Shown here in pieces: positions 1 to 64,000 of a stretch of DNA of 64,000 bases (positions within the stretch are counted from its first letter, which is position 1; the number at the start of each line of letters is the position of its first letter). The notes under the pieces were generated by a model. That model did not search any database, was not told the origin of the DNA, and saw nothing but the letters and a program-made list of their open reading frames with translations. The stretch is from Oikopleura dioica. Its lineage: Eukaryota; Animalia; Chordata. The position numbers were made by a program, and so were the translations under genes. The DNA is taken from NCBI GenBank assembly GCA_907165135.1, contig OU015568.1, forward strand, positions 16,007,208-16,071,207, written 5' to 3'.

Positions 1-253
1 TGTTTTTGAGGAGAGTCACTTGACCGTTTCGGCGTTCAAAGAAGAAGCGGCGGTCTGTGTTCGACAGCATGTCGGGAATCGATTCATTGAGCAGGAGTAG
101 CACGGTGTCTTTCGTCATTCCATTCGGCACGAAGTTTTTGTATCTCTTGCAGATTAGGTAGAGTTCGAATTTGTCCAGGTGCTCGACGGTTTTGGAGTAT
201 TTATCTGGTTGAGCGGTCATCTTCGGGGGAATTTCGGGGGGTGTTTGGGTCAT
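1..253 (-). CDS. Retroelement ORF1 (gag-like), N-terminal 84 codons, partial
   Basis: Manual translation MTQTPPEIPPKMTAQPDKYSKTVEHLDKFELYLICKRYKNFVPNGMTKDTVLLLLNESIPDMLSNTDRRFFFERRNGQVTLLKN, with no stop. It is absent from the ORF track because it runs off the edge. The gag call rests on position after the PBS only. Confidence 0.6.
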   Translation of the reverse strand, partial: MTQTPPEIPPKMTAQPDKYSKTVEHLDKFELYLICKRYKNFVPNGMTKDTVLLLLNESIPDMLSNTDRRFFFERRNGQVTLLKN

Positions 254-531
254 ATACGTAGGTTCGGGGGTAGATTAGGTGTTACTTCAGGCACCAAATT
301 ATGTTGGTGACTTGCTATCTGCGAATAAGGAGACTTGGGACAAAAGGGTCTCTTGAATAGTTCGTTTATTGGCGTATGGCGAACTGAAGTAGCAGAATGT
401 GATTTGGGAGCGGTTAAATACGGAAAAGGAGTGAGTCATGTGTAACGAGGCGGGAAAGTGGGAATGTACGGGAAGTGTTACATGTCAGTAATGATGGATC
501 AGGCAATAAACAAGATAGGCAAGACACTACA
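1..531 (-). mobile_element. 5' end of an LTR retrotransposon (LTR + PBS + start of first ORF), truncated by the window edge; probably Ty3/gypsy-like (Tor-type)
   Basis: On the minus strand a ~230-bp LTR (531->302) is bounded by TGTAGTG...CACCAACA and contains TATTTAA (420-414) and AATAAA (370-365). A 5-nt spacer follows, then PBS-like TGGTGCCTGAAG (296-285), then an ATG at 253 opening a stop-free frame to position 1. The second LTR and pol are outside the window. Confidence 0.75.
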
Positions 532-565
532 ACGTGAGTTTGAAAAGAATTAATTGATTAATTAC

Positions 566-852
566 CTCTTTCATCTTAGGCACCGGTTGCGTATCCCAGA
601 ACGCCCACATTGTCTTGGGCATTTCGACGCCTTGACTCTTTGCTAAGTTGAGCATTTGGAGCTGTTGGGAGAGGAATGCCTGCCGAGCGTCCGGAGTTCC
701 TAGATCCGGTGGAGTGGCTCCGCTCGCCGCCGCTAAAAATCAATACTCAACCCATCAAGAGTTCGAGATAATAGATCACCTTTTTCTTTCGCTTCCGCGG
801 CTAACTTCGCAACCTGGGCGGCGATATCTGCATCCGATTGACCGTTTGTCAT
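566..852 (-). CDS. NMT1: N-myristoyltransferase, first two exons (852-780, 732-566); remainder lies beyond the retroelement, outside the window
   Basis: Spliced translation MTNGQSDADIAAQVAKLAAEAKEK/AAASG...MPKTMWAFWDTQPVPKMKE. FWDTQPVPK is the conserved NMT N-terminal motif. GT-AG intron 779-733; next donor at 565. Confidence 0.85.
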
Positions 853-892
853 TCTTAAAGCGGTAATATTAGATGATGAAGTGGAAGTTCAG

Positions 893-1938
893 TCAATTCA
901 CTTGGCGTATATTCAAATTAATGCGCGCTTGCTTTAGATATTCTAACACAGCTGGATTCTCGACTACAGTCAGCTTATTTTCATAATTCTCGTTGAGTTT
1001 TACTGCTCGTTCAAGGTCAAGAACGCGTGGCACAGCATGAAGAGCTTGACGGTCCTTCCCATCCATTATAAAGACATCGCCGTGCTCTTGAAAAAAATTT
1101 TGTAAGAAAAAGAACGATGAATAAATTATTCAGAATAATCCAACTTACCGAGGAGTATCTCATGGCAGGGGTCTTCGCGTGTCCCTTTCCCAAGAAGAAA
1201 CACAGCCGGAAGGCCAAGACTGACGGAAACAATAGGATGGTGGCAATACTCCGAATCATCGCTATGAATGCCAATCGTACCAATATTTGCGGGGTAATAA
1301 TTACAGATCGAAGCTTCAGCATTCAACATCGGCGTGATTTGAAATGATTTCGAAATTTCCTCCGCCAGAGTTTTCAGTAATTCCGGAACACTTCCACGGC
1401 TTTCAGCTTCCTTGCCGTATTCTCTCGAGTCCCAATTATGATGATAGCCGAGAGTAGTCCATCTCAATGCCTTGAGGCCGCTTTTGGTAAGGTTTCTTTC
1501 TTCAATGAACTTGTCCAAATAAGGGCTGACATCTTGTCCCAGCTTTGACAAATTGGACTTTGCGTCGGATCGCCGGGGAAACTCAAAGAGCGCTGCTTTC
1601 GCCAGTTTCGCAATAAAGGCATCTGACAAATACTGTTTCGCGAGGAAAGCGCCGGAGGACATCTCATAAACCCTGTATTCTGCTTTGGAAATTGCGCTCG
1701 CGATCGATTCACGGGTACTTTACAAGGGGATATCAAAAGCAAAATGGTGTTAAAAAAGGAAAACGAGCATTTCATGGTGGCGGTTCAAGATCCCTGACAA
1801 AGTGAATCCGTTTTGTAAAGAGTGGAAGTCCGGTTCTTCTTTTTTCTGCTTGAAATAGCGGAAGCGCTCGCGAATAGACATTAATTTCTTTTTATTTTCC
1901 GCACAGTCATTTGATTCATTTTCATTCGTTCGTTTCAT
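893..1938 (-). CDS. ALKBH1: AlkB-family Fe(II)/2OG dioxygenase, ALKBH1-like, paralog A (3 exons)
   Basis: LRWTTLGYHHNWD, EASICNYY, HSDDSE (HxD), LHAVPR and RINLNIRQV. Last intron 1148-1087; stop at 895-893. Confidence 0.88.
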
Positions 1939-1973
1939 TCTACAGAAATGAATCGCTATTTCGTTTGGCGTTT

Positions 1974-2999
1974 TTAGTTTTTACACTGTCTCAGAGAAAT
2001 GTTTATTCTTGACTGCCGAAGATAGGCATCAAGGCGACTATTATCTGAAGCCGAAAGAGGCTCAACTCCAGTAGTATCTTCAAATGATAGAATTCTAGGA
2101 ACAGCATGGAACGCGCTTCTGTCTGGTCCATCCAAGATGCACAAGTCTCCATGTTCTTTACAAATATTAAAGGGGATCGGAAGCGCGTTAATTTACCTAA
2201 GAAAACTTCGTAACCTTCTTCATCCCTTTCTCCTTTTCCAATTTGAAAGAGCCCTGGGCACCCGAGCGAGATCGTCATAATTGGGGCAATTTGGTAGTCT
2301 TAATTTTAATGTGGATTTATCTTCACCTAAGTCAGCTCACCAATATCATCTCTGTGGATACCAATCGACGAGTTATTCGCTGGATAAAAATTGATTATAC
2401 TCGCATCCAGGCGAAAATCAAAGCCAAGGACACGGCCTATCGTTTCGCCCACTTCTTCAAGTAGTTTTGGGATGGATGAAGCTCCCTCGATTGAGCCAGG
2501 AACAGTCTCGAGCCAGTTATGATGTCGACCAAGAGTCACCCAGCGAAGCTCCTTGAGTGGATGTTTCTTCAGTTAGGATTCGGCATTTTTATTCACACGG
2601 ATTTTTCTAGACTCAAGTGGATCCGAGACCTTGCTTCAAGATGTCATCAGCTGACCAGTTGACAATCTTGTCGGTCAATGTTCGTCCGACGTTGATTAGA
2701 TTGTTTCTTCCGACTTCGGTTTTAGTGTACTCAAATAGCGCTTCTTCGCCAAGTCTTTGAAGAAGCTTCTTTGAAAACAGGTTTTTACAAATGAGAAGTC
2801 CACTTTTCGTTTGAAGAACTTTTACTCCGCTGGAGTTGATCATCCAGGAATCTACATTCGTATCGATTATTTTCTGCTGAAAATCAGGGGCGTTCAACTT
2901 CGAGAAATCCGGTTTGATGTCTTTTCTTTTGAAGTATTTGAAGCGAGCATGGAGCGAGTCAGCTGGCGCATTTTCCAAGTCGCAGTTTTTTCCCGCCAT
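1974..2999 (-). CDS. ALKBH1: AlkB-family dioxygenase, ALKBH1-like, paralog B (4 exons)
   Basis: LRWVTLGRHHNW, DASIINFY, HRDD (HxD), FHAVPR and RINISLRQ. N-terminal RFKYFKRK...PDF matches paralog A RFRYFKQK...PDF. Shares the last intron position (L/EHGD) with paralog A. Confidence 0.85.
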
Positions 3000-3454
3000 G
3001 CAGACTCCACTTCGCTTTTCTGTGTTTTTACTGTTTCCAGTATTGTAATACAGTCGTTCGGGATCAAGCGCAGTTATCATTCTGAACATTCAAAATGTAA
3101 CACGTGATGGAGAACATATTTCACAATGAGGTCTCGTTCAAAAAGATAAACCTGTCTTAACTGTAACCATGGTACACTTTCTTTGTTTTTATAGTTGATA
3201 TCAGGTTCTGATATCGAAAATCAAAATGGCTGTTGTGAGAAATAATAGATAGACTTTGAGCTATGAAAGTTTTTTTTATAATTCAAAAGTGAACAGAGGA
3301 TGGGCAGCTCAAACGACTCAAATGTTCTCCTTCGTAACACATGTATCCAGTCGTTTCAGAGATAGGAACATTTTTTTCAATCAGAAGATATAGGCGAGGA
3401 TCGAAATCAATTGATGCTATTTTTTTAAATAACTTATAAGAAATTGGCTTCTTG

Positions 3455-6303
3455 TTATTGACTCAGTTGTGGATAAGTTGCGTCGCCCTTGTTTAATACG
3501 ACCTCTTTTATTGCCGTGACGAGTTCCAAAAAGTCTTTCCGCGAGCTTTGAGTGTTCTAAAATAAGATAAAGATGTGTTTTTGAAGAAGATAAAATACCT
3601 GAAGAGTTTGGAAAAGATCTCTAAATTTAACGGTATTAAACTGCTCCGTGAGTCCAATACTTTCAGGCGCCTGTCCTGTCAGTCTCGTAAATTCAGCTAT
3701 TGTTATATGAGGATGAGCGACGAAGAATCGTTGGCAAATATCGCTATCTGAAGGTGCCAGTACGCCTCCTTGCTCTTGGCTGCTTTGTCTGAACATTTCT
3801 TTGACCTCGCGCTCGCCGCGACGCTTTTTCTTGCTCCACATCTCGTGGCAGTCTTGGTGCTTCGGCAGATTGGGAGGGACGACCTTGGTCTTGTCGAATC
3901 CGGTCAGCCAACCGTGCTTGAGCGAGTCGGCCGTTGAAATTCGTTTTTTAGGATCGAGCGTTAACATCTCGTCCAAAAGGTCTGAATCATCGGTTAAAAA
4001 TTGTTTACATTGAAACGAGCCATACTTAAGGCTAGTTGTGGAATCATCGTGTACTCCTCCCTCAGGCGTCTCCTGTAGTTCTTCTTGGGCTTTATAGTAT
4101 GAAAAAATCTAAGATCGATGACTTCTGGCCACGTCATTGGATTTGGCGTTCCGCAGACGCGAGCAATAGCTTCCAGCTGAAGTGACTCTCTGTCCGCTTG
4201 AAACAGAGGCTTTTTCGTAAAGAGCTCTCCCAACACGCATCCACAGGACCAGACATCGACGGCGGGTGTATAGCGCTCTTCTCCGAGAAGAAGTTCAGGT
4301 GCACGATACCATAACGTGATGACTCTTTTTAAAAAGTTTTAGCCGAGAAAAAGAATATGGGCTCGAACCTGTTGGTGTAACGCCTTTGGTCTCTCGGGTC
4401 CATGAAACGAGCAAGACCGAAATCGGCGAGCTTTATTTCACCCTTGTTGTTTAACAGAATATTTGAACACTTGATGTCGCGATGCAGGAAATTATTGTTG
4501 TGGCAGTAGCTTAGGGCATCAAGCAATTGAAACATAAAAAGCTTCACGTGTTCTTCTGTTAAATCGACCAATCCAGAGTCAAGAACGCCCATCAAGTCGT
4601 GGTCCATGTAATCAAAGACGAGATAGAACGCGCCCTATGATGAATCGTTGGCTTATGAAGAAAGAAACTCGACTTTACCTTCCACTTTCTATAATCAGCA
4701 GCATCAAGCTTGTCAGTAACGATCTCTCGAAGTTTAATAATATTTTCATGATTGTCCAATTGGCGCAAGATTTTAATTTCACGAACTGTTGTCACTGGGA
4801 AGCCTTCTTTCTCCTTCTCCAGACGGACTTTTTTCAGCGCATAGATCTGGTTTGATCGTTTGTCTTTCGCTTTGTAAACCATGCCAAAAGTTCCTTCGCC
4901 GATAATGTCCATGATCTTGAGTTCGACTTTAGTAAAGGAACAGATAGAAACGCTACCTCATAGTTTTCAACGAATAAACTTCCCCAGTCTTGCACATTGG
5001 CGACTTGATGCCATCGTTTGCCGCACAATCTCGGCTTGCGGATTTCTGGAACTGGCGCCACAACGGGCGTTGATGGAGCAGTCGTAGGCGCTTTGGGTAG
5101 GGGTAAATCGTGCACTAGAGAGATCGGCCCTTTCGCGAGCGATTTCCTCCTTTCGTTTGGTTTCGGCAGTTTTTGGTCGACATTATTTTGCGCTTCGCTG
5201 GAAAGTCGTGGAGTCGGCAAAGCTGGGCTAGAAAAAGGTTCAAGATTGAGTTAGTTTTGCGAAACTTACGTTTCTTCAGTTGTGTCTGGATTATACTCTG
5301 GGATCTCGGCAGCAATTTGATATTCGACAGAATCATTTTTATTTACACCGTCCGACTCTGGAATATCATTCTGCAAACTCGCTTTGGACTTGTCATTACT
5401 TGCACCGTTCTCTTCAGACTGACCATTTTCGGAAACTTTTCCATTTTTGACCGTTTCCTGAGAAGATTCCTCCTGGGATGACTTTGTGATAGGTTTGTCC
5501 TGAGAATCAAGCTGTTTTTCTAGGAGATCGTCAACTTCGGTCTCTTGTTCTGCTCTATTGGCGTCTAGTTCGTCATCCGACTGGCTGTCTCTTGAACGGC
5601 GCTTTTCTTTTTTATGTTTTTTCTTCTTTTCTTTTTTCTCCTTTTTCTTTTTATCTTTCTTCTTTTTCTTTTTCCGCTCTCGGTCTGAGAAATCGTCGGA
5701 GTCCGATAGTTCTCTTCTTAGCTGTCTCCGGAATTCATCTGCCTTTGATTTGTCTTAAAAACTGTTAGACATTGTTTTGTCGAAGGTAATTTTACTTGAA
5801 TGATTGAATTGATCGTGAATGGAGTCATATCGACGAGGAGAAGAAGATCTTCTCTTCTTCTTGCGTCGAGGAGGGGAGCGAGAACGCGAGTGCGATCCTC
5901 TGCGTTCTAGAACTACACCAGACCTTCGATGACGCGACCTATCGTCGTAGCCGCGCTCATCTTCCCGATAGCGGTCGTCATCGCGATACCGTCGATCTCT
6001 ACTCAATTTGTTTATTTTTCTGCTTTACGAAAGCCTCAACCTTGATCGGCGCCTGTCTCTGCTTCTGTCCCGATCTCGATGATCCCGATCGTCATCGTCA
6101 ATGACCCTCGTCAGAAGCGGTTTCTTCCTTGCCGACGAGGGGCTTTTCGGAACCTCCCGCCTTATTGAAACTACGCGCCTGTCTGAGCTCCCCTTTCTCG
6201 TGCGCTGAAAGAAATTGTACTGTGTACATTACTCTGCAGTGATTACAGTGATAACTACCCGCTGCGGCGAAGAGTCGGAGTCAGAGTATGGAACGGGACC
6301 CAT
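3455..6303 (-). CDS. CDK12: Cyclin-dependent kinase 12/13 with N-terminal RS-rich region (multi-exon)
   Basis: [55 protein letters not shown] and the C-terminal [17 protein letters not shown] extension typical of CDK12/13; RS/RD-rich N-terminus. CDK12 versus CDK13 is not resolved; start and stop exons are inferred. Confidence 0.88.
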
Positions 6304-6488
6304 TTGCACGGCGGCACTTGTCAAAGCATTTTATCAGTGTTTGAGGAAGTCTCTTAAGCTAGTCAAGTTTATTCTTTGCTGAGAAGGAACTCTGGACATT
6401 TATTATTGCTTTTATATACAGGATTATTATTATTTCAAGTTGTCTATTGTGCAAGAATGATGAGAATGATTTAGTACAGTCGGAAATG

Positions 6489-7027
6489 TTAGTCTTCATC
6501 TTCCTCCTCATCGTCATCTTCTTCCATCATCTGTCGTGCTCGAGCCATTGCTTCCTTCATGTTGTAATGATTCGCGCGAAGGCTTTTAAACTTGTTCTAA
6601 AGAAAACTATTATGCGAGGATTAGATAATTCAATACCTTTTTCTCGAGCTCAGCAGGTGTCAGGTCATCATCGCTGTCCGGATCTTGCATGACTTTTGGC
6701 AGCTTACCATCGTTGAGACGACTCATCAGGTCGTCTTCGTTTAGCATGTCACTTGTAACGGGATTTTCAGGGTCATGGTAGGGAGTCTTGGGCTCATCAA
6801 TTTTCATATGGCTTTCGAAAGGAACTTGACATTTTTCAAGGAACAGTCGCTATTTACCCGTAATCTTTGTCAGCTGGGTGATAAGTTGCTCTAACATTCT
6901 CCTCGTCGTAGACTGCGTTCCCTTTTGGCGTAGACTTTGCGCCAGGCTTTTTCAATATCGATTTTTTCGCAGGCGGGAGGCTGCTTGTTGAAGCTCTTGA
7001 CGAAGTGGAAAGCTCGTCGACTTCCAT
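6489..7027 (-). CDS. PPP1R2: Protein phosphatase 1 inhibitor-2 (3 exons)
   Basis: KSILKK (SILK motif), DEENVRATYHPADKDYG, MKIDEPKTPY, and HYNMKEAMARARQMM followed by an acidic tail. Confidence 0.9.
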
Positions 7028-7502
7028 GATCTTAAAAAAACCGTTGAAAATAAATTTTATAAAAAGTGAATATATATAAGTGCAGGCAAAAGAAACTATC
7101 AGTGATACACAGTTGAATGCAAAAGTGAAAGTGCCTCTTTCATGGGCAAAAAAAGACTAGTGAATAATTTCGTAGAACCGATGCTCTGTGTCTTTTATTC
7201 AGTAGTTTGTGAGATGAAATTACCGGCACCAGAAAATAAGTCTGCTTGAACGAAGGTCAGGGAAAGAAGAAAAGTATCAATTAAATAGATTAAAGCATTG
7301 TCTCCTGATGAGCGCGGATTTGAATTGAAAAAATTAATATAGTGCTAATGGAGATGCCCAACAGGAAAAATGCTGCCAAATGCAATCAAAAAACACCTTG
7401 AAAAAAAAGGAAGAGGAAAATGAATTAGTTTCAATGGATGAATGTATCTATTAGTATTATGAATGCTTTGCGGAAATCTTTGCGCGGAACTGCAAAATAA
7501 AA

Positions 7503-8096
7503 TTAGGACTCGGATTTCTTTGTGCCGCGCAGTAGTGGGACTTCTGGGAGGGAGCGATTAACGTCGGTAATCAAGGGAAACATCTGCTTGTCGTTTATGA
7601 AGCTCTCCAGGATCGCTTTTGAGATGTTGGCTGAATGAATCATTAATTCAATCAGAGAAATTGCAGAGAGAAGAAATTGAACTTACAGCCTTTATTTTTA
7701 GTTCGCCACTGTTCATCTCTTTTCGCAACCCGTAGATGCAGCCGATCCATGAGAACATCCTGTCCCAATCCCGGAATTCGACCAGCTTTTGTCAAAAACG
7801 GCGTTGCCTCCCCAATCGATTCCTTCAAAAAAAATGAGCCACTTTTTATCATCCAAACTAACCTTTCTATGTCCGAATGCGTCCGGCGTCTCTGTAGCTT
7901 TTTTCTTTCCCGTGACTCGTAAAACGCTCTTTCTGTTGTCAGATAAAATGCTGCTCATTCTTTCGGATCTTCGCTTCCGCGGCCGCTTTGCCGGTGGAAC
8001 ACGAGGAATCGTCACTCGTCCTGTTTCATCTTTTGCCTCTTCAGAACCTTTCTCAACCTCCTTTTCAATCTCTTTGGATCCGCTTTCGCTCGCCAT
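7503..8096 (-). CDS. Orphan ~170-aa protein, basic NLS-like N-half, 3 exons
   Basis: ATG preceded by TGTAG-A. In-frame GT-AG joins give ...PPAKRPRKRRSER...FGHRK/ESIGEATPF...KNKG/..NISKAILESFINDKQMFPLI...KKSES*. No family recognised. Confidence 0.6.
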
Positions 8097-8244
8097 TCTA
8101 CAGTGATTAAAAGTTGATGAGCGGGGTTACAAAAAGAAAATTTTATTGAGACTTCTAATTTGGCAGACTCGTCAATAGTTGTAGAAAAAATAAAAACTCA
8201 AGTAACGGAGTGTAGGAATGTGGCGATTTGAAAAGAAAAAAAAG

Positions 8245-9440
8245 TTAGTTCTGAATCGGGCGACGCTCGTGAAGGGCTGTTCGCACTTCCCAAGCGAGTG
8301 CTCTTCGCTTCTTTGTTGTTGGAACGACGTAATCTGTCGTGATCTTGCGACGGGGCAACACTGGTTCTGGGTCTTTCTGGGACATGATCTTCCTTACAGC
8401 CTGTCTCTCCTAGCAATCATTTGGCAAAAATGATCTATAAAAGTCCAAACCTTATTCCACTCCCCCGTTGGTAATTTGAATTTTCCCCAATCGTCTCGAT
8501 ACTTCTGGAAGAGCTCTACCGGCCCATCTTTCCGGCCCGTTTTGAAGTGAGGCTTGAGAAAAGCAGGCGCGTTCGAGCCTCTTTCGCCGTCCCAGTATCC
8601 ATCGTTCCTTGGAGCAGGCGGTGCGGTCTGCGGCCTTGCGTAAATTGGAGTATGGTCTTGATTATCATCAAATCGCACTTTTGATATCTAATATACAGCT
8701 ATAAAAGCTGCTAACAAGTGAGTTCCAACCTTTTTAATCGCTGTTTGTGGCCTGCTGGGTTCGATTTCACTGTTCTGTCTTCTGATATTAATTTTGAGTC
8801 GATCTAGTCTATCTCGTAACTCGGAGTCGATTGTGGAAATGCTCATCAATGATTGAGTATCGTAATTATTCGTATTATCCCGTTCAATGGAGACGATAGA
8901 GTCGTTCGGTCGCACCGATTCGATTACAGAGACGAAGCTTTCGCCATCGTTGCTTTTTCGGAGAACTTTTCTGGTTATTTTTGAAACCGGCGCTGTTCGG
9001 AAAAACGACTCTGAAATCGACGAACTTGATGTTGAAACAATGCTGCTTGCGTCGGAGTCCGAGTGTTGACCGGCGCGATGCTGGTTTGGATGAATTTTTG
9101 GTAGCGAGATGTATTCCGTAGCATCGGTTATATCCAAGAACGAGTCGCCTGTTGTCTTGGGAAGTGTTATTTTACGATTATTGAAAAGCGGAAATACCTG
9201 TAAATCATAATCTAAAGGCTTTGGGTCGGCTGAATTATCGTCTGCTAAAAAGAAACTTCTCACGTGTATCTTATTCATAAACTCACCCGACAAAAGCCTT
9301 GAAATATCAGAATGAAACTGCTCTAGCCTCTCCTCCCCCACGTCACCATATCCGAGAGCGGCCAGCTGCGCCTTTATTTCTTCTAGTGAAAAACTTGCTG
9401 AGTCATTCGATACCATTCTAGAGCAGGAGACACTCATCAT
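8245..9440 (-). CDS. HYLS1: Hydrolethalus syndrome protein 1 (centriole/basal body)
   Basis: N-terminal EEIKAQLAALGY, central RKVLRKSNDGE, and the C-terminal HYLS1 box ...PVELFQKYRDDWGKFKLPTGE...YVVPTTKKRRALAWEVR. Confidence 0.85.
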
Positions 9441-10039
9441 CTTTGATTTAAATGAAGCCAATAACTTTATTGAAAACAAACTCAGGTAAAATCTCTTGGA
9501 TTCGGGACGGAATGTAGCGGAACACTTGCCTAACACGAAATATATTCAATTTACAACAAAAAACGGGACATGACTATCTTTGATGCATGTTCTGTCGATG
9601 TCTGTTAGAATAATTGAAATTTATTTCATTGCACAGCTGAACTATACGAATAGAAGCTTGGAAGAATTTTTGCTAAGTAGATAGATGCTGCTTTTTATGG
9701 GATAGAACACATGTAAATTGACTCCTTCAAGGAAGTCTTGTTGATTAGTAACTGCTTTTTTGCCGTTTATATTTTTGAATTCCGTTACTTTAGTTTATTT
9801 GTTAGCAATTAAACTTTACGGTGTGTAAACATGGGGGTGAATGATGGCTGTAGAAAATATACACAGAGTGATGAAGTGAAACAGTGAGTAGTGAAATTAT
9901 TAAGAATTAAACTCACTTCCCTGTTGTCACACACAAAGATATACAAAAAATAGAAAAAGGAACAAATGAATTTGAAAAACGAAGATCTTAGTGTACGGCA
10001 ATGGGAAAGCGTGTATTGTATTGGTGAAAAATGGAACTT

Positions 10040-13000
10040 TTAAGAAGTGTGCTTGTTGAGGTACAGGTCGAAGAGTTTTCTGTTTGTACCAGAAACGCCA
10101 GCAAGGTAGGGCTCGACGATGTCTCTGCGTGCAGTGTAGATATGTACAAGACAGTAGACGACTGCTTTGCGAACAGCTGGGGTCTCATTTGTCCACTTGA
10201 GGAATAAGACTTTGAAATCATAGAAGAGTACTTACTTGTGAAATTAAATTATTGAAAAACTGCATGGACGCTTGTTTTGCTTCAATAGTAGAAGCGTTGG
10301 CATTGCTCAACTCAATTTTTTGACCTCGACGACTTGTCTAGCTATGTCGATAGAGTCGCGGTTGATTGGATTAACATCGGCGACGCCAGGCGCGAGTATT
10401 CCAAAGCACTTCCAAATGGACACGGTACACAGAAGACCAGTAGCTGCTGCCGTCAATGATCGAGGAAGAGAGTCTGCTTGTTTGACACCAGCAGTTGACT
10501 CCACATCGACTTTGATGAGGATTATCTGAAAGAAGACCATCAAAATGTTAATGAAGGCTCATTTTACCTTCTTTACACAAGCCTCAACAGCTTCCGGAGT
10601 GAGTGCCGATCCTTTGTTCTGCGCCAAATCTTTTATACAGTGAACGGAGACCAGCCTATCCTGCGTTGAGTTATCTTTATTTTCAGCAACTTCCACCAAA
10701 TGCGTCAAAGTCTGAATGACATGGTAAACATCCTTTAATTCATTACTTTTTGTATTACCCTGTTGATAAGCTTATCATCAATCGACGAGCTATCCTCCCT
10801 CAGGATGTCCCGAAGCGTATTTAGACCTGCTTTCAAACTATCAGGGTCGCCTCTTTGCAGTAAATGCAACGCCTCTAGTATCGGATTTGGCTTGGTAGCA
10901 GAGCCTGGTCGGTTGAGAAGATCAGTTGGCTCGAGAATTCCATGCTGAACGGTGCTGTCCAAATCCAACAGTGCCTATTTTTTCGTTAGAATGTGAAAAT
11001 ATAGAGCAGGGAAAAATGATAATTGGCTGATAAGTGAAGACATGTTCAAATTCGAGTAATCTAATCAAATTCCACTCCAATCTTGTAAGTGATTACCTGA
11101 TGATGACTTGGAAACTATCAAAAAATAATAATTTTATAATTATAAATTCAAATCAAGATTTCTTGATTTGAATTTATGCCAGCATAAATAAACTTGTAAG
11201 TACCTGTTCGGCTTTCAGAAATTCAGAATCATCATCCATTTCTCCTGAAAAGTTCATCATGGTAATTTGCTCGCTGATGTTTCGGATTTCATCCTTCACC
11301 GATGATGGAGCTGGAGAAGCTCGAGCCGAAGTTCTCTCCGGAGTTGAATATCGCTCTGTCGTCCTACTGTAGTGATTTGATCCAAGTGATCCGTAGCTAC
11401 TCTTTCGCTCATATGACTTGCGGTCTGATGAGCTCGTTGATGGCAGTGAGGAAGGCTGACTAGAAGGAAATGTCGATTGAGTGAGAGGAGATTGCTCCCG
11501 GAGGACTTTTGTAGCACCGTCTTGGAAAGTTTTTGGCAAGTCATTGAGCGCAGCTGAAAACTAGAAAGCGCTAGAAGAAGCATTCTAAGTGTATAAAAAA
11601 CCTGGGCGGGATTTAATGCGAATAGAGCTTGAATAGCTGCTGCAGCTTCTCGCCTCACTTCCATAGATTTTTGCTCACATGACCAGCCGACTAGTTTTGA
11701 CATCACCAAACGAGTCTCTGAGCAGTTTTCTAACATGGTACTATCAAGGTAGCTGATAAGTTCACGTAGAAAACGAAGAGTAGCAGCTTTTTGACCGTAC
11801 TAAAAATTTTTGAAATCAAGGAAGAGTACGCGAAGTCTTACTGTTGGCTGAGTCACGCCAGGATCAACGAGGAATTTGCGGAGACGCGAGTAAATAAGCT
11901 CCTTCGGGAACTCACTCTTTATCGAATCCAGTACTTCTAGAGCTGCATGACGATCTTGGCCGAGTAGCGAGCCGAGACGCTTTAGGATTCCTACGAAAAA
12001 AATTACCAACGATCGCTATTTTAGATGATTACCTAGTAGAAGTACGTAAAGCCACTCTTTTACAGGCTCTTCCCTAGCATGTGCACTCAGAATTTTTGGA
12101 ATGACTCGGAAAACATGCGAAATGATTTTATCCGAGCCAGCTGATCCATTGATCATTTTCTGCATGATGTCAACGAGTCGTCTCATATCTGTCTTGTTCA
12201 AACTCAATCGCTGCTCGCACATCGTTTCTATCGTTGCCAGTGCTTGTTTTCTATCTGCGTTCGTTGTCGCTCCTTTCAATTAAAGTCAGCATGTGATTTT
12301 TTGCTTTGTATTACCTATCAATTGAGAAATAGCGTGTGATGGATTGATATCAGATTGGACACCGAGTAAATTTGATAGAAGACGTTGTCCAGCAGCACCC
12401 GATGGTAACATTTTTCTGTAAGAAAGCTTGTTAGTATTCTGGTTAGTAAGAGATGAAAAATCACTTTTGAGATATTTTCGATTTAGTTCAAGAACTCGTT
12501 CTTGATGCCCAAAGTGATGCAAGGGGCGAAATTTTCTCCTTTGACTTGATGAATAAGAAAGAGAACCGAGGGATCCCGATCGAGTATTTCGCCTAACTCT
12601 GTTTTATGTGGGAAAAGATGAGAGGATCAACGTTTTACCTGTCATAATAAATACTGTCAGGGCTGCCCTCGCGAGATCCAGCACGTGATCCTTGGCGAGA
12701 TCCAGTCCTAGAGGCGCTTCTGGAGCCATGTCTGGGGATGCGACTTGGCGTACGTCTGGTAGTACTGCCTGTCAGAGAGTGAGGTGGTGAGTTTGATCGT
12801 GATCCTGGCTGTGAAGTTGTTCGACCCGGCGTTCCGAGGCTTTTTTGGGAGTATCTGGATTGAACGTGTTTGTATTTGTTCGACGGTGTTGATGGCTATT
12901 CACGATTTGAGAGGAGTTCAATGGCTTTTACTACCTTGGTATATGGATTCATTGTGGAGAATTTGGCATTGACAGGACCGAGGTCAGAGCGAGTTCGACT

Positions 13001-15124
13001 ACCGAGCGTTGGAGTCTTTGGAGTTCTTGCCCCTGATCGAGAGCCAAGGCTTGATGCAATCCTGTTCAGTGATCCTCTTGAGGAAGCAACAGAGCCGGTA
13101 GAAGCGATCGAGTCTTGGCTAAAATTTAATATGAATTACAAGGAACTTATTATTTTTCTTTAACTAATCACCATCTATATTAATTATAAAATATAGATAA
13201 GACGCTCATCATTTGCGCCCGACATATTCTGTGTGCTTATGTTCAACCTTGTGCGAAATCAAAGAAGCTAGTAGCTAAATATATTACTTGCCCATAAAGA
13301 CTTGACAGAATGGCACTAAGATGTTAGTAGATGTTAGTCAAGTTAAGTTATTGCAGGTCAAGTTTACCTATCGCTTCGTTTTAAGCCAGCTGAATTAAGA
13401 AGCTTCTGAACATTGGACGGCATTGATGATTTTATTAAGCTCGCTTCGGCAGGAAATTTATCGTTGAAATAGTGGAACAAGTCTCTTGAATACTGTCGAA
13501 CACCAGAGTCAGGATCCTGTAGCGATTTGCAAATAGCTGTGCGCAATTCTTCTAAAACTAAACGAAGGTTGAAAATTAGTCGGTTGAATTAAAGGCAAAC
13601 CTTTTTTGAGCTCATCCACTGACCAATCTTTGGACTTAACCATTAGACAAAGCATCAAAGTGCACTTTTTTCTAACAACGACGCTTTTTGAGTCCCGGAC
13701 TTGCTCCGTAATGTGAGGAACGAGCTTGTGGTACGGGCAATCTCGGATTATAACGTGACAGCAGGCGACTGCGGAACTCGCCATGATCTTCGCCGAGTTC
13801 GGGATGAGTTTCAGCAAGTTTGGCATGATGAGATTTACAAGGCTGCCAAAGTTTACAGTGCTCAGATTTTGCGCCATTGATCCAATTGTCACGCACGCTT
13901 CTCGCGTCACCTGCGATCTGAGATCGTTCAGCGCAGTGTTCAGACTTGGAGCGAGTTTTCTTAATTCCGTTCCCGCGAAACCAGCTAAAATTCGTTCCAT
14001 TCCGAGAAGACGCAACATCCGAAGCTCTTTGATTCGCACTTCCCAGTCCGTTGAGTTTGCCGTTAGATTGGATGTGATAGAATTTATAATGCTGTCGATT
14101 CCTCGAGGAGAGAAGTCCAACTTGTTCGGGTCAGGAAGACCTTCGTTGTACTCCCTTTCTAGCTCGGCAATACCGACTTCGCCTGCAGCGAGCTTCTCAC
14201 TGTCGCCACTTGCGTTTGGCCTCAATCTGGTAAGCGTCGATGAACCAACTCGTCGACCGGAAGCGCTCGGAGTTCGAGATCCAGGCCGGCTCGACGGTCT
14301 CGATGGCGTTTTATTACTACTTATGATGGCTGGATCGATGATCACTTCATCCATCTTCGCGATGATATTGTAGAGTCGCTTTGGATTCCTTTTTGTCAGG
14401 TCACACTTGAGTCGATTTCCGAAGCATCTGTAGCCCGCACAGATAGCTTCTATTCCGGCCTCTCTCACGTCGACTTGTCTATCGTCGTCGATGAGCCGGA
14501 GTAAGTCGCCGACTAATTTTGAGAAGCCAACTTCTTTTGCCTAAAAAAACGACATGACAATTGAGTGATGTAAATAAAGGTTTACCTTGCTAGGGAATTT
14601 GTCTAATGTGTGCCGTAGAAGATGGCATCCTCCCTCGCGCACTCGCCACACTTTATGACCCCAGGCTTGTTTGAGAATACGCTCCATCGCAAGCGCTTCC
14701 GGTCCATCATAAGCCGCTTGAAAGATGTTGAGAAACATCTGGATAGCTGGATCCTGAATCTGCTGGTCGCCCATTTTCGCGATCAGCTGAACGTCGCATT
14801 TTGTCAGGAGCGCGCGGAACTTTGTCCCCATGTAGCCGACAACGATGGATAGGAGGTCGATTCCCTGGAGGGAGACACGGTGGTTACTCGAACCGATCCA
14901 ATTTGTCGCTATATCTGATACGCACTAAAAGGCCAATTTTAGAAAGACCGATCATTGATTATTGCCTCAGAACTTACTCTAGTCTCCTCATTATCTGGCA
15001 GACGACCTTGGCGGACATTGAGGCCAGTTTGTGATATTTCATCAACCAACGACTGGCCTTTCTCAACTCTGAGACTGACTGTATTCAGCCTCAGAAGCTT
15101 CTCTAGTAATTGATCCGAGTCCAT
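10040..15124 (-). CDS. CLASP: CLIP-associating protein (TOG domains, SxIP motif, C-terminal CLIP-binding domain), many short introns
   Basis: TOG2 WEVRIKEL...LNDLRSQVTREAC...LIPNSAKIMASS...SKSVVVRKKC; DPDSGVRQYSR; SRIP in an S/R-rich linker; C-terminal TPAVRKAVVYCLV...KLFDLYL. Confidence 0.92.
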
Positions 15125-15610
15125 TATCTAAACTTATCTCGGGATAAAAAATTCGAAAAAAAAATCCACAAAAAACTGGCACTCCGACTGGCACAAACTG
15201 CTTCTTTGGCCAATTTCAAGGCTAAACGAGTTCAAATCTGCGATCAAAATCAAAATCATCGGTTGCTCGAGTTCACAACAACAACGACACAAATTGAAAA
15301 TTTTGATATTATCGGAGCACCAGTTTTGGACACGAATATTAACGAAACTGTTTTCTGTTATTACATGTGCGTCTACTCAGTCAATGAACAGTAAATATCT
15401 GAACTCATGAACACCTGGAGTAATCAAAGACAGAATCATCTAGAAAAAGATAAAAATTTAGGGCAAAAAGACGAAATTTGAAAAAAAAAGAAAGAGAATG
15501 CGTTTTCTCTGGCGCCAAAAAATGGTCTGGCGAAAAATGAACAAATTACTTTCCCTGGATGAGTTCTGTCTAAGTTCAGTATTATTGCAGTTTTGGGGAA
15601 AAGCTCGAAA

Positions 15611-16076
15611 TTACATGGGGTACGCGTGAGTGAAAAGGCGCTCGCAGCCTTCGACTTCGCCAATGTAATCTTCCATTTGCAAGTCATCGAGGCGACCTGA
15701 ACGCGATCGATTGTGAACCTGGAAAAAAGACAACTCACCTGAGAGGACATCTCCTCCGAGAGTTCGAAGAGATCGGCCGGGGACCTTGGGGCGGACAGAC
15801 TGAAGCCGCTCCATTTTCAAGCCCATGGCAAAACCGCGTCCCTAGAGGTCAAATGTTATCATTCTTTTTCCTTTCTCTAATGTTATCAAATCCTACTTGC
15901 TTTCAACTTACTCCAACTTGAAGAGCACGATTGAACATGGCAGCATCTTCCATTTCCGCCAAGGTCTTTGGCGCCTGCTGAAGAGGATGGAGAGCCTTAC
16001 CGGCAGTGTTCTGTCCTGGAAGAGTGAGCTCCAGGGAGTTCAAAGTGTTGGAAGGGAGAATCTGCTGCTTAGACAT
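15611..16076 (-). CDS. POMP: Proteasome maturation protein (UMP1/POMP), 3 exons
   Basis: Spliced translation ...ALHPLQQ...GRGFAMGLKME...GGDVLSGRLDDLQMEDYIG... follows the POMP HPL / G..A.LKLQME / DVLRG...FEDIL pattern. Not recovered by the ORF track. Confidence 0.72.
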
Positions 16077-16145
16077 TCTAAATATTAACCAGTTTTTTAA
16101 CCGTGCGTAATTAGTTTTAAATAGGTAATTTACATATTTTGGTAA

Positions 16146-17709
16146 TTAAAACTTTTGGCGGTAATAGAATTTAGGCACATTATCGAGTGGAATATTAAAT
16201 TTTTCCCTAATTTCTTCCTCAAAAGTTCTGTCTTCTTCCAGCTCCGCGCTGTAATCAATCACGCTGTCGAGATCGTCGAAGCCCATCTCTAAGCTGTTTC
16301 CTTTTCCATCTCTACTCGGATCAATCGAACCCGTCAAATTCTTCTTGATCGGCAAACTGACCGGCTAAAAAGCGTAAAATGCAGAAGTATTTCAACTGAA
16401 TTGCAATTTTCAAAGCACCTTCAATGACAAGGTTCATTGGGCAAAAAACGCGCGAACTTGCGCCCCCAGGGCATTCGAGCCAATCAAATTGAGGCGCGCT
16501 TTCTGAATAGGCCCCCCGCTTACCAGCTGTGATTCGCGGCATGTTCGCTCAGCCTGCAGATCTTGCCAGTCCATATTTTCAAAGTTCTTCAACGAGAAAT
16601 TGCCATAATTCATAACGAGATCTAAAAATGACGTTGATTTTTTCCAGTTTTCAACCTTTTTCACTCACCTAATGTTTCCAAAAGACCGTTTTCCTCCAAT
16701 GTATCTAGAATGTACTCTCTGTGGCTTCTGGTGTCATCCCCTTTATTGCTTTCCCAAGCAGAATGACTCAGCATCGTATCCTGAAACTTGTCATTCAGCA
16801 CATCTGGAATATCGTCCTTCATGATATTCTTCTGTGACAGCGGGCCGATCACATTTATGAGACTCCGGCCATGCTTCAAATATTTGACATCTCTGAAGGA
16901 TTTATTAATTTTTCTCTTCTCATTTTATTAGCTCTCTCTTACCTATAATTGAAGGGAATCGTCGCTGCTCGAGCTTCTGTGATCTGCGTTCTTTCGTAGA
17001 GCGAAAAGTTCAGCGTTCGGTCGGACTGACCTTGGCTGTGCGTGGAATTGAGCCCATCGACCCAGACGAGGCCATGTGGCATGTAAATATTTTTCACGAT
17101 TCCGAATCGTCTAGAAATCGAGTTTTCAGATAGCAGAGAATCGGGAGCACCTGTAGTCCGGGTGAGATGGATTGACGACCTTGACCACATCGCCTGGAAA
17201 CAACGCCCATTTCTTCGGATCAATAAGATCCAGGCTCGCCCAGTTGTCCTTCCACCATTTGGTCATTTTTCTTATCGCTCTGGTCATGTTCTCGTCGTAC
17301 TGACCGATCACATCCGAGCTATCGCCGAGTTGAACGAGTTTGTAATGATCCGTCGGAGAGCCCTCGTTGTATTTTGGAATGTATAGTGGCACCGTCTGTC
17401 CCTGTGGCGTATAAGTTCCGCCATATGCGGGTCTTCCACGCGGCTGTTGCGCCAGATCAACTTCCTTTACTGTCTATGCAAGCGTCGTAAAAATCGATTA
17501 ATTGGGACATAATTGCTTACAGATGCTCGATTGTAGGTCTCCTCCAGCGCCCCGGATCGCGAGAAATGCGCGTTCGGCGCGACCGGGGCTACCCGCGGTG
17601 GTTGAAGATGCTTCCCAGCCTTGTCAGATCCGTAAATGACCCGATCGAGGGGTTTTGTTTTGTAAACACCGCGCTTTCGTAGTCTTAGCGCGGCACCGCT
17701 CAGCCTCAT
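16146..17709 (-). CDS. MRPL24: Mitochondrial ribosomal protein uL24m, enlarged (about 400 aa, 6 exons)
   Basis: Starts MRLSGAAL; KOW region WALFPGDVVKV...GIVKNIYMPHGLVWVDGLNSTH; C-terminus RTFEEEIREKFNI...KFYY resembles MRPL24 KTLQEEVMEAMGI...KVYWY. Confidence 0.75.
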
Positions 17710-18438
17710 TCTTTGAGTTTTATGTATTAAAAATGGGTCAAAAGCAGGAGCCACTATATTTTTTTGTGAACAACAATCACTTATCTGATGGATAATGATG
17801 GTACTGTAATACGGAATATGAACGATTAAATGTCAATAACAAGTTTTAAGTACTTCTCTTGGTGTATGTTGAGCTTGGAAAAGTCTTGAAAGTCTAGCTT
17901 CATACGAATGAACTTAGAGTTAACATGGTTAATAATATGGTAGGAATCGGGAGTTTAAGAATACGCAAACTTGGCAAAATACCACATGTATCAATACAAA
18001 AGATAGAAAGGTAGAGTGGATTTCAATTGAACTAAGGATAAATATATTCTGGATGCATTACTGTCCTCGCAAAGTCGACCGTGGACGCAGGTCTCCAGCT
18101 GATTTTCGATCATCGGGCAAATGCAAAATTTCCAACATAAATGAATATAAAAAGGAGACTATATTTTGAATGATTGCACATAAGATTGGAGAGAACTCAT
18201 TTTTATTTTTTCTTTGAAGAGGAGAAAGAAGGATGGGTAAAATAATAAAAGATAATGAACACGACGTCACGAATAAGTTATATTTTTTTATCGAAGTGCA
18301 TGTTAAGTTATATATACAAGAATAAGAAGAAGCAAGTGTTTCCGAATTCGTCTTTGAACTAAGAGAAGCTGCTGTAAGATGGTGAGTAATTGCCTAGCGT
18401 GTCCATTGCAAAAAATAGGTTCAGTCAAGAAAAAAAAC

Positions 18439-21400
18439 TTAGAATTGTCCAGGCATTCCACCGAATTGGTTTGGCATGCCACCCATGCCCATGCCGTTTT
18501 GCATACCAGGCTGTCCCATACCGCCCATGCCAGGTTGACCGAATGGATTCTGAAAAGGTTATCAAAAATATCACTCGAGAAGGACTTTTACCGGTGCTCC
18601 TGCCATGCCGGGCATATGTGCAGAGTTCGCCAACATGAGCTGAGGCGCCATGATCATCGGCTGCTCGGGCTCTTCGGCTTTTTCGACCTCTTTCGTCGTC
18701 CTATTCTTTTCTGCATTTTCCAGGGTTTCGATTCGGAGGGTCATTTCACGAAGAGTCTATTATCAAGATAAGCATAAAAATGAGCGTCATTTGTTACCTG
18801 GATAAAGTAAGGCATGGCAAAGTCCTGGATTCCGTTTCTCCACGATTGTTCGAGAACAACGTCGGGTCGCATGAGGTCGTAACAGGTGTAAAGGCAGGCA
18901 GCATAACAATCATGTCGACCCTAGATTTTGTTAGATTTCGATAGAAACAATGAAAACTGACCTTTTTGAGGAACCAGTTGGCGAGTTCTTCCACAAGTTC
19001 GGTATCACGGCTCTCGGCAGCGTACTCCATTGCGTCTTTGAAAAGATCGTCCTTCTTGCAAAGCTCGACAGATTGCTGCCATCTACAGGAATATCGGTAA
19101 GAAATGTTGACAAAAAGAAATCAACCTGTTGTTCTTCTTGTAAAGGTAAGCAGCTATACGTCTGAATTCGAGGAGTTCGTGCTTTTCAAGTCGAAGAGCA
19201 AGGCCAATAGCATCAAAGGCATCATAGGAGTCGATGGAAGTTCGGAGAGCCTTATTTCAGTTAGTTTAGTCAGTAAGTACGCGCTTACCTGGTGATCTTC
19301 TTCTTCGATGAAAAGGTCGGACAATGCCTCGTTGACGGCCTTGTTGTTGATACCTTGGGAAGCTCGGAGGTAAGGCTTGACAAGAGCAAGCTGGTTCATC
19401 TAAGAAATATTTTTGAGATTTTGTTGTATATTGGAAATTATACCTTTTTAAAGAAGCAAACAGTTCGGGTGTGGTCGATTCGTGGGCTAAGAGCATTGAG
19501 CAAGTCGTTGATAAGAAGAGGCTTGAAGTCGATGTAGAACTGGAGAGCCTTGTAGTAAAGCTCGATGTTGGCGACCTTGGTGATGATGTCCTTGAAGAGT
19601 CCCTCTTTCCATGCGACAGTTGGGTGCTTCATCATTGTCAAGATGGCGTTGTCGTACTCCTCGTACTTGTCGTAGAGGAAAACAAGCTCGGCCCACAAGT
19701 GTGCAGTCTCGGCAGCTCGGAGGACCTTGGGAATATTGACACGAGACCAGAAGAGCTCGAGGTGCTCCTTCATCTTCTCAGGCTTGTACTTGGAGTAAAG
19801 AATAGCAAGCTCGGTAAACATGCCCATGTGAGCACGTTCGAGTCCGAGGGCGCCTTCGAGCATGGTGATGAGCTCCTCAAAGAATCCACGATCCTGGTAG
19901 TAGCTGATAAGATCATCGAGTTCGTCAGCATGGACAACGATGTTGAGGCCACAGAGTTGAGCAAGTCGGAACTCGCCATTTTCGACGCAAGAAAAGCAGA
20001 CTTCCTTCCATGTTCGGGTTGAATTGGCCTTCTTGGCAGCCTCGACAGCAGCCTGATACTCTCCAAGTTTGACGAGAGTAGAAGCAAGTCTAGCGAAGTT
20101 GGAAATGCTGGCGTATAGGACCTTGGCAGCCTGGTACATCTCTTGATCATAGCATCGATCACCGATCTGCTGGACATTAGCGTTGTTGGAAGTGGCGATG
20201 AACTCTTCAAGCTCAGCGAGTCTATTCGTCTTTGCGAACGCGTAGCAGAGCTCGGTTTCAACGTAAGCTTCTCGGGTCTGAAATGACAGTTAGACTCTTT
20301 CATAGTGAGATAAGGGAATCTTTAAAGATTCTATTTTTCTTCAATCTAGTTTCCCACTAATAAACTAGATCTCAATTATCACTCAAACTTCAATGCATGC
20401 AAAAATCAGATTTAACGCTTACTGTATATGATTCTGCCAAATCCTGAAACAATAAAGAGGGATAAAAGTCTAATAAGTTACCTTCTTTCGGGCCATCTGA
20501 AGGAACTTCACAAGATCATCAAATTCAGAGTTTCGATGAGCAGCATCAACGACTTCCATGTAAGCAGAAGGATCATCAGCCTTGATGAAGGAGTCGATGG
20601 CTTCTTTTACGAGGTTCTCAACGAGTTGAGCTTTACCGAGGAGGCTCCAAACTTCAGGAGTTGAAATGCGTTCGGCGAATTCGTAAGCTCGATCGAGATT
20701 CTTGACATTGTTGATCAAGACTTCCATGGCAGAAGTCGTGGCGTCGAACTTCTTGAAGATAGCGAATGCTTCCTCATAGAGCTCATTGTTGATACAGATT
20801 TCAGCAATATCTGGGGCATCGTAGTTGTCAAGTCGAGAGATGTAGTCCATAACGCGGGTAGTGTCAGCCTTGACAGCAGTGAGGATGAGCAAGTTCTGCA
20901 AGTTTCGATGGTCGGAGAAGACGGAGTTTTCGAGAACGACCTTTTCCAAAAGCTCGATCAGCTCGTTTGGCAAGTCAGCTTCCATGAAGCTCTTGACAGT
21001 CACGGAGATCTCATCAGGATCCTGAGCCTCACCGAGAGCGGTCTGGACGACTTGATCGATGACAGATCGTCTGTGTGGGTTATCGTCAACAAGGACCTTT
21101 CCCCAGAGCTCGGGATCTTTTCTTCGGACAAGGTAACGCGCTTCGTTCTTGAACAATGAGTTTTCGTTGCAGACCTTGATGAGTTCATCGTCGCACATTC
21201 CACGCTCGTACGCAACGCATGCGAGATGAGGATCTCGCTTTTCGCAGTATTTACCGACAACAGCGGAGTCATAGAAGGGGTTCTCGCGGAGGAATCGCTC
21301 AGGGTTGTTGTTGGCATCAATGTAGATCTTGGCCAAAGCATTGTGAGTGGCGGGTTCTTGGCAGCCTTCAGCAATTCGCGACTCAAGCCATGGGAGGAGA

Positions 21401-24066
21401 AGCTTCAAGCGGTTTCGTTGCTCGACTTCGGCGACAAGGTCATCAGTAGAAAACTGACCTCGGACAACCATGATGAGGCTCTTGATCACATCTGGCTCGC
21501 AATCGACATCCAAAAGGCCACCAATGACCTGAGGGAGTCGAGATGGGTTAACTTTCTGGACGTAGATCTCGATGTACTTCTGGAGATTATTTCTGTAAAG
21601 ATGGAGAACCAAGTCGTGGACGAAGTCGAATCGATCGCAGACGATGATCAAAGGAAGTTGGTCAGACATTTTCTGCTCTTTCAAGAAGTTCTTGACTTTT
21701 TCAGGCTCGTAGCAGTTAGATTCTCGGCAGATTCGCTCGACTTCCTTGATTTGGTTGGTCTTGACGGCGGCTTCAATGAATTTGAAATGGACTTCGGGGT
21801 CCTGGCTGAAGTTGACCACGGCTCCGAGGAAGTAGAAAAGACCTTCGTAAGACTTGAATGATTCAAAGATGGCAATGAGCTTATCAGCGCCGAGCTGTTC
21901 GTGGTATTTTCCGGCAACCTTGACAACAAGTGACAAGTTAACGCGAATGTTGGCAGTGAGCATCGCCTTCAAGCACTCGAGAGAGTCTTCGACAGAGAGA
22001 TTTCCGAAGTACTGGACGAGCCAGTCGGGCTGGAGAAGATGGGTGTGAATGATTGCTCGCTTGATATCGTAGAGATCAGTGTAGTGCTCAAGAGCTCGCT
22101 GAAGAAGGCCAGCCTTTTCGCAAAGTTGGGCAATGTAAGGTCGATCGTAGTGAGAGAAAACTTGGTTACCAAGAATAGCGTCAGCGACTTGCTGAGTTCC
22201 ACCCATCAGGTTCATTTCAAGAAGCTTCGTCTGGAGGTGTCCTTCTGAGGGTCGGTTGTTCTTGAGACCATCCAAGAGGAAAGCAGTGCACTGTTGGACA
22301 AGTCGGAATTCAGAGAAAACGTCAACGATCTGCGAAATATCAGCCAAAGGCTCATCATCAGCGACGAGGGATTGAGCGAACTTGGTGCCCTGATCAGGAT
22401 TCATACGCATGATATGTCGCAGAAGGAAGATGTAATCGGGCGTGAAGCCAACTTTCTGGGAATATTGAACAATCTTGTCGAATTGGCCAGTTTCAGCGAA
22501 GCAGCTGACGACTTTGTTAGGTGCGTTGGCTCGGAGGTAAATGGAGAGCCCGAGAGTGGCGTCGGTCGGCTTTACAAGGTCACCAAGTTCTTCGGAGCAT
22601 TCGAGTTTGTCTTCCTTTAGCCATTTTTCAATGAGCTGCTTTCGGCCCTGGGCAAGGACCGGTCGGCAGAGTTCCATTGTTTCGACTTTGTTAAGCTTGC
22701 CAGCATCCAAGAGAATACCGAAATATTGAAGAAGTGGTGAGGTCTGTCCTGGCTGAGTTGGAACTTGTTGAAATTGCTGGATAACTTGAGTAGTTCTGAG
22801 AACACCACGAGGGGCTTTGGCGGCCACTTTGGCGGCGTCAGTGTACGCCCCTTGTTGAAAGAGAAGCTGGAACTTTTTGATGAAGAGATCATCAGCGCCG
22901 CCAAGGTCACATCGAGTAGCAATTTTCAAAGCCAAGTCATGGTTGTTCAGCTGACCCTGGCAGTATTGAACGATGTTAGACTCATCGATAGTAACGGCAA
23001 GGACTTGTCCCTTTCGGTTGACTCCCATCATACCACCAGTCGACTCTTGAGGTACGGTAACGAAGATGGTATCGCTTGAGATTCTGTTCATGAAGATGCA
23101 GATTCCGGTCTCGACATCGTACATGTGGATGTATCCATATTTTGTGACAAGGTAGATAACACCGTGCTTCTTCGACACTTGCATAGCGACTGGGAAGTCA
23201 TTGGCAGCTTCAGCTGGGAAGAAAACATCAGCTTGTCGCTTGGCGAAGGGTTGGTTTCCTGCTGCAGGTGAGCCAACTTCGATGATGTGAAGCTTGCCTC
23301 CAGCGGGGCCACGAACAGAGAAACAGAAAAGATTGGATTCTGCGTTGTTTCCTTCGGCTTTGAATTGAGTGAAAGCAGCCGCGTGACCTTCGATGGGTTG
23401 ACTAACTTTACGATCGACCTAAATAAGGGCATTAACATTTTTCTTCCAGGTAAAAATCAAAGACTTACTGAGTACAGCTGCATTGCTCCTTTGACTGCAC
23501 CACCAACGGCACTGATTCCAACGAGCAAGAGCCATTTCAGATCTGCGGAAGCTCTGTAGTTGATGATCTGGCAGCCTTGAAGGGAGCCATGTCTGTCGAA
23601 CACTTTAACTGGCGCGGATTCGCCTTCGATTGACCAGTGATAACACGCTTGATCTGTGGCAAGACCGACAATACTCGGCGTGATCCACTTCCAAAAGACG
23701 ACCTCTTCTGTCATATTATGTGCTTTCATTTTTGCTTTGAGTTCCATATTAAAAATTTGAAGAGTTTTGCCGGCTTTGAGAGCGATGATTTTACTAACGG
23801 GGTTCATGATGGCATTATCTGCCGTGATGGGACGTCGGATTGGATTCTGTGGATCTGCCATGTCGATAATGACGACTTGACTTTGATCTCCAACCTTTAC
23901 TTTTGGTAAAACAGAGAGTAAGTAATCAAAATCAAACCTGTTCGCGGACGCAAATGAACTTTTCGGACTCCATGGTGAGATTCGTGAACCCGACATTGGC
24001 CGCATTTATCCCGATGTTTATTAAATTCAAGTTCTCTTCGAACTTTATCGGCAAGTTCGCCGCCAT
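18439..24066 (-). CDS. CLTC: Clathrin heavy chain
   Basis: [42 protein letters not shown] start, a 904-aa exon of clathrin repeats, RSYDNFD-type and DFAMPYFIQ segments, and PQLML near a G/M/Q-rich C-terminus. Confidence 0.98.
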
Positions 24067-24331
24067 CCCGTTGGCTTTCTCTGAACACAAAGCGCGTTAG
24101 ATTCTGGTCTCTGGCCTAAATTAGTCCACAAAGTAGCAGAAACTGATATTTTTGTTGTTAGTATGTGGGCAGGAAACGCGACAAAACAGGCGGCAAAAAT
24201 GATCTCGGACTGAATAAAGGTGCGAACTTCAAATCGTACGCGGCGGAGAAAAGTAAACGAAAACGCCAAAACGCCATTTTGAGTCGACAATCAGCATGCC
24301 ATCAGCTTCACCTGCATTACTCTCGTAGATT

Positions 24332-25018
24332 TCATAAACAAAACAGTCGACGAAGCTCCTGATTGATCAATCGAGGATTTCCAGGCGGGAATTCGGCCAG
24401 TTCAGCCTTTGCGATTGTATTCAAAGATTCCGTTAGGGTCTAAAAGGGTTAGGTCGAAGAGATGAGTGGTTAAATAGAACCTGAGGATAGCAGTACTCCA
24501 AATAATTGCATTCCTTCAGTGCACTTGCGAGCTCTAACTGGTGGTTATCCATGAGAGTTTCATTTATCACTGAAACAAAATGATAACAGATTAGTCTACT
24601 GAGTCAGTAATTTACTGAGTCTCGATCTTATCAACTAACCGACCAGAAGCCTGCGGCGGTTCTCCAACGCTTCCAAGCAGCTTCCCGCGCCTGCATGAGA
24701 AATAATCAAATCCGCATTCTCGTAAAGCTTCTTCCAGGGATTCCCCCGCATATAGTCAAACGATTCAATTTCGATGGGCACATTGGGCACTTTCGGCGCC
24801 TAGGAATAAAAAGCAATCAAGCGTTATGTTGAGTATTTCGACTTACCGGGCCAGCGCCATGTTGAATGTAAACTTTTTCATAACCCAGTTGAGCTAGAAT
24901 TCTTTTTATTCGACCGGCTGGTCAAAGTCCGGTACCTGAGTGGCTCGTTCTCTGAAACAGCAGCAATGAGCTCTCTGAACTCGGTCGTCCCGACAGTGAC
25001 TAACGCGTATGATCCCAT
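24332..25018 (-). CDS. ALG13: UDP-N-acetylglucosamine transferase subunit ALG13 (short form), 5 exons
   Basis: Manual translation: LVTVGTTEF, LGYEKVYIQHG, ADLIISHAGAGSCLEAL and VINETLMDNHQLELA. Missed by the ORF track because the exons are short. Confidence 0.9.
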
Positions 25019-25074
25019 TCTAAATTCATTGCATTGTTTATATTTGCGTATTTGCTCATAACGTCCGTTCGCAA

Positions 25075-27626
25075 CTATGCGTGTAACGCAATCAGCGGCA
25101 ATAAAGTTTTATCGTCACAGAACACTGTCTTGAATACTTTGTTCATGAAGTCTGGGTCCACCGAGAGCATCGCTGCCAGACTTGGATTGAAGTTGATCTC
25201 TAACAAGTACGGCCGAGCTGAGCCGTCGTCACTTTTTTCCAATACAAAGTCGGCGGCGTAAAAACCTCTGAATAAATCGATTTTGAGCATATTTCAGAGA
25301 GAGAGAGAGAGGCGCGTTTTTTACCTAGACTGGGGATAGTGCGAAATAACACAAGGAGGATTGTAGTCCTTAGAAATTGCAGCAATGAGAACATCCCTCA
25401 GAATCCTCGTAGATTGAGCACGAACAGCAGCATGGATATTCTTTCCTGGCGCAAGCTCATTCATCATTGGCGCAAAGTCCTTTTCAAAGAACATTCTCTC
25501 TGAGTAATCTCCATCCGTATCATCGTTGGATAACAGTCCCCCATTGTCGTACAGTTTCTCCAAATCAAAGTCCTTGGGACAAAAGAGCCCACGCACAATG
25601 TCGACGACATATGCTTCGATTGGCTGTATCGATTTGATAAAGAAATGATAGCGATAATGGAAGGCGCGGCGATTGATGGTGAATTGGTTGGTGATGAATT
25701 TCTGGACGACGAGGGGTTGGTTCAGTTCTCGATGGCGGAGAATTTCGATCAAGGAACTGGTCACGATCGTCTTGTCCGCGCGCTGCCCATTCCAAGACTT
25801 CATGATCCAAGTGTTTTCGAGTCCTTCTCTTTCTCTGCGTTTGAATTCGGCGATGAAATTGGAAGCTTCAGAGAGCAAATCGTACGTAGGAGAATACCAG
25901 TGGACTGATGTCTCTCCGTCTTTGCGCTTTCGCTTCGCCATTTCAGTAAGGTCGACTTTTACGGTCATCAAATACTCGAACGGGAACGAGTTGACAATTT
26001 GATGTGGGGCCTGGTCAAACTGCTCCTGAAAGTCGTGCACCGGTTTTTGAAGCCAGAGAATGTCTGCGTTGCTTCGATCGGGCACCAACTCAAACAGCTC
26101 GTCCGTTAAGTGTTTTTGCACCTGAGCCGTTTCCGCGTAAACTTTGATGTTTTTCGCTGGGGGTTGGATTTCCGGAATCATGTGCGATTCCAAACTGGGA
26201 AGCGTCATTTTCAACTTGTCGGCGATTTTCTCGAAGAATTCATCCAGTTTCTTTGGAGCGGCAGGAGAGGCGTCCAATTTCGCCTGAACCCAAGGATACA
26301 GTCGAATTACACGGTCGTCCGTCTTCGATGAGCCTGACGCATAATCCCTTGTGACCTCTTCGTATGGACGGAGACTTCGCTTAGGGAACATAATTGAAAT
26401 GGAGTAGCCGTAGAACTGGCAGAAGAAAGGAATGACCACGAAATTGGGATCCCCATGATGGCGGATTCGCGAGCCGAACTCATCCAGCAAGTACCAAAAT
26501 GCTGCGTTTTCGCCATCGATACAGATGTTGTAAACTTGACCCCAAGACCAGATCTCATCAAGAATTTCGTCCTATAATTTTGAAATAGGCTCGGAAACCT
26601 GTGTTCAAAACCTGAGTCAGGGTCCAGAAAGATCTGAAGCCGCTTTGCGGCTTTGTTAAAGAAAAAGCCGCCGCGCTGCTTTCATTAAAGATCTTTCTGG
26701 ACCCTTACTAGGGTTTTCTACACAGGTTCCTGTTTCTCAAAATTTATGATTGACGATTTTAAATTTCTGTAAGCAAAAATTGTATTCTGAAGAAAATTTA
26801 CCTTTTCCAAATTTTCCTTTTCGAAAATCCCCTCAAGCCGTTGCTTCAAATTCTCGTGTTCCTGTAATTGCTTCGCAGCCTCTGCCCTATCTCTCCAAGT
26901 CCAACAATGATCGATAAGCCAGATAGACTCTGGGCTTTGACAATCAATACCTTCTTCATTTCGTACAACAACCTTGTATTTTCTTATGATTGATTTACAA
27001 ACATGTTTCTATCACTAGATATGCCACGGCATCTGCCACGAGAAGATGACTCGCTTGGCCAAGAATTTACGACTTTTCACAAAGAAAAATTTTCGACACT
27101 GAGGGACTCTGATTGGGACAATTTTACAAGTGGCTTTGACCGGGGCAAAAGACCGTGAAGTGGGATATTGAATTTTCTCAATGATAATGAATTTTTATTT
27201 ACTATTCAAATAGGGGGTCCCAATCTAAACGCGAAAATTCATTTAGGAAGACCCAATTTTAACGGATTTTTGCATCGTTTAATTATTTATAAAATGCGTT
27301 AAAATGGGGACATTCTTTATGAATTTTCGAGTCAAAATAAGACCCCATATTTGATTAGGAAATAAAATTGATTATTCTTGAGAAATTGAATTCTTGAGAC
27401 ATTCTAAATGGCAACCTCCGAAAAAAAAAACATTGTAAATCTTTTTCCTATTACGCGGGATACCCTTATCCCCCTCCGAATTCTCGGCAAGTCCGAAATC
27501 TTCTCCAGCGTCAAATCTCTGTTCAATAATTTTTTCATACAACTTTTTCCAGAATCTCTTAGGAACCGCGCTGCTCTTCAAACTTGCTTCGTGGTATTTT
27601 TCAAAATTCTCATAATTAATTTCCAT
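25075..27626 (-). CDS. TTLL12: Tubulin-tyrosine ligase-like 12
   Basis: SAVPKRFWKKLYEKIIEQRFDAGEDF, LDEFGSRIRH, EEVTRDYA, WIMKSWN...VVQKFI and LLEINFNP. Confidence 0.88.
26585..26730. mobile_element. MITE copy 1 (CTGGG/CCCAG family, ends degraded) in a TTLL12 intron
   Basis: ~40-bp imperfect inverted repeats (aacctgtgttcaaaacctgagtcagggtccagaaagatct / agatctttctggacccttactagggttttctacacaggtt) around an AAGCCGC..GCGGCTT core. No clear TSD. Confidence 0.75.
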
Positions 27627-28790
27627 TCTGAAAATGAAAGATTTGCCATCTTAGCAAAATACGATCGAAAAATTAAAAAGCATTTTTTGAAAGACTCTTT
27701 TTTTTCTGTAGGAATTCTAGAGCCGCTAAAAGTCAACAAATTGGCCGGCAGAAAGAGAGAGAAAGCTCTCGAATGACGTCATAGAAGGTCGCTGATTCAT
27801 GAGATTTGAGCGGAATTAGTCATTTTACAACTCCCGCCAATTCAGCCCATGAAAAGCAAAGATTTTTTATTTTTTTGATTTTTCAAGAAACCATAAAGGA
27901 TTTTCTTGTCCAAAAACTTAGATATTTTAATTGGCTTTACGGCTTTTCCTGACAATTTTTTCTTTAGAGAATTCTAGAGATGAAAGAAGAAACTTCAGAA
28001 AACACGCCAAAGAGAACAGAACTTCCAAGAAAACGACAGAAAGACCATCTGAAGAAAGGAGAGAACCTGTAAAAGATGCTGGAGGCATGAATTTCCCGTC
28101 TCGAAAGTCGATTGTGCGTGGGCGAGGCACCTCCGCACGGTGGCGCAGCGCTCGATGCGAGCAATCACCCGGCTCTGCAGGTCACGTCCAGAGAAACTCT
28201 TCGCTTCTGAGTTTCAGTGATAAAAAACGAAGAAATCGTGCGATTTTTTGAAATGCTAAGAGTAAGAGATTCCTGCTCCAACGTATTTCCCGTCGATAGA
28301 GGCTGTAAGAATCGGTCGAAATGTCGAAGAAGATGACGAAGATGTACTCCCAATTTCGGACTGAAAAGGTAAGAAAAGTGATTTTTAAACTGGATTTGAG
28401 CGTTTTCGGGGGCTTTTCTTTAGATTTAGAGCTAATAGCGTTGTTCAGTGATGATTGCCGATTCTAAAAATGTCGATATGGCGTCGATTTCAGCACCAGA
28501 ACACCACCAGAAAACGCGAAAATCGAGCTAAGTGTCTCAAAATTGCGTGGCTCTTCTCAGCGCAATGGGGGCGCGCCACTGTCGCCCACGCACTCTGCCG
28601 CCTCCCGTTTCAAATCGCCGAAGCAGCCCAAGACGCACCACGAGCGGGCCACCCTCGCGAACTTTAACCGCCTGAAACCGACTGTTCCCGACCGAATTCG
28701 AGATTGAGAGTTTTACCAGAGGAAACCTAAGGGTCTAACGCACCTGGCAATACTAATTTGAGCCCGATTGATGGAGTGAAAATTGTCGAG

Positions 28791-31700
28791 ATGAGCGAAG
28801 ATTTATCGAGCAACAGCGATGAGAATCGACTATCTGACGATTCCGGAGAGGAACACATCCCTTCTGAACAAGGTTAGTAATGGTTTCAACCCTCTGAACA
28901 GCCTCTATCCCCAAATCCTAAAAAGACCCCTAAAATCCGCCAAAAACCCGGAAAATAGCCTGGAAAGCAATTCTCCAGGCTTTCCAATTACAAAACCCTT
29001 AAATCGTCTGTTTTTCATCCCTTATTTATTTCAATTACCCATCAACACTTTCTGACTGCTCAAAACAACACAGATACTGATTTTTACTAATAAAAAGGGT
29101 CGAAAAACCTTCTTTTCTGGAATTTCCAGAAAGTTGGAGAATCTCCAGATGGAGATTCTCGTCATATGTATTTTTCTACAGTTTTCAGAGAATTTAACCA
29201 TTCGATTTGGTTAAATCTTGTTATCTGGCTAACGAAAACGGTCATTTACAGTAAGAGCAGGGCAGATATCCGGAAAAATACTTGATTTTGTGGCTCAAGT
29301 CGGTTCGGAAATTGCTGAAAGCAATTCCAGGAGGGTAGTTGTTGGTAGTTACAAAGTTTTCATAGGTCCATGTAGTCGGAAAAGATAAGTTACCGGTTTC
29401 ATAGCGAGAAGAACTTTGAAATATTAGACAGTTTTCCGGTTTTCATAAATGTTTATGATAAATCTCATATTAACTACCCTTTTAGATTTTCTTTGCAATG
29501 ATGATTTTTAGTAACCTAGGAGTGAGTGGTAGTTCAAAAGAAAACCTTTGCTTCTGTTCCAGCTTGAATTTGAGCTCGGCGGCCTGTGAAGAAATCCTCA
29601 GTGAGAGTCCAAAAGATTTTTAATGAATTGCTGCTTCGCGGTTATAAAAAAAACGCTAAACAGCTATTCAATAAAGATCTTCGGGTCTCTGACTCAGGTT
29701 TCTTACAGGTTGCCGAGCCCAGGCTAGAATATGGCGGAAGAATGGGTTTTAATATTGTTAAAAATCATAGAAGATCTTAGAATCAAGGATTTCTCTTTTT
29801 ATTTGTTGGACTAGAATAATTAAAATTATGAATCTGGTTTGTTTTGAAAATGAGAAAGTACCACTTATAATTATTATCTCGATTGATTTACAATAAAGCC
29901 CTGGGTCTCGAATCCGTGGCGTTTTTTTGGAGCAGGGTTTGCTCTCGGGCGCTCGCGGCTCCGCGCCCCGGGGCAAGTGCGAAAAAAGCTCCACGAGGCT
30001 GGAGCAGGGCGGAGCTCCAGCGGCTGGAGCATGATCCGGCAACCGGAGCAGCGTTGACCGAGAAGGCGCAGCGCAGGCGTTCAAAAAGTGACAGCGCGCG
30101 CAACAACACTGAACAACTTTTATGCGCATCAATTGCACTTTTAGTATCTTTTCATATATAATTCATATTGGAATTATTATATTAGATGATAATATTTATA
30201 AAGTAGTGAAAAAATATGAAAAAAGAATATGATTATGATTCATAATTTATGAATATTTATTATAAATATGCTAATAAAACCTATTTTATCCATTATATTG
30301 ATTTTAATATTTCTGCAAAGAAAAAATACTCTGGAAAGATTCTACCGCGATAGTCTTCGCGTTAACTAATCGTCCCGGATTTATCCCGGAAATCCCTATG
30401 ATTTTGCATTGAACCACTTGGTTTTGTCACCTTCTGCTGAAAGGTTCGAACCTAACATGGGGCGCAATGTCAACAGAGTTCGAGTGCATGGAAAGGCACT
30501 AGTTCCGGGCGCGCTTTTCGCGCGATTTCCTGCCGCGCAGTCACTTCCAGTCAACAACCGGACAATTTCGGGAGGTTCTTCTTTACGCATAGTCCCAAGA
30601 ATTTGACAGGTGCTTGAGAGATATCTGTTTCTGGACATATCGAAAAATTAGAGATTTCTAAGCTTATTTAAAATATTTTTCGAGATTAAATTATGAATCA
30701 GAGCCACATTTTTAGTTATTTTATGATGTTTTTGACTGGGATTATGTCGAAATTAGCAAAGAAGCATAGGACGATTTTGGTGCGAAGGGCCGCGCCGCGC
30801 GCCGTTTTTCTGATAGAATCCCTACGGATATATATTAAAAATATTTAAAAGAATCAACAATTTTTAATAAAATTGATTTATGAGATACTAATCTATCAAT
30901 TGTTTCTTCAAGTGTTTGTAATGAGGTCGCGCAAATATATCCCTTGACCATCGAGAAAATAGAGCGCGCTAATGCTTTTTGGGCTTCCCGCGCAGCGCGT
31001 AAAGGCGCTTTCCCCCTCGTCACTTTTCCTGCTCCAGCGCCCGGAGCAGCCGTTTTCCTGCCCCAAGCGCGTGGAGTTTTTGGCGCCCGAGAGCAAACCG
31101 TGCTCCAAAAAAACGCCACGGATTCGAGACCCAGATAAAGCCTATAAATTTGTTTTCAGAGTCGGGTACCGACAGCGATTCTGGGGAGAAAACAAGTGAG
31201 AGCAACAATGATAGTAGTTCCAGCTCAGATTTCGCGCCAGCGAAAAAGAAAAAGAAGCGTGATTCCAACCGTTCTGAACGAGACATGGTCATGAAAGTTA
31301 TTCAAAATAACCCGGATGATTTTGGTGTGCGTAGATCAGCTCGGCCCGTGAAAAAATACTCGGAAGGCGACTCAGATGATGCTTCGTCTGATGACAACTA
31401 CGCACCTGTGCAGAGATACACTCAGCGCGCCGCTGCGAGAGCAGTCAAAGAAGTCGATTACGGGATCAGCTCTGAAGACTCCGACGAAGAAGACACCAAG
31501 AAAGTTACTCGTGTCGAAGTCGACGGTGATAAAATTGAAAAAGTCCTCGATTCCCGCGACGGTCCCGTTGGCTTTACCGGTGATCAGACGATTGCATACA
31601 ACGAGGACGAGCAGAAAAAAGTGTACCTCGCTGAATACGATGGTGAAACTGAGAAACAATATCTCATCAAATGGCAAGGTGAGATCCCCTCTACTACTTA

Positions 31701-34700
31701 CTGTTTTATTTAATTTTATGTCTATGAAAATCCTGAAAATTATTAATTTTTACTCAAACCATAACGTTACATAATAGGCTGGTCGCACTTACACAACACT
31801 TGGGAAAGCGAGAAGTCCATAAAGAATCAAGGAGTCCTGGGCGTCAGGAAACTTGAAAACTTTATCCGCAAAGAACGCGAAAGTGAAAAATGGTTGAAAT
31901 ATGCTTCGAAAGAAGAAATCGAGTTCTACCACGTTCAAAACGAAATGGAACGCGACGTTTTTCAACAACACGTCCATGCCGAGCGCATTATTACCAAAAG
32001 GACCGTCGAAAATGAAGATGGTTTCGAAAAGACTGAATTCATGATCAAATGGAAAGGTCTTCCCTACAGGTAAATACTTGTCTTCTTTCAAGAATACAGT
32101 TGTGCAACCAAATGGTTTTGAACATATTACTTATAAAATCTTTTAGTGACGCAACATGGGAAGCGGATAATCTCGTCGAAGGACGATTCCAGGAACGCCT
32201 AGCCGAGTACGAGCATCGACTTCTTCATCAAAAATTTCCCTCTGCCAATAATTCCTTCATGAAACGACCCAAGTTCCATAGATACAAAGAACAACCTCAC
32301 TTCCTTCCCGAAAGTTTGAGTCTTCGAGACTATCAAATAGACGGTGTCAATTGGTTGATGCATGCATGGTGTAAGGGCAACTCTTGTATTCTTGCTGATG
32401 AGATGGGACTTGGAAAAACTATCCAAACTGTCAGTTTTGTATCAGCGCTTTTTCACGATCATGATCGGGCTGGTCCATTTTTATGCGTTGTGCCGCTCTC
32501 CACTCTTGGTATGTCTTAGAACCTGCTTCGCGATCAATAAAGAAAATATTTTAGCCGCTTGGCAACACGAATTCCAAAAGTGGGGGCCGGCACTCAACAC
32601 CATCTCATTTGTAGGCGATGCAACTAGCAGGCAGGTTCTCTTCGAAAACGAGTGGGGCACGAATAAAAGCTTGGCTTCAATGTTCTCTTGACTACATACG
32701 AGATAGCTCTCAGAGAGACGCAGCTTCTGAACTCGGTCCGATGGAGCGTGCTTGCCATTGACGAGGCACATCGTTTGAAAAACGACGAGGCAATGCTCTA
32801 CCAAGCCCTCAATGATTTGAAGACAGAGCATCGTCTGCTCATCACTGGTACTCCATTGCAGAATTCCTTGCGCGAGCTTTGGTGCCTCCTTGATTTCGCC
32901 AACCCGGATCAGATGGGACCTTGGGCTGAGTTCGAGGCGAAACACGAAGAGGACCAAGCCCGTGGGTTCACTGGTCTTCACAAAGAGCTTCAGCCCTTCC
33001 TCTTCCGACGTGTCAAGAAGGATGTTGAAAAGTCGTTGCCCGGCAAAATCGAGCAGATTTTACGAGTCGGTCTTTCGAAGAAACAAAAGAAATACTACAA
33101 ATTCATTCTCACGAAAAACTTCAAAGAGCTTCAAAAAGGTGTTCATGGCTCGAAATCATCGTTCACGAACATAATGATTGAATTGAAAAAGTGCTCGAAT
33201 CATGCATGGCTGGTGAAAGATCCTGATGACCTGGACGAGTTTGATCAGAAGAGTACCGAAGAGAAAATCGATCGAATTCTCAAAGGCTCTGGCAAAATGA
33301 TGTTGTTAGACAAACTGCTTCGTAGGCTGAAGGAAAATGGAAGTCGCGTATTGATTTTTTCTCAAATGGTGATGATGCTGGATGTGATTGGAGACTACAT
33401 GGCTCTACGCCGGTACCAGTTTCAACGCCTCGATGGCAGCATCCGAGGTGATCTTCGCCAAAGGTCGATGGAACATTTTAACGCCACAGACTCGGAAGAC
33501 TTTGCTTTTCTCTTGTCGACTCGTGCCGGTGGACTTGGAATCAATCTTGCGACTGCCGATACAGTTATCATCTTTGATTCCGACTGGAATCCACAGAATG
33601 ACTTACAAGCACAAGCTCGAGCCCACCGAATCGGCCAGAAGAAGACAGTGAAGATCTATCGTTTTGTTTCGGCGATGTCTGTCGAGGAAGATGTCATCGA
33701 AAGAGCAAAGAAGAAAATGGTCCTTGATCATCTCGTCATTCAGCGAATGGACACTTCTGGAAGAACTGTCTTGTCGAAAAAATCCGATGCAAGTAAAAGC
33801 ATTCCCTTCGATAAACAGGAGATCACCCAGATCTTGAAATTCGGCGCAGAAGAACTCTTCAAAGAGGAAGATGATGCTGAGCCCGAGTGCGACATCGATT
33901 TGATTCTTCAGCGCGCTGAGACGACGGAAACCGAGGCTTCCGGGAACGCGCAAACGAATGAACTCATGTCTGGTTTCAAGGTCGCGGACTTCCAGTTCGA
34001 CGAAGATAAACTTTGGGACGACATTATTCCGGAGCATGAGCGAATTCGTCAGGCAGAGGAAGAAATCGCCGCACTTGGTGAACGTAGGGCGAAGTATAAA
34101 AGCAAGAACACGAATGATGACAACGAGGACTTCGAAGCGGATGATGCGAGTGAAGGCAGCAATGAGAGTAACTCAAAATCCCATCGACTTCCGAATTGGA
34201 GGGAGCTCAATCTCACTCACACTAAAGCGTTCCTCAAGAGCATCAAAAAGTGAGTCATAATTCCTAATGATTTTTCTGACATTTGTTTCAATAGGTGGGG
34301 TTACGAGAAAAAAGAAAAAGTCATGGAAGAGAATCCTAAATTCCCGCAGAACTTTAATTATGATGGAGCTGTGATGGAACTCGTCGAGTCTTTGATTCAA
34401 TGCGACAACCAAAACAGCAAGAGCAAGGGCAAAGGGCAGAACTTGAAGCTGGGAGAGCAGCCAGTCCCCGTCAAGGTCACCTTAGCGAGGATTCGTGCGC
34501 TATCCGCTCTTCACAAATTACCCGAACCTATCGATGTCGTACCGTTGCCGAGAAAAGTGAGGCCGGTCACAAACTGGACTTGTCACTGGGTTGAGGATGA
34601 TGATCGACAACTGTTGAAAGGAGTCAAGCGTTACGGCGTCGGCGAATGGGAGAAAATCAAGGCTGACGACGAATTCAAGCTTGCTCATAAAATCCTGCCG

Positions 34701-35567
34701 CCATCAGAAGATGCATCGCCTCAAAGCCGCCAGTTAGTCACGCGCTTTGATTACGTGATGAGCCACTTTGTCCGCGAACAGGAGCAGAAGTCGTCCAGCA
34801 GCAGTATGTCAAAGTCGCAATATCCGACAAAGAAGCGAAAATCTGTGGCTGGCCGCGATCATTCTTCGCGACGAGAATCGCGAATGGAGATGGACGAAAA
34901 CGACCCTCCAAAGAGTGATAAAAAACGAAAGTCTTCTCTGCAGTCAAATGGCAAGCCGGAGAAAGAGAAGAAAAAGTCGGAAAAGGCGCCTCTCCTGGAT
35001 AAAGACATAAAGCTCAAAGTTCTTGCAGAAGAGTTAGATCCAGCGTGGTTCGACAAGTGCAAGGTGAGAATCAATGAATTCTTGATGTTCTTGATGAAAT
35101 ATTCCAGAATTAACAAAAATGTCTAACTTTTAATTTAGAGCGCCATGAAGCCCCACAAGACCGCCCGCCACGCGCTGAAAGCTCTCCATTCCGCGGGCAA
35201 CAGCGAAAGCCGCATCAAGAAAGTAATCGGCGACATCGGCGTCGCCATCCGCAAAATCAGCGATCAACAAGGTGCCGAGCGCGCGCTGTGGAAGCACGCT
35301 CTTTGGCGCTTTGTCTCGCAATTTTCACACGCGACGGCGGAAACGCTCGTCCGCTGCTACGACAGTATCGCTCACAAAGCTCCTAAATTGCCGAAAATCG
35401 TCGACCGGACGGAAAAGGGGAAAGTTCAAACAAAAGACAGAAAAGACAAGAGCTCCAGTCGCGAGGAAAAGCCAAAGAAGCCAAAGCCGAAAGACTGGAA
35501 AGAGCGCAGCTACCTAAAGAAGCCAAAACCTGACAAGCCTCCTTCGAGTTCTCCTCCAAAAACATAG
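28791..35567 (+). CDS. CHD1: Chromodomain-helicase-DNA-binding protein 1/2
   Basis: Exon 1 (28791-28872) is phase-matched to the acceptor at 31159. Two chromodomains ([16 protein letters not shown]; [10 protein letters not shown]), SNF2 ATPase ([30 protein letters not shown]), SANT/SLIDE-like region and C-terminal CK..MKP..ALK.L. Frame discontinuity at about 32666. Confidence 0.93.
29570..29722. mobile_element. MITE copy 2 in CHD1 intron 1
   Basis: Ends ttgagctcggcggcctgt...acaggttgccgagcccag; flanks gcttgaat / gctagaat (8-bp TSD, 7/8 match). Confidence 0.8.
29901..31134. mobile_element. 1234-bp non-autonomous DNA transposon in CHD1 intron 1
   Basis: 52-bp terminal inverted repeats with one mismatch (ctgggtctcgaatccgtggcgtttttttggagca[g/c]ggtttgctctcgggcgc); perfect 8-bp TSD ATAAAGCC (29893-29900 and 31135-31142); GGAGCA subterminal repeats; AT-rich non-coding core. 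Confidence 0.92.
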
Positions 35568-35772
35568 TTTTCGCTCCACACGCTTTTTCTGTCTTTTGAA
35601 AGTTCAACCTCTTTTTCCGTAAATATTTATTTTCCGCTACGATGATACTTTTTCAAATACTGCCCGCACGTTTCTTTAACAACGATTGATACGATTTGCA
35701 ATTATAAATAAAGACTATTTGAAGTTGCAAAAGGCTCATTTCTGTTTATTGCAGCTTGATTATTCGCGTTTG

Positions 35773-36633
<861 letters not shown>

Positions 36634-36779
36634 CTATTGTTGCGTCAGGGGCTTATTAATTGATCAGACTGACTCACTCCCCCCAGCAAGATCATTATTT
36701 ACATTTTACGAGTCATCATTTTCCGTTCAATCTTCCGTAAAACTCCTTTACAGGCGCTCATACAACTAATCGTTTTAGA

Positions 36780-39700
36780 ATGGAAGCGTGGATACGAAAT
36801 AATCCGCAACATGATGGGGAGTTACGAGGCCTTATGAATACTTTGAAAGGTATTAAGCTCTCCATTTCAAGATTTGACTTGAGTATTCAGGGTTTATCAT
36901 TGGACATGGCGACAAAAATCCTGCTACTTTTGGCAAGCTCTGTGGGCAGTACAAAACCATGTTGGATGAGGAGATCAAGGATGTCATCAGTCCGATGCGT
37001 TTATCTATCGCGCACATTCAGTACTTTCTCATCGGCGAAGGATTGGCCAGTCTTGCAAAGAATATTCAAAACCAATATGTGTTTGTTCCAGTGAGGAATG
37101 CTGAGACGAGGAATATTCTGGATATGAAGGTAAGAGACAAATATGAATATGTTGTAACCCGTCTTTCAGAGTCGGGATAAAACAACGAAAACGCGAAAAA
37201 TGCCCTACCAATACATCAGCGGGAATCCTTTTCCCGCTCCAAATGTGGGTGGGGCTTCTGGTCGACCATCAGCATTCGCATCCCAACCGCAGCCAGAAAG
37301 ACCAATGTCGACAACATCGACCGCGTCCCGAAAATCGATGTACTCCTCGAAATCCGGATCAAAACCAATGCAGAAAACACCGTACATAAGAAAATCTGAG
37401 TATCAAAGTGGTGGCGGAGGGGTATTCAATCCGTTAACTGGAAAAGTTGAATACCCGTCATCGACACCAGCTCCTTCCGCCGCTACAGCTACCCGTCCAA
37501 CTGGTATGGGAAGAGGGCTAGTTCGTGCTTCTGAGATATCGCATCCTCAAGAATCTAAACCGCAGCCTGCTCGAGTACCTCCAAGACCAACTGCTCAAGA
37601 AGTTCAACCACAAGCGCGAGTGCCACCAGCACCAACGCGTCGCCCTCCTCCAAGTGAGCCGGTAAAACCTCCTACACAGACCGTCAGGCGACCGTTGCAA
37701 ACATCTCGCGTTCCACCCATGCATCCTGGTCTCGCTGAAAAGCAAAAAGCCAAGATTGTCAAACCTAATGACCAAGGCGATTCAACTGCCTCCAGCGACG
37801 CCCCAAGACATTATGGGGACCCCGATGATGCTCTTGCGAAGTTTAGGAAGAAGCTTACATACATCATTTCGAGGCATCCTTTGGGATTGTCATTCAACGA
37901 ACTCGCCTCATGCTTCAGGAATAAACACTCCGAGCAGCTCAAGTCATTTCTTACTCGTCTCAATTCTCAAATCCCATATCCGATTGAAATTCTGCGCAAA
38001 TACTCGGAGCGATTGAACATCTTTGTTGGAGACGAAGATATCATCTATCCACAAGAGTATTCCCCGCAAGAATGGAAGAAAACCGTGTTTGAGCAAATTA
38101 GCGATCTCCTTGGGGAACAAGAAGAGCCAGAAGATATTCTGAAGGTCGAAGAAGACTACAGGAATCGCTTCCCAGTCGACTACAAGGACTACCATTTCTA
38201 CAGTTTTTACGAATTCATTATGCACCTTGGTGACATCGCGCTCATAGAAATTGATGAGGACCTCAACGAGCGAATCGGCAAAAACTATCTTTCGATGAAG
38301 GAAACTCTTGTTAAATGCGTTATGCAGCTCGTTTACCGAACCGAAAAAGAGGGAAAGGACTTGCAAATTTCAAGCCTGCGAAGAAAATTCCGACTGGAGT
38401 TCAGTTGGGATATTCCAATGAGCTGTTTCTCGGAAGAGTACGAAGAGGAGCTCGATATCGAGCGTCTGGCGTATCTTCTGGTCAATCATAATAACAAGAA
38501 GAATGTCATGCGAATCGACAATGGATTATTGAAATTGAAGTCGAAGGCGGATCTACGCGCTGGCCTTGCGAACTTGAAAGCAGCTGCTCCTCTCAAAACA
38601 CGATTCGCGCCCTTTTTAAAGCCTTCTGTGAAAGACAAATTCTACGTGACTCTGAATGGCGAAGTGAACAGCTGTGACGAGATCTGGGTGATGAGACAAG
38701 CTGACCTGAACAAACTCACGAACCTTGTCCAGGAGCTAAGCGAAGTCTGCAAAGGCTACAAAAGAGCAGGGAAAAACGCGATCGAGAACGAGATTTTACC
38801 AGGTTGCGCCGTGGCTGTCTTCGATGGAGACTACTGGTTGCGTGGCGAGGTTGTGGAATACGCTGATGATCATGAGTGCCCTTATGTGGTTCGATACGTC
38901 GATTTCGGTACCATTGAATGTTTCGGCAAAGAAAATATTCAATGGCTCGATGAAAAATTCATCAAACTTCGACGATTGTCATTCCCGATCAGCATTCTCA
39001 GCGATGTGAATCCAGATGTCATCTCCAAAGACGAAATAGACGAGATCAACGAGCAAAGAATCTTGCAAGACCTGGTTGGAAACCTCGATTCATTGAAAGC
39101 GGGCTTTCTGTTTGAATGCACGAGCGCGGATGCAAGCGGATTTCAAGGATTCAAGGGGCGAATCAAAGTCAAAACTGAAACTGCCCAATGCGACTTGTTG
39201 TCAAAAGTTCACCATTATTATAAAAAGAGGAATTCCGAAGAAAGATCTGAGAGCGAGGAAACCATCCGCACTTCTGACAATTTTCCTTCGATCAATAAGC
39301 TAGAACCTCCTTCGCCTGAGAGTAATATTTCACTGTCTTCGTTGCAGCTTACGGACTCTTCAGAAGAGGAAGACAACATTCAGCCGAAGGAAACACGAGC
39401 TCACGACACGAGTGATGATGAGACAAAGGAGGGTGAATTCTTGTGCGAGTTTATCTACCCGCCTGAAGATGCAACAGAAGTGGCGAATGTCTACATTGCA
39501 GAGCATGTTACTGTAAGTTTGAAAATTGCTTTCGATTATTTATCTTTCCTCTAGTTTGTCAACATCGATGGTCAACTTGCACAGATGATGAATGTGGTGC
39601 TAATAAGCGACGAAGATAAACTCGCCGTTTCCTTCGAAAGCCTCAGCAGTATCTTTATCAAACTACTCGCCGGAGTCAATCGTGTTCGCGGACGTGTTTG

Positions 39701-40068
39701 GCTCAAGAAAGTCACGGCAAAGGGCGTCGTTAACATCAATGTAGAGTCAATCAAGGAGAAAATGGGAGTCAGAATCAGTGACGAAGAGCAGGAGCAACTT
39801 TCCAAGCAGCTCGATGTTTGGGGGCTGAAAGGCGCACATCCAGAGAACGAGGTCGACGAGTCCGCTAAAGATTATGCCTTCATTCTTTGGGACGATCTGT
39901 GGAGGGTAAGTGAATGACTTCCGGTTACAGAACGAAACTTGTATCTCTCTTTAGGCTTTCTGCAAAGCAAGAACCTCAGAAAACGTCCCGCCTTTCATCA
40001 CGAAAACGAGCACAGTCTTCGAAGCCATCCACAGAATGCGAACTGATTTCTTCGACGGAGACGTTTAA
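36780..40068 (+). CDS. TDRD5: LOTUS (OST-HTH) + Tudor domain germ-line protein, TDRD5/tejas-like
   Basis: N-terminal LOTUS-like unit ending ETRNILDM; Pro/Ser-rich linker; further LOTUS-like units (LTYIISRHPLGLSFNEL; DYRNRFPVDYKDYHFYSFYEF); one extended Tudor (GCAVAVFDGDYWLRGEV...VRYVDFG). TDRD5 rather than TDRD7 is inferred from the single Tudor. Confidence 0.7.
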
Positions 40069-41151
40069 TTATCACTATCAGCGCCTACCTGCACTATTTT
40101 CACTGATCACACTGTTCTCGCTCATATTTAATTGCTATCACTATTGCTTCACATTATTGAAAATACAATTTGGAAATTTTCACGGAATTTTCTTCCTTGA
40201 TTGACTCTTTCAGAGAAGATCTTGGTGTGGTTGTATAATCAGTTTTGATCATTATGTTTTCTTTAATCATAAAGAGCTGATAAGGAAAGCAGGGATTAAT
40301 AACACGGTGTATTGAAAGTTACGCAAGAATTATGGTTTTGAAAAAAAAAAACTGCAGCGGGATATTTTGGTAGTAGAGGAGCTTACTTTCAGTTTGTTAG
40401 CCGTGCGGCGCGTCCATTTTCGCTTTGTAAGGTTTTTCTCTGTTTGCCACAATGCCGCTTACGATACTAGGCACTTCCGGTGGTAGTGCTCTCGATTCCG
40501 GCGCCACCGCGTCGCTACTTCTTTTTTCGGTGCCATTGCTAGCGCGTAAATTACACTTTGATCGAGGGGGCTGCTAGAAATGGGGCCCGGAAATTCCTCA
40601 AAATCGCCGCAAAACTGAGCCGCGTAAACGTGCAACTTTCGCCTGCATATTAACTTCTATCGCGGGATTTTCGAATTCAGCGGGCTCGCGTCGGGGTGTT
40701 CGTATCTACATCTGCAAAGGAACTCTCCAAAGTGTGTGTGGAATGCCGATAATCAGCTATCAGTGGTGACCGTTTCACGCCGAGCGCTGATAATGGCCCC
40801 GCTTATCACGCTTTCGCTACTCCGCTCAAAAAGTACACAAACCTCATCTCCGCCGAGGACAGATTATCGCCACTTTCGGAAAGGTTGAATTTTTTCAAAT
40901 GTCGATCAAGATAGAGGTTTTACTGTTTACTTTCTCTACCAAAGTCGTTCCTGGCAGAATCGGTACTTGCGAAATCGTCAACTGCCCACAAACCCCTACT
41001 AATCAAGTGCGATCTATTGTTATCGCCATAGTGGCCCTATGGAGCCGTTCTTCATCTGAACGCGCTGCCTATTTCCTTCGCACCACCGCGATAACACGCC
41101 ACAAAATGAGCCAAACAACACAAACGCCGAACTCTGCTATCGTGTATTATC

Positions 41152-41841
41152 TTATGGAGATTTCATGGTTCGGCAGGACTGCTGTGAAGTATCGCTTGCG
41201 ATGCCTCTCTGATAGGAGGCGATGCGAGTGCGTCTGTGCACTTCGCGCATCGATTTCTGAAGAATGTGGATTCGCCGAAGCTGCACCACCACCAGCCCCA
41301 TCAGCAGAACTACGCCGACCAGCAAAGTCCTGTTTCGACTTATTTCAATAAATTAACTTCATGAATCATGATTTTCTTGAAATAAGTCCGTTCCGATCGT
41401 CCAGTAAAATGTTGTACTCGAACTCACGTGAGCCTGTTCTCCTGGAAATACATTGAATCCGAGTCCTTCAAAAGCATACGAATGAAGCTGGCAATTATCG
41501 CCTGAGAACCCAAATGAACACTGAAATATAAAAATCGCTATTCTATTAAATTTTCTTACCAGGCACATATTTCTGCTTTGGTATTCAATGCATTTCCCAT
41601 TATTCAAGCAGTCGAGGTTGCAGTTGTCCATGAAGTTGTACGCTGGGCTCGACAGCCTGTGTAGAAAACCTGTTTTTTAACCGCAAGAAAGACAGCTTAA
41701 CTTTAAATTCTAGCGAAGCCGCTTCGCGGCTTCGTTTTTATAAAAGCCGCTACGCGGCTTTTCATTTTAGCTCTTTAGAGCCTGACTCGGGTTTTCAACA
41801 CAGGTTGTCGAGCCCAGGTTATACGTGTCGTCAATGTGCAT
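41152..41841 (-). CDS. Small EGF-domain protein, possibly membrane-anchored; 5' and 3' exon structure uncertain; may be disrupted by a MITE
   Basis: CNLDCLNNGKCIEYQSRNMCL/CSFGFSGDNC is a six-Cys EGF repeat split by a GT-AG intron. A downstream frame encodes TLLVGVVLLMGLVVVQLRR (TM-like), but I could not join it with canonical splice sites. Confidence 0.5.
41643..41817. mobile_element. MITE copy 3 (175 bp), inserted in the EGF-gene reading frame
   Basis: TIRs ctgggctcgacagcctgtg / cacaggttgtcgagcccag; flanks gttgtacg / gttatacg (8-bp TSD, 7/8 match); two internal AAGCCGC..GCGGCTT palindromes as in copy 1. Confidence 0.9.
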
Positions 41842-44800
41842 TTTCTTATTATGAAATTCTCGGCGAAAATATTGTCAAGTTTTATAATTATCAGGCGATT
41901 AATTTGTATTCCTGAGAAGAATACAAACTGGCAGCTGGAAGCTCTCATCCGACGTTCTAATATAAACTTCCAGTCAATTATCAGCAGCCAAAATCGATAG
42001 TTCACCGAAACCGTATGTTGTCATTTTTAAGAATTAGTGTTAGTGAATGCAGATTTTCAACGATGTCTGTGCTTTATCTGTCGCGCGTCGGCACTCAGCA
42101 TTCGTGTGTGTGGTTGCTGCTATCTCGCGCTAAAATTGGTGCCAATAAAGCGTTTTATCTGGCTCACGCTTTGAAAATTTACGAGCACTAGAACGTTATC
42201 AAGTAACTGTTATCGTAAGGACTTGATACTGTAAAATCGCGCCAAGGGAGACTTTGAGCAGAGTAGACTTTTCTGATGATGACCGGAAGGAGAACGCTCA
42301 AAGTCGGTGGGCGGACGGTGCCAGTTTGCCGCCTGTCAGCGGAATGGCGCGAGCAGGGCGTAATTATGCGGCCGAGGGACCGGATGTGCTCCACCGCGGT
42401 GTAGTTTTTGATACTTTCCAAGCTCATCCTAGCGCCATTCTGTCGCACTCAGTGTAATTTCCCACTTCCCTGCTCCCCTGCTCGAGGTTCGAGAAATTCT
42501 CCTTTTATAATTTGCGACAATTGAGAGATTATATTCAAATCAGTTCTCAATGAGGTTCTTTTTGATACTTGGAGGGTTGAGGTTCGCGCCACGTCGTCGC
42601 CCTACCGGAAATACTCTCCTGCAATAATAACTGCCGAACAAGCTGCGTAAATATTTTACAAATCGAAGGGATGACCTCCAGGATTGATCACCCTCGACTT
42701 CCGGTATCGCCACATTCCCCGCCGAATACGACGCGACTACTTCATCAAAAACATTCTCGCATCCATCTTTTCAGAATAATATCGACCTTAAGGCCAGTAA
42801 TTCAATCCTACAGTAATTGCTTCTCGCTTATAAAGTGTTTATAAAGACACAACTAGTATTTTTGTTTGAATATTTTCCTTGGCAGGGCCTTAATCGGCGT
42901 GATGAATTTTTCTTCTTCCTAAATAGTTTATCACATCCGATGTGTTCCTTTTGAGGATTTTGGCATTTGGTGGTTTAGGCGTCAGGCGCCAAATTGGCAC
43001 CTCCTCCGCCGCCGGAAGCCGGAAATATCAGAGGCTGTTTGTAAATTATCGACCGCGCTTGGCGATTGTAATCCAGGTCTTCGCGGGTACGTTTGTCTCC
43101 TTCAATGTGGTTTTGCAAAACAATGGATCGAACGGAAGTGGTGATCGAAACCACAACAGTTAAAGAATTGACGCAGAAACAAGCTTTATATCAATATTGG
43201 CATACAACAAGAGCAGAAAAGAGAGCACCTTCCGGTTTGGAAAAGTTACAAGCCTTTATTTGTCAAGATTACAGCGTCAGTTTGAATTCGGGTGAATTCA
43301 TATTACCGCGCCGGCGCTTTTATTTGTTTACGCGAGATTCTCTATTTAGATGAGTTAATATTTTTAAAAAGGGTCGAAAAGGTCCCTTTCCAGCCCTTGA
43401 TCCCAACGCAAATGTTTGACTTTTGCGACAGGGGTCGGAAATCTCTCGCATTTTGACAATGAGCGATAAGATGTCTTGCCGAGAAAGAGCACCTGTTTTC
43501 ACAGTTATCGGTTCCCTGTTTAACACTGATAAAATTAAGATAAGGCGACGGCAATTTTCAGCACCAGGTCGTGCAGCACCTTCCTCGCCACCACCTAAGT
43601 TACACAAAGGAAACGATAAGTGGCTCAGCCGGGCCCGAATCTGACATTTCGCCGACAGCAGGGTCGAAATATCGTTTTATAAGGGTGTGCTTATCACAAA
43701 CGCTCTCCCGCCGAGCTACCAATGCTGATAACACGCACTCTCGCGTGCCGCGTATTGTGATCGAGGGAGGGATCGATTTATCACACTCTCCTTTTTGATT
43801 CTTGAAATTTCGAAGGGCGATTTTTGTCGACTATCTCGAAGAGCGTCAAGATGCTTGAAGTGTAGAATTTCAAACGTTATCAGTGGCTCTTCTAATTATC
43901 CTCGGACATCTTGTCGGGCCAAGTGAAGTGATTAGCCCAGGCTTGCAATGCAATTAGCACCATTATCGTTAATTGAAAGAGGGGCGAAAGTTTTACCTAA
44001 GCGCTGGTCGGAAAATTGATTCTGGCGGTTGTTACTTCCGGCGACAGCTTCGACAGCCCAAGCCGTGTCAGCAGAAACCACGGAAAGGGCATAAAGGAAT
44101 CTAATAGAAAGAAGAATCGATAGAATGCTTCTAATGAGCAGTTGGCGCTACGTGTTTCACTCTTTGTTTTCAACCCTATGCTGCGACAATTTGCAATTAG
44201 CCAAGTGCCGATATCATGTAAAATTTCATCCCAAGCGGGTCATGTTGGCGCCTAAAAGAGCTCTTGGTGGGAAGTGCTTAGAATACGTGCTTTGCTAAAC
44301 ACTTCAAATTTTTCCACAATGAAGTACAAGTTATAATCAGCTTGTAATCATAATCGATCAAAACAAAACTTCTCGCGGCGATCGCTTTTCAGGAATTCGG
44401 GTGGAGGGACTTGTCAGGATTTGCACTGATGGTGTGCAGGATTGTGTACCACTCAGTGGTACTGGATCGGACCGGTGGGTTGGCGCCTTGTGGGCGCCCG
44501 CGCCACTTCCGCTGTCGCACCGCAATTCGGCCAATTCGTCACTGGCGCAATTATTTATTCTGAAGCTGACATGCACACAAAGCGGCAGCTTCCGGTGTAG
44601 TCCTCTCAAAGTCACGACTTCCTCTTTTTAAGTTTTGGCGGACAGCTTGCTAAAATCGCGGACGTCGAGCTTGGTTTACTGCCGCCCGGACGCCACGGAA
44701 GCACCAGAGAACAAGGCGGAGAAATTTCAACAGCCTTGAAGCTCGCGCCAATTGATTTGCTCATTAGCATAAAAGGCACTTGATTGCTTCGTAAAATTTG

Positions 44801-46178
44801 GACCAAAGATGTTGTGATATAAACAGATTAGTTTGGAGTCTGATCGCCGTAAGAGACTGCTGCTTTGGGGATGAGAGACTGGGTCCTTCCGGTAATTGAG
44901 TCTTGTTGCTCCAGAGCCACCCCAGTATAATGTTCTGATTATTTTGGCACTTGGTGATTCTGGTGGCACCTTTGTGTGGCCCCAGGTCGCCTAAGCGTAG
45001 CTCAGCCGAAAAAATTGTCGAATTACTTCCGGTGGAGACTGCGCGGCGTCGGGGGTCAATCTTAGCAGCAGCTCCACCACCAGTAAATGCACCAACTGCT
45101 GCAGCGTTCGCCCTCCCGACTTCCGGCCGCCGTCCACCGCCAGACATGTTCTAATTGTCAACTGAGCACGCAGTACTTGTAGATCATCCTCTGAAAACCA
45201 GCGGCTCAGGGACACCTGCCATCGGCACCGTCTTTTTCCGAGTATTATTGACGATTATTAATCGCATATCGCATTAAAAAACGAGAAAAAGGCCCTGTTT
45301 TTTTGTTACCGCAACAGTAGATCGTCATTGATCTGTTATTCATCGTCAGTGGAAGGGATTATAACCAAAATATTTTTTATCAATGAAAAATGTGAAGTTA
45401 GGCGGAATCGGTACTCAGCACGCTAACACGCGATTGGTTCTGGAGGTGTGAAAATTCACACCATGGTGGCGCACTTCGCGGCACAGCGCGGCAGCAGGAA
45501 GTATACACCAAGTGAATTCTTTGTGCACGCTAATATGAAAACATCTTTTGAATTAATTACATGCTGTGATTGCAATCAAGTTTACTAATTAACACGATTA
45601 GAAAATAGAAAGAAATTTTCAGTCAATACATGATTTTTAACACCATGCGTTCGGAATCGCACCCTTTTTTGATTCTACGGGAGCATTTTTTCCGAAATTT
45701 CTGATTTTCGGATGAATATACAATCGTGAAGAATGTTGGACTTGACTTCCGTTGCATGGACTTCATTCCGCTTCCGATTTCCGCCGACAAAAGCTCTCCT
45801 TTCGATCAGATTACTGCTAGCCCGATGAAAGTTGACTTTGGCCTCTCTGGCTCCGGACTGGTTGGTAGTCCCAGCACCTTGATCCTCGCGAGTGTACTTG
45901 CGATGGATCGGCTTCTCTTCTGCACCAGCACCACCAGCGTAGATCGCGGGCGCTAGGGGAGGTGGTGGAGGAGCTGCGTAAAGCGTTAGATCTTAAAGGT
46001 GGCGAGCGCGGGCGTCAGGATTGCCGCACCAGCACCACCACCACCATCATCATATCAGACACATATTGTCCAACTTCCGAATCGCACCTGCACAGTACGC
46101 AACACCTGATAAAAACAGAAACTTGAACAATACTTTCACACTTGATAAGAGAGCAATAGAAACGTAAGAGATGTTCTA

Positions 46179-49100
46179 ATGCTGCCATTCGAGGACGAAA
46201 ACAAAATGAGTGGGATATTGAGTGGTTCTTATCATGGGATGAGTCCTTCGGGAGTCAACCCTATTAATGAACACCTCTTCTCGAATATTTTTTCACGGCT
46301 TCCTCACCCTCAAATGCCTCAAATTCCCAAGAAAAAAGAAGAAAAGAAGGTAAGAATTACGATCAATTGTAAAATATCTATCGTTTAAATGGTGCTAGAA
46401 TTTCTCTATTGAGTTGGATAAAAACGTGAACTAGAATCTTAAATCCGTTATCTGATGGAAAGTTATTTCCTCTAAGCACCGCCCATCGCTAATGATTTTT
46501 TCTTTAGCCCGATAACGACGATGATGACGGGCCAGATAATCCAAAAGTCACTCTTGAAAATATGGAATTGTGGGATAGCTTTCATCAATTTGGCACGGAA
46601 ATGGTCATCACAAAAACTGGAAGGTAAGATTGCTTCAAATCCGGGGTTGAACGAAAATTATCGTCGATGATGCAAATTGTTTTTTTTTTCTTTTTTTGAC
46701 TTGGAAATCAGATCACTAAAGCCGATAACTGGTTCAACGGGTCTTTGTGTAAGACATTTTTGTCCTGCCATTTAGGTGGCTGATGCGGTCAGGGAGCGGA
46801 AGTGAAAGCGCCCGTCCGTTTCATTTTTAGCGCGTTGGAGGCGCCATGGTGGTGGAGCTGTCAATTGTCACGGCTGCGAGCTTCCGGCCTCGCGGCTTTA
46901 AACAAAACCAATTCCCGCTAAACTAGATGCTTTGTTTAACCTGGCCAGAGACGCATGTTAGAAGGCTATCTAAACTTGCTTTTGAAATTGGGACGTTTCT
47001 ATTTGACCCAAGTAGCGATTAGGGATTCACGTGATTCTGCTGAAGAGGGAATGTTTTGCGTGTTAAAGCGGATGTGGCGGGATCTGGAAGGCGACGAATT
47101 GTGCGTTGTGGCGGCGCCAGGCCGAACCGAAAGCCGGAAGTCGCGGAGCATTAGCCGCGCCACCGGTACTTTATAATGTTCGTCCCTAGCGATCGTAATT
47201 TCCCGCTGCCAAATTGATGGGAAATATTTACTCCAACCGCAAAGGAGCCGCCCAAGCTCGCCACATCGCAGACGCCAAGGCAACACCACGAGAAACACCT
47301 TAGCCATATCAATGGTGATATACATCCACGTGATCAAGTCCATGGCGCTCTCTTCTGCCCTGGCGCCTTGAGTTTGGGTCTTAGCGACATTCCGCCAAGC
47401 GCGGTAAATTTATTATTCTATCCCCTGCCTCCTCTGTCTGATAGCGACTCGGGCGTCATTTCTGGCGGCGTCGGGAAGCGCTAGAATCAACAGTCCGATG
47501 CAAAGTCCTTTCCGATCTTTCCGCCTCGGCCACATAAAGCCCGTCGCGAAAGCGATAACACCACCGCCACCAGCACGGCTAAGCCATAAAAGTACTTCTC
47601 CACAAACATCAAAATCGCGTTGATGATAACACTCGCAATCACTATATCGCGACGATAGAACGTGGACTCATTCCAAGAACGCGCAACCTTCTATTTGATA
47701 AATCAAAGAGTGTTGTTGCTACAAGCCAAAATTGATAAAGAAATTTCTATCGCCCCTTTTCACACTAGAAATGGTGCGAAATCTCTCGCCTCCTCTGATT
47801 GGCTTGGTGGTGCTCCTCACTCCACCAAGTCCGCGCGCAGCACCACCGCGTGATTTTTCACACCTTAGGTGGCGCCCTTCTGAATCTAAGCCACTCAATG
47901 TATCTAGTGGCCATTCACGGGCGGCGTGTTATCACCAACAACATTTGCTGATGCGATAGGCATCTCCAAATTGACTTTCGTTTTCTGCGCCTTTGTCTTA
48001 CTAAGTGGCGAAATGTCGGGGCGGAAGTGGCTAACGCGCCGCGAAATTGGTGCCACTTCCGCAAGTGGCGAAGTTTGGTGCCGTTTCTCGCGCTCCAACA
48101 CGTCTGGAACTGGCGATTCTGGCGCCAGCGGCGACACGTTGGAAAATCGACATTTTTGCACCACGAAAATGCACCACCACATCCGCGCCAAATCACATTT
48201 ACGCGCGCGCCCTTATCACCGGTCATCGCGCTCGGTTGGCGAGTCTTGCTTGGTGATAAGAACGGACATTGTGCGTCGAAAAATCTAAAATTGAGCGCTA
48301 AAGGGCGTTTTATGCAATGGGAGGCTCATAGTCGGCTTTAGTGATCTAGAACGGATTAACTTCTAAAAGAATTTCATGAAATTTGATCTGAAAACGTTGC
48401 TCAATTCAATTTCTAGGAGGATGTTCCCATCTTACAAGACGAAAGTATCCGGCCTCAACCCAAAAGCCAAGTACTGCATGCTAATGGATATCGCCGCCGC
48501 CGACGAGCCGAGGTACGTTCGCAAAACATCAACAATTGAAAATCGAAAAATTTCAAAATCTGACGATTCTTCCGCGTAACTGATTGTTTCAGCCTCTCCC
48601 GACGTTACAAATATCACAATACACGGTGGATGGTGGCGGGCAAAGCTGATCCTGAGCTTCCAAAGCGCATGTATGTGCACCCAGACTCGCCGGCTACCGG
48701 AGAGCAGTGGATGAACAGGCCATGCATTTCCTTTCATAAGCTCAAGCTGACCAACAACATCACTGATCCACACGGACATGTAAGTTTTCTGGCGTTTTTG
48801 ATGTCAAGATTACCCATTTTCGCTCAAAATTATGAAAAAAATCATAAAAAAAGAGGCATATTTTGAAATTTGACGGTCGATTTAAAGGATTGAAACCAAA
48901 GCCCCAGATAGCCTTGACTAACATTCTCCAGCAGTACGATTCTGCTAAACTGCGAGATTAGTAAGGACGGCGCCGCGGCGGATTTCTCCGGCGCTTGTGT
49001 GGTGGTGCAGGTTTCCACACAATTTCAAATTGCTGAAATGCGCAAAAGAGTTATTGACAGTCCGGAAGTGACGGCTCCGAAGGCTCAGGGCGCGTTTTTG

Positions 49101-51269
49101 ATGCTTAAAAGGCTCACCTGTTCTATTTCCTTTTTTGGTGGTGCCGACCGGGCTGGCGCCAGCGCTACCTGCCGCGCCCGTTTTTGTTAAAAACGGCGCC
49201 ACCATCACCACCAGTGACACCACTCCCCATGGTGTCAAACTTGGCGGCCAAAACACACTACTTCCGGATTCGTAATAAACGCGCTGATCGTAACAATCAC
49301 AAACGCAACCACGCTTTATCGTAGAAACAAATTATTACGTGTCGCATCGCGCGTCTCAAGGCGCAAGAGTTCTGTTCCAAAGGCTCACGTAAAAATGAAA
49401 AATGATCGTAACTCAGTGGGGCTAGAAAAAAGAGCGTAAACTCGTATCTCACTTTTGTCACTACTACCACGACATGAATATTGAATAGGAGCTGCTTTGT
49501 TACTTCTAAGGCAGCAATCGGCCATATCTTTGTCGGCACGGGCAACCGCAGCTCTGACCGGAAGTGGTCTCTCGAAACGAAAATCCAAAAAGCCGATCGC
49601 GAAACTGTATCGCGTATAATGTGCGCGAAGGGGCGCCGTCCCGACGTCGCAACACTCTGGACAGAAGTGGAACCTTAGCCCCATGCGATCACACTTTTTT
49701 CTATTGTATTACAGTACAACGCGTCTTTATCTGTCCGGCTTCGATTAAAGTGGCCGTCAATTTTCATGCCCAGAAATTTTGATCAGTTAAGACACCCGAC
49801 TAGACGCCGTTTAGGCGGTGTAACCTTAACAAACCCAATCATTACACGCCATATTTACATGCCAACATTTCAATTCAATCTTCTAACACATATCTTTAGA
49901 CAATCCTCAACTCGATGCACAAGTATCAGCCTCGCTTTCACATCGTCAGATGCAACGACCTGAGCCGAATCCACATGACAACCTTCCGAACGTACATTTT
50001 CAAGGAGACCCAATTCATCGCCGTGACTGCCTACCAGAATGAAAAGATCACACAACTCAAGATTGACCACAACCCTTTTGCGAAAGGTTTTCGCGATGCG
50101 GGAGCAGGAAAACGTGAAAAGAGGTAATTCATTGCGAAATAATTACATTTTCTAACTCTTTTTTCAGACGCCTCCCGCTTGATTCAACTGGATCAGAGCA
50201 GTCGAATGGTTCCGATTCTCCACCAGCCAAGGCTCATTGCGGGCCAGACAGGGCAGTGATGACGACTCAGGCAGTCTCACCCAGTTCAGCTGCTGCCGGT
50301 CTCGGATTACTCAACAATCCTCACCACATGTTCCCTCACATGATGCACCATTCGCATCCATTGATGCCACATGCTCCTGTTCCGCATTATCCGCCAGCAT
50401 CGTGGGCCAATTTGACAACACCTACATCATTGCCAACGTTACCAATCCCAACAAAATCGACGAGCCCGTCTCAAATCGTCCCGTCAGTTTCATTGCCTAA
50501 ACCAGAAAGTCCAAAGCCTACTTCTGTCGAGGAAGAAAAGGTCGAGCCAGAAAACGATGACAGCACCGTGCCAAGAGCAGAGAGTGGAGACGAGGCTGTA
50601 AAAACCGAGGCGGAAGAGAGAAAAGATGTTAAAACTGAGTCTCCAGCAGCGACGCCGACCCCCGTTGAAATCAAGGAGGAAGAGGCGGACAAAGAAAGCA
50701 AACGAAGCTCGTCCCGTGTGCCATCCCCAGTGGTGGCTACCACACCCCAGCCAGTTGTCTCGACGCCATTGGTTCATCCAGCTCTTCATGGTATTAGCTC
50801 GTTGCTGAACAATGGGCTTGGGCACACAGCTTCCGTCCTTCAACAACAAATTCTTGCCGCGCAAACTCAACTCGCGCAGCAACACCAAGCCGCCCAAGCG
50901 CAGATCGCTCAACTTCAATCCGCACTCGCCTTGGCCCAGCAGAGTTCTCTTCTGCAAAACAACCTGCTCAACCAAATTCCAGCGAGCATTTCCGGACCAA
51001 ACGCAGCGGCCCAGGCGCAGGCAGCGTCAATCCTCGCCACTGCACAAGCCCAAGCACTTCAACAGAAACAGGCTCAAGCACAAACTGCCCTCCAAAATCC
51101 GCTGCTGACGTCGCTAGGATTGGCCGGTCTCGCGAAGCCGACGCCACCGCCCGCCCAAGTCGCGGCTGAGAAGATTTACCGAGACGCTATGGTCAGTAGA
51201 GGTCTTCAACTGCCTAACCCCGACGTTCTGAAACAACTCTCTCTGCTCAGGCAGCAGCAGCAACAATAA
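46179..51269 (+). CDS. TBX2/3: T-box transcription factor Tbx2/3, 6 exons
   Basis: [106 protein letters not shown]...KREKR; Ala/Gln-rich C-terminus. Confidence 0.93.
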
Positions 51270-51350
51270 CCACAATGCAGTGTTCAAATATTATTTTATC
51301 TTGCTCAGAATAAATGTATTATTAAATCATTCACTACATTTTTCTTCGCC

Positions 51351-52143
51351 TCAGTACGGCAGAAATCTCACTTGACGCGCTTTTGCTACAATTTCTTCGA
51401 TCTTCGGATCTTGCATCAATCTCTCCACGACTTTGACCCCAGTTGGACTGAAAGCTTATGGAAAATTCTAGCGAAGGAGGAAACTTACCAGTTCTCCTTG
51501 AAATATCCATGTACGTTAACTCTTGGATCATCAACAAAGATCCACAAGTTGAGAAGCATAAGATCTGCCACTGATCGTTTACCGCCGATGACCATGTCGG
51601 TCACATGAGCATATTTGAGGATTTTCTCGATTTGAATGAATGCTTCCACTGCTCCAGCTTTTACGGCCTTGTAAAACACTCGTCCTTGTTCAGTCAAATC
51701 TTCAAAAAAAAGTCAAATCTTTTTACAGAACCGGAAATAACCAACCGTCCTGGTCAACAGCTGCTTTAGCTACATAGCCCGGTTTGAGCATTTTCATCCA
51801 AGCCTCTTCGATACTTTCATAGACCATGTCCGCCTTGAGACTTTCGACGCCCTTGAGCTTCTTGAACGTCGTCTGCTTCAGGCAAAAAGCGATAATTGCC
51901 TTCGTCTGAGAAAATGACACGCCGTCAACTTTCAAGACTGGAAGCTGGCCAAGAGGAAACTCGTCTTTCTGCGACGCGAACTTCTCCGAGCGCCATTCCA
52001 ACCGGGTGTCTTCGAACTCAATTCTGAATCGATTTCAGTTCGTCGAAGAACATCTGCGCGTCTTACCCACTAAGCTCTAGAAGAGTCCGAATGACGAAAA
52101 CTCGACCGTGGCAGGAAAAGTAGATAAGCTCTATTTTGGCCAT
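51351..52143 (-). CDS. Glutathione S-transferase (sigma/alpha-like cytosolic GST), 4 exons
   Basis: LIYFSCHGR (catalytic Tyr position), IEFEDTR, FPLGQLPVLKVDG, SQTKAI and VIGGKRSVADL. Confidence 0.88.
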
Positions 52144-52820
52144 TTCACACAGAAATCTCTCGTTTTTTTTTTATTTTTGTTTGAGAAAGACAAATCCGAC
52201 CAATTGGCTACTGGCAGTAATGTTTTATGCAAAATTTTATATCAGCCTTTTCAAATCGGTTAATAAAAAGCGTCTGATGGAGGTGTTGATGAAAATTGCT
52301 TTGATTGGCTACGCTTCTGTGAGAAAATAGTTAATTTTAGGTTTCTTTATTTCATATTTTTTTAAAAGAGAAATCAGTAAAAATTGGTATAATTATTCTG
52401 TCAATAACTCTTGTTCCGTATTTTTCTACTGCGATACTTTTCACACTCCAAAATTATGACTTCTTTGAATTATGATAGCTTTTTCTCATTTTTTATCCCC
52501 TTTTTATCTCAAATTTCGCTGTCCAGAACCCTGTGCGTTGGGCCATTTGACGAGCTTGTCGAACTTGGCATCGCGCTCGTTAGTGTAGTACCCGATGTGT
52601 GTTATTCACACTCCTTCATCGCTCAATTTGTGTGTTTGCTGCTTCTGCCGCTGCTTGCGCGTTTGCCAAGCCTGCAATGATCGACTGCGCCCTGCTCACT
52701 CAAGCGCTACTGTATCTTCTCTCTTCCTCAAAGAAAAAGATTCAAAGTCGCTGTTCTCGTTGTTTGATTTTCAACGAGTTCGCTTAATTCTTCGATTTCT
52801 CTTCAGATTTTCTCCGTCGC

Positions 52821-52870
52821 GAAGCCGCTTGCGGCTTCGAAATAAGTGAAAAAAGCCGCGCGCGGGTTTT
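52821..52870. repeat. TIR-less relic of the MITE core
   Basis: gaagccgcttgcggcttcg...aaaagccgcgcgcggg matches the paired palindromic core of copy 3. Confidence 0.5.
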
Positions 52871-52979
52871 CTTTTATTCATAACATGGATTTTTCATGGA
52901 AAAATTAAAAATTTTCATTAATTATTCTTTCGAATTTTTAGCGAAGAAACCAACCATTATCGATGTTACTAACTGCTTT

Positions 52980-53483
52980 GGCGGCATTTCAGTGTGTGCT
53001 ATGGCGTCGTTGCGCGTGTGTTGCGACTGGATCGTTGAACGTGCCGTGTGCTGTGAAGTGGAGTGGAGTGTTGTCAGTCGCGAGGGTCAGTCGCCGAGCG
53101 TCGCGGGCCGCCCACTCGCGTGCGCCCTGTGTGTGCTGCCGTTGCGTTGCTAACCCCACTAGCGCTGGCTTCTCCTTCGCCTTCGCTAGTTGTGTGTGTG
53201 TGCGCGGGTTAGCGCCGTCGCCGTTGCCGTGGAGTGATTCGCCCCTCTCGTGCGCTGCGGCCTCCGACGGTGTGAATGGCTGCGCAGCTGCCGCCGCTGC
53301 CCTCCGCGCTCACCAGTGCGCCAAAGGGCACGAAGCGAACCAGATCTGCGCAGAGCGAGGAGAGACCTACAACAAAGCCCACTCAACCCAGGGAAACAAC
53401 GCGAAGGAATAAAAGCAACGCGCAGCCACACACACGCGCGCGCGCCGAGCCAGAGGAAAGAGAGAAATATCGAGAATTAGTAG
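52980..53483 (+). promoter_or_regulatory. CpG- and GT/CA-rich low-complexity promoter/5'UTR of the HTH-array gene
   Basis: (GT)n, (CA)n, (CG)n and GA tracts ending in a strong donor AG/GTGAGT at about 53483; the matching acceptor TTCAG at about 53697 lies just before the ATG at 53714. Confidence 0.45.
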
Positions 53484-53713
53484 GTGAGTGAGCTTCCTGC
53501 TTTTTCACCCGTATCGCCCCAGATTTTGCGTTTTTCCTCCGATTGTGATCAATTTTGATCAATCGCGTTTCTTATTCGAGAAAAATGAAGCCGCTGTCTT
53601 CTCTCTAGAATTATAACAGCGGAGATTATCCCTTTCAGATCGCTGATTTTCCTTAGAATTTCCCTTTTTGATCGAGAAAAACTTGATTTTCTTCAGATTG
53701 AATCGCGTCTAAA

Positions 53714-56594
53714 ATGGAAATCAAAGACACTGATGATGGCGTGAAAACAGAGTCTCACGAAGAGGAAGAGTCGATGGAGCTGATCGAAGAAGATGAGGAC
53801 GAGTTATTCAGAGAAGAAGAAGAAGATGACGACACGCCGTTGTTTAAAATAGTCGATGAATACACATCTGGCGCGGTCACTATTGACGAGCTCGCCGAGA
53901 CATATGAGCGCGACGTAAAATCGATTTTCGAGCTGCTTTCTGGGGCTAATCTTCCTGAGGACTACTCCACGAGAAAAGAGGGCAACTGCAAGGTGTTCCC
54001 TCTTGAGAAGCAGCGCATTCTCGTCTTTCAAGGAATGGATAAATACTCACATGAAATAGGAATTTAAATTTGAAGCCATAAAACACGATACTCTCTGAAG
54101 CTACGAGCCTGACAGATATACACGTCGCCGCGCTCCTCGTCTGTTGATAGATGGGCGCATGCTCTTAGCTTGTGTGTTAGCTTCGAGCGTATTTATCCAC
54201 GATCAGTTTTGAAATGTTGGTTCGACGGGGAAACGGCGCATCGCTATTTGGATACGAAGATGATATTGGCCCGGGCTGTGGAGATACGCGATGCACTCAA
54301 GCTTCGCCTTCTTCCGATCTCGGAAGGGACAATCCGTGGTTTTCTCGACGTCTACAACATTCGTCTCTCGGAGCAGACAAAGTTGCCGGACAAATCAGCG
54401 GGCAAACATGTCCTCGAATCCGCCGTAATCGAGTGGTACAAGGTCGAGTCCGAGAAACGCGTCATCTCCAGTCAAAACATCATGGACAAAGCCTACGAAA
54501 TAATCGAAGAAAAGGGCCTCAATTACACCGTGACGAAATCGCTGCTATCTACGCTTTCCAAGAAGCACGGTATCAAGCTTTCGGAGCAGCCAAGGTTGAA
54601 TAATTACGCCTCTGTGAAAGATAAGGTGGCCGAGTGGTACCGCACCGCCTCCAAAACGAAGCTCATCTCACACCAGAGAATCGTCGAAAAAGCGAGAGAA
54701 GTGGCGAAAGAACTCGGCGTTGACAGAAGTTTCAACAAGTACTGGGCGGCTAACTTTTGCAAATCGTACGGCTTCGAGTTCAACGACCAGAGCATGGCGG
54801 TGAAAGGAAAAGAATTGCGCTCGAAGCTCAAGGAATGGTACGAAGAGACATCAATGACAGAAGTTGTCACCTACAATACTTTGATGGATGCAGCGAAAAT
54901 GATAAACAAAGAGCTGGAAGCCGAGGTCGATATTACAAAAGGCTGGGTGAGCAGTTTCGTCAAGATCAACGATATTCGCCTCTCAGAGCAAGACTCACTC
55001 AAGGTAACGCGAAAAGAAACGCGAATCAATCACGAATTAACTGTTCTGTTTGTAGAGTGTGCCGAAAGTCTACGAGAGATTAAACGATTGGTACGAAATT
55101 GAATCGCAATTCCGTGAACTTGGAGCGAAAGAGATCCAAGAGCGAGTTCTCTTCCTTGCCGACAAGTATGGCCTCGCGAGAGATCGAGTTCACGATCACT
55201 TTGTCGCCGGCTGGCAGCGCAAATTCAACATTAATCTTCTCCAGTCTCCTGCTAAAATAAATCGAATCAGAGAGCGCGACGCATTTGATGTCGAAATCGA
55301 AGAGTGGTTCAATAAAGAAATTATTCATCGTATGGTATCTACCGCGGAAGTCAAGAAGTTCGGCGAGCAGCTGATTGCTGAGGGAAAGTATCAGGACAGT
55401 TTGGTCAAGGTAAGCATCAACTCATCCTTCGTTAGTTCAAGAATTTCGTCTAGGATAAATTCTGGCATGAGCAACTGTTCAAAAGACGAGGTATCTCCAT
55501 CGCGTCACAGCCGCATTACACGCGCAAAACGCCGTCAAAGCGAAAGGCAGAGCCCATGTCACCCAAAAAGGAAATCGATAATAGCGGCTACTCAAACTCA
55601 CCACCCAAGTTGGATGCGATCGCCACTGTAACTGACTATAATGACGAGCCGGAGGATCTTTCAATGCCAAAGACAAAGATTCAAAAGTTGCTCAAAGAAG
55701 AGAGTATTCATTCCTCGTCGTCGCCGTTTTCAATGTCGCCAAGCTCTTCCCCTTCCGTCACTTCACGAGTTTCCACGCCGCCCATGTCCGGCAATCCGCC
55801 ATGGATGGACGAAGTCTGGGAATGGTACTCGACGGAGACGAAGAAGCGAATTCTCGTCCGCTCCGATGTCCACAACAAAGGAGTCAGCCTCAACATTGGC
55901 ACCGAAATTTCCAAGTCTTGGGTCAAGGTAATCGTTCTTCTTTCTCGTTTGGTTTCTTACTTTTTCTCTTTCAGAACTGGTGTCGAAAGTACAAGGTGAA
56001 TTTCTTGGACCAGCAAGTCTTCCAGGACATCGCGATTATCGAACAGAAAGCGCTCGATTGGCTTCTCAAGAGCGAAAGACCAACTCTCGGGCGCGACGAT
56101 GGAACGGGAATTGAAGATATCTTGCGAAAGGGTGAGTTTCAGCTTGTCAATTAGCTCTTTATAATATATTGATTGTAAAATGATCGTTTTCAGGAGCAGC
56201 AGAGCGTGGCATCTCCGACGATTTTATTACCAAAAAGTACTTGGAGCGGTTGATCAAGCGAAAGAGCGTTACCAAACCTAAAGCCTTCATGCAGAAGAAG
56301 TTCGGCACGATGACGCCCGAGGATGAGGATGAATCGGCATCCTTTAGCAACTTCTTCTCGCAGAACTTCACTAGTTCGGGTTTTACAGATATCACCGAAA
56401 CGGTCGAGCACAAGCCCGCAGAGATCACACCTGTCAAAGAAAATGTCAAATTGGAAAAGGAAGAAAATGGAATGGATCAGCAGTCGATGTTCGTGATGCC
56501 AATGGACGTCGACGAAGTAAATGAACTTGAGTCTGACAAGAAAGAAGGGTCTACTTCGAAGGATTCGGAACTAAGGAACGTTAGAGACGATTGA
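53714..56594 (+). CDS. CENP-B/pogo(Tigger)-like DNA-binding protein: psq-type HTH followed by 7-8 tandem Tc5/CENP-B-type HTH units, no DDE domain
   Basis: Repeating ~57-aa unit with a W[YF]...I...A..I...G.....[SK]..W...F.K...I.L pattern; N-terminal IVDEYTSGAVTIDELAETYERDVKSIFELL; phase-compatible GT-AG introns from about 55005 onward. The first coding junction and the last exon (possibly to 56788) are unresolved. Confidence 0.75.
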
Positions 56595-56953
56595 TTTTGA
56601 ATTGATAGGAAATGTGTCTGATGATTAGACTCTGATTGGTAAGTGGGAAAGCTCGCTCTAACGCTCAAAAGTCCTACTATACTGAAAGATGTATTGGAAA
56701 CTGTAAAGAGCTCAGGTGTCAACCTAACCGAGGAGCAATTGCTGAATTTCATTCGAAACGGAGGACTACAAACTGAAGTTAATTAATTCTAAATTTAATG
56801 CTGGCTATTTGTACAGTTATCTTCAAACACAATAAATTGTACATTTAATATCCTGTCTCTCTCAATTTTCTAGAGCACGTTTGCCTTTCGAACTTGTTTA
56901 TTTCATAAAAATCAGTTGAAAACTCGTGAATTTTTAAGAGTTCGAACTTCAGC

Positions 56954-57800
56954 ATGACAGAAAGACAAATCCGAACTTGTGCAGATGAAGCATGCCAAAA
57001 TGAAAGAACGGAAATGAAAAGTATCATTGAATCGGGAGAATATCTGCAGCGCATTTTTCACTTCTCTGAGTATGAAAAGGCGATCGAGTGCGTTAGGAAA
57101 GTGTGAAAAATAAGAGCTTCATTTTTATAAAGCTGATTTATTTATTCGCATAAAAGAGTGCTCGAGAACGAGAATAAATTCTTCCTTCAACGATTCGAAG
57201 AAGAAAAGAAAAAGCATAAGGAGGAGGTGCAAAAGTGTGTTGCTCAAGTAAAGTTGTCCGAAGAAAATCGAGAGGCCGAGAAGAAACGATACAAGAAGAA
57301 AATCGCGTCGTTGCAAGAAGAGTTGAAGAAGTTTCAAGAGACTGCCCAAAAGAATGTTGTTCCAGTCCCCGCCTTGGAGGAGAATGAAGGGGATGAGAAC
57401 GAGAATGAATACGAAGAAGACGAGCAAGATCCAGAAGAAGATAATGAAGACTTCTATTGTGCCGCCACGACTTCAGCAGCCATTCCACTTGTAGCAGGTT
57501 TCAGGGAAGGTTCTATTGAACTCTCTACTAGAGTTTGTTTTCGCCAAATGTAATTTCTTCGAAAATAAAACCTTTGAAAGTCGGGAACGAGATGGAGGGC
57601 CATGCATTCACAGCGACGATGGACAGCACCCAGACTTCGAATTCAGTGATGACGCTGACTTTGACTCAGACGAATGGGAGGAGGATCCAAACTCGAAGCC
57701 CAAGATCGTCATGCGTCGACGAACTGCCGATAGCAAGAAAAACACGCCAAGGCGAAGAAAAACAAGAAAAATTAAAATCCATCGTGCTGTTTTTTATTTT
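56954..57800 (+). CDS. Orphan coiled-coil protein A; 3' end uncertain
   Basis: TTCAG-C-ATG start; MTERQIRTCADEACQNE...KAIE/VLENENKF...REAEKKRYKKKIASLQEELKK, then an acidic tract. Confidence 0.55.
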
Positions 57801-57959
57801 CTCACTCTCTTATTATTTTTGCTGCTAAAGTGGTCAAGGAAGCCGCTTGTATCCCGTCTGCACATTTTCACTACGACTAGCATTTATAGTATAAATTTTA
57901 TACAAGTCAAAATAAACTCAACAAAATCGCCGATTCCTTCAGTCCCTAATTTTCAGCAA

Positions 57960-58563
57960 ATGTCGGAGACTACTGAAAATGTCGATCAAGCAAGTGACAT
58001 CTGCGACAATCCAGCTTGCCAAAGAGAACTTGCCGATTACAAGAAGAAATTCTACGAGGAGCCAAATTACGAAAAGCTGATTTACGGATTCAGCAAGATG
58101 GAAGATATCATTTCTTACATTACGCAAGTTCGAAAATAATTAGATCGCTAATCATTATGAAAGTATTGAGTTTTTTTCGAACTTTTAAAAGTCGCCTTCA
58201 AGAACGAAACAAGGAAATTCAGCAAAAGACGGAGCTTTTCAAGAGCATCGCGGACGACAGAATCGCAGATCTGAAAGAAATGCTCTCCGAGGCAGAAGAA
58301 GAACGAGCGGCGAGAAAACGCCAGTATAAGAAAAGAATCGAAGGCCTCGAGTTAATGCTTCAAGGAAAAGTCGGCGAGGCTAGGAAGATCAGAAACTCCC
58401 TCGACAAAGGAAGAGCTTGAACATTTTACTATGAATATTTATTGATTACCATCAATCGTTTTGCAGCTCCTCTCTAGAAAAGAAAGAAAAACAGGAGGCA
58501 AAGAAAGTCCCCAAGAAGGCTGAGCGCGTCTCCTCCCGAATCAACAAAAACCAAACTGCTTAG
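57960..58563 (+). CDS. Orphan coiled-coil protein B (paralog of A); last junction uncertain
   Basis: TTTCAG-CAA-ATG start; MSETTENVDQASDICDNPACQRE..., then ...ERAARKRQYKKRIEGLELML. Confidence 0.6.
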
Positions 58564-58685
58564 ACGCTGTTTTACCCAATGCCCTCATTTACTGCCTGGC
58601 ACAGTTAACTAATAAAGTTCAAAAAGAAGATTTCAGCGAAAAATATTTATGTGACAACATGTGCATTTCTGTATTTTCAAACAGG

Positions 58686-60601
58686 CTAGGTACAGACGCC
58701 GTATGTTACATTTCTTTTCCGCACGTCCCAGGATATCGGTTCGTCCTTGTTCCACGAGAACTTCATATTATGCTTGAACTTTTCGACTATCTGCACTTCT
58801 TTGAAATTATTGTTGCAGCAGATCGCGGTACACTAGGACTGACATCGAAATCTAACCCCTCAAAATGAAGACTACCTTTCCGAGATTCTTTTTTCGTTGA
58901 TTTCTTCTATATCTGCCCTTTTTATGGCGTGATTTTTTCTTTGAAGATTTTTCAATTGTCGTTCTTTTTGAGGTTTTCTTCTTGTCCCTTGGAAGCTTGC
59001 AGAGTCTTCCGCGGTTTTGATTGAGTAATGATACAGAACTAGCGCCTCCATTAGCCGAACTGAAACTTTTTCTCGCGGAAATTCTTGATTGTCCTCTTAC
59101 CAGATGTCTAACGGCAACATGTAGACAAGTATCCTGTCGGGTATACTTTTGATATCTGGCTGGGGCCCATTCATGTTCACGGTTATTTTCTGTAGTGAAG
59201 GTTTTTCTTTGTATTTGGAGTAGAGATTTGATGCTATTTTGCTGAAGTCTTCTATGCTTTTTACACAATATTTCCACGTACAGCTCCCTGACGGACCCAT
59301 ACATCTGCAGCTTTCGCGTCTGAAAGTTGGTCTAACCTGAAGTCATGAGGATTTAAACTTGCCTTGATCTGAAGACAAGTCGTTCGCCAACTTTTTGATT
59401 TTTGCGAGCGAGAGTATAGTCGAGTGAAGAATCAGTCCTTATTTGGAATGCTTCTGCTCGTTGCTTCGCGTATTCCACGCATTTATCGATACAGTTTGTC
59501 GAAGCCACTGTATCTTCGTGGATGTAAAAGTCCTAATAAAATTTGTGAAGTCGAGATAAAGTTTAAGCTATTGAATCACTCAAGGGTACACCTCCCCCTC
59601 GTTCAAGCCTCGTTATTTCTAGTATTTACTAACTGACACGGATAGTAAATCAGCGTCAGATTCCAACACTACGGAAGGTCACCTCCTGTAAATATCGTAA
59701 ATCGCGAATTTCTAATAACGCCATTGATTTATTTCGGGGCGAATTCCGGTTGGAATCATGGAGGACTGCTCAATCATAAAGCATTACCACGTACCTTATA
59801 ATAGTTTTTTGATGTTTTTCTTTGGCATCCATGAACGACGTTGATTTGTCCTTTGATGCAAGCTTTTGTTATTTCATAAGTGATTCCTGCTGCAATCATT
59901 GCATTAGCAAACGCGGTTTCTGGATAACCTAAAATGAAATTGTAAGAAACCGAAGTTTTCTATTAACGCGACATTTCCGGATAGATAGCGTAAGCCGGAA
60001 GTGTTTCCTTGTATTTGACGGAAACGATGGCATAGAAAAGTTACTCTATTCATCGCACAATGAACAAGTTGTGAGTTTAGCAGTGATTATAGAATCAAAT
60101 GGGACAAAGGACATTCCCGCTGGTCTGGTCACCGACCGAAAACTCACTCTTTGACATGATTGAAGTCCAGTCGTGGTTTTTCAGCGTCTTCTGCGCTTGC
60201 TCGATAAGCCCAGTACAGTTCCATGTGTTTTTGATAAGCAGCCTTTTACACTCTTCCTCGGCTCTTCTCAATCCGATCAGGGAGTACTTGAACGCCGCTG
60301 GATGGTGGAAGCAGTCCTGGCGTTGAGCATTTGTCAGTTTGTCGAGCTCCTGCTGATGATAGCAAATCTCCTTTTCAATCGTCCTCGACATTTTTTGTCC
60401 GACAACTGATGTGACCATCAGCGTCAAAAGTAATCGCCAGATTGTAATTCTGAAAAGACAGATCGAAAAAATTTTGACCTCGAAGACATAATCCGGACGG
60501 TCGTGGGGAGCATTACTGTTACTGACTGTCAGAATCGGATTAACTTGCAATAGCAGTTTTTCACATAATGAACTAACGATTGACTGGGGCCATGCTTTCA
60601 C
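58686..60601 (-). CDS. WNT: Highly divergent Wnt ligand; start codon uncertain
   Basis: EECKRLLIKNTWNCT, ETAFANAMIAAGITYEITKAC, C...VEYA...F, NQKVGERLV, CRCMGPSGSCTWKYC...FSKIASNLYSKY, DIC...GRLC and CTAICC: all Wnt landmarks, in order. Subfamily not assignable by eye. Confidence 0.88.
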
Positions 60602-60981
60602 TTTAAGGAATCAATGAAATTGTCAAACAAACGCTTTGTCACATTTTGATACGCATGTTTAATAGTAGGGATAGTTCTTATTGTCAGTTTCCACAATCAG
60701 AGTTGGCCACTCTCTGTTGACTCTCTGTCTCTCATCACGCTTTTTGCCATCATTTCGCTTAGCATGACATGAGAAAAGTATTTGCTAATGATGAAAACCG
60801 ATGGATAAAAACAATTATCTTGATAGAACGGAAGCTTCTTTAGGAAGAATCCATTGATGATAACTGAAGTGACTCCCATGGATCCAGAAGATCACAGTCG
60901 TCAGAACAAGACCTATCTTAGTGGAGCCGGTTTATCACAGTAAAATAAAAATGAAAGACAAAAAAGAAATAGTTGATATCA

Positions 60982-61155
60982 TAACCCTAACCCATTGGTA
61001 GTAGGTTTTCATTCGAGCTGCCCTTAACCCTAAACCTAACCAAGGGGGTTACGCCCCCGGGATCCCCCACCTAAGGCCTAAGGCAGGGGGCTTCGCCCCC
61101 CGGAACCCCCGTTAAGAGTTCCAACTTGGAACTTCCAAGTCCCTAACCCTAACCA
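60982..61155. repeat. Interstitial element with telomere-like CCCTAA units and GC hairpins
   Basis: aaccctaaccc, cttaaccctaaacctaacc and ccctaaccctaacc flank GGGGG-ttacg-CCCCC, GGGGG-cttcg-CCCCC and agttccaa-c-ttggaact. Confidence 0.6.
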
Positions 61156-63202
61156 CTAGCCCAGATTCTAGAGATTTTGGATGGCTCGAATCATAGGCTC
61201 GAATGACAACCCCTCTCTACGGTCGATATTTGTGATGGATCGAGTTCAAGTCAAGCGAGGGCATGTTCAATGCACTACCCGTCCATATGCTGCCTATAAG
61301 AGGATAAGCATACAGTGACAAAGTCTACCTATCTCTTTCGGCAAAATAGAGAGATATTCTCCCCTAAAGCATGTCATCGACCCGCAAAGGGCAATAACCG
61401 GAGTTTTCATTGATAAACGCGCCGTTTTGTTAGAAATCGTCTCCCATGAAACGCTTATTGCAATTTTCAGTTTTGTCTTTTTTTGTTCAGCTGCAGACAC
61501 TTTCAACTTGCCCTTTTTGGAATTCTGGGAGAATGGAAAGCAATAAATCTGAGTGATTTCAAATAGCAAAAGTTATCGTTTTAACGTTGTCGTTGAGCAA
61601 GCCAAGAAAGACTTCCATATGACATATTTGCCAGCTGCTTTCAGTTATGCACTTCAAAATGACTAGCGAATCTACTTCCCATATTCCATAGAAAAATGAG
61701 AAAACAACGAAAAATTCAATTAACAAAGTGTTTTCTCGCTGTTTTTCATCAATAAATTTCTCCACGAAAATACGGTACTTGTCCGGGCGAAAAAATAAGC
61801 GCCTTTTATGATGGGAAAAAAGCGATATTCAAGGGAAACCGGAACCACTCCTTCCCGCCTGGAATTTGCCTTTTTATTCACATAAATGTACCTCGGACTG
61901 ATTCTTCTGTTGGACTTCAGTATCATCTGTGTGGCTCTTTCTTGACATTCATCCCTCTGCTATTCTCGACCTGTTTATCAAATGTTCTGAGTTGAAGTAC
62001 TTTCAGATTCTCTCGTCCTGAAAAATCTTGTTTAAACTCAGCGACCAGGAGCGAAAGTGAAAAAAAAAGAGTAAAAACGCGTTTCATCAAGACTAGAGCT
62101 CTCTTTGATGTGGCGCTCTAGGGCGGCGCTAGTAATTGTAATACAATTCATACTGATGCTCAAAAATCTGGTCAAGTTCTGGTCGATACTGATAATGGCT
62201 CCTCCAGGTTGTATAAAAACCACACGGATTCGAAATAACTTTTTAAGGAGAGCGTACTTCTCTGTTTTACCGGATTACCTTCAAATGTCAGAACGAGCTT
62301 CGCAGTCCCTCGTTCCTAAAAATCACTGTTGACATGTCCTTGAGCTCAAGCTCTGAGCATTCGCGCAGGTGGATGTGGCTGACATCTGAGTAGTTTATGG
62401 CGATCAGCTGGCGAAGGCGATGTCAATTTTGAGCAAGAGTCAATATGCATCTCTTGTTCCGGCTGTATACCGTTCCGTGGCGCCGGATGCATGACAAGTT
62501 TACTGCTTTATTTCTCAATCTCTCTTAACTAACCAACTCTCCAAGAACTATATGGCCAGTTTTGATGAATCATCAAGTACGAGTTTCTCGATCTCGAAGA
62601 TCAAAGAAAGTGATTGTTGAGTGGACGGCTAATGATTTAAACGATTGCAATTAAAATCTTGAATTTCAATTTTTATCCACTCATCGAGTTATTAGACAAC
62701 CAGAGTCCATTTCCTACGACTTTGACGTCAACAAGTTTTCGCCTCTAATAAGACACTGATTTCCCCCTGGAGCCGGAAATAGCAGAATTCAGATCAGAAA
62801 TAGAATTTGAAATATGGATCCCAGACACTAATGATTCGTTAATTTTCCTCTGCGATCAAGTAAATATTATGGCACTGAGCGCGCTTAATTCATATTTTTG
62901 CACCTGCTTCGGTGGTAATAATTGCTTCAGCGGTTAATGCCAAGCTGAGAAGCATAAAACTATCCTAATTACTCTTCCTTTGCCGACCCTGAGCCCGGTT
63001 TCCTGACAAAATGAGTCCAGTTCTACAAACTAAATTTATTGATTTTGAACAGATATCGGTATTTTGCTTTTGAACTACAGGAAGATGAAGAAATGTACAG
63101 ACGATCGCTCTACTGGCAGATTGTTGGCCAAAGCGCGGCCCGCGGTGGTGGCGTGCGTGATCAAATGCGCTGATCACGACTTTTTCATCATAAAAAGGCT
63201 GA

Positions 63203-64000
63203 TTATTGCTGGCCAAGGTTGCTGAAGAGGTCAGAACGGGCCGAGCTTTCGCGAGTTTTGAGCTGAAATACGAGTTATTTACCCCTTTCTCTGAGAAGGT
63301 TATTTACCTTATCAAAGGACTCAATTTTGTTGACAATTGAGTCGATTCTTGAAGCAATTTTAGAAACATGATGCTCGAGTCGATCGACACGACGGGAGAG
63401 AATCGTGAATTCATCGTTGGAGACAAACATCTAACGATTTTTAATAATATGCTTTCAGTTGTCAATTACCTTGTTAAGTTTTTCAAGCATCAGCTCGTTG
63501 GCAAGTGGATTCGAATCGGATGCGAATCCATGATTTTCTGGCTGGTGCATGTCGAAGCCAAGAGCTTCTCCAACTTCTTGTCGATCCTTGTTTCCGGGTT
63601 CAAAGGAGCGTTCAAAGAGCGAGAGTAATCTCAAGTGATCCACTTTTTGAACCGCGATCCTTAACATCATCGATCTCGTCGTTGATCTCCGCTGTCTGCT
63701 TGAGTAGGTCAGCGCGGAGCCTGTTTCGTTCCTCTTTGTTAAGAACCATGTCCCCATCTTTGTCATATTTGGCAAAGACTGCTTCAATCTCAGCGTCGGG
63801 CACGCCCCGAAGTTTAAGGTCAGAGCGCCACTCATCCCAGTCGACTTGATCATCATTGTTCGTGTCAGCTGAGTCCAGGGCATCTTGAATGTCCTTTTTT
63901 GAATGTTAAAAAAATGATGGATCAGTTTTATTAATTCATTTTTAAAACACGGGCCTTGAGTCGGTCTTTGCGAAGTTTGAGTTTTGTGAGCATGCCATTG
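63203..64000 (-). CDS. PKD2: Polycystin-2 family channel, C-terminal cytoplasmic region (partial; 5' part outside the window)
   Basis: LTKLKLRK, GVPDAEIEAVFAKYDKDGDMVL (EF-hand) and FVSNDEFTILSRRVDRLEHHVSKIASRIDSIVNKIE (PKD2 coiled coil). PKD2 versus PKD2L1 not resolved. Confidence 0.88.

Follow-up and report, generated by a model that had tools for sequence, protein, structure and literature searches.

Glycine at the position of human Asp211 in HYLS1 of Oikopleura dioica: sequence evidence for a natural compensated pathogenic deviation

Introduction

Can a ciliated chordate do without an aspartate whose replacement by glycine is lethal in humans? The question was raised by a stretch of 64,000 nucleotides of Oikopleura dioica DNA (contig OU015568.1, positions 16,007,208–16,071,207; hereafter, the window), in which an earlier reading of the letters (the original prediction) had noticed a HYLS1 protein with glycine at the site of human Asp211. 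Oikopleura dioica is a ciliated animal. The aspartate is reportedly conserved, and functionally needed, in C. elegans too.

In humans the substitution D211G causes hydrolethalus syndrome, and the equivalent mouse knock-in, D226G, is perinatally lethal (bioRxiv 10.1101/2024.03.06.583733). The allele is recessive in both species, and it has been described as causing reduced centriole recruitment, reduced CEP120 binding, a failure to build incomplete microtubules, or transition-zone and Hedgehog defects. The published phenotypes are partial and depend on the tissue or the assay. The role of D211 is disputed accordingly among a contact with tubulin tails, CEP120-dependent recruitment, and transition-zone or Hedgehog defects with normal ciliogenesis. 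CEP120 reportedly binds HYLS1 and recruits it, in a way that is sensitive to D211. In the tubulin-tail model, D211 contacts residue G437 of TUBB, and the change G437E abolishes function (PMC10960023).

Variants that cause disease in people but are the neutral wild type elsewhere, where they are presumably suppressed by compensatory changes, are termed compensated pathogenic deviations (CPDs) in one study (PMC6606640). That study describes CPDs as tending to affect the human protein less severely than the average pathogenic mutation does.

Results

The HYLS1 gene of the window

The HYLS1 orthologue lies on the minus strand at positions 9416–8245 of the window, as a single-copy gene of five exons. 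We placed the exon boundaries by comparison with P0002, a spliced relative of 330 amino acids that also served as the proxy for the full-length product and that carries the Pfam domain PF15311. Exon 1 (9287–9416, minus strand, as are all features below) was recognized from its open reading frame and sequence and from its match to the start of P0002. It begins with ATG at 9416–9414 and encodes the conserved N-terminal motif FSLEEIKAQLAALGYGD, for which the family consensus is F.EEEI..QL..LGY. The motif F..EEI..QL..LGY is therefore present in the window, and its L18 and G22 are nearly invariant in the consensus of our full-length alignment, A1. Intron 1 (9245–9286; 42 nt, GTGAGT...TTTTAG) is in frame and free of stop codons; its 14 codons are missing in the spliced P0002, and P0001 and P0005, which are genomic-contig proteins, read through them. 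Exon 2 (9198–9244) was likewise taken from the comparison with P0002, and intron 2 (9156–9197; 42 nt, GT...AG, also in frame) corresponds to the P0002 junction between DYDLQ and TTGDSF. Exon 3 (8730–9155) encodes the serine-rich, poorly conserved middle part of the protein and is 97% identical to P0001 and 75% identical to P0002. Intron 3 (8688–8729; 42 nt, GTTGGA...TATTAG) contains an in-frame TAG, and P0002 joins AIKK to ISKVRFDD at this point.

The last two exons encode the two-part HYLS-1 box. Exon 4 (8451–8687), which was assigned by translation, Pfam and a family HMM, holds the N-terminal half of the box, including RKDGPVELFQKYRDDW. Its residues 42–76 match positions 4–38 of the Pfam HYLS1_C profile (PF15311), and it scored 21 bits, ungapped, against our own family HMM. 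Intron 4 (8410–8450; 41 nt, GTTTGG...TGCTAG) falls at the P0002 junction between EWNR and ERQAV. Exon 5 (8245–8409) ends in the stop codon TAA at 8247–8245 and encodes the C-terminal half of the box, YVVPTTKKRRALAWEVR; its residues 2–46 match HYLS1_C profile positions 44–89 at 42.2 bits, where the curated Pfam cut-off is 27 bits. The box tryptophan and the invariant C-terminal P, K, R, W and R (VPT.KKR.AL.W.VR) are all present in the window, as they are in its closest relatives, the clade of O. dioica lineages and two marine-plankton sequences that is described below.

A genome-wide HYLS1_C scan (64,281,565 bases, 19 contigs) found this one locus, at 40.5 bits, and no second one. Outside the clade, the best full-length match was the ‘hydrolethalus syndrome protein 1 homolog’ of Ciona intestinalis. 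The 90% cluster of P0002 contains CBY36370.1, CBY38807.1 and CBY19015.1, each deposited as an ‘unnamed protein product’ of Oikopleura dioica; UniRef labels them HYLS1 C-terminal domain-containing proteins, and the UniProt name of the protein is no more than an automatic, domain-based one. The runs that contained this stretch were small genome-sized assemblies and marine plankton metagenomes or metatranscriptomes. P0002 itself is encoded on two intron-less 1.15 kb metatranscriptome contigs (L006, L007) of a Bergen-type lineage, so this sister lineage expresses and splices HYLS1; for the lineage of the window itself, 2 poor reads at the gene came from RNA run X21. The published Okinawa assembly of Oikopleura dioica, OKI2018_I69, measures 64.3 Mbp in 19 scaffolds (PMC8008620). 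We concluded that the gene is, by its sequence, a single-copy and intact HYLS1 orthologue of an Oikopleura dioica lineage. The identity given to it in the original prediction was borne out by the Pfam match, by the single locus, and by the Ciona HYLS1 homologue being the nearest protein outside the clade.

All four introns of the gene are only 41–42 nt long, the first two being in frame and stop-free. Gene callers applied to genomic or metagenomic contigs run through them, or on into the following intron, which gave spurious inserts or tails in proteins such as P0001, P0003 and P0005; such short introns are a systematic annotation hazard for genomes of this type. Downstream, a minus-strand open reading frame at 8096–7713 (MASESGSKEIEKE..., 127 amino acids as listed) begins 149 nt past the HYLS1 stop, and an AATAAA at about 8144–8139 lies between the two. 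Operons are known in O. dioica, and the tight same-strand spacing could reflect one here.

Alignment of the glycine to human Asp211

On the minus strand, positions 8537–8508 read GGC CGG AAA GAT GGG CCG GTA GAG CTC TTC, which translates as GRKDGPVELF and upholds the placement of the Gly codon, GGG, at 8525–8523 (that is, 8523–8525). The codon GAT at 8526–8528 encodes an Asp one residue before the Gly, in a variable column; we refer to it as the preceding Asp. Two anchor proteins tied the alignment to published numbering. The NCBI-named mouse HYLS1 (P0198) has its Asp at position 226, and its D226G knock-in was published as the counterpart of human D211G (bioRxiv 10.1101/2024.03.06.583733). The human motif quoted in the original prediction is identical to the corresponding segment of Pongo HYLS1.

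We compared four alignments: MAFFT L-INS-i on 99 boxes; A1 (MAFFT, 63 full-length proteins), in which the near-invariant D252 column corresponds to G252 of P0002; A2 (95 boxes), in which the column comprises 91 D, 3 G and 1 S; and an HMM trained on 91 sequences, none of them from the clade, which gave this placement the top posterior probability. All four set the Gly ungapped on the Asp column, with RKDGPV against the family's KK-t-D-P-V and no gap. The register is held upstream by a Lys at −2 (K in 84 and R in 7 of 91 sequences) and downstream by Pro at +1 and Val at +2 (V in 90/91), followed by Y/F, Y/F and W. Gly, and not Asp, stood in the D211 column in every alignment tried, whether by MAFFT or by HMM, and the Asp stood one residue earlier, as had been predicted. 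The outcome that would have counted against the original prediction, an Asp in this column, did not appear. We concluded that, as aligned here, the Gly at 8525–8523 is homologous to human Asp211.

The preceding Asp had been suggested as a possible source of rescue. The column before D211 is variable, with T, C, S, M, D, N and other residues in the family and D, D, R and S within the clade, where the Asp at −1 (8528–8526) is restricted to the O. dioica lineages. One clade relative combines its Gly with Arg at this position (NNKRGPV), and another combines Ser in the D211 column with a further Ser before it (KQKSSPV). Gly and Ser are thus tolerated without a preceding Asp, and rescue by a shifted Asp fails as a general explanation; in O. 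dioica itself the preceding Asp may contribute.

Fixation of the glycine codon

Contigs from three runs (X1, X4 and X6), representing three studies and organism labels A and B, cover the Gly codon. The original prediction had recognized that a sequencing error would undo it. Among the better-supported differences listed for these contigs (54 less-supported ones stand outside this set), none fell at 8523–8525, and those in the two box exons, at 8520, 8481, 8583, 8607, 8616, 8338 and 8293, were all synonymous. The motif KDGPV was found in every box-containing member of the 90% cluster with the Bergen proteins CBY36370 and CBY19015, and the same GGG is present in Bergen-type cDNA.

A comparison of the window, which is of the Okinawa type, with the Bergen-type cDNA covered 133 codons of the two box exons, of which 62 differed silently only and 10 by a replacement. 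For these exons dN was 0.03–0.04 and dS was saturated; dN/dS was about 0.02 for exon 5. The codons around GGG differ silently between window and Bergen (GGC/GGA, CGG/CGT, CCG/CCA, GTA/GTT, CTC/CTT and TTC/TTT), and GAT GGG is unchanged. We concluded that the Gly is a fixed wild-type state under strong purifying selection, and that HYLS1 here is to all appearances a functional gene, neither decaying nor a divergent paralogue.

Origin of the replacement

Outside the clade, the D211 column contained Asp in 91/91 representatives, making it one of seven exception-free columns. A motif count over the 233 proteins fetched gave 192 with Asp versus 4 without. The carriers of Asp include the choanoflagellates Monosiga, Choanoeca and Acanthoeca, the ctenophore Bolinopsis, the rotifer Adineta, the ascidians Ciona and Styela, fish, a frog and many mammals. 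The four non-Asp rows are P0002 and P0004 (O. dioica type, Gly), P0245/P0006 (Gly) and P0230 (Ser, codon AGT). The Gly-bearing relative with NNKRGPV is 58–65% identical, and the Ser-bearing one is more distant; P0245 and P0230 were recovered from marine metatranscriptome assemblies and are probably other appendicularians. Three further candidates for a missing Asp (P0063, P0112 and P0117) proved to be draft fish gene models in which the segment was missing or misaligned, and they were excluded. As to the sampling, a word-indexed search with the box region of P0002 returned its own clade only, and the wider relatives came from an exhaustive representative search. A profile search with A1 gave, among the matches listed, mostly mammals; it supplied the mouse and Pongo anchors and P0230 as a new relative, without broadening the range of invertebrates.

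When the trait column was left out of the tree, the non-Asp rows came together in one clade with an SH-aLRT of 100, whose stem measured 1.79 changes per column. Because these four rows are monophyletic, a single change suffices, and with choanoflagellates as the outgroup the ancestral state is Asp. We concluded that, on this tree, a single replacement of the Asp took place along the long stem leading to the O. dioica lineages and their two marine-plankton relatives. The shortest codon path would run from Asp (GAY) through Gly (GGY) to Ser (AGY). No box in the sample is as derived as that of the clade, which deviates at 9/26 highly conserved columns where the others have a median of 1 and at most 7. 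Its departures include PGE to PTG and LRW to ERQ, HRM or VRR. Oikopleura proteins are notoriously fast-evolving.

Copy number differs in another tunicate of the sample. Styela clava (the P0046 cluster) has several HYLS1-like loci, namely LOC120335581, LOC144424339, LOC144424340 and others, within one 90% cluster. This suggests a recent tandem amplification, in contrast to the single copy of O. dioica.

Predicted helix start and associated changes

We used the family alignment to build AlphaFold2 models of the O. dioica-type box and the mouse box. The O. dioica-type model (mean pLDDT 77) has helices at residues 39–52, 60–72 and 94–109, and the mouse model (mean pLDDT 82) has them at 38–52, 58–73 and 95–110. 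The residue just before the first helix is Gly38 in the O. dioica-type model and D226, residue 37 of the fragment, in the mouse; the modelled helix start is of moderate confidence, with pLDDT about 72–74 for residues 31–40. These models suggest that box helix 1 is N-capped by the residue of the D211 column. Helix-capping statistics show a preference for Asp, Ser, Thr, Asn and Gly at the N-cap, for Pro at N1 and, in the ‘capping box’, for Glu at N3. The only replacements of the Asp within the clade are Gly and Ser, and the Pro at N1 is kept.

Two clade-specific changes follow in the same helix. The Glu at N3 and the Leu at N4 (GAG CTC, 8511–8516) are candidate compensators. The N3 column is acidic (Glu or Asp) in 4/4 clade members versus 3/91 others, and the N4 column is Leu in 4/4 clade members versus 1/91 others, 85 of which have R or K. 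The canonical pattern D-P-V-[A/N/S/T]-[R/K] is thereby replaced in the clade by [G/S]-P-V-[E/D]-L. Judged from the alignment, the acidic N3 and the lost basic N4 are better candidates for compensation than the preceding Asp. Since all four carriers stem from one event, these changes are inseparable from shared ancestry and do not lend themselves to a statistical test of co-variation.

HYLS1 partners in O. dioica

The genome contains a CEP120-like gene (PF12416 match, 62 bits). Loss of CEP120 was considered as a reason for a relaxed requirement for Asp, and simple partner loss was excluded by the presence of this match.

We also inspected the β-tubulin tails. Those of O. dioica read EFDEEE or GFEEEE, so that the residue after the Phe is acidic in 5/5 complete tails and Gly in none of the five. 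In human TUBB, we take G437 to lie directly after the tail Phe. Acidic β-tubulin tails are usual in invertebrates that keep the HYLS1 Asp. An acidic residue after the Phe would fit repulsion of a HYLS1 Asp, and we counted it as evidence neither way; among these tails, all of them from O. dioica, no lineage-specific feature was established.

Two observations on the tubulin loci are recorded here. One β-tubulin locus, L023 / L027 (G000:C2:214921-218876), ends in ...SEYQQYQARVVNLETKI and then a stop, with no acidic tail; either an intron after QQYQ went unrecognized or this is a β-tubulin without the usual C-terminal tail. Two α-tubulin loci, L018 (G000:C5:10357302-10360595) on contig 5 and L019 (G000:C11:48761-52054) on the small contig 11, have identical scores and identical C-terminal peptides; they could have arisen by recent duplication, or could reflect an uncollapsed haplotype or a duplication in the assembly.

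Discussion

The original prediction described the Gly of O. dioica HYLS1 as a natural compensated pathogenic deviation in a ciliated chordate, and our results agree with it: the residue is homologous to D211, it is fixed, and the gene around it is under purifying selection. As far as sequences can tell, then, this is a natural compensated pathogenic deviation, and the mechanism of compensation can be proposed in outline. We think it probable that O. dioica has a functional, single-copy HYLS1 in which the Asp was lost once and Gly or Ser became tolerated through local changes in the helix. Gly and Ser, like Asp, cap helices well, and the Pro at N1 was retained. The clade would have moved its negative charge to N3, where Glu or Asp gives a capping-box arrangement, and would have dropped the Arg or Lys at N4, which in canonical proteins could pair with the Asp. 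Together these N3 and N4 changes may keep the helix start and the binding surface working without the Asp, so that O. dioica HYLS1 would still work at centrioles and basal bodies.

Two considerations bear on this proposal. Gly is harmful at D211 in human and mouse even though it is a good N-cap, which indicates that capping alone is not the whole role of the Asp. In addition, 9/26 conserved columns are altered in the clade, so that the tolerance could be owed to any of many other substitutions, or to altered partners. A more specific version of the proposal is that larvacean HYLS1 constitutes a natural suppressor set, consisting of the Pro at N1, the acid at N3 and the Leu at N4, or else a co-evolved partner surface; we offer this only tentatively. 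If it were true, transplanting the set into human D211G would restore centriole recruitment and ciliogenesis, and the models of D211 function (helix capping, CEP120 binding, β-tubulin tail trapping) would become separable.

A different account, which we regard as possible though appreciably less likely than tolerance through local helix changes, is that nothing in the helix compensates: the interaction requiring the Asp would have been lost or rewired in larvaceans. Mammalian work supplies the candidates for such an interaction, namely CEP120-dependent recruitment, β-tubulin tail trapping, and transition-zone or Hedgehog roles. The very long stem of the clade would be expected from an episode of relaxation, as would its nine altered columns against a median of 1 elsewhere, and the partial phenotypes of D211G imply that the Asp serves only part of HYLS1 function. 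Yet the box is now under strong purifying selection, and a CEP120-like gene is present. The replacements, moreover, are no random set, being only Gly and Ser, both N-cap formers, and the N3 and N4 changes are common to all members of the clade.

It is very unlikely that the preceding Asp (8528–8526) is the functional equivalent of D211 and the Gly a one-residue insertion before the Pro. An Asp does stand directly before the Gly in all O. dioica lineages, and family members have linkers of differing length upstream of the box, so that spacing alone would permit a shift by one residue. Such a shift, however, would throw the near-invariant Lys at −2 out of register, and it was chosen by no aligner or HMM. 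The two other lineages of the clade have Gly-Pro-Val or Ser-Pro-Val with no Asp within five residues upstream, and the helix of the O. dioica AlphaFold2 model begins at the Pro, which makes Gly, and not Asp, the N-cap. An artefact, whether an error of sequencing or assembly, a pseudogene, or a divergent paralogue beside a canonical copy, is scarcely credible for a codon that is free of listed differences across the contigs of three studies, recurs as GGG in Bergen-type cDNA, and lies at the only HYLS1_C locus of the genome in an intact frame with GT-AG introns and a dN/dS of about 0.02.

In overall design, the O. dioica protein resembles human HYLS1, mouse Hyls1 and Ciona intestinalis XP_002126027.1, with which it shares the N-terminal motif and the two-part box. 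It has the same three predicted helices, keeps the invariant W, P, KKR, W and R, and is likewise single-copy. It differs from the known proteins in having Gly for Asp, an acidic N3, Leu for Arg or Lys at N4, PTG for PGE, and ERQ for LRW. Compared with human p.D211G (mouse D226G), it has the same Gly at the homologous position, where the residue is the fixed wild type in O. dioica and a lethal allele in the mammals; its surroundings differ from those of the human allele in having Pro rather than Arg at N1, Glu at N3 and Leu at N4. Unlike typical CPDs, this one corresponds to a lethal allele, in a column that is free of exceptions in 91 representatives reaching out to choanoflagellates. Our literature search found no published mention of Oikopleura together with HYLS1. 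We regard the case as a new example of a known phenomenon at an otherwise invariant site; because CPDs are well known and Oikopleura is fast-evolving, the surprise is moderate and not fundamental.

A lethal ciliopathy has HYLS1 D211G as its founder mutation, and what the mutation does at the molecular level is under dispute. The O. dioica lineage provides a natural experiment on what D211 does, together with a short list of candidate compensating residues and a ready protein for rescue and binding assays. Because Gly was kept through deep divergence in a ciliated chordate while the rest of the box stayed constrained, the Asp of the HYLS-1 box would seem not to be strictly indispensable.

What the first reader, a model, noticed from the sequence alone, without database searches (positions are those of the whole stretch)
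53714..56594. Domesticated pogo/CENP-B-like gene built from a tandem array of about 8 HTH units plus a CtBP-type motif
Seen: a psq-like HTH, then repeats beginning VLKCWFD, VIEWYK, VAEWYR, LKEWYE, LNDWYE, IEEWFN, VWEWYS and probably ALDWLL; several end in I.LSEQ. There is no DDE catalytic domain and no TIR, there are several introns and a spliced 5'UTR, and PEDLS (55649-55663) lies in a Ser/Pro linker. Known: pogo/Tigger transposases and CENP-B have one psq-type plus one Tc5-type HTH followed by DDE; such genes were domesticated independently in several lineages; PxDLS recruits CtBP. Inference: a host-co-opted, modular DNA-binding repressor reading a long or repetitive target (centromeric or transposon DNA). 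I know of no described protein with this architecture. Best candidate for an undescribed system in the window.
Basis: partly seen in the sequence, partly recalled or inferred. Interest (0 to 1): 0.82.

Follow-up and report, generated by a model that had tools for sequence, protein, structure and literature searches.

The report
Tandem CENP-B-type HTH array gene
An expressed, strongly conserved Oikopleura gene encodes a protein built from seven clear (plus two decayed) tandem copies of the DNA-binding helix-turn-helix of pogo transposases and CENP-B, with no transposase catalytic domain; it is probably a modular DNA reader, but its function has not been tested.

Summary
Window 53714-56786 (+) is a 7-exon gene in Okinawa Oikopleura dioica. 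It is the ortholog of the unnamed Bergen protein CBY14451.1 / UniRef E4XXQ7 (866 aa).

- **Repeats:** It encodes 7 statistically solid ~65-aa repeats and 2 degenerate ones. Exon 2 scores Pfam HTH_Tnp_Tc5 (E 3.6e-11). A repeat model (pLDDT 94) has CENP-B DNA-binding domain 2 as its best match among 48,161 PDB chains (Z 8.4, 1.6 Å).
- **Not a transposon:** There is no DDE domain and no TIR. The locus is single copy and syntenic with Bergen.
- **Expressed and constrained:** Full cDNAs exist in several RNA runs. dN/dS is about 0.04 although dS is saturated.
- **Helix 3:** In every unit, helix 3 is 97% identical to a more distant ortholog, against 69-75% for helices 1 and 2. Units are orthologous one-to-one with a TARA metagenome ortholog, so the array is old.
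- **Corrections:** The N-terminal motif is a generic 3-helix bundle and is not shown to be psq. The coding sequence ends at 56786, through a second GA-AG intron, not at 56594. PEDLS occurs only in O. dioica lineages and arises in 1.5% of shuffles, so the CtBP, repressor and centromere ideas are unsupported.

DNA binding is inferred, not shown. I class it as a new variant of a known kind: a domesticated pogo DNA-binding domain amplified into an array.

The parts
53040..53483 (+). GC-rich upstream block and non-coding 5'UTR exon. The 5' end is not defined. The donor is TAG|GTGAGT at 53483/53484.
   Evidence: Bergen cDNA L034 nt 1-171 equals this block and is spliced to the acceptor before the ATG. 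125 of 125 nt are identical to Bergen at 53217-53344.
53484..53696 (+). 5'UTR intron (GT..AG). Its acceptor is also used for spliced-leader trans-splicing.
   Evidence: cDNA L031 starts with ...TCCGATTTCGATTGTCTAACAG joined at the same acceptor. That this is the O. dioica spliced leader is from my own knowledge.
53697..54032 (+). Exon 1: ATG at 53714, acidic N-terminus, conserved 3-helix N motif (53834-53992) and the start of unit R1 (from about 54002).
   Evidence: Read joint 54030/32 to 54205/07. cDNA junction in Bergen. Model helices.
54033..54206 (+). Intron 1, non-canonical GA..AG, 174 nt.
54207..55003 (+). Exon 2: rest of R1 (to 54382), R2 (54407-54595), R3 (54605-54796), R4 (54806-54997).
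   Evidence: Pfam HTH_Tnp_Tc5 E 3.6e-11. Independent-HMM scores of 19-62 bits. R3 alone scores 27.0 bits against a cut-off of 22.2.
55056..55409 (+). Exon 3: R5 (55059-55253) and the N-terminal part of R6 (55278-55409).
   Evidence: 46.2 and 17.3 bits. Intron 55410-55453 is spliced in contig X1.
55454..55927 (+). Exon 4: C-terminal part of R6 (55454-55516), Ser/Pro linker with the basic PSKRKAEP patch (55532-55555) and PEDLS (55649-55663), and the N-terminal part of R7 (55805-55927).
   Evidence: Intron 55928-55974 is spliced in contig X1.
55975..56131 (+). Exon 5: C-terminal part of R7 (55975-56019) and the N-terminal part of degenerate R8.
56194..56575 (+). Exon 6: C-terminal part of R8 (to about 56282), acidic tail, and the start of degenerate R9 (from about 56490).
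56576..56671 (+). Intron 6, non-canonical GA..AG, 96 nt.
   Evidence: Bergen cDNA junction and the homologous window sites. The retained form matches CBY43070.1 (P0017).
56672..56786 (+). Exon 7: conserved C-terminal 37 residues (remnant of unit R9) and the stop codon.
   Evidence: 92-95% identical to the P0014 C-terminus. Aligns to the C-terminal unit of P0060.

Best explanation
This is a single-copy host gene of appendicularians. It encodes a protein of about 870 aa with this layout: acidic N-terminus, small 3-helix N motif, six tightly spaced CENP-B-domain-2/Tc5-type three-helix HTH units (R1-R6), a Ser/Pro linker with a basic KRK patch, R7 plus a degenerate R8, an acidic tail, and a degenerate R9.

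Shown: the unit is the DNA-binding HTH of pogo-type transposases. It was amplified inside one gene, and the catalytic DDE domain and the transposon ends are absent. The array is old, because unit identities are shared with a distant ortholog. It is under strong purifying selection.

Inferred: the protein is nuclear and binds DNA. Each unit would use its own nearly invariant helix 3 as a recognition helix, as CENP-B domain 2 does, so the array would read a long composite or reiterated site. The acidic ends would act as effector or auto-inhibitory regions.
For: - **Domain identity:** Pfam HTH_Tnp_Tc5 on exon 2, E 3.6e-11. The ortholog P0002 scores E 5e-34 with 4 stretches. A unit profile hits CENP-B 75-129 at E 1.4e-8, or 0.0084 with appendicularian units only. 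The unit model (pLDDT 94) has 1HLV_A residues 74-131 as its top match among 48,161 chains (Z 8.4, rmsd 1.6 Å, 56 aligned; the next match is at Z 6.3). The multi-unit model gives the same top hit at Z 8.9.
- **Array:** 7 units are significant with an HMM built from other species only; shuffles reach at most 8.7 bits.
- **Host gene:** Exon-by-exon collinearity with CBY14451.1 at 79-95% identity. Flanking genes are collinear with the Bergen contig. Full-length cDNA contigs exist in at least 5 RNA runs, and reads or contigs map from X1 and X6-X8. dN/dS is 0.042-0.046 with dS about 1.7. 36 of 40 listed read differences fall at third codon positions.
- **No DDE, no TIR:**
- **Helix 3:** Helix 3 plus tail is 109/112 identical between P0014 and P0060, against 84/122 for helix 1 and 64/85 for helix 2. 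Linkers are about 30% identical.
- **Unit-by-unit orthology with P0002:** scores of 96-182, against 22-84 between units within one protein.
- **Charge and nuclear signal:** R1-R3, R7 and R8 are basic (pI 9.1-9.7). The KRK patch is conserved in the closer orthologs P0014, P0021 and P0060; the distant ortholog P0002 carries a different basic patch (KQKRRR) at that point.
Against: - No DNA-binding or localisation data exist.
- Only R3 passes the Pfam cut-off on its own. R1 and R5-R9 are linked to the family only through the internal profile.
- R4-R6 are acidic or neutral (pI 4.7-6.7), and the whole protein has pI 5.4.
- The multi-unit model has pTM 0.33, so the arrangement of units is unknown.
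- Invariant helix 3 could equally reflect a protein or RNA partner.
- Foldseek E-values for the 64-aa unit are not significant.
Confidence: 0.6

Rival explanations
1. The HTH units no longer bind DNA. The array would be a protein- or RNA-binding scaffold, a beads-on-a-string adaptor whose invariant helix-3 faces hold partners.
For: - R4-R6 and the N motif are acidic or neutral, and the whole protein has pI 5.4.
- R1 helix 3 has no basic residue at the CENP-B FRRRH-equivalent positions.
- Most units fall below the Pfam cut-off.
Against: - The fold and the W..F..[KR][KR] pattern of helix 3 are kept in R2-R7.
- Five units are basic.
- A conserved KRK patch fits a nuclear protein.
- All characterised members of this domain family bind DNA (pogo DNA-binding domains and CENP-B; PMC7386202 and my own knowledge).
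Confidence: 0.25
2. It is a CtBP-recruiting transcriptional repressor acting through PEDLS, targeted to centromeric or transposon repeats.
For: - PEDLS is at 55649-55663 in a disordered Ser/Pro linker.
- It sits in a locally conserved island, DEPEDLSMPKTK[IV]QKLLKE, in the window and the two other O. dioica lineages.
Against: - The motif is absent from P0060 (EINDTS), from P0002 and P0039, and from the paralogous fragment (QKDFS).
- It appears in 305 of 20,000 shuffles.
- No test of CtBP binding or of the targets was possible.
- The CENP-B_N and CENP-B dimerisation domains are absent.
Confidence: 0.1
3. It is a decaying pogo/Tigger transposon remnant or a mis-modelled pseudogene with no function.
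For: - The domain is transposase-derived.
- A truncated, frameshifted copy of exons 4-6 lies 2 Mb away.
Against: - The reading frame is intact across 7 exons.
- Spliced full-length cDNAs exist in several lineages.
- dN/dS is about 0.04 with saturated dS.
- Synteny is conserved.
- Orthologs are found in distant appendicularian-like metagenome contigs.
Confidence: 0.01

Closest known systems
CENP-B DNA-binding domain, domain 2 (PDB 1HLV residues about 71-131) / Pfam HTH_Tnp_Tc5 (PF03221)
   Same: The three-helix fold (Z 8.4-8.9, rmsd 1.6-2.2 Å) and the sequence pattern L..W[YF]...(helix 2)...[GS]W...F.[KR][KR]..I.
   Different: - CENP-B has one such domain, preceded by a CENP-B_N/psq domain and followed by a DDE-derived core, acidic stretches and a dimerisation domain.
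- Here there are 7-9 copies in tandem and none of the other CENP-B domains.
pogo/Tigger/Tc5 transposases and their vertebrate domesticates (TIGD1-7, JRK, JRKL, POGK, POGZ, CENPBD1)
   Same: They are the source of the HTH_Tnp_Tc5 DNA-binding motif. Domestication is seen as low Ka/Ks (PMC7386202; here 0.04).
   Different: - The pogo transposases there carry one or two DNA-binding motifs.
- The listed vertebrate domesticates keep DDE_1 (PMC7386202).
- This gene has an array of HTH units and no DDE_1.
Drosophila Pipsqueak (four tandem psq HTH repeats) and Myb-type tandem HTH repeats (from my own knowledge)
   Same: The idea of several tandem three-helix HTH units, derived from or related to transposase DNA-binding domains, that together read DNA.
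   Different: - The HTH subtype differs: no HTH_psq or Myb Pfam match was found.
- There are more units (7-9).
- There is no BTB domain.
Uncharacterised proteins P0006 (3 x [CENP-B_N + Tc5]) and P0007/P0008 ([CENP-B_N + Tc5] x 3 with C2H2 fingers), and ESM Atlas clusters of 437-626 aa carrying only PF03221
   Same: Several CENP-B-type DNA-binding modules in one protein without DDE.
   Different: - In P0006-P0008 the whole bipartite psq+Tc5 module is repeated, with long spacers.
- Here only the Tc5 unit is repeated, head to tail with 6-13-residue spacers.
- Their organisms are unknown, and none has been described in a paper I could find.
CBY14451.1 / UniRef100_E4XXQ7 (O. dioica, Bergen), 'HTH CENPB-type domain-containing protein'
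   Same: It is the ortholog: all 7 exons are collinear at 79-95% identity.
   Different: It carries only an automatic name. No function is assigned and no repeat architecture is described.

Membership tests
HTH_Tnp_Tc5 / CENP-B-type HTH domain (PF03221) | The Pfam HMM match is above the gathering score. | tested here: met
   Exon 2 scores 43.3 bits against 22.2. R3 alone scores 27.0 bits. P0014 scores 42.2 bits.
HTH_Tnp_Tc5 / CENP-B-type HTH domain (PF03221) | Three-helix fold superposable on CENP-B domain 2. | tested here: met
   1HLV_A is the top match of 48,161 chains: Z 8.4, rmsd 1.6 Å, 56 residues. For R4 in the long model, Z is 8.9.
HTH_Tnp_Tc5 / CENP-B-type HTH domain (PF03221) | Every repeat unit matches the family model on its own. 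| tested here: not met
   - R2 and R4 score 14.2 bits and R7 scores 12.2 bits.
- R1, R5, R6, R8 and R9 have no Pfam match.
- These units are tied to the family only through the internal profile.
pogo/Tigger DNA transposon | DDE_1 catalytic domain. | tested here: not met
   There is no DDE_1 in any exon. None of the 8 DDE_1 hits listed in the genome lies in the window.
pogo/Tigger DNA transposon | Terminal inverted repeats, and multiple copies in the genome. | tested here: not met
   The best inverted pair is 29 nt at 76% and spans the neighbouring gene. The genome holds one full copy plus one fragment.
CENP-B proper | N-terminal CENP-B_N/psq HTH (PF04218/PF05225) paired with the Tc5 HTH. | tested here: not met
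   - The N motif has no match in Pfam or in a PDB profile search at E up to 10.
- The modelled N motif resembles generic Lrp/DeoR-type HTHs at Z 5.1-5.4.
CENP-B proper | DDE-derived central domain and C-terminal dimerisation domain (PF09026). | tested here: not met
   Neither appears in Pfam scans of the exons or of P0014/P0021.
CENP-B proper | Binding to a centromeric satellite box. | not testable with these tools
   No binding or localisation data are available.
CtBP-recruiting repressors (PxDLS motif) | A PxDLS motif in a disordered region, conserved among orthologs. | tested here: inconclusive
   - It is present at 55649-55663 and in P0014 and P0021.
- It is absent from P0060, P0002, P0039 and the paralogous fragment.
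- It appears in 1.5% of shuffles.
CtBP-recruiting repressors (PxDLS motif) | Physical binding to CtBP, and presence of CtBP in the genome. | not tested

The most novel reading that the evidence does not exclude
Appendicularians evolved a modular DNA reader from a transposase HTH. The array would hold 8-10 CENP-B-type units. Each unit's invariant, unit-specific helix 3 would read its own sub-site, so the protein would recognise a composite site of roughly 50-70 bp, or a reiterated one. That would make it an HTH counterpart of zinc-finger or TALE arrays, possibly marking a chromosomal landmark in a genome that is otherwise heavily scrambled.
Probability: 0.3. Interest if true: 0.8.

Novelty: new variant of a known kind. 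Interest (0 to 1): 0.55.

Why it matters
The described domestications of pogo transposases keep one bipartite DNA-binding domain, and in vertebrates they also keep the DDE core. Here only the Tc5-type HTH survived. It was multiplied into a closely packed array that has stayed unit-for-unit conserved across deep appendicularian divergence, in a lineage known for extreme genome turnover.

If the units each read DNA, this would be a new way to build long-site specificity from an HTH. It would also give a candidate chromatin or centromere factor for Oikopleura, and a natural scaffold for modular DNA recognition. If they do not bind DNA, it shows a transposase HTH re-used as a protein-interaction repeat.

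Tried and rejected
- **Pfam on exons 1 and 3-6:** nothing significant.
- **The psq/CENP-B_N reading of the N motif:** no support from Pfam or a PDB profile.
- **Foldseek of the 64-aa unit against PDB:** no E-value at or below 0.001, and CENP-B ranked only 46th. The exhaustive VIA search was needed.
- **The search for homologous proteins with P0014 residues 100-520:** returned only one relative, P0060.
- **phmmer of exon 2 against 1.84 billion representatives:** only 9 hits, so the family is small and divergent.
- **DNA-level repeat search:** no unit periodicity, so the duplications are old.
- **Rfam and folding of the ultra-conserved upstream block:** no family, z = 0.37.
- **Shared intron position in R6 and R7:** rejected, because the two introns lie five codons apart in the unit alignment (my reading).
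- **RNA runs of the species label (X6-X8):** these come from another lineage, about 90% identical, and map only to conserved parts. They say nothing about the Okinawa UTRs or exon 7.
- **Joined spliced protein of the window:** this has no reference, so I did not send it to any search, fold or alignment tool. I searched the window exon by exon by reference and used the database ortholog P0014 for full-length questions.
- **CtBP presence in the genome:** not tested.
Full report
**What is there.** Earlier notes of this scan identify the genome as Okinawa Oikopleura dioica. Reading window 53200-57200 and its ORFs gives a + strand gene with very short introns.

The frames close exactly with these exons:
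- 53714-54032
- 54207-55003
- 55056-55409
- 55454-55927
- 55975-56131
- 56194 onwards

Two introns are spliced in a seawater metatranscriptome contig set, X1: 55410-55453 and 55928-55974, both GT-AG. Poly-A RNA reads of a sister lineage (X6-X8) join 54030/32 to 54205/07, which is a GA..AG intron.

The cluster of the 100%-identical fragment P0001 contains CBY14451.1 / UniRef100_E4XXQ7 (P0014, 866 aa). This is the 'HTH CENPB-type domain-containing protein' of the Bergen O. dioica genome. All window exons align collinearly to it at 79-95% identity.

Bergen cDNA contigs show three things:
- The first and last coding introns are both GA..AG, and the same sites are present in the window.
- The 5'UTR is cis-spliced from an upstream GC-rich exon.
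- In another cDNA (L031), the same acceptor carries what I recognise from my own knowledge as the tail of the O. dioica spliced leader.

The stop at 56594 is therefore that of the intron-retaining form, which is also predicted as CBY43070.1.

**The repeats.**
- Pfam finds HTH_Tnp_Tc5 in exon 2 (E 3.6e-11, three stretches) and nothing else of note.
- A seed HMM built from four window units detects R1 and R7 in the orthologs, and eight units in the unrelated-species protein P0002.
- An HMM built only from P0002 and P0039 units scores window R1-R5 at 19.2, 55.5, 61.7, 58.3 and 46.2 bits.
- The exon-split halves of R6 score 17.3 + 3.7 bits and those of R7 score 19.2 + 9.1 bits.
- The best of 1,400 shuffled exon sequences reaches 8.7 bits.
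- On the contiguous ortholog, R1-R7 score 18.6-57 bits.
- R8 is marginal, at 3-7 bits.
- A ninth C-terminal unit is clear in P0060 (13.1 bits). In O. dioica it is only a remnant that aligns to the P0060 unit.
- Taken singly, only R3 passes the Pfam cut-off.

So there are seven solid units and two degenerate ones.

**Fold.**
- A single-unit model built with a 28-row unit alignment has pLDDT 94 and three helices.
- Foldseek is uninformative for so small a domain.
- The exhaustive VIA search puts CENP-B(1-129) residues 74-131 first among 48,161 chains: Z 8.4, rmsd 1.6 Å, and 2.1 Z above the next match.
- The unit profile hits CENP-B 75-129 at E 1.4e-8 and S. pombe Abp1 at 6.7e-4. With appendicularian units only, CENP-B remains the best natural hit, at E 0.0084.
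- The 476-residue model of the P0014 N motif plus R1-R6 has pLDDT 81 but pTM 0.33. The domains are confident and their mutual arrangement is not. Its top PDB match is again CENP-B domain 2, at Z 8.9.
- The N motif folds as three short helices that resemble generic Lrp/DeoR-type HTHs (Z about 5). It has no psq or CENP-B_N signal by sequence. It is acidic and poorly conserved.

**Host gene, not transposon.**
- There is no DDE_1 in the gene, and none of the genome's DDE_1 hits lies in the window.
- There are no credible TIRs.
- The genome holds one full copy plus a truncated copy of exons 4-6 that appears to carry a frameshift, 2 Mb away.
- The locus is collinear with the Bergen contig across the upstream GST-like gene and the downstream CCDC192-like gene.
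- Uninterrupted cDNA contigs encoding the 866/870-aa protein occur in four RNA runs, and a 791-aa ortholog (P0060) in a fifth.
- Nei-Gojobori dN/dS against the two Bergen-type cDNAs is 0.042-0.046, with dS about 1.7, which is saturated.
- 36 of 40 listed read differences are at third codon positions.

**An old array with unit-specific constraint.**
- TARA Oceans metagenome contigs carry orthologs. These are P0002/P0024, with the N motif and R1 in upstream exons, and P0039, with further units on both sides. That these contigs come from other appendicularians is my inference.
- P0014 units pair one-to-one and in order with P0002 units: R4-c 126, R5-d 182, R6-e 96, R8-g 61 and R1 with the upstream exon 92. 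Scores between units within one protein are 22-84.
- P0002 has an extra R7/R8-like pair, so the number of units varies (8-10).
- Between P0014 and P0060 (59% identical overall), helix 3 plus the I.LSEQ tail of R1-R6 is 109/112 identical, and R7 is 19/20. Helix 1 is 69% identical, helix 2 is 75% and the linkers are about 30%.
- In CENP-B the aligned segment (NGWLDRFRRR) is the third helix of domain 2. That this helix is the recognition helix is from my own knowledge of the 1HLV structure.

**Function.** None of this shows DNA binding. The points in favour are:
- the domain family;
- basic R1-R3, R7 and R8 (pI 9.1-9.7);
- a conserved KRK patch in the linker;
- the invariant, unit-specific helix 3.

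The points against are:
- acidic or neutral R4-R6;
- an acidic protein overall.

I put the modular DNA-reader mechanism at about 0.55-0.6 and a non-DNA scaffold at about 0.25.

The CtBP idea rests on PEDLS alone. That motif is confined to the three O. dioica lineages. It is replaced in P0060, P0002 and the paralogous fragment, and it arises in 1.5% of shuffles.

**Comparison with what is known.**
- Per Gao et al. 2020 (PMC7386202), pogo transposases carry one or two DNA-binding motifs, and the listed vertebrate domesticates keep DDE_1.
- Papers on CENP-B-like domestications (PMC4231638), on TE-derived transcription factors across Metazoa (PMC10027918) and on Tc1/mariner domestication in Drosophila (PMC13548663) do not mention tunicates or HTH arrays.
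- Searches pairing Oikopleura with CENP-B, and HTH_Tnp_Tc5 with tandem, found nothing relevant.
- Uncharacterised proteins with several [CENP-B_N + Tc5] modules exist (P0006-P0008). ESM Atlas holds clusters of 437-626 aa whose only listed Pfam family is PF03221 (scores under 0.9, so leads only).
- This genome has at least one further multi-[psq+Tc5] gene. An earlier scan note (s1-371533) reports another pair, which I did not check.

**Verdict.** The core interpretation, a domesticated pogo-type HTH array, is supported. The psq label, the CtBP link and the repressor or centromere role are not. It is a new variant of a known kind, and it is already present in databases without a name or a description.

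**Procedural note.** The joined spliced protein of the window was not submitted to any tool. Exons were used by reference, and P0014 served as the full-length proxy.

Noticed in passing
window 53040-53483 (especially 53217-53344): A GC-rich block upstream of the gene is ultra-conserved. 125 of 125 nt are identical to the Bergen lineage although synonymous sites in the gene are saturated, and it is 81% identical to the 5'UTR of the distant ortholog cDNA L029. It serves as a cis-spliced 5'UTR exon. It is single copy, has no Rfam family and shows no unusual folding energy.
   Followed up: partly
window 53209-53382 (- strand): A 57-aa ORF antisense to the conserved block (..VPFGALVSAEGSGGSCAAIHTV..) has a similar peptide on the reverse strand of L029 (VPLGALAMAAFGGGSCAASHTI). 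It may be a small antisense coding gene or a first exon of the upstream minus-strand GST-like gene.
   Followed up: no
window 53696/53697: One acceptor is used in two ways in other O. dioica lineages: cis-splicing from the upstream UTR exon (cDNA L034), and joining to what looks like the 3' end of the spliced leader (cDNA L031).
   Followed up: partly
window 54033-54206 and 56576-56671: There are two non-canonical GA..AG introns in one gene. Both are verified by cDNA in the Bergen lineage and sit at the same sites here. Retention of the second gives the alternative stop at 56594.
   Followed up: yes
G000:C1:14069717-14070510 (L016 1498-2291): A partial paralog covers the end of R6, the linker, R7, R8 and the start of the acidic tail. 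It is 51-87% identical and keeps the two intron positions. The frame appears to shift near the start of R7, and PEDLS is replaced by QKDFS. It is probably a pseudogene fragment.
   Followed up: partly
G000:C5:13993937-13995310 (-), loci L001/L004; also L002 (C4:1267010) and L003 (C4:2950504): Another gene has alternating psq-like and Tc5-type HTH ORFs, and there are two more PF03221 hits. So this genome holds several DDE-less CENP-B-type DNA-binding genes.
   Followed up: partly
window 50800-52150 (-) and 56954-57780 (+): The neighbours are a GST_N-type gene and a CCDC192-like coiled-coil gene. They are collinear with the Bergen contig FN653288.1, despite the reported genome scrambling between lineages.
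   Followed up: partly
proteins P0006, P0007, P0008 (loci L036-L038): These are uncharacterised proteins from unknown organisms with three complete [CENP-B_N + HTH_Tnp_Tc5] modules. Two of them also have C2H2 zinc fingers, and none has DDE.
   Followed up: partly

What the first reader, a model, noticed from the sequence alone, without database searches (positions are those of the whole stretch)
58686..58832. Wnt that has lost all six index-finger cysteines
Seen: last exon CTAICCNNNFKEVQIVEKFKHNMKFSWNKDEPISWDVRKRNVTYGVCT*. The canonical C-x-C-x-F-x-W-C-C-x-V-x-C-x-x-C becomes H-N-M-K-F-S-W-N-K..., keeping F-x-W. The cysteines that staple the base of the domain (DIC, GRLC, CTAICC, final C) remain. 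Known: this hairpin is Frizzled contact site 2 and holds three disulfides, so the loss is of complete pairs. Inference: a selected remodelling rather than decay, giving a ligand with altered receptor use or a decoy/antagonist.
Basis: partly seen in the sequence, partly recalled or inferred. Interest (0 to 1): 0.76.

Follow-up and report, generated by a model that had tools for sequence, protein, structure and literature searches.

The report
Oikopleura Wnt10 lacks index-finger disulfides
This is the last exon of the published Wnt10 gene of the tunicate Oikopleura dioica, an expressed and conserved Wnt signal protein that has replaced all three disulfide bridges of its receptor-gripping "index finger" with ordinary residues, which apparently nobody has remarked on.

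Summary
Window 58832-58686 (minus strand) is the terminal exon of a 7-exon Wnt gene. All splice phases fit, and the model is identical to the database protein P0007 (O. dioica Okinawa, g13007).

The published riboprobe primers identify the gene as Odi_Wnt10 of Marti-Solans et al. 2021. The reverse primer sits on this exon's stop codon.

The protein has 18 cysteines instead of 22-24. The six hairpin cysteines are replaced by H, M, N, K, I/L and D/E. The three disulfides at the base of the C-terminal domain, the thumb and its acylated serine, and the F-x-W tip all remain.

This is not decay:
- Five sequence clusters of O. dioica orthologs share the cysteine-free hairpin.
- Four intronless mRNA contigs end in this exon.
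- RNA-seq reads cross the E5/E6 junction.
- Synonymous sites are saturated against Okinawa, while the hairpin is 89% identical, against 73% for the whole protein.

A second derived feature is a 35-41-residue polybasic insertion beside the hairpin.

Whether the protein is an altered ligand or an antagonist remains untested. The gene is known; I found no description of the cysteine loss. An unchecked scan note (s1-400474) reports a similar loss in another Wnt elsewhere in this genome.

The parts
61923..61952 (-). 9-codon upstream ORF whose stop overlaps the main start codon (..AGATGA)
   Evidence: Read from the sequence. The same overlapping arrangement is present in the cDNA contigs L001-L004 and L007.
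61892..61926 (-). Exon 0: start codon and first 11 codons (MILKSNRRISP), the N-terminal part of the signal peptide; GT donor at 61891
   Evidence: A metatranscriptome contig in run X1 (99+% identical) joins this exon to 60449. It equals residues 1-11 of P0007.
60450..61891 (-). Intron 0, 1442 bases (GT..AG), containing short telomere-like runs
60148..60449 (-). Exon 1: hydrophobic core of the signal peptide and start of the Wnt domain (C41, C58, C79, C90; NCT sequon)
   Evidence: Pfam wnt match 22.3 bits for this exon alone; residues 13-112 of P0007.
59795..59928 (-). Exon 2 (ETAF..AAG helix, C136, C147)
   Evidence: Pfam wnt match 25.3 bits.
59363..59532 (-). Exon 3 (C171 and C175 in place of the W-G-G-C-S-D-N motif), followed by a GC-AG intron of 43 bases
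   Evidence: Reads with a loose end at 59321 fit the E3/E4 junction, but the loose sequence is also contiguous exon 3 in genomic DNA, so it is not junction-specific.
59101..59319 (-). Exon 4: thumb C-R-C-M-G-P-S-G-S-C (59309-59280) with the acyl-acceptor serine S224, the linker, and C287 (split codon)
   Evidence: Pfam wnt match 36.4 bits; alignment to Wnt7a and Wnt5a; motif located.
58876..59059 (-). Exon 5: G-R-L-C307, then a 41-residue polybasic insertion (58998-58876; 21 K/R) in a loop that is 9 residues long in Wnt5a
   Evidence: it is basic and carries R-x-[KR]-R motifs in all orthologs.
58686..58832 (-). Exon 6, the finding: C349, C353, C354, the cysteine-free hairpin (residues 364-396, 58787-58689), C395, and the stop codon at 58688-58686
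   Evidence: Spliced E5/E6 reads in runs X5 and X6. The published Wnt10 reverse primer matches 58686-58709 with 1 mismatch.
58655..58685 (-). Short 3' UTR; the poly(A) site is inferred by homology
   Evidence: cDNA contig L002 ends in a poly(A) run about 30 bases after the stop, after the same GCACATGTTG that the window has.

Best explanation
The exon is the true 3' end of Odi_Wnt10, a functional Wnt gene of Oikopleura dioica.

Before the O. dioica cryptic species split, its C-terminal 'index finger' lost all three hairpin disulfides as complete pairs. It kept the three disulfides that staple the base of the domain. The finger has since been maintained by purifying selection as a cysteine-free beta-hairpin. 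The residues at the former Cys positions are fixed: H369, M371, N376, K377, I/L381 and D/E384. The F373-x-W375 tip that contacts the Frizzled CRD in canonical Wnts is invariant.

Inferred: alternating hydrophobic and aromatic residues on both strands (F367, H369, M371 facing I381, W383, V385) and the invariant P380 replace the disulfide ladder and the vicinal-disulfide turn.

Because the thumb and its acyl-acceptor serine are 99% conserved, the protein is most likely still secreted through Porcupine and Wntless as a lipidated ligand. It would grip a CRD with the thumb and a softer, remodelled finger, with changed affinity or specificity. The neighbouring polybasic insertion probably adds proteoglycan or matrix binding, or a convertase cleavage site.

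Shown here: gene model, identity, expression, splicing, conservation and cysteine pattern. Inferred: fold of the hairpin, lipidation, secretion and receptor binding.
For: - **Gene model.** Exon phases are consistent, and every exon piece is found in order in P0007.
- **Identity.** The Wnt10 riboprobe primers match the Bergen locus L005 with 0 mismatches and the window stop region with 1 mismatch. They encode MSKETKNE and VTYGVCT-stop.
- **Family.** Pfam wnt E = 1.4e-32. Solved Wnt7a and Wnt5a match at E = 1.7e-16 and 4e-14, with H369 and M371 on the C-x-C.
- **Expression.** Intronless contigs L001-L004 carry the full ORF and end in this exon. L002 has a poly(A) tail about 30 bases after the stop.
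- **Splicing.** 17 reads in X5 and 6 in X6 have loose ends at 58820 reading ..KQHLGK|CDSI... That 30-mer is absent from Bergen genomic loci, where a 41-base intron separates the two halves. The X1 contig joins exon 0 to exon 1.
- **Published expression.** In situ patterns for Odi_Wnt10 are muscle pair 5, caudal ganglion and gut.
- **Conservation.** All orthologs have 18 Cys and the same Cys-free hairpin. The hairpin is 89% identical between Okinawa and the others, against 73% overall and 99% for the thumb.
- **Selection.** For exon 6, pN is 0.105-0.114 and pS is 0.57-0.61. Over the whole gene, pN is about 0.15 and pS about 0.73, which is saturated. Omega is 0.15-0.21 between L001 and L002/L003.
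- **Tip residues.** F331 and W333 of Wnt3a are the key site-2 residues.
Against: - No structure supports the hairpin model. AlphaFold2 with the six-ortholog alignment failed (mean pLDDT 36).
- Without cysteine anchors, the alignment after W375 is uncertain.
- The position aligned to Wnt3a V337 is acidic or polar (E/D/Q). V337R kills Wnt3a signalling without reducing binding, which favours the antagonist rival.
- C335A abolishes Wnt3a reporter activity in cells, so a finger without the vicinal disulfide may not signal canonically.
- Omega for the last 48 codons among the closer lineages (0.27-0.41) is higher than for the rest of the gene in two of three pairs, based on few sites.
- Lipidation, secretion and receptor binding were not tested.
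Confidence: 0.6

Rival explanations
1. Natural Wnt-derived antagonist or decoy. The protein binds Frizzled through the intact lipid thumb, and perhaps through the F-x-W tip, but cannot form a signalling-competent complex. It therefore competes with Odi_Wnt5, Wnt11 and Wnt16. This resembles engineered dominant-negative Wnts, in a species that lacks Dkk, WIF and Cerberus.
For: - C-terminally truncated Wnts that lack the index finger act as dominant negatives in vivo.
- Wnt3a V337R binds the Fz8 CRD but does not signal, and the aligned position here is E/D/Q.
- The published survey lists Dickkopf, WIF and Cerberus as absent in O. dioica, with a single sFRP.
- Expression is restricted and tissue-specific.
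Against: - The finger is not deleted. It is kept at full length and is the second most conserved part of the protein, including the tip residues. A decoy that needs only the thumb would not require this.
- No functional data exist.
- Zebrafish assays tolerated the F331A, W333A and C335A mutations of Wnt3a, so finger changes need not abolish signalling in vivo.
Confidence: 0.2
2. The remodelled finger and the polybasic loop have switched partner. The C-terminal domain would now bind something other than a Frizzled CRD (a proteoglycan, a Ror- or Ryk-type receptor, or a matrix component), so the protein acts as a short-range or non-Frizzled cue.
For: - The insertion has 17-21 K/R in 35-41 residues and is conserved as basic in all orthologs.
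- A new invariant N-V-T sequon lies on the distal strand of the hairpin.
- The canonical contact geometry should change without the vicinal disulfide turn.
Against: Retention of exactly the F-x-W residues that contact the CRD groove is most simply explained by continued CRD binding. No partner is known.
Confidence: 0.15
3. Artefact or decay: either the exon is mis-modelled and a different Cys-containing terminal exon is used, or the gene is a degenerating pseudogene.
For: - The exon alone matches no Wnt.
- O. dioica is prone to gene loss.
Against: - Four full-length mRNA contigs and spliced reads use this exon.
- Poly(A) follows about 30 bases after the stop.
- A convergent plus-strand reading frame appears to end near 58565 (read by eye, not followed up), which would leave little room for another exon.
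- A six-frame scan finds no canonical Wnt C-terminal motif in the window except one chance F-S-W-C-C 11 kb away.
- The ORF is intact in every lineage found, with pN far below pS.
Confidence: 0.02

Closest known systems
Canonical Wnt ligands (Pfam PF00110), in particular the Wnt10 subfamily to which Marti-Solans et al. 2021 assign this gene
   Same: - The Wnt domain is well above threshold.
- It has an N-terminal signal-like sequence.
- The thumb C-x-C-x-G-x-S-G-S-C with the acyl-acceptor serine is present.
- The N-C-T sequon after W-N-C is present.
- The three base disulfides of the C-terminal domain remain.
- The F-x-W tip remains.
   Different: - It has 18 rather than 22-24 cysteines.
- None of the six hairpin cysteines remain.
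- A 35-41-residue polybasic insertion replaces a loop that is 9 residues long in Wnt5a.
- In the N-terminal domain, the C-G-C is reduced to one Cys and a new Cys (C175) lies four residues after C171, so a disulfide there has probably been rewired.
Engineered dominant-negative Wnts (dnXwnt8, dnWnt11b): C-terminal truncations lacking the index finger
   Same: They keep an intact N-terminal domain and thumb and lack a canonical finger. This precedent shows that such proteins can be secreted and can interfere with signalling.
   Different: Here the finger is not deleted. It is kept at full length, cysteine-free, and strongly conserved. This protein is natural and under selection.
Wnt3a site-2 point mutants (F331A, W333A, C335A, V337R)
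   Same: They perturb the same loop. C335A breaks the vicinal disulfide that is absent here, and V337R corresponds to the charged residue aligned here.
   Different: Single unpaired-Cys mutants leave a free thiol. Odi_Wnt10 has removed complete pairs and fixed compensating residues.
Drosophila WntD (from memory: an atypical Wnt that lacks the lipid modification)
   Same: It is another natural Wnt that has given up one of the two canonical Frizzled-gripping devices.
   Different: It is the mirror image: WntD gave up the thumb lipid, while Odi_Wnt10 keeps the thumb and has rebuilt the finger. This comparison was not tested here; only the N-terminal domain of WntD appears among the solved structures.

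Membership tests
Wnt family (PF00110) | Wnt domain above Pfam's gathering score | tested here: met
   113.9 bits against a cut-off of 20.3, E = 1.4e-32, profile positions 2-286 of 305. Exons 1, 2 and 4 each pass on their own.
Wnt family (PF00110) | Thumb hairpin C-x-C-x-G-x-S-G-S-C with the palmitoleoylated serine | tested here: met
   C218-R-C220-M-G-P-S224-G-S-C227, aligned to C-K-C-H-G-V-S-G-S-C of Wnt7a and Wnt5a. It is 99% conserved among orthologs. Acylation itself was not tested.
Wnt family (PF00110) | Conserved pattern of 22-24 cysteines | tested here: not met
   18 Cys in all orthologs counted (P0002, P0004-P0007, P0009). The pattern is stated.
Wnt family (PF00110) | Disulfide-stapled index-finger hairpin (C-x-C-x-F-x-W-C-C-x-V-x-C-x-x-C) | tested here: not met
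   The positions hold H369, M371, N376, K377, I/L381 and D/E384. The last 19 Pfam profile positions are unmatched.
Wnt family (PF00110) | Hydrophobic F-x-W tip of site 2 | tested here: met
   F373 and W375 are invariant. They are aligned to K-F-H-W of Wnt5a and Wnt7a.
Wnt family (PF00110) | Secretory signal peptide | tested here: inconclusive
   Exons 0 and 1 encode a basic stretch followed by the hydrophobic run W-R-L-L-L-T-L-M-V-T-S-V-V-G. No signal-peptide predictor was available.
Wnt10 subfamily | Placement inside the Wnt10 clade in a family-wide phylogeny | not tested
   Taken from Marti-Solans et al. 2021. No reference Wnt sequences could be fetched here. The best solved-structure matches are Wnt7a and Wnt5a, but Wnt10 is not among the solved structures matched.
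Dominant-negative or antagonist Wnt | Binds receptor but blocks signalling by other Wnts | not testable with these tools
   Needs a reporter assay or an in vivo assay.

The most novel reading that the evidence does not exclude
Odi_Wnt10 is a naturally evolved Wnt-derived antagonist or partial agonist. It keeps the lipid thumb and a disulfide-free, F-x-W-tipped finger to occupy Frizzled CRDs without productive signalling. It is tethered near its source by a polybasic loop. It would compensate for the absence of Dkk, WIF and Cerberus in O. dioica.
Probability: 0.18. Interest if true: 0.8.

Novelty: new variant of a known kind. Interest (0 to 1): 0.55.

Why it matters
The 22-24-cysteine pattern, and the disulfide-laced index finger in particular, is treated as a hallmark of Wnt proteins. 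In the Wnt3a mutagenesis read here, C335A, which breaks the finger's vicinal disulfide, abolished reporter activity in cells.

Here a chordate has removed all three finger disulfides from an expressed Wnt and kept the result under purifying selection, while retaining the tip residues. This is a natural experiment on three questions:
- what the finger disulfides are for;
- how much of site 2 is needed for receptor recognition;
- whether Wnt ligands can evolve into modulators.

It also corrects the 5' end of the published and annotated Bergen model, which lacks the signal-peptide exon.

Tried and rejected
- **AlphaFold2.** The run with the six-ortholog alignment gave an unusable model (mean pLDDT 36.2, pTM 0.30), so no fold search was run. 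The ESM Atlas's own model of P0007 (pTM 0.66) matches a Wnt cluster at TM 0.65, but I could not inspect it.
- **Word-indexed protein searches.** Searches with P0002 and with the ortholog profile found only the five O. dioica clusters. This limit comes from the need for shared 5-residue words and is not evidence of absence.
- **Full HMMER search.** Exon 4 as query found only two orthologous sequences and one fragment.
- **Metagenome scan.** It returned only contigs of the O. dioica complex (L007-L009), so the loss could not be dated beyond that complex.
- **Exons searched alone.** Exon 6 alone against solved structures gave no Wnt hit. Exons 3, 5 and 6 alone gave no Pfam hit.
- **Start codon.** My first guess, an ATG at 60489 with a 29-base intron, was replaced by the upstream exon shown by RNA.
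- **Apparent 119-base joint.** The joint at 60265/60385 in the reads has TC..CC ends. I take it as an alignment effect of divergent reads and not as an intron.
- **Papers not held.** Janda 2012 and MacDonald 2014 were not available. The full disulfide map of Wnt3a and the tolerance of paired Cys removal are therefore from memory.
- **Joined model.** The joined spliced model was never typed or searched. I searched the exons one by one by reference, then used the database's own record P0007 by id after showing that it contains every exon piece in order.

Full report
**Observation**

A three-frame reading of 60760-58650 gives a coherent set of exons on the minus strand:

| Exon | Coordinates |
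|---|---|
| E1 | 60449-60148 |
| E2 | 59928-59795 |
| E3 | 59532-59363 |
| E4 | 59319-59101 |
| E5 | 59059-58876 |
| E6 | 58832-58686 |

- The codon phases match across every junction.
- The introns measure 219, 262, 43, 41 and 43 bases. All are GT-AG except a GC-AG intron after E3.
- RNA evidence added an upstream exon, E0 (61926-61892), which carries the start codon and is joined to 60449 across a 1442-base intron.

**How the spliced model was handled**

I searched the exons one by one by reference.

- Exons 1, 2 and 4 each pass the Pfam wnt threshold. Exons 3, 5 and 6 match nothing on their own.
- A full HMMER search with exon 4 returned a 395-residue ortholog, P0002.
- A word search with P0002 returned the database's own record for this locus, P0007 (CAG5091365.1, Oidioi OKI2018_I69 PAR g13007, 396 aa).
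- Every exon piece is found in P0007 in order, and the three split codons account for the remaining residues. From there I used P0007 by id.

**Identity**

The genome is Oikopleura dioica, Okinawa. An earlier scan note said so and the name of P0007 confirms it.

Marti-Solans et al. 2021 (PMC8220140) describe eight O. dioica Wnt sequences: Wnt5, Wnt10, Wnt16 and five Wnt11 sequences (Wnt11a-d plus a possible Wnt11c duplicate).

- Their Wnt10 riboprobe primers encode MSKETKNE and VTYGVCT-stop.
- The primers match the Bergen genomic locus L005 at 4001-4024 and 5713-5736 with no mismatch. The reverse primer matches the window at 58686-58709 with one mismatch.

The gene is therefore Odi_Wnt10. [quoted passage not shown]

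The paper reports Odi_Wnt10 expression in muscle cell pair 5, the caudal ganglion, a posterior cell, and parts of the stomach, intestine and anus. The word 'cysteine' does not occur in its main text. A library search for Oikopleura, Wnt10 and cysteine found nothing relevant.

**What is changed**

P0007 matches Pfam wnt at 1.4e-32, but only over profile positions 2-286 of 305.

Alignments to solved Wnt5a and Wnt7a place the residues as follows:
- L-G-K-C349-x-x-x-C353-C354 lies on the canonical C-x-x-x-C-C.
- H369 and M371 lie on the C-x-C.
- K-F373-S-W375 lies on K-F-H-W.

By spacing, N376 and K377 replace the vicinal Cys pair, and I/L381 and D/E384 replace the last two hairpin cysteines.

The protein has 18 cysteines. 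Those at the base remain: C287 (D-I-C), C307 (G-R-L-C), C349, C353, C354 and C395.

From my memory of the Wnt3a disulfide map, the base bonds are 281-312, 297-307 and 311-351, and the finger bonds are 327-342, 329-339 and 334-335. On that map the losses are three complete pairs. A held paper confirms the 334-335 bond and defines site 2 as C329-V337, with F331 and W333 critical. Other held papers state that the finger is a roughly 40-residue hairpin with many disulfides.

The thumb C-R-C-M-G-P-S224-G-S-C is intact.

I saw two further derived features.
- **Polybasic insertion.** The loop between C307 and C349 is 35-41 residues long with 17-21 K/R, against 9 residues in Wnt5a. It has R-x-[KR]-R motifs in every ortholog.
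- **N-terminal domain cysteines.** The C-G-C is reduced to one Cys, and a new C175 follows C171. This keeps the count even and suggests a rewired bond.

A new invariant N-V-T sequon lies on the distal strand of the hairpin.

**Expression and splicing**

- **Full-length mRNA contigs.** Four short intronless contigs carry complete ORFs that end in this exon: L001 from a JGI metatranscriptome, and L002, L003 and L004 from Logan assemblies of public runs. They represent three protein variants. L002 ends in a poly(A) run about 30 bases after the stop.
- **RNA-seq runs X5-X7.** Their reads are under 90-95% identical to the window and lie mostly on the exons, with sparse depth in some intron bins (for example 59572-59779). 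Most of their loose-end sequences match the Bergen genomic loci exactly, so the runs come from the North-Atlantic type.
- **E5/E6 junction.** The loose end at 58820 (17 reads in X5, 6 in X6) reads ..KQHLGK|CDSI... That 30-mer is absent from Bergen genomic DNA, where a 41-base intron separates the halves. These are true junction reads.
- **Okinawa-type evidence.** The X1 marine metatranscriptome contig (99+% identical) crosses the E0/E1 junction.

Direct RNA evidence for the E5/E6 junction in the Okinawa lineage itself was not obtained. There it rests on the annotated model and on homology.

No canonical Wnt C-terminal motif exists elsewhere in the window, apart from one chance F-S-W-C-C 11 kb away. 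A convergent plus-strand reading frame appears to end near 58565 (read by eye, not followed up).

**Conservation**

The orthologs P0002, P0004/P0009, P0005, P0006/P0008 and P0007 all have 18 Cys and the same cysteine-free hairpin.

| Region (Okinawa vs the others) | Amino-acid identity |
|---|---|
| Whole protein | 73% |
| Linker | 51% |
| Thumb | 99% |
| Hairpin (residues 364-396) | 89% |

The residues at the former Cys positions are invariant or conservative.

Nei-Gojobori counts were done exon by exon for the window.
- Whole gene: pS 0.72-0.74 (saturated) and pN about 0.15.
- Exon 6: pS 0.57-0.61 and pN 0.105-0.114.
- Among the closer lineages, omega is 0.15-0.21 for L001 against L002 or L003, and 0.27-0.34 for the last 48 codons, on few sites.
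- L002 against L003 gives omega 0.77 at dS 0.067.

The loss therefore predates the split of the O. dioica cryptic species and has been maintained since. A metagenome scan found only members of the O. dioica complex, so the event cannot be dated further back.

**Mechanism**

The best reading is a still-functional, lipidated ligand whose finger is now a disulfide-free hairpin. Alternating hydrophobic residues (F367, H369, M371, F373 and W375 on one strand; I381, W383 and V385 on the other) and the invariant P380 could replace the disulfide ladder and the vicinal-disulfide turn. This is inference from the sequence pattern; AlphaFold2 with the shallow alignment failed.

The main rival is a natural antagonist, for three reasons:
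- Truncated Wnts without a finger are dominant negatives.
- Wnt3a V337R binds but does not signal, and the aligned residue here is acidic or polar.
- O. dioica is reported to lack Dkk, WIF and Cerberus.

Against this rival, the finger is retained and strongly constrained.

A third reading is a switch of partner, driven by the polybasic loop and the new sequon.

Decay or mis-modelling is excluded.

**Comparison and novelty**

By Pfam score, thumb, base disulfides and tip, the protein is a member of the Wnt family. It fails two features usually listed as defining: the cysteine count and the disulfide-stapled finger.

The Wnt10 assignment is taken from the literature and was not retested.

The gene is known. 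I found no published mention of the finger remodelling, the polybasic insertion or the missing signal-peptide exon of the Bergen model. I class it as a new variant of a known kind.

An unchecked scan note (s1-400474) reports another O. dioica Wnt that has lost its finger cysteines. If that is true, the phenomenon is broader in this species.

Noticed in passing
window 61952-61923 (minus); L001-L004 and L007 5' UTRs: A 9-codon upstream ORF whose stop overlaps the main start codon (..AGATGA) is conserved in position and length in all cDNA contigs. This suggests translational control of Odi_Wnt10.
   Followed up: partly
window 61926-61892; L005 about 3050-3079: The annotated Bergen protein (P0006, 374 aa) and the published forward primer start at an internal Met (residue 32). 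The real start, with the signal peptide, lies in an upstream exon that is present in the cDNA contigs and in the Bergen genomic locus.
   Followed up: yes
window 59362-59320 (minus): Intron 3 is a 43-base GC-AG intron (donor GCAAGT).
   Followed up: partly
window about 60990-61190, inside intron 0: Short telomere-like GGTTAGGG runs and G+C-rich palindromic stretches, possibly a small inserted element. I left this region out of the reads stretch on purpose.
   Followed up: no
window about 62000-64000 (minus); L005 1-1602: The upstream neighbour reads like the EF-hand tail of a polycystin/PKD-type channel. The Bergen locus has a PKD_channel gene in the same position, so synteny appears conserved on that side. 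The downstream neighbours differ.
   Followed up: no
L002 versus L003 (whole CDS): Two closely related lineages (dS 0.067) differ by about 47 non-synonymous changes against 15 synonymous ones (omega 0.77). This points to a burst of protein change or relaxed constraint outside the hairpin.
   Followed up: partly
window about 47294 (minus): An isolated F-S-W-C-C string in an open frame 11 kb from the gene. It has no other Wnt features and I take it as chance.
   Followed up: partly
window 58460-58620 (plus): A plus-strand reading frame appears to end near 58565, with an AATAAA near 58612. If it is a convergent gene, the two 3' ends lie about 100 bases apart or less.
   Followed up: no
window 58998-58876 (minus); all orthologs: The polybasic insertion carries furin-type R-x-[KR]-R motifs inside a loop closed by the C307-C349 pair. 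Cleavage there would leave a two-chain, disulfide-linked Wnt.
   Followed up: partly
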